Below, in pieces: positions 1 to 44,365 of a DNA stretch of 44,365 nucleotides (positions are counted from its first letter, which is position 1; the number at the start of each line of letters is the position of its first letter). The position numbers were made by a program, and so were the translations under genes. A model generated the notes under the pieces. It did not search any database, was not told where the DNA came from, and saw nothing but the letters and a program-made list of their open reading frames with translations. The stretch lies in NCBI GenBank assembly GCA_018650165.1, contig JABIGM010000021.1, forward strand, positions 1 to 44,365, read 5' to 3'. The stretch is from Methanobacteriota archaeon. GTDB lineage: Archaea; Thermoplasmatota; Poseidoniia; Poseidoniales; Poseidoniaceae.

Positions 1-393
1 CAGAGATCGGCCCCGCTCTTCGCAACCTTAGTTGAGATTATGAAAACTCACGTGGGAGCTTCTCGCAATGAATCCGGATTACAATCTGCAATTGAACAAT
101 TAACAGAACTAGAAACGGCTGCAGAAAAGTTGCACCTAGATGACAACAGTCGTTTATTCAATACAAATTTGTTAGAAGCACTCAGGCTGAAAGCAGGCAT
201 CCGCTTGGCTAAAGCAACAACTCAAAGCGCCATTTCGAGAACCGAAAGCCGAGGTACACACCAGCGTTCAGATTTCGAAGACACAGACCCAAACCAACTC
301 CACCATACATTAGTCGATAATCAAGGAAACACATCGAAACTTGCAATCCGCAAAGGCGGCTCTGCAACATGGGTTCTTTCCCCCGATGCTTAA
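1..393 (+). CDS. C-terminal fragment of an SdhA/FrdA/NadB-family flavoprotein (5' truncated by window edge)
   Basis: Frame is open from base 1. It contains the family C-terminal motif A..R.ESRGTHQRSDF (SAISRTESRGTHQRSDFEDTD). SdhA versus L-aspartate oxidase cannot be resolved from this fragment. Confidence 0.75.
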   Translation, partial: QRSAPLFATLVEIMKTHVGASRNESGLQSAIEQLTELETAAEKLHLDDNSRLFNTNLLEALRLKAGIRLAKATTQSAISRTESRGTHQRSDFEDTDPNQLHHTLVDNQGNTSKLAIRKGGSATWVLSPDA

Positions 394-439
394 CTAAAAA
401 CACCCCCAATACTTTGAGGGGTGTGTATGTGCAAACAAC

Positions 440-877
440 ATGGCAGATACTACGTTGTTTGAAAAAATCCTCTCGGGAAACATTCCTGGGAACTTCGTTA
501 GTAGAGGGGAAAGTTGGGGGGCGTTTCTCGATGTATACCCGCGCTCTGAAGGCCACACATTGGTAGTGCCAGTGAACCCGGTTCAAAGGATCACAGAATT
601 ATCTAAATCGGAATTGGGCGAACTGTTTGAAGGCGTGAAAAATGTACAAAGCCTACTTTCAACTTATTATAACACGACAGATTTCACAGTCGTAATTCAC
701 GATGGCCCAAACGCAGGCCAAGAAATCCCCCATGTACACGTACACGTGATTCCAAGAATAGACGGCGACGAAGGCAGGGCACTTCCCGCTATGTTTCCAT
801 CTGCAAATCCACCAAATCCTCCCGATTTCGCCAGTCTCGCAAATTTGTGTTCAAAGATAAAGGAGGCATCACAATGA
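440..877 (+). CDS. HIT family nucleotide hydrolase
   Basis: TLFEKIL N-terminus, AFLDVYP..EGHTLVVP, and histidine triad GQEIPHVHVHVIPR. Confidence 0.93.
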   Translation: MADTTLFEKILSGNIPGNFVSRGESWGAFLDVYPRSEGHTLVVPVNPVQRITELSKSELGELFEGVKNVQSLLSTYYNTTDFTVVIHDGPNAGQEIPHVHVHVIPRIDGDEGRALPAMFPSANPPNPPDFASLANLCSKIKEASQ

Positions 878-2424
878 AAGGTGGAGAAGATGGAATTCGT
901 GACCATAATGGGGAGTTATTGCCCGTGCTGTCAACATCGGCAACAAAAATGGATTATGAAAAATTAGTAAACTCTCCCCTTCCTAAATTTGAAAAAAATT
1001 ACCCAGGCTCTCCCTTTTTTATGGAATTTGGATACTTTTGCCTAAGGAGAGTGCACAACACACTATTCCGAACAATCGAGGTTTCTGGTATTGAAAACAT
1101 TCCAAAAGATAGAGGGAGCATGTGCTCAGCTTGGCATACGAATGGCCTATTAGACCCCATTTCGATATTCCTAACACATCCGCGCAAATTCGTAGTTGGC
1201 GGGAGACATGATCTCGTCACTAGGCCAATTCTAGGGTTTTGGGCTCGTAAATTCGCAGTCCAGCCAGTGGTTAGAAAGGCGGAGTTATTGAGGGGAGGGT
1301 GTTCCGATGAGGAAGCAAATTACCTGAATGGGCGTTCATTACTAAACCTCGCAACCGGAATTTCACATGGCTTTGGTTGCGCATTATTCCCAGAAGGTAC
1401 AAGTCATTCAGAAAGCCATCTTATTCGTTTGAAGACAGGGCCGGTAAGAACTGTATTGGCAGCGGCAGCCCATGCAAAATCTACCGGCGTGAATATACCG
1501 GTGATAATTCCAATAGGACTCCACTTTAGAACACGTCACTTTTTCAGAACGGATTGCTGGGTTGAATATGGTGAACCGATTGAACTGCCTGTTGACGAAC
1601 TTCCAGATGAATTATTGGAGGCTGTAAAAAACGGCGACTGGAGTGAACCGCCTTCGGAAGTTGTAATCAATATACGAAATACCCTCGAAGAGAAACTAGC
1701 ACCAATGACCCCTAACCGCGAAACCTTCAGCGAAGTCCATCGTGACGGAGTAATCGCTCACGTTCAAAGTCGAATAAACAGTAAACCGTCTCTTTCATGG
1801 AGAGAAGAAGTTCTTGAAGTTCGGAGATTGAAACAAGAACCAGCATCGCAAGAAGTTCAAGAATTAGCCACCAAGGTTGGAGACACACTGAATGAAGCAG
1901 TCTTAGATGGAAGAGACATCAATTCCACATCAACAGGGCTACGGGGAATTTCACCAACAGGGGCGATAAATAATTTAGCAAAACTCATTCCAATGCTAAT
2001 TTTATTGCCCGCTATAATAATTGGAATGGGCCCACAAATAATACTTGGTAGGCTACTTGGAGATAGTACAGACGAAGGGCAAGATGCCCGAACCTCATAC
2101 CAATTATTGGCGGGAATGTTTGGCTCCCTTGGCTGGTGGCCAATATTATCTACAATTCTTACAGTGCTTTGTATAATATTTAATCCAGAACTCAATACCG
2201 AACTCGGATTGGATTGGATGTCGGCGCTTGGGAATGAAATTTGGCAGGAGGTATTCGCCGGTCTCGGCCTGTGGTTATGTTTCGTTGCAATCTTTTGGCT
2301 ATCAGGCATTTTCTTTGCCCTTGGATGGGATCCAATATCGGACGCAGCAAAGTGGTTAAGGCGAAGAAAAACCAACAAGAAAGTATCCTCCGATTTATCA
2401 AAATTACGTGAATTACTAAAGTGA
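874..2424 (+). CDS. Glycerolipid/lysophospholipid acyltransferase (PlsC/LPLAT superfamily) with C-terminal membrane domain
   Basis: Motifs WHTNGLLDP (HX5D variant of the catalytic motif), LFPEGTSH and IIPIGLHF; several C-terminal hydrophobic helices. ATG 874 overlaps the HIT stop (ATGA) and follows AGGAGG. Confidence 0.85.
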   Translation: MKGGEDGIRDHNGELLPVLSTSATKMDYEKLVNSPLPKFEKNYPGSPFFMEFGYFCLRRVHNTLFRTIEVSGIENIPKDRGSMCSAWHTNGLLDPISIFLTHPRKFVVGGRHDLVTRPILGFWARKFAVQPVVRKAELLRGGCSDEEANYLNGRSLLNLATGISHGFGCALFPEGTSHSESHLIRLKTGPVRTVLAAAAHAKSTGVNIPVIIPIGLHFRTRHFFRTDCWVEYGEPIELPVDELPDELLEAVKNGDWSEPPSEVVINIRNTLEEKLAPMTPNRETFSEVHRDGVIAHVQSRINSKPSLSWREEVLEVRRLKQEPASQEVQELATKVGDTLNEAVLDGRDINSTSTGLRGISPTGAINNLAKLIPMLILLPAIIIGMGPQIILGRLLGDSTDEGQDARTSYQLLAGMFGSLGWWPILSTILTVLCIIFNPELNTELGLDWMSALGNEIWQEVFAGLGLWLCFVAIFWLSGIFFALGWDPISDAAKWLRRRKTNKKVSSDLSKLRELLK

Positions 2425-2458
2425 ACGGTTCAAGTTAGTTGACCTCCTCGGCTACATT

Positions 2459-3091
2459 ATGTCGCCCGACGAAATCGAAGGCCTTGTTCGTTCATGGCTT
2501 GCCAGTGAGAGAATCGAAATCCGCGAGCAAGAGGACGAACGTGCCAATTTACATCTCTTGGTAAAGTACCCCCAAGGGAAAAACGGGCACATGTTTGCAA
2601 TTATTATTCCGAAAGGGAGGGGCCTATTGGCAATCTCCTCAATGACTAGAGTCGATGCTGGGCAGCAAAAGGCAATGAAGGAATTGATGAAGTCTGAAGA
2701 GGATGAATGGAAATCATGGATTCATGAATGTAGAATGCAATTAATCGCATCTGGCGTCGATTGGGGGATTCACTTAGGACATTCTAGTGACAAAAGAACC
2801 GGTCCACTGCAAGCATTCAATGTTAGCGAACCAGTATGGTTTGATGGACTGACCAAGAATGAAATGATGCAAAACCTCCGCCGTCTTTGGCTAGCAAAAC
2901 TTGGAATTATTCATGAAATAAAATTCATGTTTGGAACAGGTAGTGGAAAACCCGGACCCGTTGATGATTGGCAAGGAAAGAAAGACCAACGGACGCGCGT
3001 TGGCAGGCCCTCTTCGCCACCAACCGAAGAGATTCATACGGACGATTCGATGTCTTTTGGAGAAGGATTTGACCCGTCAGATTGGATATAA
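2459..3091 (+). CDS. Conserved hypothetical protein, DUF2299-like
   Basis: 210-aa ORF with ATG start. The N-terminal ...VRSWLASERIEIRE... pattern and alpha/beta layout resemble archaeal DUF2299 proteins (recognition only). Confidence 0.55.
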   Translation: MSPDEIEGLVRSWLASERIEIREQEDERANLHLLVKYPQGKNGHMFAIIIPKGRGLLAISSMTRVDAGQQKAMKELMKSEEDEWKSWIHECRMQLIASGVDWGIHLGHSSDKRTGPLQAFNVSEPVWFDGLTKNEMMQNLRRLWLAKLGIIHEIKFMFGTGSGKPGPVDDWQGKKDQRTRVGRPSSPPTEEIHTDDSMSFGEGFDPSDWI

Positions 3092-3186
3092 ATTTTAGAT
3101 TTAATCTTAAGCCGAACTATGACCCGAAAGGGGCGCGGTTAAGTAGGAGTAATGTAGCGATAGATTGTCGTTAGGATGGTCATCAT

Positions 3187-6100
3187 ATGAGTCAAAAAAT
3201 GAAGTCGGTAAGCCTTGCAGCAATAATGCTGCTCTCAACATTAACAGCAATCTTGGTTGCAGCACCCGCTGCAGCTACCCAGGTTGTAATTACAGAAGCA
3301 ATACAAGTCGTCGATGGCGGCAGTTCATCAGACCGCATGTCTGCAGTTTCTGCAGATTCTGAAGGAAACGTTCACGTGGTCTGGAGTCGTTCAAACCAAC
3401 ACTTGTATTATTCAATGATTTCACCTCGTGGCGAGACTCTAATCGATGCTACACAAGTCACAGGTTCTGGACTTCACAAAATCTACCACCCCGACATGGT
3501 AATTGATGAAAACGACATAGTACACATCGCTTGGGCAGACCACTCAGGCCAACACAAGATCATGTATACAGCACTACATCCGTTCGAAACAGCAATGGAC
3601 GGTTCAGTATCCGATGACAGTTCACTTACCGCAATCGATGACTACATCGTTGCACAGCACATCAACAACCGCGATTGGCCAGCAATCGATGTAGATAGCC
3701 AAGGCAACATCCACCTTGTATGGCAAGACAATTACGACGAACTCGACATGTTCTTCCAACAACCTCAGATTTACTACAAGATGCTACAGCCAGATTACGG
3801 AGTACAGAATGTCATCGTTCTATTCGACGATACCCTCTTGACTCCAATCATCGGGCACAAAGGACACCCAGACATAGTAGTTGACGCCAACGACTACGTA
3901 CAAATCGCATGGGATGATACCCGTGGAGGAAAGGTCGAATTGGTATTCGTAGTAGATACTTCGGGTTCTATGTATTCTGAATGGGCCGATGTTTGTACAG
4001 TAATTTACGGCGGAAATTTCCAATCTGGTAGCAACTTCAAAGGAATCAAGCCAATGCTTGAAGAAGGCAACATGACAGTATTCGAAACCATTTATGGATT
4101 AGGAAACACATTACCAGGTGCAGCAAGCCAAGGAAACTGTGCAGCTCACAACAAAAATTCAGGGCCACGCGCAACGCCTCTTGGACAGGTAGCAGGTGAC
4201 AATTCTGGCGGACTACGTACTCTACCGGGGACGGTATACAACGGAGCAACATACTCCGGCTACTCTGGTGAAGATTGGGGACCTGGTTCCAACTGGGCCT
4301 GCCTCTCTTGGAAGGACACAGTAGGCAACGTCCCAGGAAACCCCCCGACCTCTTCTGACCACCGTTGGAATCCTAATGCAACAAAGATTGTCTTGCCGAT
4401 TTCTGATGAGGGGCCAAAAGATGGTGACCCATCCCAACAAGCAGACGATACATCTTCGATTAACGAAGCACACGATAATTGTCTCAACGCAGGAGTAGTT
4501 CCTGTGGGCCTATATGGGCAATCTTACGGAGGAGCAGTAAACATTGAATCTCACATGAGAGATCTAGTACAGTGCCCTAATGGTGTAGTATCCTCGTCAA
4601 CTCGAAACTGTCCAGGCAACTCAGTCCGTTCAACCGACGCTGGCGGCCAAGCATACGAATTCCCTTCAGGATCCAGCGGTGCAACCCAGATGCAACTTCT
4701 TGTTGAAGCAATGGTTTACATTTCAACCAACAACTCTCGTGAAATTTTCATGACTGTTCTTGACCCATATGGTAAGATGGATAACGACCCACAATGGATA
4801 CCAGGAAACTCTGGGCACACAACTGTAAGCAACGGATATGCCGAAGACACAGGCCGTGGAAGCGAAGGCCACCTAGTCGTCGTTAACGACACACGTGTTA
4901 CCATTGACGATGCGTTTTCCCTACACCCTTCAATTGGAGTAGACCTACAAGGAAATACTCACATCGCATGGATGGATGGACGTGACTATGGATTCGAGAA
5001 GAATGTTCCATACGAAATCTACTACACCAAACTGCGACTCCAAGGAGCAGGAGAATGGGATGGAGTTCCAAACGGGCTTTCGACCTACGCAATCAAGAGA
5101 ATCGAAGACACACCTATCTCGGAAGTAGAAGGAATCGGGCAGATGCCACAAGGCAGTAGCCAGAATTCCGCATACCCTGCTCTCCTCACCGATCCACAGA
5201 ACAATATCCACGTTGCGTGGTTGGACTTTGGAAATGGTAGTGCAGGTGAAGAAATTCGCTATACTCGTTTGAATGCAACCAGTGAAACAGGACCCGGGGA
5301 AACCGCATTAGATGCTTGGAATTCTACTGCAGTTACATCTTGGTCATCGTTCAAACTCGGACCAAATCAAATGTCTAAACCGTCTTTAGGACAACCGCCT
5401 GCCTTTGCAAACGACCTTGGAAGCGGCGCACACATCGCTTGGTCTGACACAAACAAGTGTTCGGATGAAAGCAACGGTGGCCCTTGGACAATTTGTTATT
5501 CACATGTTTTAACAGGACAGGTTGATGTTGAATTCGATGATGGGGAGACTTACTACCACGTAATCGAACCTGGTGAGCAAACAATCTACAATCTCACAAT
5601 CAACAATACAACACCGGGTCCAAAAGATTTGGTTGCAGATACTTACAATCTAAACCTAACAGGAATGCCTGAAAACTGGACCGCAAATCTGTATTTCTCT
5701 AACAACCACACTGCAATCTTCCCAGATACTCCAATCTTCTTGGAAGGCGGAGAAATGGCCCGTATGTACCTACGTGTACGTGCACCATCAATCTACCAGG
5801 CAGATGCAGATCAATTAGCTGAAATTATAGTTTCAGCAATTTCATTAAAGGACCCAGCAATACGTTCTGAAAGATTGACTCTGACACTTATGGATGTAGT
5901 TCACGGAATAGACTTGGATACAAGTCACCGAATGGCCGATGTCGAACAGGGGCAAACTGCGATATTCTCGATTACAATTACCAACACCGGGAACGTCCAC
6001 GATTCGTATGCTTTCTATGACCCTAACAGTTTGGAAGGGCAACAGGAGTGGCTACTACCCTTTGGATGGCAAGTAGCATTCCCAATGCAGGTTTCTCTCG

Positions 6101-8205
6101 ACCCGGGGCAGTCAGTCACCAAGAACCTAGAGATTTCTGTACCTACTAGTCAAGATCCGGGAACATTCGTTCTTTATGTCAAGGGCTGGTCTGAAGGAGA
6201 ACCATTGAAGTCTCTAGAAAAAGGAACTTACGATGTTCTAGAATTATGGATTAACGTATCGATTCGTTCGATAGGCAACATAGTTTTCGAAATTTATGAT
6301 ACTAGTGAAATGATTCTACCATCGCCGAGTTCTGGAGCACCATCTTGTGCAGAGTATGATGTCAATGTCATCAAGAACTACGAAGCAGGGTATCTTGTGT
6401 TTACCACACCTGGTGCGCCGGAAGCTAAGCCAGATGAAGTCGATATGAATACATGGAGACAAGACCACTGGACCGTCGAATTAGACTTCACAAACGCGCC
6501 GGGGCAAAGAGATCCATCGGACCAGTATAGTCCGAGATTGTGGCCTATTGAGACTACCTATACCATTGGAGTATCGGTATGTGCCCCAGTTAATGCAAAC
6601 GCGGGCTTAGGGCCTGCGGTAACCGTGAAAGCCCATCTTGAAGGCTATCCGCGTGTAGCAGACTCGGTGATTCTGTCTACTAACGTGATTCACGTGTTTG
6701 CACTGGAGGCAACTGCGGAAACAACAGATTTCCTTGCAAATCCTGGCGAGACCTGGATTATCCCAACAACCGTGGCAAATACAGGAAACGGACCTGATAG
6801 GTATGATCTAAGACTAGGACGCGTTTACGACTCTAAAGGAATCGATGTTCTTTGGGACATCAATATTCCACGTAACCTTCTAACCGAATTATCCCGAGGA
6901 ACTACCCAGACTGTTGATTTGACAATCAATGTGCCACAACAGGTACCAGCGGGTGATTACACAGTAGTTATCCAAGCTTTCAGCGAAGAAGACTACCCTG
7001 ATGATTCAGGACATAGAACACGTCTTCGTGATGAAATAATGTTCCAAATTACCGTGAATGAATTCTATGATATGCAGATTAGCATGGATTCTAGTGTTGA
7101 TAATGATGTAAAGACCAGTGCCCCTGGAAGAATAGTTGAATTTGTAGTGAATATCACGAATGCTGGAAATGTACCAGACATACCATCTTTACACAACCAT
7201 ACCGCATCTAAAGACGGTTCTACGGGCAATGTTCTTTGGAATACACTACCGGGAATGGGCGCTTTAAGCGGTTGGAGTGTTGACTGGAAGATGGTCAACT
7301 ATGTAGGTAGCGATTTAATAGTTGAAACCGAGTGTTTGACAACAACTTCGACCGCAGAAGAATTCAATGAAATGTATTATCTTGATTGTCTTTACTTGGA
7401 AGATATCAATGAATGGAGGTTACCAGAAATGGCACCGTATACTACCCACACACTGATTGCAACGGTTCACATCTCTACTGGAGCAAAACTCGATACTAGA
7501 TATATCGGATTAAAGGTCACTAGTATAGCTGGCAATATGGAAAATGATGGTGACCACGACGACAGCCCCGAATGGGCTGGAGATCTATTGGACACCAACG
7601 AACTAATTGTCACATTGCGTCTACGTGCACCTAACTTGGTAATCCATGAGGTATCAGTCTCTGAAACGAGTAATGAAGTGGACAGTACTATCCCAGTCCG
7701 CGTTGTTCTTTGGAATACTGGAAACGTACATGCAACAAACATCGAAGTAATTCTTTGTGAATTTAGTGATGCTGATGATGAAGTGCTCAAGGATATTCGA
7801 AACAACGGCTGTCCCGAGGATTCTATTGTAATGCGCCAAACTGTTGGCGCATTGCTTGCTCCTGACGCGAGTGAAGATGCACAAGAAATCGAATTGTACC
7901 TACTTTACCCGGTATCGGCAGGGTCTCATGATATTGTAGTCGTAGTAGACCCATCGAACAACATCGTTGAAGTGAGTGAAAGCGACAACATCCAAGTTGT
8001 CAGCGAAGAACTATCTAGCGAATCACCGTTCCTTGATGTAGCAGGTGAAATAGTCAGCGAATGGGCTCTACCATTCGGTGTACTATTACTCACCTTCTCG
8101 TTATTCGGTGTTCTATACTTAGTAGGCCGTGGCCGTCGAGCGGACGTTAAGAACCGTCTTGCAGAACAGAGCAGTTTGATTTCAGTATTGGAAGACGATA
8201 GCTGA
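3187..8205 (+). CDS. Large secreted, membrane-anchored surface protein (beta-propeller-like repeats, VWA domain, Ig-like/NEW3-type repeats, CARDB-like domain)
   Basis: 1672 aa. Signal peptide MSQKMKSVSLAAIMLL...; repeated H(V/I)(V/A)WxD motifs; MIDAS-like VFVVDTSGSM; repeated (I/V)TNTGNxxD motifs; VVVDPSNNIVEVSESDN (CARDB-like); C-terminal TM followed by GRGRR. Confidence 0.85.
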   Translation: MSQKMKSVSLAAIMLLSTLTAILVAAPAAATQVVITEAIQVVDGGSSSDRMSAVSADSEGNVHVVWSRSNQHLYYSMISPRGETLIDATQVTGSGLHKIYHPDMVIDENDIVHIAWADHSGQHKIMYTALHPFETAMDGSVSDDSSLTAIDDYIVAQHINNRDWPAIDVDSQGNIHLVWQDNYDELDMFFQQPQIYYKMLQPDYGVQNVIVLFDDTLLTPIIGHKGHPDIVVDANDYVQIAWDDTRGGKVELVFVVDTSGSMYSEWADVCTVIYGGNFQSGSNFKGIKPMLEEGNMTVFETIYGLGNTLPGAASQGNCAAHNKNSGPRATPLGQVAGDNSGGLRTLPGTVYNGATYSGYSGEDWGPGSNWACLSWKDTVGNVPGNPPTSSDHRWNPNATKIVLPISDEGPKDGDPSQQADDTSSINEAHDNCLNAGVVPVGLYGQSYGGAVNIESHMRDLVQCPNGVVSSSTRNCPGNSVRSTDAGGQAYEFPSGSSGATQMQLLVEAMVYISTNNSREIFMTVLDPYGKMDNDPQWIPGNSGHTTVSNGYAEDTGRGSEGHLVVVNDTRVTIDDAFSLHPSIGVDLQGNTHIAWMDGRDYGFEKNVPYEIYYTKLRLQGAGEWDGVPNGLSTYAIKRIEDTPISEVEGIGQMPQGSSQNSAYPALLTDPQNNIHVAWLDFGNGSAGEEIRYTRLNATSETGPGETALDAWNSTAVTSWSSFKLGPNQMSKPSLGQPPAFANDLGSGAHIAWSDTNKCSDESNGGPWTICYSHVLTGQVDVEFDDGETYYHVIEPGEQTIYNLTINNTTPGPKDLVADTYNLNLTGMPENWTANLYFSNNHTAIFPDTPIFLEGGEMARMYLRVRAPSIYQADADQLAEIIVSAISLKDPAIRSERLTLTLMDVVHGIDLDTSHRMADVEQGQTAIFSITITNTGNVHDSYAFYDPNSLEGQQEWLLPFGWQVAFPMQVSLDPGQSVTKNLEISVPTSQDPGTFVLYVKGWSEGEPLKSLEKGTYDVLELWINVSIRSIGNIVFEIYDTSEMILPSPSSGAPSCAEYDVNVIKNYEAGYLVFTTPGAPEAKPDEVDMNTWRQDHWTVELDFTNAPGQRDPSDQYSPRLWPIETTYTIGVSVCAPVNANAGLGPAVTVKAHLEGYPRVADSVILSTNVIHVFALEATAETTDFLANPGETWIIPTTVANTGNGPDRYDLRLGRVYDSKGIDVLWDINIPRNLLTELSRGTTQTVDLTINVPQQVPAGDYTVVIQAFSEEDYPDDSGHRTRLRDEIMFQITVNEFYDMQISMDSSVDNDVKTSAPGRIVEFVVNITNAGNVPDIPSLHNHTASKDGSTGNVLWNTLPGMGALSGWSVDWKMVNYVGSDLIVETECLTTTSTAEEFNEMYYLDCLYLEDINEWRLPEMAPYTTHTLIATVHISTGAKLDTRYIGLKVTSIAGNMENDGDHDDSPEWAGDLLDTNELIVTLRLRAPNLVIHEVSVSETSNEVDSTIPVRVVLWNTGNVHATNIEVILCEFSDADDEVLKDIRNNGCPEDSIVMRQTVGALLAPDASEDAQEIELYLLYPVSAGSHDIVVVVDPSNNIVEVSESDNIQVVSEELSSESPFLDVAGEIVSEWALPFGVLLLTFSLFGVLYLVGRGRRADVKNRLAEQSSLISVLEDDS

Positions 8206-8234
8206 GTTTGAACACAGAATGATAGGTATCGACC

Positions 8235-8996
8235 TCATTGGTTTTGATTGGGGTCGATACCTAAAGCTGCCCACCAGGGCAACTCGATTGTTTGAGAAGC
8301 GGCAACGAATTGTCCTGATCGTTCGGCCAATTGCCGTACCATTCTTGTCCGAACTTCATCCATTAGTCGCTCACTAGCCTCAGCGCCCAATTGTAATTCC
8401 TTAGCGAATTCTTTGAAGTTGAAATGTGAGCGCGGAGCCTCAAGTATGTTGTGAACCATTAGGCGTTGTTCATAAGATTCGAAATCAGAATCCACCGTGG
8501 TAGAGACCCTTTGCTTAATCTGTTGATGAAGAGCAATCAATGCATCCCTCTCGGCATCTATTTTTTCAATAGCTTCTGAAATTGACGATAAGTGATGTGC
8601 TCCTTCACCGACACCGATTTTCTTCCGCCCACTCACCATTTCAGCAACTCTGACAATATCTCCGTTTAGTTGATTCGAGAGTTTTAATGGCCCACCCGCA
8701 GGCAAAATCCTTTGATTACACTGAAATAAATCTGGACCAAGGTCAATACGAATGGAAATTGCCTGCTGTACCGAGTAAATATTCTTTGGAGGGCCGCCCT
8801 TATTGCTTGCAACCCGCATTTTTACGACAAATGCTGCACCCTCCAACAACTTGAGGTGTTTCATAACCGCTTGTTGAGATATTCCAATTTGTTCAGCGAG
8901 TTGAAGCGGGTAATGCGGCTCCCTAACCAAACGTTCAAGAATTGCTCTACGAGCCTTGTTCTGTAGAATAGCGAGCGCCTCGTCGAGGTTAGCCAT
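8235..8996 (-). CDS. ArsR-type winged-helix regulator of the archaeal Phr/HSR1 heat-shock repressor family
   Basis: LAILQNKARRAILERLVREPHYPLQLAEQIGISQQAVMKHLKLLE...GGPPKNIYSV closely parallels the Pyrococcus Phr N-terminus; a helical/coiled-coil C-terminal region follows. Confidence 0.8.
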   Translation of the reverse strand: MANLDEALAILQNKARRAILERLVREPHYPLQLAEQIGISQQAVMKHLKLLEGAAFVVKMRVASNKGGPPKNIYSVQQAISIRIDLGPDLFQCNQRILPAGGPLKLSNQLNGDIVRVAEMVSGRKKIGVGEGAHHLSSISEAIEKIDAERDALIALHQQIKQRVSTTVDSDFESYEQRLMVHNILEAPRSHFNFKEFAKELQLGAEASERLMDEVRTRMVRQLAERSGQFVAASQTIELPWWAALGIDPNQNQ

Positions 8997-9002
8997 GACT
9001 TC

Positions 9003-9034
9003 ACAACCAATGGTTACCTACCATCGGTTACCTA
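9003..9034. promoter_or_regulatory. Putative autoregulatory operator: two tandem AAC-N5-GTT-type palindromes / GGTTACCTA direct repeat
   Basis: acAACcaatgGTTAcctACcatcgGTTAccta. GGTTACCTA occurs at 9012-9020 and 9026-9034, starting 7 bp upstream of the regulator ATG. Confidence 0.6.
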
Positions 9035-9053
9035 TGAACTCGTCGGAAGAGTG

Positions 9054-9902
9054 CTAAGACTCATCCCAGTTTTTCCACGAGTCATCTGTTGGGGGGTTTT
9101 CAGGCGTATGTACGCTCGCTTTGTTGATTGAGCCTCCAACACTGATTGAATCTGGTTTCCGAATTCTAGTATCGGCATTTGCAAATGGACCTGGAACATC
9201 TATTCCATTCTCTTCAATTGTAGGGATTTCACCTCGAACCAATTGGTATAATTCATCGGTAGTTAGAATCTCTTTCTTTGGACTTAGGTCTTGATCTAAG
9301 GGAGTATCAATTCCCAAATGTTGGTTTGTAATCAATTGAACACCAGCATTTCTACCTCGGTTAATCATTACCAACATCCATCCCAGTGGAATAAAAATTA
9401 ATCCAACGCAGCACAAACCTCCAGACATCCATAACACAGGGTCAGTAAGCATCTCTATGACAACAACATCGCCATTGGTGAATAATAATGGATTAGTACA
9501 GCCATCTTCAGTTTCACAACTAATAGTAACTAAAATTTCAGACTCTTTTTCGATATCGAGTTTATCGACTGTTGAAAAATTAGTATCGCTGACTTGTGGT
9601 TGAAAATCTGAACGGCAATCATCATCAATTGCATCTCCCGCTGCCCCATCTTCGATATATTGGTAAGAAACGATGTAATCACTATCCTCTCCTTCAACAT
9701 TTACTACCCAACAACCAGCATCCAAGACAAATGTGTTTACTTCTCCATACTGGGCAGTTTCTTCCGAAGTTACCCTCGGGTCATAATAGTCCGTTAATTG
9801 GTCCCCGCTAAATGCAACAGATAGAATGCCACAAGCAGCAAGAATTACGCCAGTAATTAGAATCCGTTTTGGCCATGGCGAGGTCGTAGGAGCGGATTGC
9901 AT
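9054..9902 (-). CDS. Hypothetical membrane protein
   Basis: Two hydrophobic segments flank an acidic, Cys-containing domain. ATG 9902 is preceded by GGTGG and was preferred over TTG 9932. Confidence 0.7.
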   Translation of the reverse strand: MQSAPTTSPWPKRILITGVILAACGILSVAFSGDQLTDYYDPRVTSEETAQYGEVNTFVLDAGCWVVNVEGEDSDYIVSYQYIEDGAAGDAIDDDCRSDFQPQVSDTNFSTVDKLDIEKESEILVTISCETEDGCTNPLLFTNGDVVVIEMLTDPVLWMSGGLCCVGLIFIPLGWMLVMINRGRNAGVQLITNQHLGIDTPLDQDLSPKKEILTTDELYQLVRGEIPTIEENGIDVPGPFANADTRIRKPDSISVGGSINKASVHTPENPPTDDSWKNWDES

Positions 9903-9941
9903 CAAACCACCCAAACAGGCACGCAACTTCAACCAAACGGC

Positions 9942-11039
9942 TCAAGCAAGACCCATTTCTTCCAACTTTTCAGGAAGATAAGTATCGGTTACGAAGTCCA
10001 AACCGTACTTCGCCAACGATTGCTGTTCAGCCTTCTTGCCAATTTCAAGCATCATATTGATTTGGTCTTGCCACCAACCATCTGCAAACCGAGGGTCACT
10101 TAATTCAGCCTTTAGAGCCTCAATATCCTTACTTGAAAGGTCATCTGCAGGGAGGTCATATGCAAGGATATCATCAGAAGTAATTCCGAGATATGATGCT
10201 GAAGGCGTAGCCAAATACTCCGAGATATGAGCGGTCTTAATCGCACCATATGCGATAGAAGCGAAAATTCGGAACGACCAAGGGTCACCATCCAGGAACA
10301 CTACTACTGGTAAATCCCATTCTTCATTCATCCTCTTGATGATTCTGCGAGTGGATCTTGCAGGTTGACCCTTCAAGTGAATTAAAGCACAATTATATTG
10401 CTCATCAAATCCGTTTTCTACCAATCGGTCGAACATACCACCAGTTTCAATTGCCATCAAGAACTTAACATCATGCTCTTTGAGTTGTATCTTCTCAATT
10501 TCTACATTATATGGTAAGCCATACCCCGAATCACCAACATCATCGCGAGCGTTAATCGTCATCCATTGGCCGCGGCGATTTAATTCCCTAAGGGTTACAT
10601 TTCCAATCATTCTCGCCCCATCTTCTTCTGGCCTTAACTTGAAATCCTCTCTCAGGCAAGAAGTTACAACTTCGAGATCTTCAGCAAGATTGTTAGATTC
10701 ATTTTGACTACCGAATTTACCTAGTCCCCAAGCTTCTGAGATGTAATACATCTCCCTCAAAGTTGAAGATTTTCCGGCTTCAATCATCTCTTCAATGAAT
10801 TCTACAACGTGTAGTGCCCTTAGCAAATTCTTTGCTGAACCTAAACTGGTAGCATCTCTAGTAGAGCGTTTTTTACCATACTTGTATACTCCAAGTTTGC
10901 TGTCAAAAGCAATATTGGTTTTTGTTCTAACTGGAAGGGTCATGGTTGGAGGCTCACCCTTAACGATTCGGTCATACATTTCTTCAACCACTAAGTGGAG
11001 GCGACTCTTTGTCAACTCAGGATCATTTACTCGTGCCAT
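9942..11039 (-). CDS. top6A: DNA topoisomerase VI subunit A
   Basis: STLREMYY (catalytic Tyr region), AIETGGMFDRL, LKGQPARSTR, TOPRIM DGDPW, KAEQQSL. Confidence 0.97.
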   Translation of the reverse strand: MARVNDPELTKSRLHLVVEEMYDRIVKGEPPTMTLPVRTKTNIAFDSKLGVYKYGKKRSTRDATSLGSAKNLLRALHVVEFIEEMIEAGKSSTLREMYYISEAWGLGKFGSQNESNNLAEDLEVVTSCLREDFKLRPEEDGARMIGNVTLRELNRRGQWMTINARDDVGDSGYGLPYNVEIEKIQLKEHDVKFLMAIETGGMFDRLVENGFDEQYNCALIHLKGQPARSTRRIIKRMNEEWDLPVVVFLDGDPWSFRIFASIAYGAIKTAHISEYLATPSASYLGITSDDILAYDLPADDLSSKDIEALKAELSDPRFADGWWQDQINMMLEIGKKAEQQSLAKYGLDFVTDTYLPEKLEEMGLA

Positions 11040-13096
11040 CAGACATCACCTCCAAACAGTGTTGTTTGACCAGAGTCGCCATCGACAACCCCCGGGTCAA
11101 ACGAGGAAGCACCATCGGCTCCATCATCTGAAACAACATCATCAACTTCCTTGAACGCATCTTCTAGCCTACGAATCTCCTCTAGCATTTTCTCATCGAG
11201 TTTTGTAGCCCCAATTACATCTTGACTGCCACGGAAGAATACATCAGTTTCAGTCCAATCTCCCTTTTCAAGATTGGAAAGAGAATATTCGATTATCGCT
11301 TGAGTGCCCGGTTCAAGGGTTTCAATCTTCCATCCCCAAATTCCCATGGCCTCTTTCCTGCCACCTCTTTCATTTCCAACCATTTCACCACCTGCCTTTT
11401 CAGGCCAGTTTACTAAAACCGAGTAACTTCTAGCCCTCGACGTATAATTGAATAACGTGATTGAAACATTGGTTTGTTTTGTTTCTTTATTCCATTCTGT
11501 TGTTTCATTACAAATCACAGCACTCATAATTCTGGTAATAGAACCCGAGAGGTCTGGAACAGGACGGTCCAATATCGAAGCAGATTTTTCAGCGATGGCA
11601 GGTAAAATATCGTTTATCAATTCGAATTTTTCACGAGTCTTCGCCATCTTTTTCTTCTTCTCTAGATGCTTTCTAAGACCACGTCCCATTTCCAGCATCG
11701 CTTTGCGAGTTTCTTCAAAGACATTTGAATTATCGGAAAGAGCCTCTTTTGCTTCAGAAGTAAATTGGACGTTTGTACTTGCAAGATGTACCAATATTGC
11801 AGCCGGTCCTTTAGGGACTCCTCGGCCTCCAGCCTGCTCCAAACCATATTGCCGCCAATCAATACTTTCGATCGCCTTGGTTAGTAAACAGCCACCTTGC
11901 TGATACATCAACGGAACACGGTTTGCGAATCGAAGAACCTCAACATGTTTGTCACCCGCCATTCCTTCTCCAAAAATCAATCCCACTTCAACTTGGAAGG
12001 GATTGCCGTGACTTACCGAAGGCGCCCTTGTCATCGTTGCAATGAATTTGGAATCAATTGTTTTTGAAAGGCCCTTTTTGATTAGCATTTCTTCAATAGG
12101 CGAAAGACAGGTAGTTGGGGGTGCGAGTAGTTTCACAATCTTGCCAGAAACCATCCTCTCTCCTTGAAACGCTTCAAGCAATGCACGAACATCATCGGGT
12201 TTCATTGATTTTGGCTTAACAGATACATCTAGTTCGGCAGCTTCGCACAATTCTTTAGCAGCTCTCATCGAAACACCAGAGAAATTTTGTCGTAGGAATA
12301 CCGATAATCTAGAATCTTTAGAATCGCGACACATTCTTTGCAATTGTCCAAGTTCAATACCGTGAGGGTGCGGTTTGATTGAATCAACTTTGGTTGGCAA
12401 ACGCTCTGTTACACGGGGCCAATGAAAACGCTCGCCATCGGGGTCGATGAAAGTAATCTCTGCGTGTGGATTAACTATGCTTGTCATTCGCAAGTATTGG
12501 AAAACAGACTGCCTTCCTCGCTGGTATTTACCCTTCATCCGTGTTGTAACTCGAAGACCATGCTCCTTCAACGTAAGATCTTCATTCTCCCAAATAATAC
12601 GATTCTGCTCACTCTTCACAGCTTTATTTTTCCGGGTGTCTAAACCAATTTTTACACTGGTTGCAGTAGGCTCACTTGCAATTTTTGATAATACATGTGT
12701 GGACTTTCCAGTAGTCAATTGAGAGTACATAACCACGCCAGTGATTCCTATACCCTGTTGACCACGGCTTTGTCGAATCGCATGGAACCTTGAACCGAAT
12801 AAGAGTTGACCAAAGACCTTCTCTATACTGGTTTGAGGAATACCGGGACCATTGTCTTCAGAAACTAATTCCAAAATATCTTTCTTAGAATCAATTTTTG
12901 AAATTTTAATATGAATGTCAGGAAGGATTCGCGCCTCTTCACAAGCGTCTAGTGAATTGTCAACAGCTTCTTTGACCGCAGTAATGATTGAACGTGGTAA
13001 AGAATCGAATCCTAAAAAATGCTTATTTTTCTCAAAAAATTCAGAAATTGCAATTTGTTTTTGGTTGCTTGCCATCTTTTCTGCAATGCCTGCCAC
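11039..13096 (-). CDS. top6B: DNA topoisomerase VI subunit B
   Basis: GHKL motifs EAVDNSLDA, DNGPGI, FGSRFH..QSRGQQGIG; RFANRVPL. GTG 13096 follows GGTGA; abuts top6A. Confidence 0.97.
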   Translation of the reverse strand: MAGIAEKMASNQKQIAISEFFEKNKHFLGFDSLPRSIITAVKEAVDNSLDACEEARILPDIHIKISKIDSKKDILELVSEDNGPGIPQTSIEKVFGQLLFGSRFHAIRQSRGQQGIGITGVVMYSQLTTGKSTHVLSKIASEPTATSVKIGLDTRKNKAVKSEQNRIIWENEDLTLKEHGLRVTTRMKGKYQRGRQSVFQYLRMTSIVNPHAEITFIDPDGERFHWPRVTERLPTKVDSIKPHPHGIELGQLQRMCRDSKDSRLSVFLRQNFSGVSMRAAKELCEAAELDVSVKPKSMKPDDVRALLEAFQGERMVSGKIVKLLAPPTTCLSPIEEMLIKKGLSKTIDSKFIATMTRAPSVSHGNPFQVEVGLIFGEGMAGDKHVEVLRFANRVPLMYQQGGCLLTKAIESIDWRQYGLEQAGGRGVPKGPAAILVHLASTNVQFTSEAKEALSDNSNVFEETRKAMLEMGRGLRKHLEKKKKMAKTREKFELINDILPAIAEKSASILDRPVPDLSGSITRIMSAVICNETTEWNKETKQTNVSITLFNYTSRARSYSVLVNWPEKAGGEMVGNERGGRKEAMGIWGWKIETLEPGTQAIIEYSLSNLEKGDWTETDVFFRGSQDVIGATKLDEKMLEEIRRLEDAFKEVDDVVSDDGADGASSFDPGVVDGDSGQTTLFGGDV

Positions 13097-13190
13097 GAGT
13101 CTCACCTATTCCCCCGGTCCTCCTTCGTCCCATTGACGAAGGGCCTTGAGCGACCTTACCCCAACGCCCAAGGTTCTTGAATCATAGCGT

Positions 13191-13877
13191 TCATTCTGAA
13201 GTTTCAAGGGCAATGTGGGCAAGAGTTATTCTACGCAAATAGACAATTATCCAAATTGTTAGAAGGACAGATGCTACAATTGCGGCCCAATAAGTCCAAT
13301 CTTTCCCTTCGTTAACAGCAACTGGAAGATCGGCGGCCCGAGAACCCCAATAGGCATAGAGGGCACCCGGCACAATCATTCCAGAATTTCCAATTAGGTA
13401 GTCCTTCCATGTAACATCTGTTAATCCCAAACCATAATTCAGAAACGGATATGGAATTACTAGGCTTATTCTTGTAAGGAACACACACCTGAGACCATCC
13501 TCTCCAACCGCTTTCCTTAGAGCATTTAGAGTTGGCTTTTTGTCCAATTTATTTTCAACCCAGTTGTATAGGTATTTTTTTGTTAAAAAGAATGGCAAAA
13601 TCGCACCTAAACAGGCGCCTATGAATGCTATTGCCCAACCAGCCCAAAATCCAAAAAGAACGCCAGAAATGAATTTATGGAGACTCGCTGGAGCGACAAG
13701 AAGAGCGAGAACCACATACAATAGTAACCATGCAAGAACTCCTACTATTCCGTTATCGGGGAACCAGTTTGCCTTTTCGATTAAAGGGGCCAACAAGGTC
13801 TGCGTGAGGAAAATAGTGAATGCGATTCCACCGATTACGCCACCAACGCTAATGGCGGCTACAAAACGATTAGACAA
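13191..13877 (-). CDS. TVP38/TMEM64 (VTT/DedA superfamily) membrane protein
   Basis: SGVLFGFWAG...GAILPFFL, LTRISLVIPYPFLNYGLGLT, GMIVPG..YAYWG. Confidence 0.88.
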   Translation of the reverse strand: MSNRFVAAISVGGVIGGIAFTIFLTQTLLAPLIEKANWFPDNGIVGVLAWLLLYVVLALLVAPASLHKFISGVLFGFWAGWAIAFIGACLGAILPFFLTKKYLYNWVENKLDKKPTLNALRKAVGEDGLRCVFLTRISLVIPYPFLNYGLGLTDVTWKDYLIGNSGMIVPGALYAYWGSRAADLPVAVNEGKDWTYWAAIVASVLLTIWIIVYLRRITLAHIALETSE

Positions 13878-13886
13878 GTTACCACT

Positions 13887-15872
13887 TCAGTCAAAGAAAT
13901 CACTTTTCCAGGCAGTAATTTGTCCTGTAAAAGCACTAGTGGCAACTGTTAACGGGCTAGCAAGATACAATTTGCCTGGGCCTGAGCGCCCTTGGAAATT
14001 TCGATTAATAGCGGACACAGTCACTTGTTCTGGGGTAATAGAGACCCCCGGGCCTGCGCCAATACATGCTCCACAACCAGGGTCGATGAGGTTTACACCT
14101 ACTCTTTCGAATAAACTGTGCCATCCTTTCCTAACTGCTAAATCCTTTACTTGGCCACTGCCATATTGAATGTAAAATTCAACACCCTCCTTAACCAATA
14201 GCCCTGCCTTTTCAGCGGCTTCACATACCATTGCATAGTAGGCAACATCATCTTCTTTTCCGGCAGTACAAGAGCCACCGTATGCGATATCTATTGCGAC
14301 ATCACCGATATCTGAAATGTCGGCACCGTTGGTTGGGTCTGAGGGAACTCCTTTGTCAGGATCCCCGGGGTGCGCAACCATTGGAACGATATCTGCAAGA
14401 GAAATAACATGAATTCCTCCATGGTATGATGCCTCCGAATCAGGCATTACTGCCATCTTTTCCATTTGTGAACGCTCGATTCCCTGTGCGTTCTCCATCC
14501 AATCAAACAATATATCATCAGGCTCACAAATTCCAGTACGACCACTACATTCTGTAGCCATATTACACAGAGTAGCTCTTTCATCAATAGATAACGAGGG
14601 GAGCCCAGTGCCTCCGAACTCCATCGAACGGTTAAGTGTCAATTCTTCACGAGCATGATCAGATAAAATATACAGAATGATATCCTTGGCAGTACAACCA
14701 TCATTCAAAGTTCCAATTAACTCAAATCTAATTGATTCTGGCACCTTGACGAAGGTAAATCCAGAATATATCAAGCTCGCATATTCAGTCGCACCCACCC
14801 CATAGGTAAGGGCATTCGAAGCACCACCCATGCATGTGTGTGAATCAGTGGCTTGGATGAAATCTCCCACTTCGATAAATTCCTCTCTAGCAACTTGGTG
14901 ACATATACCGGGCGACACACCATCTTTCGCAGAATAATCTCGAACTCCCGTGTGCTGTTGGAACTCAACTTGGAGGTCGCGTAAAGTTTGCACCTTTTGC
15001 ATATGCGGCACAAACTTCGGATTATGCGCGGCATACAACAAGTGGTCTTCGAAAACTGCGAATTTCCCTGGGTTCGGAAGCGAATAATCCGCACCATACT
15101 CTTCTTTCAAAAACGTATGAACCTGAGCAGTAGTAAATTCGTGGCTGTAGCCTCCTTGTACCTGGGCGATAACAGGGTCGTGCGGCTTTACACATTGATT
15201 ATCGGTCTGGCCTACCAAATTACGTGCAATGATTTTTTCAGCCATTGTCATAGGTCCATTGGGAGTGTTTAGTGGAGGGAGGGTGATTTCACCACTCTTC
15301 AATTTCAATGCAAAGGGAAATAATCCCCCATTTTCAATAATCAATTTAGTTACTGGGTCATATCTAGATGTGAACTCATCTAATGAAATACTTTCACCAT
15401 TTTGTAATCGTTCAAGCATTTGGTAATCCCCCATCAACTGTCCAAGGTTGATATTATTTCTTTCATGAATTGGTGCGAATGAAGACGCGATAACAATCCT
15501 TATTCCGCCCCAGCGTTCACACTGGGCAGCAGTTTCACGAGAGGAGCCGGTGCCTTTACGCTGACCAGATACAATAACTTCGAATTCACCATTGATTAAT
15601 GCATTTTCATTGAACACTCTCATACCATCTTGCATTAAGCCCGCATAAGCATTCTTTGCAATTTCAGAAGGGCTGTGATCAAAACAAACCCAAGCAGGAG
15701 TCATAACATCGGTATTGATGTCATCGAGAAGACTATCTGGAGATATATCGCTCATTTTTAGATTGAGTCCATCGTATAATTGACGCTTGATTAGACTCAA
15801 ATCTTTGGTCAAGAATAGTATCCTTTTACCCGGCGAAAGCCGAATATCTTCTGGAGGCCAAATCTCGGACAT
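13887..15872 (-). CDS. Aconitase-family [4Fe-4S] hydro-lyase, single chain with N-terminal swivel (LeuD-like) and C-terminal LeuC-like domains
   Basis: N-terminal GTGSSRETAA and SFAPIHERNNINLG (swivel); C-terminal GICHQV, DSHT, GSCTAG, PGCGACIG, NRNFQGRSG, LASP. Confidence 0.9.
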   Translation of the reverse strand: MSEIWPPEDIRLSPGKRILFLTKDLSLIKRQLYDGLNLKMSDISPDSLLDDINTDVMTPAWVCFDHSPSEIAKNAYAGLMQDGMRVFNENALINGEFEVIVSGQRKGTGSSRETAAQCERWGGIRIVIASSFAPIHERNNINLGQLMGDYQMLERLQNGESISLDEFTSRYDPVTKLIIENGGLFPFALKLKSGEITLPPLNTPNGPMTMAEKIIARNLVGQTDNQCVKPHDPVIAQVQGGYSHEFTTAQVHTFLKEEYGADYSLPNPGKFAVFEDHLLYAAHNPKFVPHMQKVQTLRDLQVEFQQHTGVRDYSAKDGVSPGICHQVAREEFIEVGDFIQATDSHTCMGGASNALTYGVGATEYASLIYSGFTFVKVPESIRFELIGTLNDGCTAKDIILYILSDHAREELTLNRSMEFGGTGLPSLSIDERATLCNMATECSGRTGICEPDDILFDWMENAQGIERSQMEKMAVMPDSEASYHGGIHVISLADIVPMVAHPGDPDKGVPSDPTNGADISDIGDVAIDIAYGGSCTAGKEDDVAYYAMVCEAAEKAGLLVKEGVEFYIQYGSGQVKDLAVRKGWHSLFERVGVNLIDPGCGACIGAGPGVSITPEQVTVSAINRNFQGRSGPGKLYLASPLTVATSAFTGQITAWKSDFFD

Positions 15873-16067
15873 ATCTCTCGCCTATTCCATTTCAAGGGGC
15901 AATGAGGTATAACGGGTTCGGATTGTGAGCAACTGTACGGGGGAGAAAATTATTTGATAGTAATGCAAAACCAAATGGTGGTTTTATTAAAATTTTATTC
16001 AAAAAGAATAAAGGCAACACTGCAAGCCATAACCTATCGAAACCGTATTAACCATGCCGGCAAACAG

Positions 16068-16075
16068 TTTAAATA
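16068..16075 (+). promoter_or_regulatory. TATA box of tfb
   Basis: TTTAAATA preceded by purine-rich caaacag, 70 bp upstream of the tfb ATG, in a divergent AT-rich intergenic region. Confidence 0.6.
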
Positions 16076-16144
16076 ACCCACGCTGGAGGCCAAACTAATA
16101 ATTCGGCATAGCAAACCGTGCTATTTCCGACTGGAGGGATACAT

Positions 16145-17074
16145 ATGGATAACAATCAACACGTAGAAGATATTGTCAAATGCAGCGACTGTGGAAGTCG
16201 TTCGTTAACCCGCGACGAGACACGCGGGGAAGTCGTCTGTGACGACTGCGGTCTTGTTTTAGAAGACAACGTAATCGATCAAGGCGCAGAATGGAGAGTT
16301 TTCTCCCCAGAGCAAGGAGACCAGCGCGCACGAACTGGTGCGCCAATGACTGTAATGCTCCACGACAAAGGATTGTCAACAGATATCGACTGGCAAAACA
16401 AAGATTATTCTGGAAAGACAATCAATTCTAGGTACCGTTCCCAATTCTATCGAATGAGGAAATGGCAGAAGAGATCTCGTGTTTCAAATGCAACTGAAAG
16501 AAACCTCGCAATGGCACTTGCTGAACTAGACCGTATGGCAAGCCGCCTCGAACTTCCAAAATCAGTTCGCGAATCTGCAGCTGTAAATTACAAGAAGGCT
16601 GTTGAGAAGAGACTGATCCGTGGCCGTTCAATCGAAGGGGTCGCAGCAGCGTCTTTGTACGCAGCATGCCGCCAATGTGGCGTACCTCGTACACTTGATG
16701 AAATCGGCCAAGCAAGCCGAACAGGCCGTAAGGAAATCGGTAGAACTTACAGGTTCATGGTCAGGGAATTGAAGATGAAAATAATGCCAACTGGCCCAGA
16801 AGATTACATCTCACGTTTTTGTTCTGGACTGGGGCTGGATGCTGAAGTCGAGGCAAAGGCTCACGAATTAATCAAGGCAGCTCAAGAAAAAGAACTGACT
16901 AGTGGACGTGGACCTACAGGTATCGCAGCATCGATAATTTACATCGCAAGCGTCCTTTGTGGCAAACGTCGAACGCAACGCGAAGTAGCCGAAGTAGCAG
17001 GCGTAACCGAAGTCACAATCAGAAACCGATACAAGGAACTAATTCAGAACCTCAACATCGAGTTAGACATCTGA
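16145..17074 (+). CDS. tfb: Transcription initiation factor IIB
   Basis: Zn ribbon CSDCG...CDDCG, EWRVF B-reader, [10 protein letters not shown], two cyclin repeats, [20 protein letters not shown] before ATG 16145. Confidence 0.97.
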
Positions 17075-17116
17075 GAGTGACTTCACACAATCCGTGCACT
17101 CACAAGGGTGAATTAG

Positions 17117-18583
17117 ATGAAAAGTAAGCGCAGGGTTTCCGAAAAGGTTCTAGAAGCATTAGCTGAAAGACTAGCCCTTACTTTAGAAACAGGCTCTGAA
17201 TCATGGCCATTACCATATCCTCCACAATCCGACCCCGACTTCCCACCGGTTCATCCAAAAGATAAGCAACAAGTAATCGACCTAGGAATTGGTCTTCTTC
17301 AAGCAGACAAGGGAATGTTTGACAGACATCTGTCGATTGTAGTCGACATGATAGTTCCGCACAGAATGAACTTGTCAGACGACCCGTTCGAGATACACGA
17401 ACGATGGCTGCTAAAGAGGCTAGATGTGCTAACCGAACGACTTTTGTTTGCGATTGCTACAGAGTGGCTTGCTCAAGCTTTAGACCGCTCAAACCCTTCT
17501 CCAGATCGTTGGTGGTTATCCGTCGTAATGGTAAATGGATTATGTGGTGCATCACACGGACAACCCGTACACCAAGGATATCATCTCGTCGAATCCATCG
17601 CTTTAGCAGAAAGGCCAGGTACTTGGCACACCCAACCGGATGTATCCAACGCAAATATGGATTGGAATCCGCATGGAATGGTGCCACGAACAACTTCAGT
17701 TGTAGCACATGAGGCGGGTGCAGAAGCCGCAGTATGGCTCATGACTCAGTTAGAAAACAGTGGGGAAGAAAGGCGAAAATTACTAATTGAATGGTGCCGC
17801 TTATTGCTTGAGAGAAAGGAATTAATTGTCCCATTGGGAATATCTCAGATACTTATTCGCAGAGCAAGCGACTCTTCCCAAGAAGTATCTAGCCGTGTAG
17901 TAGTCTGCCTTGCTAAGCTAATTGAGGGCGACAAAGACTCGGGTCTTGAGTGCATTAGAATACTTAATTCAAGAGAAGATTTGCTTACAAGAAGAGCTAT
18001 GGCTGATGTATTAACAAGATTATTCAGAAGAATAACAACCGATGCAATACCTTTGCTAAACAGCATGTTAGAGGATGAAGACGAAAGTGTCCTTGCAGCA
18101 GCAAGCGCTACAATCGGTGACTTACGGTTTTTGGACAAAGAGATGTGGGCGGACAAAATCAGAGAATTATGTGATCACAAATCACAAACAGTTCGTCGAA
18201 ATATCGTATATACAATTCGGGACTATCTTGAAGAATATTCTGACGACAAGCGCCAAATAATTCCAAAATTATGGGGAGATGGCGACGAAACCGTAATCAC
18301 CAGGCTACGCGAATTACTAATGCGAATGGATGAAGTAGATGCCGACCGGTTTGCACGCACAATCCGCTCCCTTGAACATCTAAACATAGATGGCCTATGG
18401 GCGCCAATGAAAATTCGTAATCAAGAACGTGCTGAGCAATGGCAACTTTGGTTGGAGGGTAAAGCAGAGCAACCCGAAACTCCACCTGCCCCGGAAATTC
18501 ATATTTCGAATATGACTGAAGGAGAATTACCCGAACTCAGCGATGCCTTAGATACCCTTGATGACATGGGCTTTCTAGATTGA
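17117..18583 (+). CDS. HEAT-repeat-containing hypothetical protein
   Basis: All-helical 488-aa ORF with HEAT-like repeats (LLNSMLEDEDESVLAAASATIG; LCDHKSQTVRRNIV; LWGDGDETVITRL). Confidence 0.7.
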   Translation: MKSKRRVSEKVLEALAERLALTLETGSESWPLPYPPQSDPDFPPVHPKDKQQVIDLGIGLLQADKGMFDRHLSIVVDMIVPHRMNLSDDPFEIHERWLLKRLDVLTERLLFAIATEWLAQALDRSNPSPDRWWLSVVMVNGLCGASHGQPVHQGYHLVESIALAERPGTWHTQPDVSNANMDWNPHGMVPRTTSVVAHEAGAEAAVWLMTQLENSGEERRKLLIEWCRLLLERKELIVPLGISQILIRRASDSSQEVSSRVVVCLAKLIEGDKDSGLECIRILNSREDLLTRRAMADVLTRLFRRITTDAIPLLNSMLEDEDESVLAAASATIGDLRFLDKEMWADKIRELCDHKSQTVRRNIVYTIRDYLEEYSDDKRQIIPKLWGDGDETVITRLRELLMRMDEVDADRFARTIRSLEHLNIDGLWAPMKIRNQERAEQWQLWLEGKAEQPETPPAPEIHISNMTEGELPELSDALDTLDDMGFLD

Positions 18584-18619
18584 CACAAACCCTTTCAACG
18601 CGGCCTATATTCAGTGGTC

Positions 18620-20524
18620 ATGCGCAGCGCTCTGTTGTTTACCACAATCCTTCTTTTTGCGATTGTCCCTTTCTCAAACCCGGTCACAGCAGACGGTTTA
18701 GATGAAAATTCAGGAATTACAATTTCCGCATCATTCGACAATTCTACAGAAATGACCGCCATTAACATCACAATGCCATTAACCAATAATGCAACCCTCC
18801 TAGACGAAATGAAAGACACGACTTTCTCAATTTACAGAATCTTTGCAGGAGATTGGCCAGTATTGGCAGAAACAATTGCATCAGAAATACAATTTTGTAC
18901 TCAAGGCTCGTCAAACTCTGAGTGTTCGGGAAGTAGTTTTGAAATAGAATATTATCCTCTACTTCTCGACTCTCATACCGAGTATGAATATGTTTTAGCA
19001 TTCAACAGCGTCTTCATACTAAGCAACACATTAGAAGAAATAATTACCCCTAGTTTCGCAGTAGAAAATCTATCAGGCGCATATTCCGATGATGTGACAA
19101 CCCTTACATGGGATTATCCCGAAGGAATCCCAATGAACCATTCTGTAATGATTTACAGTCACGATTCTCCAGCAACAAGAGAGAACTGGAATGGAATGGC
19201 AAAAACAATCGTTAGTAGCAGCGTATCTGCTGGAACTACAAGTTACGATATCAACTACTCCGAAGAATCCGTGGAAAGAGAAATTTTCTATTCGGTCACA
19301 TTATTGTATGAAACTTCAGAAGATACCCGATTTATTGGAACTAACACGCTCTCCGAGTCAGTAAAGGAAGATAATACAGCCCCGCTATTTATTGGAGAAT
19401 TATCGGCAAGTTTCAACCCAAATACCGATACTACACTCATAGATTGGGGGGAAGGGGTTGCGGATGAAGATCTAACGATAAACATCTACAGGTCTGAACT
19501 AGAATTACAAGCATTGGATCCCAATAGCATGGTTGCGGTAGTCGATGCAAGCATGAGTTCCTATGAACTACAAATTCCAATCGGAGAACATCGCCAATCG
19601 TGGTATGCAATATCTTTGGCCGATTCACAAGGAAATGAAATTCTCGAATTAACCGAAGCTTCTCCTGTGGCAGAGCCGATAATCGAAACAACAACGACAG
19701 CGCCTTCAGTATCAGATATTTCAGCCGAAAGGTTTGCAGATGGAACAATTACCATTTTTTGGGAAGACAATACACAAAACCCAAACACAATTGCAAGATT
19801 ATGGCGCTCCATCGAAGGACCAATTCAATCATTGGATAATGTTCAAGAATTAACTCCTATCAATGCTAGTGCTGGGCAATTTTCACATAACCCGCTTAAT
19901 GCTGCAGACCAAGTTTGGTATGCAATTACCATTGAAGGCACCTGGGGTACAAGCACAATACCTTGGCATTATGAAGAGTTGAACATTGGTTCTAATTCTA
20001 TGAGTAGCCCATTTAGGGAAACAGAAAACATATCGACTGATGAACCAACCTCTGGCATATTAGCTCAAGTCCAATCTTCTACTGGCGTTGGCGGTAACAT
20101 AAGTGACGGTTCTTTGATTTCTTTGGGAGCCATGTATGAGGGCGACATAATTATTATTTCAACATCTTCTATAGTAACTAACATCTCTTGTCACGAAATT
20201 GCAGGACAGGGCACCTCGATAGGTTCAGGGCTAGATTGGACACTATCTTTCAGTGCCAATCAAACAGGTGAAACATGCCTAGGAACTATTGTTGATGGTC
20301 AAGATGAAATTGGTTTTACTCTAACTTGGAATTATATCGAAACAATTGCAAATAACAGTGAAGACACAGATGTTGATGATAGTGACAATGCTACTGAAAA
20401 AGATGATACGAAAGGAAAGAATAAAAATTCAGTCTCTGAAATAATATTGGCAATAGTAATTGCAGCATTACTACTGTATCTATTTGTCATGTTGCGCCCG
20501 CAAAACCATGACGAGGAAGAGTGA
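18620..20524 (+). CDS. Secreted, C-terminally membrane-anchored protein with FN3-like repeats
   Basis: Signal peptide MRSALLFTTILLFAIVPFS; repeated TxxxW...I(Y/W)R...(W/F)Y(A/S)(I/V) beta-sandwich pattern; acidic linker and C-terminal TM helix. Confidence 0.75.
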   Translation: MRSALLFTTILLFAIVPFSNPVTADGLDENSGITISASFDNSTEMTAINITMPLTNNATLLDEMKDTTFSIYRIFAGDWPVLAETIASEIQFCTQGSSNSECSGSSFEIEYYPLLLDSHTEYEYVLAFNSVFILSNTLEEIITPSFAVENLSGAYSDDVTTLTWDYPEGIPMNHSVMIYSHDSPATRENWNGMAKTIVSSSVSAGTTSYDINYSEESVEREIFYSVTLLYETSEDTRFIGTNTLSESVKEDNTAPLFIGELSASFNPNTDTTLIDWGEGVADEDLTINIYRSELELQALDPNSMVAVVDASMSSYELQIPIGEHRQSWYAISLADSQGNEILELTEASPVAEPIIETTTTAPSVSDISAERFADGTITIFWEDNTQNPNTIARLWRSIEGPIQSLDNVQELTPINASAGQFSHNPLNAADQVWYAITIEGTWGTSTIPWHYEELNIGSNSMSSPFRETENISTDEPTSGILAQVQSSTGVGGNISDGSLISLGAMYEGDIIIISTSSIVTNISCHEIAGQGTSIGSGLDWTLSFSANQTGETCLGTIVDGQDEIGFTLTWNYIETIANNSEDTDVDDSDNATEKDDTKGKNKNSVSEIILAIVIAALLLYLFVMLRPQNHDEEE

Positions 20525-20935
20525 TTATTCTTCTTCAAAATTAGCTAGAGGCCCCGCCGTAGACATCCACACGTAAACTCCGTTTGTGGTCACCAGTAGC
20601 CCTACTAAGGACAGAACCAGCCCAGCGGGCTCTGGAAAAAAATCCAGTCTTCCCACAGCATAAGAGATACCCAGCAAGACCAACCCAGTAGTCACAACTA
20701 GAGGGGATGTGCTGGCAGGGTCTTTCCATAAATCCAGAGTCGGAACAACCCCTTTGATGCTAAAAGTAACCCGAAACCATGCCAGATAGAGTAGCATCAT
20801 TCCAGACAAACCCAATGCTCCAGAGGTAAATGTTGAATCATCCCATGGACCGTTAGGGGAAATATCTGTGAATGTAATTCCAACCAATATCAGACCGAGA
20901 GCGGCAAAGTGTCTCCACTCAGCCTTTGCGCCCAT
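20525..20935 (-). CDS. Hypothetical membrane protein (about 4 TM)
   Basis: Hydrophobic 136-aa ORF from ATG 20935 that fills the gap between two convergent/divergent neighbours. Confidence 0.7.
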   Translation of the reverse strand: MGAKAEWRHFAALGLILVGITFTDISPNGPWDDSTFTSGALGLSGMMLLYLAWFRVTFSIKGVVPTLDLWKDPASTSPLVVTTGLVLLGISYAVGRLDFFPEPAGLVLSLVGLLVTTNGVYVWMSTAGPLANFEEE

Positions 20936-20987
20936 GAAGGTGCTACGGGCCGCGACCCTTGAAAGCAATGGGGCCGTGAGGGGGGCA

Positions 20988-21845
20988 ATGGCAGCGGTTC
21001 AAGACGCATTGTTGGTAGCAGGCGGCATCGGTTCGCGAATGCTACCTGCAAGTGCCGCTATTGCAAAGGAAGCACTCCCTCTTGTCGACATCCCTGCTCT
21101 TTCACATTTAGCCCGTGAGGCTGTAGCAGCCGGCGCTAAGCGAATACATATCATCACTTCACCACGTAAAGATTTGAGTGGATTATTGAAAGACAATTCT
21201 TGGCTAGAAAACAAGAGAGCCGACATCGATAAAGAGATACTCTCGCCATTTTTAGATATCGAGGTCCATGTCCACGTACAAGAAACACCAAGGGGCTTTG
21301 GAGATGCTCTTAGTTGTGCATTACATGCCATCGAAGGCCCTTTCATGGTACTATTGGGAGATAATATCTTACTAGATTCCTTTTCATCAAGTACAAATTA
21401 CACACCCTCAAACGCTTCACGACTATTAGTTGAAGCATTCGAAAGGACCAATCTTCCTTGTGTTGGACTAGCATCGGTTTCAGATCCCGAGAACTACGGA
21501 GTAGTATCTATGGAAGGGGAGTTAGTGAAAGAAATTGTCGAAAAACCACAGGCTGGCACAGCCCCCTCAAATCTGGTTTTGTGTGGGAGATACATATTCA
21601 CTTCAGATACATCTCAACTACTTGAAAAATACAATTTTGAGGAATATGGAGAATTACAATCGATTGCTATTCAACAGCATTGGATGCAAACCAATGGACT
21701 TGTAGGCGTCGAACTCAAGGGATACCAATGGTATGATTCAGGAGCACCACTTCCTTGGTTAAAGAGCCAAATAGACTATGCATTACGAAGAGAAGACATG
21801 AGTCAAGAAATCAGAGATTGGTTAAATGATAGACTTCAGCGCTGA
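20988..21845 (+). CDS. galU: UTP--glucose-1-phosphate uridylyltransferase-like nucleotidyltransferase
   Basis: LVAGGIGSRMLP...AKEALPLVD, QETPRGFGDA, LLGDN, YGVV, VEKP, GRYIF. Confidence 0.8.
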   Translation: MAAVQDALLVAGGIGSRMLPASAAIAKEALPLVDIPALSHLAREAVAAGAKRIHIITSPRKDLSGLLKDNSWLENKRADIDKEILSPFLDIEVHVHVQETPRGFGDALSCALHAIEGPFMVLLGDNILLDSFSSSTNYTPSNASRLLVEAFERTNLPCVGLASVSDPENYGVVSMEGELVKEIVEKPQAGTAPSNLVLCGRYIFTSDTSQLLEKYNFEEYGELQSIAIQQHWMQTNGLVGVELKGYQWYDSGAPLPWLKSQIDYALRREDMSQEIRDWLNDRLQR

Positions 21846-22360
21846 CCTGGTTTCCAGAAAGAAAGAGAAAGCGGAACCTCTCCAGTTGCCGCACGAATAG
21901 CAAGATGGTCAGCGCGTTCATTCCAACGATGGCCACTATGAGCTTTGACATGCTCCCAGGATATTTTTCTTAGTAACGACACCTCGTCCCAAAGAGAACG
22001 AATATGAGAAACTAACCGTTTGTTAGCCTTTGCTTTCCAAGCGCCTGTTGCCTGATTTCCAGCATATTGAGAGTCGGTTTTAATCACAATGTCTGAATCA
22101 CCGCCCTCTGTTAATATCCAACGTAGAGCAGATGCAAATGCGGAAAGTTCAGCAGTATTGTTTGAACCCACCTCTGCGCCAATAAACGAATCAGCATCAG
22201 GGTCGGTAATCACCTTTCCATGAAATTCATGTAGAATTTCTCCATTACCTCGACCTAAATCATTAGATCCAGTAATGATTACAACACCCCAGCCTGCAGG
22301 CGTTTCACTATCCACATTTTGATTCCCAATACAAGAACCATCAACATAGACGTGGAGCAT
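21836..22360 (-). CDS. rnhA: Ribonuclease HI
   Basis: VYVDGSC, SNNTAEL, TDSQYA, WEHVKAHSGHRWNERADHLA. Confidence 0.95.
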   Translation of the reverse strand: MLHVYVDGSCIGNQNVDSETPAGWGVVIITGSNDLGRGNGEILHEFHGKVITDPDADSFIGAEVGSNNTAELSAFASALRWILTEGGDSDIVIKTDSQYAGNQATGAWKAKANKRLVSHIRSLWDEVSLLRKISWEHVKAHSGHRWNERADHLAIRAATGEVPLSLSFWKPGQR

Positions 22361-22367
22361 TGGAATT

Positions 22368-22751
22368 TCACTCACCAATCTCAGCTTTGTAATCTGCAGC
22401 CGACATCAGATTTGAAATTGCAGAAGCATCATCTAATTTCATACGAACAATCCATCCTTCGCCGTATGGATCGGTATTCATTAATTCAGGAGCATCGTCA
22501 AGGTCATCGTTTACCGCGGTGATTTCACCAGAAAGCGGTGCAAAAATCGGAGATGCTGATTTCACGGATTCAACTATTGCAAACTCTTCCATTTCAGCAC
22601 AAACTTCACCCTCTTCAGGTAATTCGATATAGACAATATCTGTTAGTGCGTTTTGAGCATGATCGGTAATTCCGATAGTAATCTCGTCACCGTTAATCAA
22701 CATCCATTCATGCTCTTTAGTATAGTACAGACCTTCTGGGACCTCGCTCAT
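22368..22751 (-). CDS. gcvH: Glycine cleavage system H protein (lipoyl carrier)
   Basis: YYTKEHEW, GITDHAQ, VESVKSASPIFAPLSG (lipoyl-Lys), NTDPYGEGW. Confidence 0.96.
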   Translation of the reverse strand: MSEVPEGLYYTKEHEWMLINGDEITIGITDHAQNALTDIVYIELPEEGEVCAEMEEFAIVESVKSASPIFAPLSGEITAVNDDLDDAPELMNTDPYGEGWIVRMKLDDASAISNLMSAADYKAEIGE

Positions 22752-22799
22752 GTCTCTCCCTCTGGTTTGCTGCAGACAGTTAAAGGCATCAAACCTTTC

Positions 22800-23618
22800 T
22801 CACAATTGATTAGAGCAATGCGGGCAAATATTCCATGAAGGGTCGGCGGTATTTCCACAACTAGGACAGGTTTTATGGGTGCTATCTGCAATCATGACAG
22901 AATCATTTAGCACAGTATTACCTACTTGTCCAATTTGAACAACCGGTTGATTTTGTTCTAGGTGCTCTTGTCTAATTCTTCCGGCTTCAGCAAACATTTC
23001 AGCTTTCTGATAAGCCTCAGCAGCACCTTCCCAATTGCGAGCTAATTCGAGATTTCGCGCCTCTTTAATCCATGTTTGTTTTGCCTTTCCTGGCCCAGCA
23101 GGCACGCTAGGGGCGATTTGTTGAATAGGAGGTGATTGAATAGGCGTTCTAACCTGGGGCACAGGGATATACTGTGGTTGAGCAACTGGTACGTATTGCG
23201 GTTGTTGTTGAATAATTACAACCCGCTGGTCATCTGTCCTAGTGCTCAATGCACTAATTCCGAATATAACAGAGAAGCAACACGTTGAAGATCCAAGCAT
23301 TGAGTAAATTGGGCTATCACCATCGATTTCATCAGAACCATCGTCACAATCCTCTTTGCCATCATTTTCAATACTATCAGCGTATTCTAAACTACCATCG
23401 GGATTTGTAGTGCCTTCGCCCCTAATTATCTCCCCATCATCGCATTCATACACCCAGTCCCAATTGTTCGTTCCATGCCCATATCGATAGCTTCCCGAAT
23501 CGCTCGAACTTCCAGAGATCCCAAGAAAAATGATTGCAATAATACCCAAAACAATACACACATTCCAGTACATTTGTTTCTTTTTTGCACCTTCGCTTTT
23601 TGGTAGGTTGATGTTCAT
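22800..23618 (-). CDS. Membrane protein with LDL-receptor class A-like acidic Cys motif, Pro/Gln linker and C-terminal zinc ribbon
   Basis: TM helix, YECDDGE...DGKEDCDDGSDE, second hydrophobic segment, PQYVPV/PQYIPV, CPSCG...CPHC. Confidence 0.7.
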   Translation of the reverse strand: MNINLPKSEGAKKKQMYWNVCIVLGIIAIIFLGISGSSSDSGSYRYGHGTNNWDWVYECDDGEIIRGEGTTNPDGSLEYADSIENDGKEDCDDGSDEIDGDSPIYSMLGSSTCCFSVIFGISALSTRTDDQRVVIIQQQPQYVPVAQPQYIPVPQVRTPIQSPPIQQIAPSVPAGPGKAKQTWIKEARNLELARNWEGAAEAYQKAEMFAEAGRIRQEHLEQNQPVVQIGQVGNTVLNDSVMIADSTHKTCPSCGNTADPSWNICPHCSNQL

Positions 23619-23968
23619 TCCTCACCCTCCAATTCCTTCGATAGTACTGTATGTTCAAGTCTAGCCCAAGCATTTCCAACATCATTATCGGTTTTCGTTT
23701 GAGTCAATTCCGATTCAATGCGCGATGCCATCGTAGAACGATTTTCGTTAGGAAACACTCTGCCCAAAACCCCTTCTCCACGACCAGTCGGCACAGATAA
23801 CATTAACATTAAAATTCCAATAAAAGGAACTGCAAAACCGATCTCTGGGGTTTCTATTGTTAAGATGCCAGAAATAAAACCCAATCCACTTGCTAAAAGG
23901 AGACCTAAGCCGGTCCCAACCAGTAAGCGTTGTGCGCTGGCAGCGGGGGTCATGCTCACTCCAATCAA
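23615..23968 (-). CDS. Hypothetical membrane protein (2 TM)
   Basis: 117-aa ORF overlapping the downstream gene start by 4 bp; two hydrophobic helices. Confidence 0.65.
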   Translation of the reverse strand: MIGVSMTPAASAQRLLVGTGLGLLLASGLGFISGILTIETPEIGFAVPFIGILMLMLSVPTGRGEGVLGRVFPNENRSTMASRIESELTQTKTDNDVGNAWARLEHTVLSKELEGEE

Positions 23969-23995
23969 TTATAGTGAATGAACCCAACGCCTAAA

Positions 23996-24589
23996 TCAGT
24001 ATGTTTCACGCATCAATTTATGAATTTTGTAAGGCAACAAGGCACGATTCACAGGTGTCACTTCGAGAATTCGCGCATCGTCTCTTCTTCGAATATCTTG
24101 CAGTAATGGATGGCGACTCTTTTTGTGGAGTGCCAATAAAGTTGGTTTATCGACTTCTAGTGCAGACCTAACTACATTGACGAAACCTTCAGATTCAACG
24201 GTAAACTTTCCAATTTCATCGATGACGATAACTTCTGAGTAATCCCTTGCATGCTCTATTGCAGGTATTGCAACACTATCCAAGGAGTCGGTATCGATAC
24301 CGTAGCCTAATACGCGAAGCCTACTGTCTATGCTTTTGTGAGCCATAACAGCTTCAGCCCCGGTATGAATATCTATTACTTTGTATCCAACGCGTTCTGA
24401 ATTTTCCATAATTGGTTCAGTACGTAACCCCCCAATGAGGTCGGTATTGGCACCATCTCCTCCCCTAGCGTTTATTTCGCGCCTTCTTTCTTCTTCAAGC
24501 ATTTCTACCACTTTTGATAAAACTGCAGATTTGCCAGACCTCGGGAGTCCGGTAATTCCTATTTTTGGATGTATTCCCACTATAACCAC
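23996..24589 (-). CDS. NTPase (THEP1/NTPase_1 family)
   Basis: Walker A GITGLPRSGKS, RVGYKVID, Walker B VIVIDEIGK, ATLH-like LALHKK. Confidence 0.9.
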   Translation of the reverse strand: MVIVGIHPKIGITGLPRSGKSAVLSKVVEMLEEERRREINARGGDGANTDLIGGLRTEPIMENSERVGYKVIDIHTGAEAVMAHKSIDSRLRVLGYGIDTDSLDSVAIPAIEHARDYSEVIVIDEIGKFTVESEGFVNVVRSALEVDKPTLLALHKKSRHPLLQDIRRRDDARILEVTPVNRALLPYKIHKLMRETY

Positions 24590-24790
24590 TCACTGAAATT
24601 CGGGTTCACGAATTGCACTGGTTGCTTCGAGGGCGGTACTGATAATAAAGCATGGGGGGGAAAACGTGTTTTTTCTTGATTCCGGAAACGTCAAACCCGC
24701 ATCCGACAAAAAACCCAAGGGGAAAATTAGTACAGTTTGTTGGGAAAGTAATTCCTAAAGAGTCCGTTTTGAGCAAAAAACAATTCGAAA

Positions 24791-25249
24791 TCACAGTATG
24801 GACTCGTCACCAGGCATTGGTAAAGCAATGATTGAACGACCTAATGCTCCATGCTTCCATGACAGTGAAACCCAATCTAAAATACTAGATAATTCGTTTT
24901 CAGAGAGTCCTCCGGCATCTGAAACTCTTCGTAAAGCCCACAATTCAGCCTCATCATATTCTCCATCAACAGAAGCTAACAAAGCCGAATCCCTTAATGC
25001 GATTCTTATTGCAGAAACTTCCATTCCATCAAGGATAGATTCTAGTTCTGGAGGCTGTGTTAGAAGTTGTCTTACTTCTTCACGACTTTCCGGATGTAAC
25101 ATCATGGAACCCATAGCTGCTTCAATGCCTGAAATTTCTTCGCGGACCAATGCACCATCTGATGCGGCCACAAGAACAAGAATACACGCAATCTTTCGGC
25201 GCTGCTCTTCTGGAAGAGACAGTGCAGCATCTGGTAACAGACCAATCAC
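24791..25249 (-). CDS. TerB-like protein (copy 2)
   Basis: LVAASDGALVREE and LLASVDGEYDEAE acidic motifs in a helical fold. Confidence 0.75.
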   Translation of the reverse strand: MIGLLPDAALSLPEEQRRKIACILVLVAASDGALVREEISGIEAAMGSMMLHPESREEVRQLLTQPPELESILDGMEVSAIRIALRDSALLASVDGEYDEAELWALRRVSDAGGLSENELSSILDWVSLSWKHGALGRSIIALPMPGDESIL

Positions 25250-25677
25250 CTTGACAGGTCATTTAGAAGATCGTATCCAGATTGCATCCAAGCATAACCT
25301 TCTACAGTCCAAGACAATAACCGATTGACAGCATCCGCTTGAAGTCCAAGATACTCAGCGATTTCATCTAGAACTTCCCGCTCATCTTCATCTACAGTTC
25401 CATCGGCTGCAGCCATAAGAACAGCATCTCTAAGTGCCAATCGTCCAGATTCTTCACCAAGATTTTCTAAACACTTCTCCAGAGTAGGGGGATTTTTCAA
25501 TGAAGCACGAATCATGTCACGCTGTTTTGGTGACAATAGGGCTGTACCTAAACGCTGTTCAAACATTGACATCTCTTCAACAGTTAATTCGTTGTCGACC
25601 CGCGTCATATAAGCCAACAGCATAGCATATGCGAATCGTTCGGACTGTGGTAATTTGTGCACCGTATCGGGTAGCAT
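25246..25677 (-). CDS. TerB-like protein (copy 1)
   Basis: MTRVDNELTVEE and MAAADGTVDEDEREVLDEIAEYLGL; overlaps copy 2 by 4 bp. Start could extend to 25728. Confidence 0.78.
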   Translation of the reverse strand: MLPDTVHKLPQSERFAYAMLLAYMTRVDNELTVEEMSMFEQRLGTALLSPKQRDMIRASLKNPPTLEKCLENLGEESGRLALRDAVLMAAADGTVDEDEREVLDEIAEYLGLQADAVNRLLSWTVEGYAWMQSGYDLLNDLSR

Positions 25678-25741
25678 GTAGATGGCGTAAGCGTTGCATG
25701 ATTTCAATGCCTCGCTTCGATGGAACATTCAAATGTAACCA

Positions 25742-26077
25742 TTGGTACGAAACGGTGTGGCGGAAATAGAGGTTTACACGAACAAAGGGTGCCCGGCCTG
25801 TGTTAGCGCTAAACACTATCTTGACAAGAAAGGCGTAGCATATGATGAAAAAAAATTAGGCAAATCTAGGAAGGTAGATGCCGAATTTTCAATTAGAACC
25901 CGTGGTGCAAAAAGCATCCCTCAAATTTTCATAAATAACGAGTACATTGGCGGTTTCGATGATTTGGTACAATACGATAAAGCCGACGAATTAGATTGGC
26001 GACTCGGACTTTGCAAACGGCCACGCGTGGGTATTTTGAAAGCATTAATCCGATTTATGAAAGGGGAGAGATACTAA
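25742..26077 (+). CDS. Glutaredoxin
   Basis: YTNKGCPAC active site, SIPQIFI, IGGFDDL. Confidence 0.9.
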   Translation: MVRNGVAEIEVYTNKGCPACVSAKHYLDKKGVAYDEKKLGKSRKVDAEFSIRTRGAKSIPQIFINNEYIGGFDDLVQYDKADELDWRLGLCKRPRVGILKALIRFMKGERY

Positions 26078-26468
26078 TTTGTTTGAAGGCGATTTCCCGT
26101 TGCCCGATATAATTCAGTACGCCCCACAGACTAGAATTAATGAAGAACACAACCCAGGTGTTTATTCCCCAACTCACAGTTCCGATGTAATAGCAAGCAG
26201 AGGAACCAATCCACCCGATGGTGTATAACCCCATACTCGCTGGAATTGTCCACTTAGTATCTCTTTGCGAATGAAAGGTCCAAATTCTATGCGTCCAATG
26301 TGCGATAAACGAACCTAGAATCCAAGCAATCGACCAAGTTATAGTCGGCCAATAATTATCCTCTGGTAGGATTAACAAGAAGATTAGGAATAGTAAATAG
26401 AATGCTAAAAAGTTGACACTAGCAGTTAACAAATATCTTCGGAACGACCCATGCGCCCCTAGCATCAA
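26055..26468 (-). CDS. GtrA-like flippase-associated membrane protein
   Basis: Four TM helices: [12 protein letters not shown]..., [23 protein letters not shown]; last gene of a sugar-nucleotide module. Confidence 0.75.
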
Positions 26469-27286
26469 TCGTCCTCCGTAATTACGTCAGAAGATTCACC
26501 AGTGGACTTTTCTCTCAGTGCTGTATTGTCGGTTTGAATAGCATCTAACAAGGCGTAATTAACACCGTGATTACGTGCCAATTCTCGTAAAGCCAAGGAA
26601 TCCTTCGGCAAACACTTACCGCCAAATCCACGATTCAAACCCATCAAAGGCTCAAGGTGAGATTCACCTATCGGTTGATCCTGAGGGGTAGTAATGATGT
26701 CCCTAATTTTGGACCAATCAACTCCAATGGCTTGACAAATATCGTACATTTGGTTTGCAAAAATTACTTTCATAGCATAGAAATTATTTTTGGTATACTT
26801 CACCATCTCGGCTTCAGTACAATTTGTATGAAATGTATTGTTTCCTATCAGCACACCCGCCGAGTAGTGATGTTGAAACACGATTTCAGCAACATCGGTA
26901 TGTTCAGTACCTACAATCAATATTTTTTGATTACCAAAATCCTCTAGGCGGTTTCTCTCAACTAAAAATTCAGGCGAATATGCTAATTTTAAGTGAGGAT
27001 ATTTTTTTTGCAACATCGTTGTAGTTCCTGGAATAACAGTACTTTTGATTACAGCGATGAAACCAGGGGGCAACTGCGATAGAATTTCTTCAACTATGCG
27101 TGTATCGCAAGAACCATCATCGTTCGCAGGAGTTGGAACTGCAATATATGCCAAATCACAGTTTTTGGTGACATGGGCCAATTCGGTGTTACGCATAGGG
27201 TCGTGAACAAACAACTCGTGTGTGTCGCTAAAGCAGTGCTCAATAGCGCCACCAACCATTCCCGCACCAATTATTCCAATCTTCAT
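26465..27286 (-). CDS. UDP-glucose/GDP-mannose dehydrogenase family protein (short form)
   Basis: [37 protein letters not shown], catalytic [10 protein letters not shown]. Confidence 0.9.
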
Positions 27287-27985
27287 TTAATCCACTCCAA
27301 TCGAAAATAAACCCTCTTCCACCATTTGGGCAGCACGCATGAGGTTTTCAGGTGTTCCACAATCAATCCACGTATTTTCTCCAACAGAGATAACCTTTGC
27401 ACTACCTTCTTTGATGTATTGTTTAGTAATGTCTGATATTGAAAAATCAGATAATCTCTGGGCGGCATCTAATCTCTGCCAAAATGTTGCATCAAACATG
27501 TAAATTCCACCAATTGCAAGTTTATTAGATGAATTAACTGGCTTTTCAACAACATCAACAATCTCTCCATTTTTCATAATCGCAATTCCAAAATCTTCTG
27601 GATTTTCAACCTCTCTTGTCAATAATACAGCGCCATGTGAAAAGGTACGAACCTCGTTTTTCAAATTGAGATTAGTAATATTATCTGAAAACCAGATTAG
27701 TAATGGGCAATTTTCATTATGCTCTCTAGCTAGTTGAAGGGCTGCAGCAACACCCTTCGGCTCACTCTCAAGGACATAATTTACATCATGACCCACATGA
27801 GCTCTAATTTTATCAATAAATTTGTTACCAATTATTGTAATTTCAGTAATGCCCGAATTTCGTATAGTTGCAAGGGCATAATCAATAATTGGTTGGCCAC
27901 ATAGAGGGAGCAATGTTTTGTGAGTATGGTTAGTCATGGGCAACAATCTGCTCCCATGGCCTCCCGCTACTATGATGGCCTTCAT
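27287..27985 (-). CDS. Sugar-phosphate nucleotidyltransferase (RmlA/RfbA-like)
   Basis: IVAGGHGSRLLPMT...KTLLPL, EPKGVAAA, FGIA, VVEKP, WIDCGT. Confidence 0.88.
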   Translation of the reverse strand: MKAIIVAGGHGSRLLPMTNHTHKTLLPLCGQPIIDYALATIRNSGITEITIIGNKFIDKIRAHVGHDVNYVLESEPKGVAAALQLAREHNENCPLLIWFSDNITNLNLKNEVRTFSHGAVLLTREVENPEDFGIAIMKNGEIVDVVEKPVNSSNKLAIGGIYMFDATFWQRLDAAQRLSDFSISDITKQYIKEGSAKVISVGENTWIDCGTPENLMRAAQMVEEGLFSIGVD

Positions 27986-28016
27986 CCTTCAACCCTCGGC
28001 GCCTACGCTTATTGAA

Positions 28017-28688
28017 TCACTGGGACTCATCATTATCCTGAACGAGTTTAGTAAACACGCCATCTTCGGCATTTTTCTCAAAATATTCAGTTCGAACAAG
28101 ATCTCCCAATCGCTCAACTCCATACTCTACAAGGTCGGGGTCGTTTGCCTCAGCCTTTTCCCATCGCCGTTGAGCAACACCGGCATAGTCGACATTTGCT
28201 TGTTCAACTAATTTTTCTCCAGGCGTCAATTCTCCTTCAAGTCCAGAGTATTTTTCTCCTTCAATAATTGCATCTCGGCGTGTTGGCTCATGGCCCAACT
28301 TGAAATCGGTCTTCCCCCAATCCGGCCCGGATGGGTCGCCGCCCCTTGTCAATGTTGGATTAATATCCTCCATTCCCGGCTCAATCCAGTCCGACAAATG
28401 TTCTAAATAGGCTAGATAGCGTTCTTCTTTGTCATCAATATCCAAAATATGCGTCATATCATATCTCGAAGCAAATGTTTCTTCATTTGCATGAAAGAAG
28501 GCGGCAAAAAGAATTAACGTACAACCAATAGCGAGTGCGATGAAGTGCCCTCCTGTAGACAACGGATCTGCGGCACCCAACCCTAAAATAACTGCAAACG
28601 CAATTGAAATAATTCCTATACTTAGACAAATACTAAACGCAGTTGAACGTAATTTGAGATGTCTTAATTCTCGGATTGAGTCGACCAT
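28017..28688 (-). CDS. Hypothetical membrane protein (2 N-terminal TM, acidic cytoplasmic domain)
   Basis: 223-aa ORF with SD-like GGTG upstream; in a co-oriented run. Confidence 0.7.
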   Translation of the reverse strand: MVDSIRELRHLKLRSTAFSICLSIGIISIAFAVILGLGAADPLSTGGHFIALAIGCTLILFAAFFHANEETFASRYDMTHILDIDDKEERYLAYLEHLSDWIEPGMEDINPTLTRGGDPSGPDWGKTDFKLGHEPTRRDAIIEGEKYSGLEGELTPGEKLVEQANVDYAGVAQRRWEKAEANDPDLVEYGVERLGDLVRTEYFEKNAEDGVFTKLVQDNDESQ

Positions 28689-28697
28689 AAAACCACA

Positions 28698-29273
28698 TCA
28701 AGCCAGTAGGGATATGATGTCGTCAGTCATTGCAGGTGTTGAATTGTTCTCTTGAGTGAGTACAGAATCCCTCATATTGATGTGTTGACGAGGTTCTAGG
28801 GCTAACTTTTCAAGAACTATCGAAAGAACTTCCTGTACACGAGATGTTTGTTGGCCCTGTGATATAATCATGCGCTCAAGGGATTCAAGAGTTTCGAAGG
28901 AACGGTCAGTAGAACGATCTAGAGCAACTCTCTGCGCATCCATTGCTTCTTCTTGTCGCGCTAATAATTCTCTGGCCGCAGGACTCCCAATGGCATCTCT
29001 GCGGTAAAGTTCTTCTAATGCTGCTCGAAGATCAGTAGTAGTGACATCCAGGGCTCTTTTCATGTCACTGATTTGATGTATTGCAATGTTTAGCTCAGTC
29101 TGCAGCCCACTAGCCTTGTGTTTTAGATGACTCCTTGTGCTAGCTTGAAATATTGATTCCATGATGAATGCAGTAGAGATGCCTATACCGATTGCAAATT
29201 TCGGCGGGGTATCCATCATAGACATGAGCGCCCAAGCGGCAACTCCAATTATTATCGACCTTCCAATTCCCAT
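28698..29273 (-). CDS. Hypothetical membrane-anchored coiled-coil protein
   Basis: Two short N-terminal hydrophobic segments, then heptad-like helical sequence. Confidence 0.65.
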   Translation of the reverse strand: MGIGRSIIIGVAAWALMSMMDTPPKFAIGIGISTAFIMESIFQASTRSHLKHKASGLQTELNIAIHQISDMKRALDVTTTDLRAALEELYRRDAIGSPAARELLARQEEAMDAQRVALDRSTDRSFETLESLERMIISQGQQTSRVQEVLSIVLEKLALEPRQHINMRDSVLTQENNSTPAMTDDIISLLA

Positions 29274-29336
29274 ACCAATAGATATGTTGCCGCACTATAT
29301 TGAGAAGTAGTAGGGTATCCGTGGGCTCCCACGTTT

Positions 29337-29951
29337 TTACTCATCGGGGACGAAGCAATTGTCATCAACTTCGTGAATTTGACCAGTCATTAACAAGTGG
29401 TCCAGTGCTTCTTCACACTCTTCAGGAGCAATTCCATTGCCCAATAACGGTGAAAACAGGTCATCTAGGTCAGCCCAACTTGCTCCGCTGCCAACTTTTT
29501 CTTGTACAATAATCAACATCATTTGGGCAGTTACTGCTAGGAGAGGGTCATCACAATTATCATCGGGAAGTAGATTGATGAACGTGCCTGCAGGATGAGG
29601 CTCAATATCGACGATTTCTTCGATACGGTTTGTCAGATGCTTTAAGGAGAGAGGTATATCGAAGCAATCGAATAAATTGGTTTGCCCCTGCGGGATTTCA
29701 CGGATATCTTCAGGCGCTAGGCGATTAGCTAGGGATGTTAGACGATGTATTCGCTGCTCAAGTTGCAACTTTTCTCTATCAATATCCATTTCAATTAATG
29801 CAATATCTTCATTGGCTTTTTTTATGAGCCAATCTTCAATATTAAAATTGGAGTCAATTCCAATCATCACATCTACCAATCGCTTTACGGCTAGAGGCAT
29901 TTGCTCAATTCGCAATTTCGCTTCCGTCTTATCGCGAGAGTCCTCAGCCAT
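29337..29951 (-). CDS. Hypothetical protein with coiled coil and C-terminal winged-helix-like domain
   Basis: IEMDIDREKLQLEQRIHRLTSL coiled coil; C-terminal LDDLF...ECEEALDHLLMTGQIHEVDDNCF resembles RPA32-C/MCM-type WH tails. Confidence 0.65.
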   Translation of the reverse strand: MAEDSRDKTEAKLRIEQMPLAVKRLVDVMIGIDSNFNIEDWLIKKANEDIALIEMDIDREKLQLEQRIHRLTSLANRLAPEDIREIPQGQTNLFDCFDIPLSLKHLTNRIEEIVDIEPHPAGTFINLLPDDNCDDPLLAVTAQMMLIIVQEKVGSGASWADLDDLFSPLLGNGIAPEECEEALDHLLMTGQIHEVDDNCFVPDE

Positions 29952-30138
29952 GATAGTAAGCGGTGTTGTGGCGCTCCATAAAGATACAGTATGCAATAGC
30001 GAGGTATACTTCGATTGGAGTTGTGATGTACTGCGCGGATATCATCTCTCAAAGCGTCTTCCAGTGGACAAGAACCTCAAATATGTTCCAAAGTTAACAT
30101 GGGAGCGCGTTCATGTAGGGGCGACTTATGGCACGGAT

Positions 30139-31320
30139 ATGAGCGACCACCGTATCGCAATCTTGCCCGGAGATGGAACTGGCCGAGAAGTAGCGGTTGA
30201 AGCGATGCGAATTTTGGACACCGTCCAAACTCATACCAATCATGGGTTTGAACAGGTTGTAATTCCATGTGGTGGGCAACACTACAAAAAAACCGGCGAA
30301 GAATGGGCAGAAGGGTCATTTGAATTTTGTCGAGATGAGGCCGATGCAATTTATTTAGGCGCAATCGGCCATCCTGGCGCAACGTTACCCAACGGCGATC
30401 TTGCCGGGGGCTCAGTAATTTTAGGTATGCGAAGCGGCTTAGACCTATATGCAAATGTTAGACCGATCAAACTGTATGAAGGTGTACCGCATAAGATTCA
30501 TGGTAAATTTACACAAGTATGGCAACCGGGTATGGTTGATATGACTATCCTGAGAGAAAATACAGAAGGATTGTACCATTCATTGCTGAGAAGAAGCGCT
30601 GACCGAGCATTAGGCAGAGACCCATACGAACCCCCGGAACTTAATTTCCCTGGTTTGTCGGGAGAAGTTGCTTATGATCCACGACCAATTTCCTCCGACG
30701 GTAGTGAACGCCTGATTCGCATGGGTTTTGAAATTGCAGAAACCAGAAACGGCGCGCCAGTAGATGGGGTTCAAAGAGTAACCTGTGTCGATAAATCAAA
30801 TGTCACTAGAGGATGTCAATTATTCCGCCGCGTATTTGATAGCGTCGCAACAAATTACCCAAATAGCGAACTAGATTACAGTTATATCGACGCTTTCATG
30901 CAATGGCTAACCCGCTCTCCTGAGTACTACGATGTGGTTGTCACTTCCAATATGTTTGGAGACATTGCAACCGATTTGGGTGCAGTATTACAGGGTGGCA
31001 TGGGAATGGCTGCTTCTGGAAATATTGGAGACGAAAGAGCATTTTTCGAACCAGTCCATGGCTCCGCCCCCAAACATGCAGGCAAGAACAAGGTCAACCC
31101 TATCGCTTCAATTAATTCCATCCAAATGATGCTTGATTGGCTGGGCCGTAAAGACGATGAAGAAGAATTGGTAATGATTGCAAAACTCATTGATGATAGT
31201 GTTGCAGACCACCTTCGTGATGGCAAATCTCTGACCTATGACCTTGGCGGCACAGCCACCTGTTCCGATGTCGGAGAATCTATTTCGGACCGCCTTTCAG
31301 TCAAACTCAAAGAATTGTGA
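30139..31320 (+). CDS. Isocitrate/isopropylmalate (beta-decarboxylating) dehydrogenase family enzyme
   Basis: IAILPGDGTGREV, LYANVRP, RENTEGLY, VDKSNV, NMFGDIATD, EPVHGSAP, NPIA, TYDLGG. Confidence 0.93.
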   Translation: MSDHRIAILPGDGTGREVAVEAMRILDTVQTHTNHGFEQVVIPCGGQHYKKTGEEWAEGSFEFCRDEADAIYLGAIGHPGATLPNGDLAGGSVILGMRSGLDLYANVRPIKLYEGVPHKIHGKFTQVWQPGMVDMTILRENTEGLYHSLLRRSADRALGRDPYEPPELNFPGLSGEVAYDPRPISSDGSERLIRMGFEIAETRNGAPVDGVQRVTCVDKSNVTRGCQLFRRVFDSVATNYPNSELDYSYIDAFMQWLTRSPEYYDVVVTSNMFGDIATDLGAVLQGGMGMAASGNIGDERAFFEPVHGSAPKHAGKNKVNPIASINSIQMMLDWLGRKDDEEELVMIAKLIDDSVADHLRDGKSLTYDLGGTATCSDVGESISDRLSVKLKEL

Positions 31321-31326
31321 GAATAA

Positions 31327-32073
31327 TTATTCGAATTTCTTCGACATGGTTTTTACTATATGGTTTAGAGCATCTTGTAGAGCTTGGTCATTATTCCAAT
31401 CAGTGATTTCTGGTTTTTGTGGTATTAGTTGCACCAAGTTCTTTGCAACTCTTGTAACTTCATCTACGACTGCCACAGTTCCAGTTCTGGCTGAGCGTGA
31501 AAGTGGATTAAGATCGATAACTAGTACCTCTTTACCCATTGCAATTAGCGCTTCACACCTATCACCATCTTCCAATGGTACAAGGATTGTATCGGCTTCA
31601 AAAATCCCCTTCTGTTGGCAGGCTGCTCTCGGCCCTTCTAGTCCAGGAATGCGGGCATCAGGAACCCCTCCAAGAATTTCAACATCTAAATCAAGATTGG
31701 TATTCAATAATTTAAGATGGGCTAATAGAGCACCCATTCTTTGTGGTGTACGATAAAAGATATTGATTTCAATAGGGCACCCTAGTTGACTTGCAATTAG
31801 TAAAAACTCTCGAGCAGCGAGTGCAATTGCATTACCATTTAATGATAAAACAGGTTTTTTTGCTTTGACAAGCCTTGCAGCAACTTCCTTTGTTGCCGCA
31901 AATGCAGAATCAATAGTTTGCTCACTAAGGAGGTAATCAAAAGCCTCACCCCTACCATGCGCAATCATTGCAGATTCGGCCAACATTCCTTTTGCTCCAG
32001 CGTCTGAAACCTTCTTTCGCATCATTAGAGATTGGTAACGTGGATGGCTCGGGTCTGCAATTTCTTCAGTCAT
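31327..32073 (-). CDS. pps: 4-phosphopantoate--beta-alanine ligase (archaeal phosphopantothenate synthetase)
   Basis: HPRYQSL, MIAHGRGEAFDYLL, VLSLNGN, EINIFYRT, VPLEDGDR, IDLNPLSR. Confidence 0.95.
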   Translation of the reverse strand: MTEEIADPSHPRYQSLMMRKKVSDAGAKGMLAESAMIAHGRGEAFDYLLSEQTIDSAFAATKEVAARLVKAKKPVLSLNGNAIALAAREFLLIASQLGCPIEINIFYRTPQRMGALLAHLKLLNTNLDLDVEILGGVPDARIPGLEGPRAACQQKGIFEADTILVPLEDGDRCEALIAMGKEVLVIDLNPLSRSARTGTVAVVDEVTRVAKNLVQLIPQKPEITDWNNDQALQDALNHIVKTMSKKFE

Positions 32074-32082
32074 ATTTATTCC

Positions 32083-33027
32083 TCAATTATTTTCAACTAG
32101 CATTGATATATCTAGTGGAGTAGTTCCGCGATTAATTGTACTGGTCGAAAGAACATCCAACCCACATTCGCGCCAATCTTCTAGATTTTCAAGAACAACG
32201 CCTCCACTTGCTTCAAGCACCACATGTTCTCGCAATCCCATTTCAGTAAGTTCATTGGCAACAGCCTTACAACGTTCTGGGCCAAAATTATCCAACATGA
32301 TTACCAATCGGTCACATCCCTCAATCATTCTCTTTTCTGACCAAGCAAATGCCGCCATTATTGCTTCCTTTTCGTCGCGAACTTCTATTTCTAGAAAGGC
32401 ACCGCACTCATCAATATTGACCTCAGCAAGATATTTGGTAATACGAGCAGCATTGCCTTGAATTTCAGGATACATTACGGCAATATCGTTTTCTTTAATC
32501 ATAAGAGCATCTTGTTTCGTAAGCCTATGTGTTAGTCCGCCACCCATGTGAACGGCCCACTTGTCTAGCAATCCCCAAATTGTTTTCCTTGTACAGGCAA
32601 TTTGACCCGGGGCTTTAGATGACCAGCGCTTAGATTCGGTGGCAATACCCGATAATTGACCTAGAATATTGAGAATAGTTCTCTCCATTGCTAATACAGC
32701 GCCTTTTTCACCACTTAAGATTGCAATTTCATCTCCCGGCGTGACTCTGCGCCCTTCGCCATGAGACCAAGAAATCTGTAAACTTCCTGCCCAAATTTGT
32801 AGCATATGTTCAACAGCTGCACACCCAACTAAAATGCCATCACTGCGAGCCACAATTTTAGCATCAATTGAATCAGAGCCGCCCATGAATGGCATATCAA
32901 TACCATCATCGGCAAGAAGGGAACTAGTCCATCTGTCAATACTAGATATCAGCATCCGTGTAGGCCCAGCAGAAGGGTCCCATAAAACCGCGCCCCTATC
33001 ATGAGGGGGAGGAGATTTTCCAGCCAT
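32083..33027 (-). CDS. nadC: Nicotinate-nucleotide pyrophosphorylase (quinolinate phosphoribosyltransferase)
   Basis: ERTILN...SGIAT, TRKT, HRL...LIKEN, EIEV, IMLDNF, EASGG, LDIS. Confidence 0.9.
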   Translation of the reverse strand: MAGKSPPPHDRGAVLWDPSAGPTRMLISSIDRWTSSLLADDGIDMPFMGGSDSIDAKIVARSDGILVGCAAVEHMLQIWAGSLQISWSHGEGRRVTPGDEIAILSGEKGAVLAMERTILNILGQLSGIATESKRWSSKAPGQIACTRKTIWGLLDKWAVHMGGGLTHRLTKQDALMIKENDIAVMYPEIQGNAARITKYLAEVNIDECGAFLEIEVRDEKEAIMAAFAWSEKRMIEGCDRLVIMLDNFGPERCKAVANELTEMGLREHVVLEASGGVVLENLEDWRECGLDVLSTSTINRGTTPLDISMLVENN

Positions 33028-33080
33028 GTTTGGCGCTAGAGGTACGAGGACTTCATGGTTATGCACTACTTGGCATGTGC

Positions 33081-33974
33081 ATGAAGCGGGTTCTCGTAGT
33101 TGGCGCGGGCATCCGAGGATTAGTTACTGCGGCACGTGAACATCTCGCTAACAATCAAGTATTCATTATTGAAAAACGAAAGAGAATAGGGGGCAGGGGG
33201 ACCAGCGAGGAGTCCCACGGCCATCAATTAGAACATGGTCCCCATCTTTTGTTAAAGGGCGGAGAATTGCATAAAATGATCAAAAAGGTCAGCCGAGTAA
33301 AGCCATCTTTAAGACCAATAATGCCGCACAAAGTACTGATTGTTGACCATGGTATGCTTCAACCGTTGAATAACCCAAAACAAATGCTGGCCCATAAATT
33401 AGGAAAAGACCCAATCAGAGATGAAGCAATTCTTCTTCTTTCTGGATGGGGGCAAGATCACCCTGAAAGGCGTAAGGCTCTGATGAAAGGTAGATTGTGT
33501 GTTGTAGGAGAAGGCTGGGCTGGATTAATTGGAAGGCTTGCATCAACTCTTGAAGAAGTCGGAGTCCCGATTCAAACCGGAATGAAAATTGTCGAGCAAT
33601 ACGATGGTGGCGTTGTTACTTCAAAGGGTCTGAAAGTTGAAGCAGATATTGTGAAAATGTGTGATGGCTCTCCCGAGGGCGAAGCGATCAAAGTATCTAC
33701 ACTAGATGTTGTTTTAGATAACAAACCACTCAAGGGGTTACACGGGATAATCAAAGAAGATGTAGCAATAATTGATCTCGCAGCAATACATTCGCTAAAA
33801 GCTCCAGGAATGTCACACTTCTCATGCATATCTCTTACCAGAGGGGTCTCAGCGATTGAGGATTTACTCGATGAAAGAGTATCAGGCTGGCGTTCTCATA
33901 TAATCACAAAAAGGGCCAATGAATCGATTACACTTACCGATTCAACAGGCCATCTTTCAGATGGTGTCATTTGA
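33081..33974 (+). CDS. FAD/NAD(P)-binding oxidoreductase (amine-oxidase/phytoene-desaturase-type N-terminus)
   Basis: VLVVGAGIRG, EKRKRIGGR, LEHGPH. Confidence 0.7.
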   Translation: MKRVLVVGAGIRGLVTAAREHLANNQVFIIEKRKRIGGRGTSEESHGHQLEHGPHLLLKGGELHKMIKKVSRVKPSLRPIMPHKVLIVDHGMLQPLNNPKQMLAHKLGKDPIRDEAILLLSGWGQDHPERRKALMKGRLCVVGEGWAGLIGRLASTLEEVGVPIQTGMKIVEQYDGGVVTSKGLKVEADIVKMCDGSPEGEAIKVSTLDVVLDNKPLKGLHGIIKEDVAIIDLAAIHSLKAPGMSHFSCISLTRGVSAIEDLLDERVSGWRSHIITKRANESITLTDSTGHLSDGVI

Positions 33975-33999
33975 AAGACTAACAGGAGGTGGGCCGACT

Positions 34000-34776
34000 A
34001 TGCGAATTGTTACATGGAACGTTAATGGAATACGAGCTGCAATTCGCAAGGGCTTAGATCGATTCATCAAGAATATCGATGCTGATATCTGGATGCTACA
34101 AGAGACCCGCTGTCTAGAAGAGCAACTACCCAAAGAATGGGCCATTCCAGAAGGCAGTGAAATGATACTCCACCCTGCGCAAAAGAAAGGGTATTCTGGG
34201 GTTGCAACAATTTCTAAATCATCAATGATAGAAGTTGAAAGAGGAATGGGGGGAGACATTGATCCAAATGATTCTGAAGGCCGAGTACTAGTTACAAAAC
34301 ACGGCGATATTACATTGGTAAACACATACCTTCCAAGCGGCTCTTCAAAGGAAGAACGTCAGAACTACAAAGAAACTTGGATGGCTCAGTGGAGAGAATA
34401 TATTAGGCCATTTCTTGAATCTGAAGAAGCGGTTATAGTAGCAGGCGACCTTAATATCGCACATACAGAAAATGATATTTGGAATCCCAAAGGAAATGCA
34501 AAAAGTAGTGGTTTTCTCCCCCATGAGCGTGAATGGTTTAGTGATTTACTCAATGAAGGGTGGCACGATTTATTCAGAGAGCATGTAGGAGAGGATGCGA
34601 AAATATTCTCTTGGTGGTCAAACCGTGGTCAAGCAAGAGCCAAGGATAGGGGTTGGAGAATTGATTATTTATTGGGGAATCAAGTTGCAGCAGACCGGTT
34701 AAAATCTGTAAAAATCGACAGAGATGGTGGCTTAGAAGTGAGTGACCACGCACCAGTTATTCTTGATTTAAATTAA
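34000..34776 (+). CDS. xth: Exodeoxyribonuclease III / AP endonuclease
   Basis: TWNVNGIRA, LQETR, GYSGVA, EGRV, YLPSG, GDLNIAH, SWWS.R, GWRIDY, SDHAP. Confidence 0.96.
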   Translation: MRIVTWNVNGIRAAIRKGLDRFIKNIDADIWMLQETRCLEEQLPKEWAIPEGSEMILHPAQKKGYSGVATISKSSMIEVERGMGGDIDPNDSEGRVLVTKHGDITLVNTYLPSGSSKEERQNYKETWMAQWREYIRPFLESEEAVIVAGDLNIAHTENDIWNPKGNAKSSGFLPHEREWFSDLLNEGWHDLFREHVGEDAKIFSWWSNRGQARAKDRGWRIDYLLGNQVAADRLKSVKIDRDGGLEVSDHAPVILDLN

Positions 34777-34982
34777 TCATAATCTGAAAAAAGTGCCAAC
34801 GTTGCATCAACACTTTCTCTTAATTGCTCTAAACTATCTCCCTCAATAGTGATTGTTAAGGTTGCTAAATCATTGGAAACAACTAATTCTGATTTCACAT
34901 TATCCGGTACAAGATTGGAAAGGCGTTGCCCGATTTCAACCGAACCACTCCATTCTAGAACGGCGGTGAATTTCTCGGCCAT
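34773..34982 (-). CDS. pcc1: Probable KEOPS complex subunit Pcc1
   Basis: 69 aa; TLTITIEGDSLEQLRESVDATL matches the Pcc1 L.I.I...D...LR...N..L pattern. Confidence 0.6.
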   Translation of the reverse strand: MAEKFTAVLEWSGSVEIGQRLSNLVPDNVKSELVVSNDLATLTITIEGDSLEQLRESVDATLALFSDYD

Positions 34983-35027
34983 ACTACAAACTAGCGACTC
35001 TACCAAATGAGAGTTGCGACTCTTGGC

Positions 35028-36386
35028 ATGACTCTTTCAACCAAACCTCTTCACAGTTACATGGATGAGCCAATTCCAGTTCTAGCCGGTACCGGCGGAG
35101 TTGCACTTGGTGAAGCAAGAACAAACCATGAAGGCCGCCGCGCAATTCTATTGCATAAAGAGGGGGAGCCATCTGAGTTGATCGCATTAGCAGAAACAAT
35201 GGGAATAAAAATTGTTGATATCCAACATCAAAAAGGAGTTGAAAACCCCCGCACATATTTTGGGAAAGGGCGACTTCAAGATGTAGCAGATGAGATTTCT
35301 AGTGCGGTTGAAGGCCACCCATGGCATGGCGTAGATTTGGTTATAATCCATTCCAATGCTTCGCCTGGGCAATTGGTAAGCGTCCATGAATTCGTTCAAG
35401 TCGAAGTATGGGACCGAGTGCGATTACTCCTTTCTCTGTTCATTTCTCATGCTGGTAGTGTAGAAGCACGAACCCAAGTTAGAATTGCTCAATTACAAGC
35501 AGATAGGACAGTCTTGAGAGAATTAGTAAATCAACAAACTACCGGAGAAAGAGCAGGATTTGGCGGGGGGGGTAAACAAGCGATTCAAGGTGTGCTGACT
35601 ACAGTTTCAAGGGAATTGACTCAATTAAAAAAGAAGCAACAAAAACACGCCATAGCTCGAAAAGAACGCCGTAGACAACGGATTAAAGGTGGAGCGAGAA
35701 CCGTGGGCCTTGCAGGTTATACAAATGCAGGCAAATCTTCGTTATTCCACGCGCTTTCAGGCAAAAAAGTCCTTGTAGAAGACAAACTGTTTTCCACTTT
35801 GGAAACCACAGTTGGTAGGATGGAAATGAGCCCAAGGATTCTTCTTGCAGATACGATTGGATTCATAGACGAACTTCCTTCAGATCTTCTAGATGCATTC
35901 CACGCAACTCTTGATGAATCATTACGCTGCGACCTCCTTCTTTTACTTGCAGATAGCAGTGATGAAACTAGCGAATTAAAAAGGAAACTTTCCACATCGC
36001 GACGAGAAGTTCTCGATAGAAACACCGGCGAGGCACTTCACATGAAAGTCGTTCTAACCAAGAGCGATAAAGGAGGAGACATCGAAGAAGCCCAGGAAGT
36101 AGTCAGAACAATGGGCTTACCCGATGCATTGGTTGTATCTTCTCACATAGGCCAAGGTTTGGAGGAATTGAGAGAATCGATAATGTATTCATTATATGGA
36201 CCTAAAACCACGTTAATTGTTTCACAAGGCCTCCCCGGTTCTAGAAGCCCGGAAGCCTACGTAAGCCAAATCTATGACCTAGGAATCGTGACAGATAAAA
36301 TCGGATTCGAACTTACATTGTGGTGTGGCCAAGCCGAACTTCAGCGATTAATCGCTAATTCTGAGGGACGCGTCTCTATCAAGTAG
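35028..36386 (+). CDS. hflX: GTPase HflX
   Basis: YFGKGRL, VEVWDR, GFGGGG, G1 GYTNAGKSS, G2 LFSTL, G3 DTIGF, G4 TKSD. Exact start uncertain (35007/35028/35061). Confidence 0.93.
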   Translation: MTLSTKPLHSYMDEPIPVLAGTGGVALGEARTNHEGRRAILLHKEGEPSELIALAETMGIKIVDIQHQKGVENPRTYFGKGRLQDVADEISSAVEGHPWHGVDLVIIHSNASPGQLVSVHEFVQVEVWDRVRLLLSLFISHAGSVEARTQVRIAQLQADRTVLRELVNQQTTGERAGFGGGGKQAIQGVLTTVSRELTQLKKKQQKHAIARKERRRQRIKGGARTVGLAGYTNAGKSSLFHALSGKKVLVEDKLFSTLETTVGRMEMSPRILLADTIGFIDELPSDLLDAFHATLDESLRCDLLLLLADSSDETSELKRKLSTSRREVLDRNTGEALHMKVVLTKSDKGGDIEEAQEVVRTMGLPDALVVSSHIGQGLEELRESIMYSLYGPKTTLIVSQGLPGSRSPEAYVSQIYDLGIVTDKIGFELTLWCGQAELQRLIANSEGRVSIK

Positions 36387-36401
36387 GACGGACGTATAGG
36401 C

Positions 36402-37277
36402 ATGACAATGGCAGAACTCCTCGAAGACATAGAAGGTCTGCCTGAGGCGGAACCTGTTTTCCAATCAAGCGGAGTTGTATTCGAAGTAAAGAGCGAAGAC
36501 GGCCACCCCGTATTACGGATGATTGGTATTTTTGTATTCATTATCTGTGGCCTTGGAATTGCAAACGGACTTGATTTTATCAGTCCAGAATCTGGATTAG
36601 TTCGTCCACATGAATGGATTAACGGAATGGCAAAAGGAGCACCCTTTGACTCAGCAGACTTTTCTGGCACGGTATATTCAGACGGCAACCCCGTAGTAAA
36701 TGCAACTGTTGTTATTGAAATCACCCATGAAGATGGAACGTTAGATGCAATGAGAATTCAAACAAACGAACAAGGAGAATTTTCGTTCTCTGGAGCCACG
36801 CCCGGGCTAACCTCAATAAAGATCACGAGATGGAATTCTGATGATATGCACGATACAGTTTATCACAGAATTATTCTCAACCCCCCCTCGCCAATGGAAT
36901 CTAGAGGATTCAGTACAATTAATTTCGACTTACCAGTAACTACCGATTTTGATAATGAGGATTGTGCAAATGAAAATTTGAATGGTTCTTGCTTTAGAGA
37001 AATAAACTATCACGATGAGGAAATGGAATTTCCTCTAATCGATGAATCCGCAGCAGGATTGTATATTACAGTCGGATGGGCAATGATTGGCCTATCATTA
37101 ATCGCCTCAGGCTTCGCCTTTGTTGGAATAAAGAAAGGGTCGAGAGGTATGATTCAAACCTCTTGTGTTCTTGTCTTTTTCACTGCTGGACACTACTACA
37201 GCGCATGTTTATTTTCGATAATGGCCTTCGCCCTGACATTTACAGTACCTCGTAAGTCGCTAATTATAGATGCTTGA
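36402..37277 (+). CDS. Membrane protein with carboxypeptidase-regulatory-like (SdrD/CnaB-type) beta domain
   Basis: TM, then FSGTVYSDGNPVVNATV...TNEQGEFSF, then C-terminal TM helices. Confidence 0.7.
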   Translation: MTMAELLEDIEGLPEAEPVFQSSGVVFEVKSEDGHPVLRMIGIFVFIICGLGIANGLDFISPESGLVRPHEWINGMAKGAPFDSADFSGTVYSDGNPVVNATVVIEITHEDGTLDAMRIQTNEQGEFSFSGATPGLTSIKITRWNSDDMHDTVYHRIILNPPSPMESRGFSTINFDLPVTTDFDNEDCANENLNGSCFREINYHDEEMEFPLIDESAAGLYITVGWAMIGLSLIASGFAFVGIKKGSRGMIQTSCVLVFFTAGHYYSACLFSIMAFALTFTVPRKSLIIDA

Positions 37278-37316
37278 GGCCGACACCCTATTCCCTTCAT
37301 CCCAGTTGGCCATAAC

Positions 37317-38342
37317 ATGGATTTGGTTCAAGCGGCGTGGATGATTCGCGATCTCGGCCAACCAGTTAGCGCTTTACACATCGGCGAGGACGCGTCCATA
37401 ATCGCCGGGGGATGGGACGGGGCCCTCAAAAAATGGGACCACGAAGGTACTCTATTGTGGGGGACACAATGCGAAGACCGAATTGAATGTATTTTGGTTG
37501 ATGGTGAATTAGTCGTAGTCACGTCAGGCCTGCATATCACTTGCGTAATCGATGGAGAAATTCAATGGAGCCATGCATTGGAAGGTTCAGCAGACTTACT
37601 TACCACTTTCAATGACCAAATTATAGCTACCTCAAGCGTGTACGATATCGAGCATGGCGATTTTATGGAAAGCGGGATTTGGAACTTCACACGTGAAGGA
37701 GAATTACTGAATGTTAATCGCATGGACGAAAGACCATGGTTCATTGCTTCTGAAGCGGACTTAATCGTAGGGCTTGGTCGTCCGAAGTGCGGCGTACTGA
37801 TTGGAAACGAATATCACAATTTGGCAACCGAGTCTCCGGTAACATGCGGAGTTTCGGGTAGAGAAAGAACACTATTTGGTCATGCAGACGGAACCGTATC
37901 GTCATTAGATGGCGCAAAGGTTTCCAAAGAAGAAACTTCGATAGATTCTGTATTGTGTTCTGAAAGCGGATTTGTCATTGCATTAGAAAATGGGACATTA
38001 GTTGCCCGTTCACCCGACTCAACTGAATTATGGAAAGCACCAGGCTCTCAAATTACAACCCAAGTATCTGGTTTCAATGAATTACATTGGTGCGGCCGGT
38101 GGCAAATTACCACGGGCGTTGTTGAGGTTAGAGGCTCAGATGGCAAATTAATCACTTCAGCTTCAACTTCACGGCCAAGAGTTTCGACTTCATCTGAATT
38201 AAGAATCGGTATCGGTTTTGACGATGGCCAAATCCTGGTATGGGAAAAGGAATTGTTTGAACGCCGTTCATCTGAAAAATCATCATCTACGGATGGTCGA
38301 AAATCTGCCTTGGCTGCTAAACTTCGATCACTACGAGAATGA
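37317..38342 (+). CDS. PQQ/WD40-like beta-propeller protein
   Basis: AGGWDGALKKWDHEGTLLW, GEIQWS, ELWK and IGFDDGQILVWE blade repeats. Confidence 0.75.
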   Translation: MDLVQAAWMIRDLGQPVSALHIGEDASIIAGGWDGALKKWDHEGTLLWGTQCEDRIECILVDGELVVVTSGLHITCVIDGEIQWSHALEGSADLLTTFNDQIIATSSVYDIEHGDFMESGIWNFTREGELLNVNRMDERPWFIASEADLIVGLGRPKCGVLIGNEYHNLATESPVTCGVSGRERTLFGHADGTVSSLDGAKVSKEETSIDSVLCSESGFVIALENGTLVARSPDSTELWKAPGSQITTQVSGFNELHWCGRWQITTGVVEVRGSDGKLITSASTSRPRVSTSSELRIGIGFDDGQILVWEKELFERRSSEKSSSTDGRKSALAAKLRSLRE

Positions 38343-38436
38343 TGTTATTTATTGAACAAATCTTCCAGTGGATACAGTGGAAAGCATAGCCGTAGACCCC
38401 CGTTTCGCATGGAAAACAGCCGAAAAAAGCGTAAGG

Positions 38437-38443
38437 TTTATTT
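38437..38443 (+). promoter_or_regulatory. Possible TATA box for the structured RNA
   Basis: TTTATTT lies about 25 nt upstream of the first hairpin (38468), with an A-tract at 38423-38428. The match is imperfect. Confidence 0.35.
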
Positions 38444-38467
38444 GCCGCCTCTGCACACATGAATATT

Positions 38468-39335
38468 GCCGCTCTGAAAGGAGTGGTGGAGGACTTCTCC
38501 GGAAGCCCTCTGGGACCCTTGCCAACCGGACGCTCAAACCGAGCAAAGTGTTGGTCACAAACTCTGGAGACGGAGCGAGTGAGGCGATCGGGGAGATTGT
38601 GAACTTTCGAGTTCAGAAAGTCCCTCCGCCCACAGGATGATACGGAGCTTCGGCGAAGAATCAGCCACATATCTTTCGAGGAATGTGGTATAGGGAGGGC
38701 CACAACTTGTTGTGGAATTACCAAAGACTGTGCAACAGCCGGGAGGAGTAGCAGTAACAGTTCTTCGGAACAACCTCTGTTACAACAAACGGCTTGGTGG
38801 AAAAGTTTCGGCTTGGAAACCACGGGCGGAGACCGAATCAGGGATGCAACCTTCGGGATGCAAAACTGGAAACGGACCAACCACGGACGGAAACCGCGCA
38901 ACCCACTTCTTCGGAAGTGAGTTGAAACGGACCTCCATGGCCAAGACCGAATTGGAGAGCAACCTTCGGGAAACTCGAAAAAAACGGATGGCCACCGTTG
39001 GAGGAAGCACGATCACTTCGGTGAGAATGTGAAAAACAACACCGGTAGAGAGGAAACAGGACCTTCGGGCGATGTGAAATCAATACCACCCTGGGAATCT
39101 ACCATTTCGGTGGAAGATGAACAGTACCCGGCTGTTGAGAAGAAGGCACCTTGGAAACAAGATGTCAACGAACTGGAAAGCACTTTTCGGAGTGAAGAAA
39201 GGTGACGACGACTCGACGGCCACCAGCGGAGGCTGGCAGGGGGGCGGATATCCCACCCGGATGAAACCCCCCTGCCAGTTCTCCCATCCTGCTTTCACAG
39301 GTAAACGGGTGCCAGTGCATTCCGCTTATGACTCT
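38468..39335 (+). ncRNA. Candidate large (~870 nt) highly structured non-coding RNA, family unassigned
   Basis: TTCG-capped hairpins with loops at 38606, 38649, 38675, 38764, 38807, 38852, 38910, 38965, 39017, 39064, 39106 and 39186. Also a UCCG loop at 38498, GAAA loops at 38476 and 39154, a CUUG loop at about 38706, and a 12-bp stem 39233-39244/39267-39278. No credible ORF. Ends are approximate. Confidence 0.8.
38732..38988 (+). repeat. Four degenerate tandem modules GCAAC-[UUCG hairpin]-AAACGG within the RNA candidate
   Basis: GCAAC at 38732, 38846, 38898, 38959; AAACGG at 38787, 38870, 38925, 38982. Exact repeats: AGACCGAAT (38830, 38944), GCAACCTTCGGGA (38846, 38959), GAAACGGACC (38869, 38924). 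Confidence 0.75.
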
Positions 39336-39376
39336 TAAGGACGTAAATCTTCTTCGCGACCACTTTTGATTGGTGA

Positions 39377-40768
39377 TTAATTTACGCCAGTCATTTCTTC
39401 AGGCCTAACCCACTGGTCGAACTCTTCATTGGTAAGGAACCCTAATTCAAGAGCGGCTTCCCTCAGAGTCGTGCCTTCCTGGTGTGCCTTTTTAGCGATC
39501 TTTGCAGATTTATCATATCCGATATGATTATTCAAAGCTGTAACTAACATTAGTGAATTCTCTAGATGATTTTTGATAACATCCCTATTTGGCTCAATAC
39601 CTTCCACGCACTTTTCTCTAAACGCGCGCATTGAGTCTGATAGAATCCGTGCACTATGCAATAGATTGTGAATCATCATTGGTTTGAATACATTCAATTC
39701 GAAATTACCTTGGCTTCCTCCGATTGTGATGGCCGTGTGATTGCCCATCACTTGACAGCAAACCATTGTTAGGGCCTCGGATTGAGTTGGGTTTACCTTT
39801 CCTGGCATAATAGAGGATCCTGGCTCATTAGCGGGAAGTGATAATTCTCCAAGTCCACATCTTGGCCCAGAACCTAGCCAACGTACATCGTTGGCTATTT
39901 TCATCAAACTTACAGCCAAGGTGTTGAGTGCGCCACTCGCAGATACAACAGCATCATGAGCGGCTAATTGTGAAAATTTATTTGGCGCTGAAACAAACGG
40001 CAGACTCGTTTTCAATGCGATGGCAGCAGCCACTCTATCTGCAAACTCGGCATGAGTATTGAGTCCGGTACCCACTGCAGTACCTCCTAATGCCAACTCG
40101 TGTAAATCTTCTAACACAAATTCAATTCTTCGAATATCAGCATCTAATTGTGCAACCCAGCCACTTGCTTCTTGCCCGAGTGTTAAAGGTACAGCATCCA
40201 TTAAGTGAGTACGTCCAATTTTTACAACATCAGACCATTCATCCGATTTTATCGCTAGTGCATCTCTCAAATTTGCAAGGCTGGGCAGTAACTCATGAGT
40301 GAAAGCTTCAGCACTGGCAATATGCATCGCAGTTGGAAAGGTATCGTTGGAGGACTGTGCGCGATTAACGTGGTCATTTGGATGAACAGGACTCTTGGAT
40401 CCAAGTACCCCACCCGCCATTTCTATTGCACGGTTTGCAATAACTTCGTTTGAATTCATATTCGATTGTGTTCCAGAACCGGTTTGCCAAATGCGTAAAG
40501 GAAAATGGTCATCCAATTTCCCATTAACAACCTCTTCAGCAGCAGCAATAATTAATTTTGAAACATCAGAGTCTAGTTGTCCCAAATCAGCATTGACTTT
40601 TGCCGCCGCTTGCTTGAGTATTCCAAACGCCCGAACGATTTCTCGCGGCATTTTGTCATCACCAATATCGAAGTTGATTAGGGACCTCGCGGTCTGGCAT
40701 CCGTAGTAACGATCTGCAGGAACTTCCAACTCTCCCATGGTATCGGACTCGATTCGAACATCTCTCAT
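39377..40768 (-). CDS. fumC: Fumarate hydratase class II
   Basis: [35 protein letters not shown], signature [28 protein letters not shown]. Confidence 0.97.
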
Positions 40769-40825
40769 ACCCGTAGGGGCGTAGGTGGTTGTCCATGTCC
40801 CTTTCCCCTCGCAACCGTCAAAGGG

Positions 40826-41563
40826 GTGAATCCAGAGCACTACCTGATGGCAAGTTATCGCCTAGTATGGTTTCAACATCTGCATAAGGCAGCAGGAACC
40901 TATGTGATTAGACGTGCAATGGCCAACGGCGAGACATTTTGGCCGACTCATGAAAACGGAAACCCAGTGAGAGAGGGAGAAGTAATTCCCCTTTGGAAGA
41001 TGGAAGGAAACGATTTGACAGCATTTATTGACGAATGTGAAAATAGTGGAGTCACATTTGTTGCTTGTGAATGGGGCGGGGCCGACTTTGAAATCCTGGC
41101 AAACGACGAAAGAGTAACACTACTAACTTGTTTGAGACACCCGATTAAGCGATTAATTTCTAACTACAATTATGACCATTATTGGATGTGGACAAAGGCA
41201 ACATCCTATGCCGAATATCTGAATGAAGGCCATCTACATTCTTCATCAGAATATTATACTCGAATTTTTGCACGTGGAAAAGAAGATTTAGCAATCGCCA
41301 AATCAAATATTTCCCTCTTCGATTACATCATTATTGCAGAAGATGGTATGTCTGCATTAGACGAATTAGGATGGTCCAAAGAAAGCGATACTACGCACCC
41401 AACATTTGGCGACAAAAAAAGAGCATCAATCCTCCTTTTGAAGTTAAGGTGGATTAGATTATTCAACTATCTCAAACAACGAAAACACCTCCCGCCTACA
41501 GAATTACAAATCGAAGAAAAAAATAAATTAGACATGGATTTATACAATTCAATGCGTGATTAA
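40826..41563 (+). CDS. Sulfotransferase family (Sulfotransfer_2-like) protein
   Basis: 5'-PSB-like [10 protein letters not shown], 3'-PB-like [13 protein letters not shown]-terminal NKLDMDLY. Start may be 40847. Confidence 0.75.
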
Positions 41564-41629
41564 AACCCATTACAAAAGGGGAGCCCTTTGATTGGATATA
41601 ATGAAATATCAAAGGGAGGAGATAATGCT

Positions 41630-43048
41630 GTGCCGGGAGACAGAAAGCGTAACTTCGGCCGCAACCGTGTGCTTCAGCCTTCGGCAGCCTATACTCCAGT
41701 CAACGAGCAGGAAGTATTGGAAATCCTCGACCGGCATCAGGGCCAGAGTATTCGTGCCGTGGGGAGATTGCATAGTTGGAGCGAGGCTATACTGGGCGAT
41801 GGTGTGCAACTAGATTTGCGTCGATTGAACGATGTATTACTCGAGCCAGATGGTGATCAGTTTGTTGCCACAGTAGGGGCTGGTTGTCAAATCAAGCGTC
41901 TTCTCAAGGAACTGAATCGCGGCGGTGCCACCTTACATTCACTAGGGCTAATCGATGTACAGACTATAGCGGGAGCTATCTCCACAGGTACTCATGGGTC
42001 GGGTCGCCACAGTATGTCGCACTATGTCGAAGAAGTGAGACTGGCAAGATATGACGAATCATCTGGGAAGGCGTTCATCGATGAGGTAAGTGCGGGAGAT
42101 GAATTGTTGGCAGCTCGTTGTTCACTGGGTTCACTTGGAATTATTCTGTCCGTGAAACTTAGATGCCGCGCACAGTACAACGTGCAGGAGCATTTCACGG
42201 AGTCTCGAAGATTGGAAGACGTTCTGAGTGCAGAAGAGTCGTATCCACTCCAGCAGTTTTACTTCATCCCATGGCGCTGGTCATACTTCACTCAACACCG
42301 GTTTGAGGATACTGGTAAACGGTCCTTCCTTTCCAAGATGTATCGTCTCTACTGGATGGGAGTGATGGACTATGGGCTGCATTTGAAGATATTATTCCTA
42401 AAGCGTGTTTTGCGAAGCCGACGCATGATTCGGTTTAGTTTTCGCCGCACAGTATCTCTATTCCTTATTCGCAAGTGGAAAGTCACAGACCGCTCCTCGT
42501 CCATGTTATTGATGAAGCACGAGGCGTTTAGGCACATCGAGATTGAATTATTCGTACCCCGAGACCAGTTGCCTGAAGCCCTCAGATTTACCAAAGAAGT
42601 CATCGAGGTTGCAGGGAGTAAAGATACCTCATTATCAGAGGTCAATCAGCGCCGAATCGATGATCTTGGCATGCAAGAGGACTTAGACGAACTTCAAAAT
42701 CAGTACTGCCACCACTACCCTATCTGTGTGCGACGAGTACTTCCTGATGACACTTTGATTTCAATGGCTAGTGGTGAAGACCAAGACTGGTATGCGGTGA
42801 GTTTCATCAGTTACGCAAAACCTTCACGCAGAGCGGGGTTCGACCTATTTTCTAGGTTCATGGCCCGAAGTATGTCTAAACAATTCCAAGCTCGCCCTCA
42901 TTGGGGCAAAATTAGCCCCCTAGAAGCTAGTGAACTGACTTCCTTGTATCCTAAGTTCGATACTTTTCGCTCAGTCAGTAAGGCGCTTGACCCACAAGGT
43001 GTATTCCAAAATGAATGGACAACTGCGTTGCTAGATGCAGATGATTAG
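41630..43048 (+). CDS. FAD-linked oxidase, D-arabinono-1,4-lactone oxidase / L-gulonolactone oxidase family
   Basis: VRAVG-like IRAVGRLHSWS (FAD-linking His), QTIAGAISTGTHGSG, SLGSLGII, EIELFVP, RPHWGK, DPQGVFQN. GTG 41630 follows GGAGGA. Confidence 0.9.
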   Translation: MPGDRKRNFGRNRVLQPSAAYTPVNEQEVLEILDRHQGQSIRAVGRLHSWSEAILGDGVQLDLRRLNDVLLEPDGDQFVATVGAGCQIKRLLKELNRGGATLHSLGLIDVQTIAGAISTGTHGSGRHSMSHYVEEVRLARYDESSGKAFIDEVSAGDELLAARCSLGSLGIILSVKLRCRAQYNVQEHFTESRRLEDVLSAEESYPLQQFYFIPWRWSYFTQHRFEDTGKRSFLSKMYRLYWMGVMDYGLHLKILFLKRVLRSRRMIRFSFRRTVSLFLIRKWKVTDRSSSMLLMKHEAFRHIEIELFVPRDQLPEALRFTKEVIEVAGSKDTSLSEVNQRRIDDLGMQEDLDELQNQYCHHYPICVRRVLPDDTLISMASGEDQDWYAVSFISYAKPSRRAGFDLFSRFMARSMSKQFQARPHWGKISPLEASELTSLYPKFDTFRSVSKALDPQGVFQNEWTTALLDADD

Positions 43049-43205
43049 CAATGGTGTGAATGAAGAAAGGAGGGTATAGTTATTGACCCAGCACGAGCGT
43101 TATGCTTTGAATTGCAAGGGTCCCCCAGTACATTCGCTAGGCTATGAAAAAGCTCACTGCAAGCCCTTGCAACTCATCCGAATCGTTTGGTGTAATCACC
43201 GCACA

Positions 43206-43472
43206 TCAGATTCGACGAAGAGTGCCCATGTCATCACGAAAGAATACATCGTCAAGACCATCGGGATGAGCAGGATTTGTCGTTTCCCTACTTTCAACCG
43301 TGATTGTCATTCTTGACATTCTCTTTTCATACGTAGTTCTTTCAAGATTATAATGAGAAAAATTCACTTCGCACCAATCCACAATTTCCTGTGTGTTGAC
43401 TGTATCTCTACTTTTCACATTGAATGTGGATAAGTAGGAAAGAATTGCATCCCGTGAACGACATTTAGCCAT
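43206..43472 (-). CDS. Small hypothetical protein (88 aa), possibly a truncated DNA-binding domain
   Basis: ATG start, with a TATATA element about 35-40 bp upstream on the minus strand; no recognisable catalytic motif. Confidence 0.5.
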   Translation of the reverse strand: MAKCRSRDAILSYLSTFNVKSRDTVNTQEIVDWCEVNFSHYNLERTTYEKRMSRMTITVESRETTNPAHPDGLDDVFFRDDMGTLRRI

Positions 43473-43589
43473 GAACCACTGAAACGCTTTATCCTAATCA
43501 ATTGTTCGTATATATTGGAGAAAATATAGAAAGGGGCTCTTTAGAGAGGCGAATTTTTCAAGTTAATGATGAACCGCTTTGAGCGGGAT

Positions 43590-44093
43590 CTAGTTCAAAT
43601 GCTTCAAATGTTGATCCAATTTGTTAACTTGCTTTGCTAATGTCATTGTCATCACTGGAACACTACTCCACATTACTAGATTTGAAATTATCAATACCCA
43701 CCAGGTATCATAAAAAACTTCCAACCCGTGAGCTAGAGGGCCGCTTACCATAGCAAAAAATATCCATAATTGTATAACTGCAGGTATGAAAAACATACCC
43801 AGCCCTATTCGAAAGGTGTCGAATTCTACTTCTTTTGAAGACTTTATCCTTGCACCTTCTAACCACATGATGCGCTGCTCTTCTTCAAATTTAAGCAGTG
43901 TTAGTATCTTACTTTCTTCTTGTTTTATCTTTTGAGATAATTGATTTTTTTCATCAACTGCCTGTTTTAGACGTGTAATATCCCATCCACCATTTGGCAG
44001 ACGAAAGAATTGTTCATCCAAGTTAGGGTTATCCTTTTTCAAGGATTTCCAGAGCCTCGAAGGATTAGAATTGTGTGATGTCCATTCATCCAT
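43590..44093 (-). CDS. Hypothetical membrane protein (coiled coil plus 2 C-terminal TM)
   Basis: 167-aa ORF with ATG start; AT-rich coding sequence. Confidence 0.6.
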   Translation of the reverse strand: MDEWTSHNSNPSRLWKSLKKDNPNLDEQFFRLPNGGWDITRLKQAVDEKNQLSQKIKQEESKILTLLKFEEEQRIMWLEGARIKSSKEVEFDTFRIGLGMFFIPAVIQLWIFFAMVSGPLAHGLEVFYDTWWVLIISNLVMWSSVPVMTMTLAKQVNKLDQHLKHLN

Positions 44094-44263
44094 GAAAACC
44101 CGTGCAAATGGCGGTGATTAAACAAATCGCAGAATCTTGTGCATCGGACAACCGTTCATTCTTTTCTGCGGACTGTCCTACATTCAATTTCTTCAGTTTG
44201 ACTTTTAACATCGTGTTTAATTCTATGCTGTTGAAAAATCAAACTGATTAATTCGACAATTAT

Positions 44264-44365
44264 TCAACGGCGACGCTTGTTTTTCTGACTGCGTCGCGCA
44301 CGTGCTTGAACTGCCATCGCTTTGTTCGTGCCCTTTCTTTGAGAACGTGCACGCTTATCTCCAAC
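44264..44365 (-). CDS. 3' end of a highly basic protein (truncated by window edge)
   Basis: Open frame from the edge: VGDKRARSQRKGTNKAMAVQARARRSQKNKRRR-stop (TGA at 44264-44266). Too short to identify. Confidence 0.4.
   Translation of the reverse strand, partial: VGDKRARSQRKGTNKAMAVQARARRSQKNKRRR

Follow-up and report, generated by a model that had tools for sequence, protein, structure and literature searches.

The window analysed here is a 44,365-nucleotide stretch of contig JABIGM010000021.1 (NCBI GenBank assembly GCA_018650165.1, positions 1 to 44,365 of the forward strand), from an archaeon of the family Poseidoniaceae in the order Poseidoniales. Within it, a gene for a PQQ/BamB-like beta-propeller protein (37317-38342, + strand) and the fumC gene for FumC, a class II fumarase (39377-40840, - strand), enclose a stretch that a preliminary description had put forward as a free-standing, large structured non-coding RNA (ncRNA) of a Marine Group II-like host. 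The host is a Marine Group II (MGII) archaeon, with near-identical 3′ domains of the RNA present in records of Candidatus Poseidoniaceae / MGIIa. The stretch stands out from its surroundings in composition, having a G+C content of 0.50-0.54 against approximately 0.43 in the flanks, and an excess of A over T with a skew of up to 0.35. Neither tandem repeats nor, in a tRNA/tmRNA scan, any such gene were found in it. By DNA similarity the element is single-copy in its genome: a blastn-short comparison of the RNA with its own genome yielded nothing better than E ~1, and hence neither a second copy nor any long complementarity to other loci.

The right-hand flank holds two further features. Counted from stop to stop, the fumarase open frame (39377-40861, - strand) comprises just 494 codons, and its lyase domain begins at residue 36. 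The corresponding frames of other Poseidoniales genera have 529-557 codons; an N-terminal extension therefore seems to be absent from the fumarase of the source genus. Divergent from fumC, and overlapping its start by 15 nucleotides, lies a 245-codon open reading frame (40826-41563, + strand) that belongs to no Pfam family.

The stretch between the two genes carries no coding signal. As the preliminary description had noted, it has no believable open reading frame: on the - strand open frames reach 194 codons, and the longest open frames change strand and position among 17 species of the genus. In the same species, indel run lengths taken modulo 3 are distributed 167/94/19 and are mostly not multiples of three, and no 3-base periodicity of variability was found in the alignment. 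A conserved coding signal in one of the small open reading frames, which the description had named as evidence against an RNA gene, was found in none of them across the 17 species. The RNA and its upstream signals are arranged as follows.

38375..38416, + strand: candidate transcription-factor site, an inverted repeat (CAGTGGAAA ... TTTCgCA TGGAAAA) with conserved arms
38428..38443, + strand: BRE/TATA-like promoter (AGCGTAA GGTTTATTT), a conserved box at a fixed distance
38468..38487, + strand: P1, the 5′-terminal hairpin, whose 3′ strand GGAGUGGU(GG) is invariant in the order
38488..38795, + strand: 5′ domain, comprising helices 2-20 of the consensus, most of which are changed on both sides
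38488-38511, + strand: P2, within the 5′ domain
38513-38554, + strand: invariant stretch with P4, within the 5′ domain
38555-38582, + strand: GAGA-capped hairpin with a conserved GAGA tetraloop at 38567-38570
38796..39126, + strand: central array of variable length, in which UUCG-capped hairpins carry A-rich internal loops (covarying hairpins, helices 21-32)
39127..39293, + strand: 3′ domain, a multi-helix junction with a long terminal hairpin and the tail UCCUG (covariance model R1, covariation)
39288..39312, + strand: probable 3′ end, a small hairpin (39288-39301) with a U-rich loop (CCUG CUUUCA CAGG), and trailer
38476..39262: part seen as RNA in public marine metatranscriptomes, in exact contigs with no differing letters (strandless)

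The proposal of an RNA had been built on the density of hairpins capped by extra-stable tetraloops. The cited hairpins are present at 38600-38615, 38904-38919, 39013-39024 and 39181-39194; a GAAA-capped 5′ hairpin lies at 38468-38487 and a CUUG hairpin at approximately 38700-38715. On the + strand of 38368-39340 the word TTCG occurs 13 times, a density of 13.4 per kb where the window as a whole has 4.35 per kb, and its complement CGAA six times; twelve TTCG-capped stems had been claimed, and 12 of the 13 occurrences fall within the RNA. UNCG-capped stems of at least 3 bp number nine on the + strand and three on the - strand. In 1000 dinucleotide-preserving shuffles the mean was 0.46 and the maximum 4, so that none reached nine. 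The tetraloop argument thus stands for UNCG, which is enriched, but not for GNRA: four GNRA-capped stems were observed against 2.5 expected, a value of four was reached by 234 of the 1000 shuffles, and this part of the argument is weak. The + strand folds more stably than shuffled sequence (minimum-free-energy z-score -6.1) and more stably than the - strand (-3.0). Internal repeats of the central array are found at spacings of 55-114 nucleotides. A scan for k-turns revealed no convincing canonical example; the internal loop of the 3′ hairpin is a 4x3 loop (CGGA/AAA), and not a 3-nucleotide bulge followed by G.A/A.G.

Comparative evidence for the fold is extensive. DNA similarity finds the stretch in 22 of the 24 other genomes of the genus, and RNAalifold applied to an alignment of 17 species (A1) predicts 162 pairs, and compensatory changes occur in 65 of these. 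When only the transcript is considered, the consensus comprises 214 pairs, in which 93% of cells form a standard pair, compared to 36-44% when the partner is slid; across the 17 species, 97 of the 214 pairs are changed on both sides, against 28-43 in the slid controls. None of 500 shuffles reached the observed values of pairing and both-side change. At the level of the order, among 25 distinct sequences of the 3′ domain, 42 of 52 pairs are changed on both sides (6-16 when slid) and 95.8% of cells are paired (34-51% in slid controls). Homologues with compensatory changes, for which the preliminary description had called, are therefore plentiful. Its further claim that the signal is confined to one strand and tolerates G-U pairs is also borne out, both by the 9 to 3 ratio of UNCG caps and by the consensus pairs, in which 342 cells are G-U and 72 are A-C; this excess of G-U cells identifies the paired molecule as the + strand RNA.

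The upstream region suggests that the RNA is transcribed from a promoter of its own. A conserved BRE/TATA box lies approximately 25 nucleotides upstream of the first hairpin. In all 17 sequences of the genus the motif RAAAGGTTTAT is kept at a fixed distance, with TTTA approximately 28 nucleotides before that hairpin, and the box is also conserved in 13 loci from both Poseidoniales families. From this fixed distance, a transcription start is predicted at 38466-38468 or thereabouts. The originally proposed extent of the RNA, 38468-39335, agrees with this start; its end is more likely to lie at about 39296-39312.

Further upstream, approximately 55-95 nucleotides before the RNA start and ahead of the TATA box, is the inverted repeat, which can also be spelled CAGTGGAAA ... 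TTTCC(G/A)C TGGAAAA. Its TGGAAA and TTTC elements are invariant in both families of the order, and in two Thalassarchaeaceae loci the repeat has perfect arms of 9-11 nucleotides with a 17-nucleotide spacer. Because the arms are conserved in sequence and do not covary, recognition by a protein is suggested, and in its sequence the repeat resembles an operator bound by a dimeric regulator. A search for a wider regulon was unproductive: a genome scan with TGGAAA-N15-24-TTTCC gave few sites, all within coding sequence, including one on contig C42 that was first taken as intergenic.

The existence of a discrete and abundant transcript, as predicted, is documented by public marine metatranscriptomes, in which contigs match just this stretch, albeit without giving the strand. 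Of the words sampled from the stretch, 65-79% are present in nineteen RNA runs from 17 studies, and one of these runs comprises only 7 million letters. Contigs of four runs from three studies were mapped on 37300-40900. Run X2 has a contig at 38476-39247 (depth 48.8), run X1 one at 38499-39261 (depth 1722), run X7 one at 38476-39217 (depth 23.3), and run X6 two, at 38488-39165 and 39136-39262 (depths 1861 and 778). In the same libraries the propeller gene is uncovered and fumC has a depth of 0-4. The k-mer depth in the two deepest runs, approximately 1,700-1,860, is several hundred times that of contigs from neighbouring genes, with the proviso that such depth is a poor measure of expression. 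Single contigs of 742-772 nucleotides span the stretch and none extends into fumC or the propeller gene. The contigs begin 8-31 nucleotides downstream of the predicted start, and the DNA upstream of it is covered by none. They show one continuous RNA species across the element with essentially silent neighbours in the same libraries, that is, a discrete transcript independent of the adjacent genes.

The contigs cannot fix the exact ends of the RNA. They stop before the 3′ strand of the terminal hairpin, at least 30 nucleotides short of the conserved 3′ tail, and their ends are scattered (39217, 39247, 39261 and 39262). We read these ends as a decay of coverage near a very stable terminal hairpin; a processing site was considered and set aside, as the scatter fits coverage decay near a structured end.

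Within the RNA, some parts are conserved and others variable. In P1, changes in the 5′ strand (C-G to U-G, G-U to A-U) preserve pairing with the invariant 3′ strand. Beyond the elements listed above, the 5′ domain contains more hairpins as far as 38793 as well as long invariant single strands. The central array is composed of recurring 'CCG - hairpin - GAAACGG' modules; it varies in length, and is absent in relatives whose RNAs measure 440-500 nucleotides. The 3′ domain of the window scores 189.6 bits with R1 and includes approximately 80 consecutive, nearly invariant nucleotides. Its junction is purine-rich, with the strands GAAGAAGG and GUGACGACGAC invariant within the genus, and leads into the long terminal hairpin CGGAGGCUGG...CCAGUUCUCCCA at 39226-39286, at the base of which GGAGG/CUCC is invariant across the order. 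A palindromic loop in this hairpin, GGAUAUCC, was tried as a site for kissing dimers and rejected, being broken in three species. The small U-rich hairpin at the 3′ end is a conserved feature of genera g1 and g16; in other lineages its place is taken by a T-run or a different small hairpin.

Three segments of the 5′ domain, CAGGA (38633-38637), GGGAG (38693-38697) and CUGUGC (38728-38733), are predicted to pair with the 3′ domain, at 39287-39291, 39281-39285 and 39226-39231, respectively. The three resulting long-range helices would tie the 3′ tail to the 5′ domain; they are invariant, and hence unproven, within the genus. In the short, g16-like loci one of them, the CAGGAUG:CAUCCUG helix, is replaced by CAGGUG:CACCUG, a compensatory deletion of one pair involving both strands.

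The RNA does not correspond to a catalogued family. A search of the whole window against Rfam 15 (4227 models) found nothing at gathering scores, which upholds the earlier claim of novelty; the models covered OLE, ROOL, GOLLD, HEARO, raiA, IMES-1 to -4, group I/II introns and ribozymes. At E<=10, a search of 38250-39450 returned only matches at chance level, including a miRNA-like match and a 10.8-bit RNase P fragment. The best, to the C/D-box snoRNA SNORD26, reached 21 bits (E = 0.13), where the threshold is 44; it lies at 38331-38396, spans the stop codon of the propeller gene and is probably due to chance. Two known archaeal RNAs were considered as candidates and dismissed, the genome having its own copies elsewhere: a full-length RNase P RNA (RF00373; G000:C49:12849-13145, 223.7 bits) and an SRP RNA (RF01857; G000:C1:130-432, 106.3 bits). 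Literature searches found no large RNA described in Poseidoniales. With its own promoter, its own transcript, a covarying fold and no Rfam match, the RNA is free-standing as first proposed, and we hold it with high confidence to be a genuine large ncRNA whose family is uncatalogued. In our assessment it represents a new class among large structured RNAs and, with a caveat concerning the Tan1 RNA discussed below, the first of its kind known to us in Archaea.

To chart the distribution of this RNA family, 150 further genomes from the order were searched with R1, the covariance model built on the 3′ domain. In the family of the window (Poseidoniaceae, MGIIa), the numbers of genomes with a match are:

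genus g1: 9 of 10 genomes
genus g16: 2 of 2 genomes
genus g12: 0 of 24 genomes
genus g13: 0 of 20 genomes
genus g14: 0 of 10 genomes

In the other large family (Thalassarchaeaceae, MGIIb), the corresponding values are:

genus g4: 3 of 3 genomes
genus g11: 4 of 7 genomes
genus g19: 5 of 6 genomes

Wherever the RNA was found, in both Poseidoniales families, the arrangement propeller - RNA - fumC is preserved. At this locus, no gap for the RNA exists in representatives of g12, g13 and g14, and in g13 the propeller gene abuts fumC. The loci of g5 and g7 have gaps of 615 and 950 nucleotides with recognisable P1 and 3′ elements; these copies score 18.9 and 21.8 bits with R1 when filters are off, and are missed by the default filters. 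A result of 'no match' therefore understates the distribution within the Thalassarchaeaceae. From its distribution over genera and its conserved locus, the RNA seems to be ancestral to the order and to have been lost in part of the Poseidoniaceae.

Outside the order, approximately 125 genomes representing about 40 further families of the phylum gave no match. When 185,579 species genomes were scanned with a pattern, real matches came only from Poseidoniales-type metagenome-assembled genomes (MAGs). Three pattern matches in Methanotrichaceae/Methanosarcinales lie in protein-coding sequence and resemble a helicase motif, and those in bacteria are as numerous as estimated for chance; none of either group scored with R1. 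Viral contigs in IMG/VR gave 0 matches to the 3′ motif.

From P1 to the 3′ element, members of the family measure approximately 440-1250 nucleotides, the short ones lacking the central array. The opposite extreme is found in the MGIIb-P lineage, in which the 3′ domain of approximately 335 nucleotides is tandemly duplicated (83-91% identity). Both copies retain the terminal hairpin through compensatory changes, and a single 5′ hairpin precedes them in an RNA of approximately 1.25 kb. Duplicated loci include L074 (2565-3229) and L057 (3640-4290), and also L041, L045, L046 and L038. An MGII RNA with a duplicated 3′ domain is also present in PBPU01000093.1 (L132, 5804-6292), filed under 'Acidimicrobiaceae bacterium isolate RS349'; this is probably a mis-binned archaeal contig.

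The RNA is independently transcribed, abundant, folded, modular in build, and conserved in a pattern that sets invariant elements apart from covarying and dispensable ones. In our reading, 38468 to approximately 39300 on the + strand is a free-standing gene for a stable, very abundant and highly structured ncRNA of approximately 0.83 kb, a member of a family specific to the Poseidoniales. It is transcribed from its own BRE/TATA promoter, downstream of the conserved operator-like inverted repeat. The core of the RNA probably comprises the 5′ and 3′ domains, which the predicted long-range helices would join, as well as the invariant 5′ hairpin and, at the other end, the terminal hairpin and tail. 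The array of UUCG-capped hairpins with A-rich loops lies between these domains, somewhat in the manner of expansion segments. Such a core may act as a binding platform for one or more proteins, and the RNA may either provide the scaffold for an abundant ribonucleoprotein or act by sequestration.

Several features point to a binding platform. The elements shared by the whole order, such as the 3′ strand of P1 and GGAGG/CUCC, are invariant in sequence even within helices. The central array is fully lost in the RNAs of 440-500 nucleotides, which argues that function sits in the remaining RNA, and duplication of the 3′ domain would double valency, as expected of a binding module. The dispensable and expandable nature of the hairpin array, the great abundance of the RNA, a promoter with an operator-like site, and the lack of long complementarity to other loci of the genome argue in the same direction. 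The neighbouring genes give no clue to function, since propeller gene and fumC are also adjacent in a genus that lacks this RNA (L049). We infer the scaffold role, and the use of invariant junctions and helix ends as protein contacts, from this pattern. The same invariant junctions would suit tertiary RNA-RNA contacts or a catalytic core equally well, which counts against a scaffold. A modular protein-binding scaffold or sequestering RNA is our best guess, held tentatively and slightly short of being probable.

Strong conservation of the degree seen in the approximately 80 nearly invariant nucleotides of the 3′ domain, and in the invariant single strands of the 5′ domain, is typical of catalytic RNAs, and a large ribozyme with an active site formed by the invariant junctions might account for it. 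Contigs of two studies end at 39261/39262, in the apical loop of the 3′ hairpin, and could mark a cleavage site; yet together with the ends at 39217 and 39247 they are scattered as expected from coverage decay. The RNA has no match to an Rfam ribozyme, and the tandem duplication of its 3′ domain in MGIIb-P and its loss from whole genera better fit a dispensable accessory role, so that we regard catalysis as improbable. By analogy with ROOL, GOLLD and OLE, the transcript might instead assemble by itself into a defined homo-oligomer, with the array providing struts and the invariant loops contacts between subunits. Its size, UUCG-capped helices, A-rich loops, GAGA tetraloop (38567-38570) and high abundance resemble those RNAs. 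Against such an RNA-only architecture, there is no conserved self-complementary loop, the only palindrome being the GGAUAUCC loop that is broken in three species, and a threefold variation in length among lineages sits poorly with a cage of a single fixed geometry; this is a rather unlikely explanation.

Throughout the order the RNA is flanked by the propeller gene and the 3′ end of fumC, and this constant position might point to a regulator of these neighbours, acting by convergent transcription into fumC or as an element serving the propeller gene. However, the RNA contigs run into neither gene, a conserved 0.8-kb fold would be needless for antisense regulation, and the two genes remain side by side in the genus without the RNA (L049); we consider a cis or antisense role very unlikely. 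The recurring modules and the 194-codon frames of the - strand could likewise be taken for a row of separate small RNAs, a gene coding for a protein or a repeat element acting at the level of DNA. This interpretation is largely refuted and has hardly any probability left: single contigs of 742-772 nucleotides span the stretch with uncovered flanks, the open frames are unconserved and indels and codon positions lack a coding pattern, and the element is single-copy, devoid of tandem repeats and tolerant of G-U pairs in the + strand only.

Marine Group II archaea, which are uncultured, rank with the most abundant plankton of the surface ocean. Few structured RNAs are both large and highly conserved, and the ones whose functions are known (rRNA, RNase P and group I/II introns) include central catalytic machines; among the orphan 'ornate' RNA classes, we know of none from Archaea. 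It is possible, if somewhat doubtful, that the RNA described here represents the first large 'ornate' class of this domain, either acting alone, as a ribozyme or self-assembling nanostructure, or forming the core of a major, hitherto unknown ribonucleoprotein. If true, this would amount to a new kind of cellular machine in uncultured plankton. The size of the RNA suits in-vitro transcription and cryo-EM, and its natural variants (the minimal form of 440 nucleotides, expanded arrays and the duplicated 3′ domain) outline the parts that matter. The patchy distribution in Poseidoniaceae provides a natural comparison of presence and absence for the study of partners and role.

Among known RNAs, CsrB/RsmZ and 6S RNA are similar in being abundant, modular RNAs with repeated units, in which domain duplication changes valency. 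In contrast to the MGII RNA, they are bacterial and smaller, and have defined motifs (GGA loops and an open-promoter mimic, respectively) that are not seen here; the comparison is an analogy of mechanism only. Closer in host is Tan1 (Thalassoarchaea ncRNA 1), an abundant RNA of 229 nucleotides from a Red Sea metatranscriptome, which is predicted to have a complex structure and is reported from MGIIb fosmids only (Hou et al., 2016, Sci Rep 6:35470, PMC5069720). To our knowledge, it is the only published abundant MGII ncRNA without known function. As described there, Tan1 is set apart by its 229 nucleotides and its restriction to MGIIb, whereas the RNAs of this study measure 440-1250 nucleotides and occur in both families; Tan1 could be a conserved fragment of the large MGII RNA, or something else.

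The nearest analogues are the bacterial orphan RNAs OLE, ROOL and GOLLD, with which the MGII RNA has size, ornateness and abundance in common, but neither homology nor host nor context. ROOL and GOLLD are large ornate RNAs of bacteria and phages that form RNA-only cages, and the MGII RNA resembles them in size and in its 'ornate' architecture of multiple hairpins. It differs from them in having no Rfam match, no match of its 3′ motif in IMG/VR and a fixed chromosomal synteny. OLE RNA (RF01071) occurs next to oapA in Bacillota, with OapA/B/C as its partners. The MGII RNA is archaeal and matches OLE neither in sequence nor in structure; it has no oapA-like neighbour or operon, possesses its own archaeal promoter and varies threefold in length. 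According to a recent preprint, ROOL, GOLLD and OLE all form protein-free homo-oligomers, as visualised by cryo-EM (bioRxiv 10.1101/2024.12.08.627333). In general character, the MGII RNA shares much with OLE: both are genes of the host and not of a mobile element, chromosomal, single-copy and highly expressed, and both yield RNAs of approximately 0.6-0.8 kb with many conserved helices and long invariant stretches.

Follow-up and report, generated by a model that had tools for sequence, protein, structure and literature searches.

The large bacterial RNAs OLE, ROOL, and GOLLD are known to assemble without protein through A-minor contacts and kissing loops (PMC12286853). A different use of repeated structure is made by the bacterial RNAs CsrB and RsmZ, in which a row of one small hairpin motif binds a dimeric protein at each copy. 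Marine Group II archaea are uncultured and are among the most abundant microbes in the ocean. To our knowledge, very few large functional RNAs have been described in Archaea besides rRNA, RNase P RNA, and SRP RNA.

Here we describe a row of small hairpins around a nearly invariant, A-rich core within a large noncoding RNA of Marine Group II archaea. The DNA analyzed was a stretch of 44,365 nt (contig JABIGM010000021.1 of assembly GCA_018650165.1), hereafter called the window, and coordinates are positions within it.

The host RNA and its family

A 1-kb spacer (positions 38343-39376) houses the gene for the host RNA. Its upstream neighbor is a beta-propeller gene (37317-38342, plus strand), and its downstream neighbor is fumC, encoding a class II fumarase (39377-40840, minus strand). 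The RNA itself (38466-39297, plus strand; ~830 to 870 nt) extends from a 5' hairpin (GCCGCUC... at 38468) through a 3' terminal hairpin. The spacer has an elevated G+C content, with A strongly exceeding T on the plus strand, and contains TTCG 13 times, 7 of these as CTTCGG, for which dinucleotide shuffles give an expectation of 0.26. No long conserved ORF is apparent in the region, which is overlapped by ORFs of 106 aa (plus strand) and 194 aa (minus strand), and many helices across the RNA covary among homologs. The host is a large noncoding RNA of Marine Group II archaea that is new and belongs to no described family, and our literature searches for noncoding RNAs of this kind in the group returned nothing relevant. 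Three features favor the plus strand for the RNA: the cUUCGg caps, the G-U pairs, and an upstream TATA-like box.

That box (TTTATTT, 38437-43) is part of a putative archaeal BRE and TATA element (38429-38443, plus strand) lying ~25 to 30 nt 5' of the 5' hairpin. The block (...GTAAAGTTTATTTGCC) is kept across homologs, a comparable TTTAT box is present in other genera, and its consensus alone suggests a putative role as the promoter. Farther 5', the pattern TTCC-N3-4-GGAA(A) occurs in two palindrome-like elements (38363-38417), namely, TTCCAGTGGA at 38363 and GTTTCGCATGGAAAAC at 38402, and comparable words (TTCCAGTGGAAA and TTTCCG..GGAAAA) occur upstream of the RNA in other genera; these palindromes may serve as operators for a regulator acting on the RNA gene. 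In the same area, a SNORD26-like C/D-box match over the propeller stop codon (38331-38396; 21 bits, E 0.14, far under gathering) is probably due to chance.

BLASTN recovered the host RNA in 22 of 24 other genomes of the same genus at 66 to 85% identity, with the middle of the RNA (~38940-39120) frequently unalignable or missing, and indels among homologs were not multiples of three (e.g., 34 to 35 nt). The comparison set used for the same genus comprised 27 distinct sequences. When a 16-mer from U2, the second of the hairpin units described below, was used to scan metagenomes, only 3 of the 120 loci returned proved to be true homologs, the others having matched by chance. One other genus shares the propeller-RNA-fumC gene order. 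With the conserved 5' hairpin and the 3' hairpin as end points, the RNA measures from ~350 to ~860 nt (~350 nt at locus L063, ~450 nt at L079, 566 nt at L035, 680 to 790 nt at L083 to L090, and 820 to 860 nt at L080 to L082). This is an RNA family with 5' and 3' domains common to the genera and a lineage-specific middle, spanning a more than twofold range of length. At the place equivalent to that of the hairpin units, one genus carries a 9-nt purine-rich tandem array (CAGAAGGAA-like; L082, 1385-1485), and in another genus the words GGAAG and GAAGU are abundant in the middle of the RNA.

The best-conserved part of the family is its signature, the long 3' terminal hairpin (39225-39285, plus strand), which five genera from two families were found to share. 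The stem covaries cleanly from genus to genus, reading GGCAGGGGGG, GUGGGCGGG, or GUGAGUGGG with the respective complements, and the flanks AGCGGAGGCUGG and CCAGUUCUCCC are fixed. Three long-range helices with compensatory changes within the genus (38583-86/38627-30, 38631-35/38728-32, and 39134-39/39212-17) define sub-domains of the host RNA. An 18-nt direct repeat of 78% identity, with copies at 38987-39004 (GAUGGCCACCGUUGGAGG) and 39215-39232 (GACGGCCACCAGCGGAGG), joins the end of the third hairpin unit, U3, to the sequence directly 5' of the 3' hairpin, and the 228 nt between the two copies may represent a segmental duplication or an insertion.

Anatomy of the three hairpin units

An initial sequence-only reading of this DNA had described four modules, each consisting of GCAAC, a UUCG-capped hairpin of variable length, and AAACGG. 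All eight coordinates that it gave for the two words are exact, and their recurrence is well beyond chance: GCAAC-N5-60-AAACGG occurs four times in 38380-39320, compared with a mean of 0.05 in 5,000 dinucleotide shuffles, none of which reached four. Only three of the four modules are copies of one another, however. The array is formed by three abutting hairpin units of ~55 to 60 nt each (38823-38994, plus strand), separated by linkers of 0 to 4 nt. Each unit has the order Pa, (R)AAA, CCG, 2 to 3 nt, a Pc hairpin, (G)AAA, CGG, A, and Pa', and the Pc hairpin is variable and mostly UUCG capped.

The first unit, U1 (38823-38882, plus strand; module 2 of the sequence-only reading), is made up of Pa (38825-29/38877-81), AGA, the Pb helix (CCG at 38833-35, CGG at 38873-75), a UUCG-capped Pc, and AAA at 38870-72. 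Its Pa pairing is weak in the source genome, and the helix covaries in homologs (GGUGA/UCACC, GGCG/CGCC, GAUG/CAUC, GUCG/CGAC, and UGAG/CUCA). In U2 (38884-38937, plus strand; module 3), Pa is formed by GGA(C)GG (38885-90) and CCUCC (38932-36), followed inward by Pb (38894-96/38928-30), Pc (38899-902/38921-24), and a tip helix (38905-09/38914-18). The Pc stem and the tip each covary, and Pa, which is invariant in U2, is a predicted pairing. An alternative pairing of the CCUCC flank with GGAGG-type words elsewhere received no support from divergent homologs. Finally, U3 (38938-38994, plus strand; module 4) has Pa (GGCCA at 38939-43, UGGCC at 38989-93), which covaries as GUCG/CGAC and GCCG/CGGC, together with Pb (38947-49/38985-87) and a UUCG-capped Pc.

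The number of units is not constant. A comparison of copy number across Marine Group II homologs, which the sequence-only reading had proposed, showed that it differs between species: U3 is missing in at least 6 of the 27 same-genus homologs (about a quarter of species), and in a divergent subclade the units are rearranged, including an extra copy of a U2-like 5' flank.

At the base of each hairpin, 5' G-AAA-CCG lies opposite 5' G-AAA-CGG-A, placing a 3-bp CCG:CGG helix between 3x1 and 2x3 A-rich internal loops in a roughly twofold symmetric layout. Across ~47 distinct units from the three paralogs, this core is the most conserved part, and Pa and Pc vary freely while staying paired. Positions A10, C11, G13, A49, A51, C52, G54, and A55 are invariant, and conservation is 90% or higher at G7, A8, A9, C12, and G53. 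Of the 46 distinct units that could be scored, 45 have CCG:CGG as Pb; a compensatory CUG:CAG was seen once. The earlier claim that constant short unpaired motifs accompany varying stems is therefore borne out by the homologs, in which the stems both vary and covary.

The identity of the constant motifs had to be revised in one respect. AAACGG(A) is indeed conserved, the hexamer being retained in 11, 20, 17 (plus 8 with AGACGG), and 9 of the 27 homologs at the four sites in order, but GCAAC, proposed as the other conserved linker, is kept in only 1, 5, 1, and 1 of 27. The conserved 5' partner is instead AAACCG, which is present in 21 of 27 homologs at U1, in 21 of 27 at U2, and in exact form in 7 of 27 at U3, where one-base variants (AGACCG, CAACCG, and GAACCG) account for 10 more. 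As for GCAAC itself, the G of its first site is the last base of the long-range helix 38631-35/38728-32, and the CAAC of its third site is one strand of a covarying stem (CCAC/GUGG, CCAU/AUGG, and CCGU/ACGG).

A larger hairpin of a different type (38738-38793, plus strand) had been counted as module 1; it is conserved in its own right, with helices paired in 25 to 27 of 27 homologs and with compensatory changes. It consists of a GCCG/CGGC closing helix, a 6x6 loop, a covarying 7-bp helix (38748-54/38777-83), a 5x5 loop, and a UUCG tip. Considered as a unit copy (38732-38792), it scores 7 bits with the covariance model of the unit, matching at the UUCG tip only, and its similarity to U1 to U3 is at z ~1. 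A further outer helix (38720-24/38794-98) was poorly supported. Between module 1 and U1, the alignment and pair counts delineate a small UUCG-capped hairpin with an A-rich internal loop (38797-38823, plus strand), which is absent in 11 of 27 homologs.

Structural support and specificity of the unit

In an alignment of 37 hand-picked units drawn from 20 species-level loci, 80% of cells were paired, compared with 23 to 43% in controls in which the 3' partners were slid by 1 to 3 columns. Compensatory changes were seen at 13 of 17 pairs, and the covariation score was reached by no shuffle, although paralogs and close relatives are not independent and such shuffle statistics therefore overstate significance. 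A larger alignment of 50 model-aligned units, which is biased toward the covariance model used to build it, gave 82% paired cells versus 19 to 40% after sliding, with compensatory changes at 15 of 17 pairs. RNAalifold applied to the MAFFT alignment alone returned the same four nested helices, and the minimum free energy fold of the single sequence 38718-38996 recovered module 1, U2, and U3.

To assess specificity, we searched the window with the covariance model of the unit, R1, with filters off. Because U1, U2, and U3 belong to the R1 seed, their own scores (59.0 bits, E 5e-15; 65.6 bits, E 6.5e-17; and 42.3 bits, E 4e-10, respectively) are high by construction, and it is the silence elsewhere that is informative: exactly these three sites were found, and the next best scored 12 bits. 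The whole genome likewise yielded U1 to U3 and no other site, and in 91 genomes of the family, matches were limited to the host-RNA locus of the same genus. Of 35 homologous loci searched, 22 of the 25 same-genus loci had at least one match above 40 bits, with unit counts from cmsearch being too low because abutting units share one base. The 10 loci from outside the genus (four other genera and one unplaced MAG) had zero matches. The array thus represents an expansion, specific to this genus, of the host RNA's variable middle. Since the units are absent from the shorter RNAs of other genera (~350 to 680 nt), they are not part of the core function of the family.

Tests against known RNA classes

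Rfam 15 had no match at gathering anywhere in the window, and relaxing the search to E values up to 10 gave chance-level matches of at most 21 bits; scans for tRNA and tmRNA found none. RNase P RNA (RF00373) matched the host RNA only as a 10.8-bit fragment, and the canonical 223.7-bit copy lies on another contig; canonical RNase P RNA was present in 37 of 41 relatives. The genome's own SRP RNA (RF01857; 106 bits) is on contig 1 and not at the host RNA.

The unit was also compared with small structural motifs. A kink-turn, the site of L7Ae, is not formed, as the AAA runs precede the invariant CC/CG of a Watson-Crick helix and the GA/GA pair is absent. A bulge-helix-bulge (BHB) would have a central helix of 4 bp, and the unit has one of 3 bp flanked by 3x1 and 2x3 loops. 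The C/D box words RUGAUGA and CUGA are absent in 38823-38994, and no snoRNA model matched inside the units. A CRISPR array, which would have near-identical direct repeats of 24 to 48 nt and unrelated spacers, was rejected because Tandem Repeats Finder (TRF) returned nothing, no direct repeat exceeds 18 nt (89% identity), and the hairpins between the motifs are conserved and covary between species. In a Csr/Rsm sponge RNA, the conserved bases would be a GGA in the loop; here, the loops are UUCG and conservation lies at the stem base. The unit matches none of the classes tested (kink-turn, BHB, C/D box, Csr type, and Rfam families).

Origin of the array

In global alignments evaluated against 2,000 shuffles, U1 resembled U2 (z 6.5) and U3 (z 7.8), and neither the U2-U3 pair (z 0.9) nor module 1 against any unit (z ~1) reached significance. 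Direct repeats recur at unit spacing, the longest being the 18-nt repeat of 89% identity at a spacing of 61. The repeats that modules 2 and 4 were said to share could be confirmed as a 13-nt exact repeat at a spacing of 113 and a 14-nt repeat of 86% identity at a spacing of 114. TRF detected no tandem repeat in the window, in keeping with the earlier view that this is not a simple DNA duplication, and the DNA-level copies are either old or constrained only in parts. Similarity between units reaches into the flanks and the hairpin tips, positions that are free to vary among orthologs, which favors tandem duplication or later copying between units over convergence on the core alone. It is therefore likely, judging from these sequence similarities, the flank repeats, and a copy number that varies by species, that U1 to U3 arose by tandem duplication, as the proposal of modular duplication had anticipated. 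Because other genera bear different repeats at the equivalent place, local duplication seems to be a general way in which the middle of this RNA lengthens. The array would then illustrate how such RNAs grow when a hairpin located at a variable site is duplicated in tandem.

Possible roles of the repeated core

The stems drift while the core is fixed, and UUCG caps are poor contact surfaces; the core is thus what appears to be read, which favors docking sites. We speculate that the invariant core folds into a defined shape that would serve as a repeated docking site, that its partner would be a protein, maybe a dimer given the symmetry of the core, and that the array would act as a multivalent platform in which the UUCG-capped hairpins are inert struts. 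We give about an even chance to the presence of repeated docking sites at the hairpin bases, with a protein, perhaps dimeric, as the most likely partner. The suggestion of a multivalent scaffold offering candidate protein, ligand, or self-assembly sites plausibly fits the invariant core. More tentatively, the AAA / CCG:CGG / AAA core may constitute a new recognition motif and the array a multivalent hub, either loaded with (dimeric) protein or self-assembling from RNA only; if true, this would be a first for the Archaea. For any of these roles, a 55-nt module with an invariant core provides a small, testable handle on an RNA of ~840 nt, as it could be transcribed alone, probed, crystallized, or used as bait for a partner.

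Neither the co-occurrence of the neighboring propeller gene nor a search for the unit's words in other RNAs gave a partner signal. The upstream propeller, a 341-aa WD40/PQQ-like protein with a charged and probably helical C-terminal tail, is near universal and single copy in the order (125 of 131 genomes), whereas the RNA is patchy, so that the pair yields no co-occurrence signal; in another genus, an unrelated gene follows the propeller gene. The unit's words were absent from the genome's SRP RNA and from the RNase P RNAs of relatives. In two near-closed relatives that do not carry the host RNA, the linear motif was as frequent as a reversed-pattern control. The 23S rRNA gene is not assembled in this genome (80% complete, 66 contigs), and mimicry of an rRNA site was therefore checked through the genomes of relatives only.

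Invariance of the core could equally stem from RNA-RNA contacts. The A runs and the CCG:CGG helix would then make A-minor-type contacts without protein, either zipping the hairpins together within one molecule or joining RNAs into an oligomer. Such contacts are usually built from unpaired A triplets beside tandem C-G pairs, the linkers of 0 to 4 nt would favor side-by-side packing, the U-poor RNA leaves the A runs without a Watson-Crick partner, and OLE, ROOL, and GOLLD provide precedent (PMC12286853). On the other hand, almost all tips are UUCG, a cap seldom engaged in tertiary contacts, no GNRA-receptor pairs were seen, and the rest of the host RNA showed no partner element that covaries with the units. 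Homologs that have no modules exist, so an assembly role would be genus specific. We regard protein-free packing as a serious but minority possibility. A neutral expansion segment, in which a stable duplicated hairpin is merely tolerated and the core reflects only the needs of folding, appears unlikely. The array is confined to one genus, U3 comes and goes and is dispensable in some species, and other genera have unlike repeats at the equivalent place (a (CAGAAGGAA)n-like array or GGAAG-rich words), all of which would suit neutrality; yet the stability of a hairpin needs neither unpaired A's nor a 3-bp helix, and these are its most conserved parts.

The remaining explanations are far weaker. 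Aptamers include single hairpins whose internal loops are conserved, as well as examples arranged in tandem, so that the units might form a riboswitch-like array of small-molecule sensors; but nothing in Rfam matched up to E 10, the units lie in the middle of a noncoding RNA with no expression platform or gene downstream on the plus strand, and archaeal riboswitches are rare, making this very improbable. Slightly more remote still is the idea that the units are BHB-like sites at which the archaeal splicing endonuclease would excise the Pc hairpins: the pseudosymmetric core, in which 3-nt A runs flank a short helix, one on each strand, bears a loose resemblance to its substrates, but the invariant helix has 3 bp and not 4, and the A runs face one or two unpaired bases and so form internal loops. 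That the motifs are chance words, a plain DNA repeat, or part of a protein-coding region can be practically dismissed. GCAAC is itself a nonconserved chance word, and the 106-aa and 194-aa ORFs do overlap the region, but strong covariation refutes this explanation, and the four occurrences where 0.05 was expected, the indels that are not in threes, and the absence of a TRF repeat also weigh against it. Repeated docking sites at the hairpin bases remain our preferred reading.

Comparison with known systems

The known RNA elements that the array recalls differ from it in instructive ways. Like the expansion segments of rRNA, RNase P RNA, and telomerase RNA, it is a lineage-specific helical insertion at a variable site, with length polymorphism among close species; expansion segments, however, are seldom composed of repeats that share an invariant unpaired core. 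Helix 8 of SRP RNA, the site of SRP54, combines an asymmetric and a near-symmetric internal loop, each A-rich, with a 3-bp helix between them and a capped hairpin nearby, much like the unit, but its loop sequences are different, it is single copy, and the SRP RNA of this genome does not contain the unit's words. The BHB shares with the unit a pseudo-twofold arrangement and 3-nt unpaired runs on opposite strands, and its enzyme is dimeric; it nevertheless needs a 4-bp helix and true bulges, in place of the 3 bp and the 3x1 and 2x3 internal loops found here.

At the level of the whole RNA, the host resembles OLE, ROOL, and GOLLD in being a long, hairpin-dense, highly conserved noncoding RNA, and its packing could likewise depend on A-rich unpaired strands (PMC12286853). 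In contrast to these bacterial RNAs, it is archaeal, has no Rfam match, and carries UUCG caps in place of contact-making loops. CsrB and RsmZ are likewise bacterial, have no sequence relation to the unit, and carry their conserved GGA in the hairpin loop, whereas here the loops are UUCG, conservation lies at the hairpin base, and no CsrA-like partner is known. Their row of one small hairpin motif, each copy binding a dimeric protein, nonetheless offers an analogy for the multivalent platform that the three units may form.
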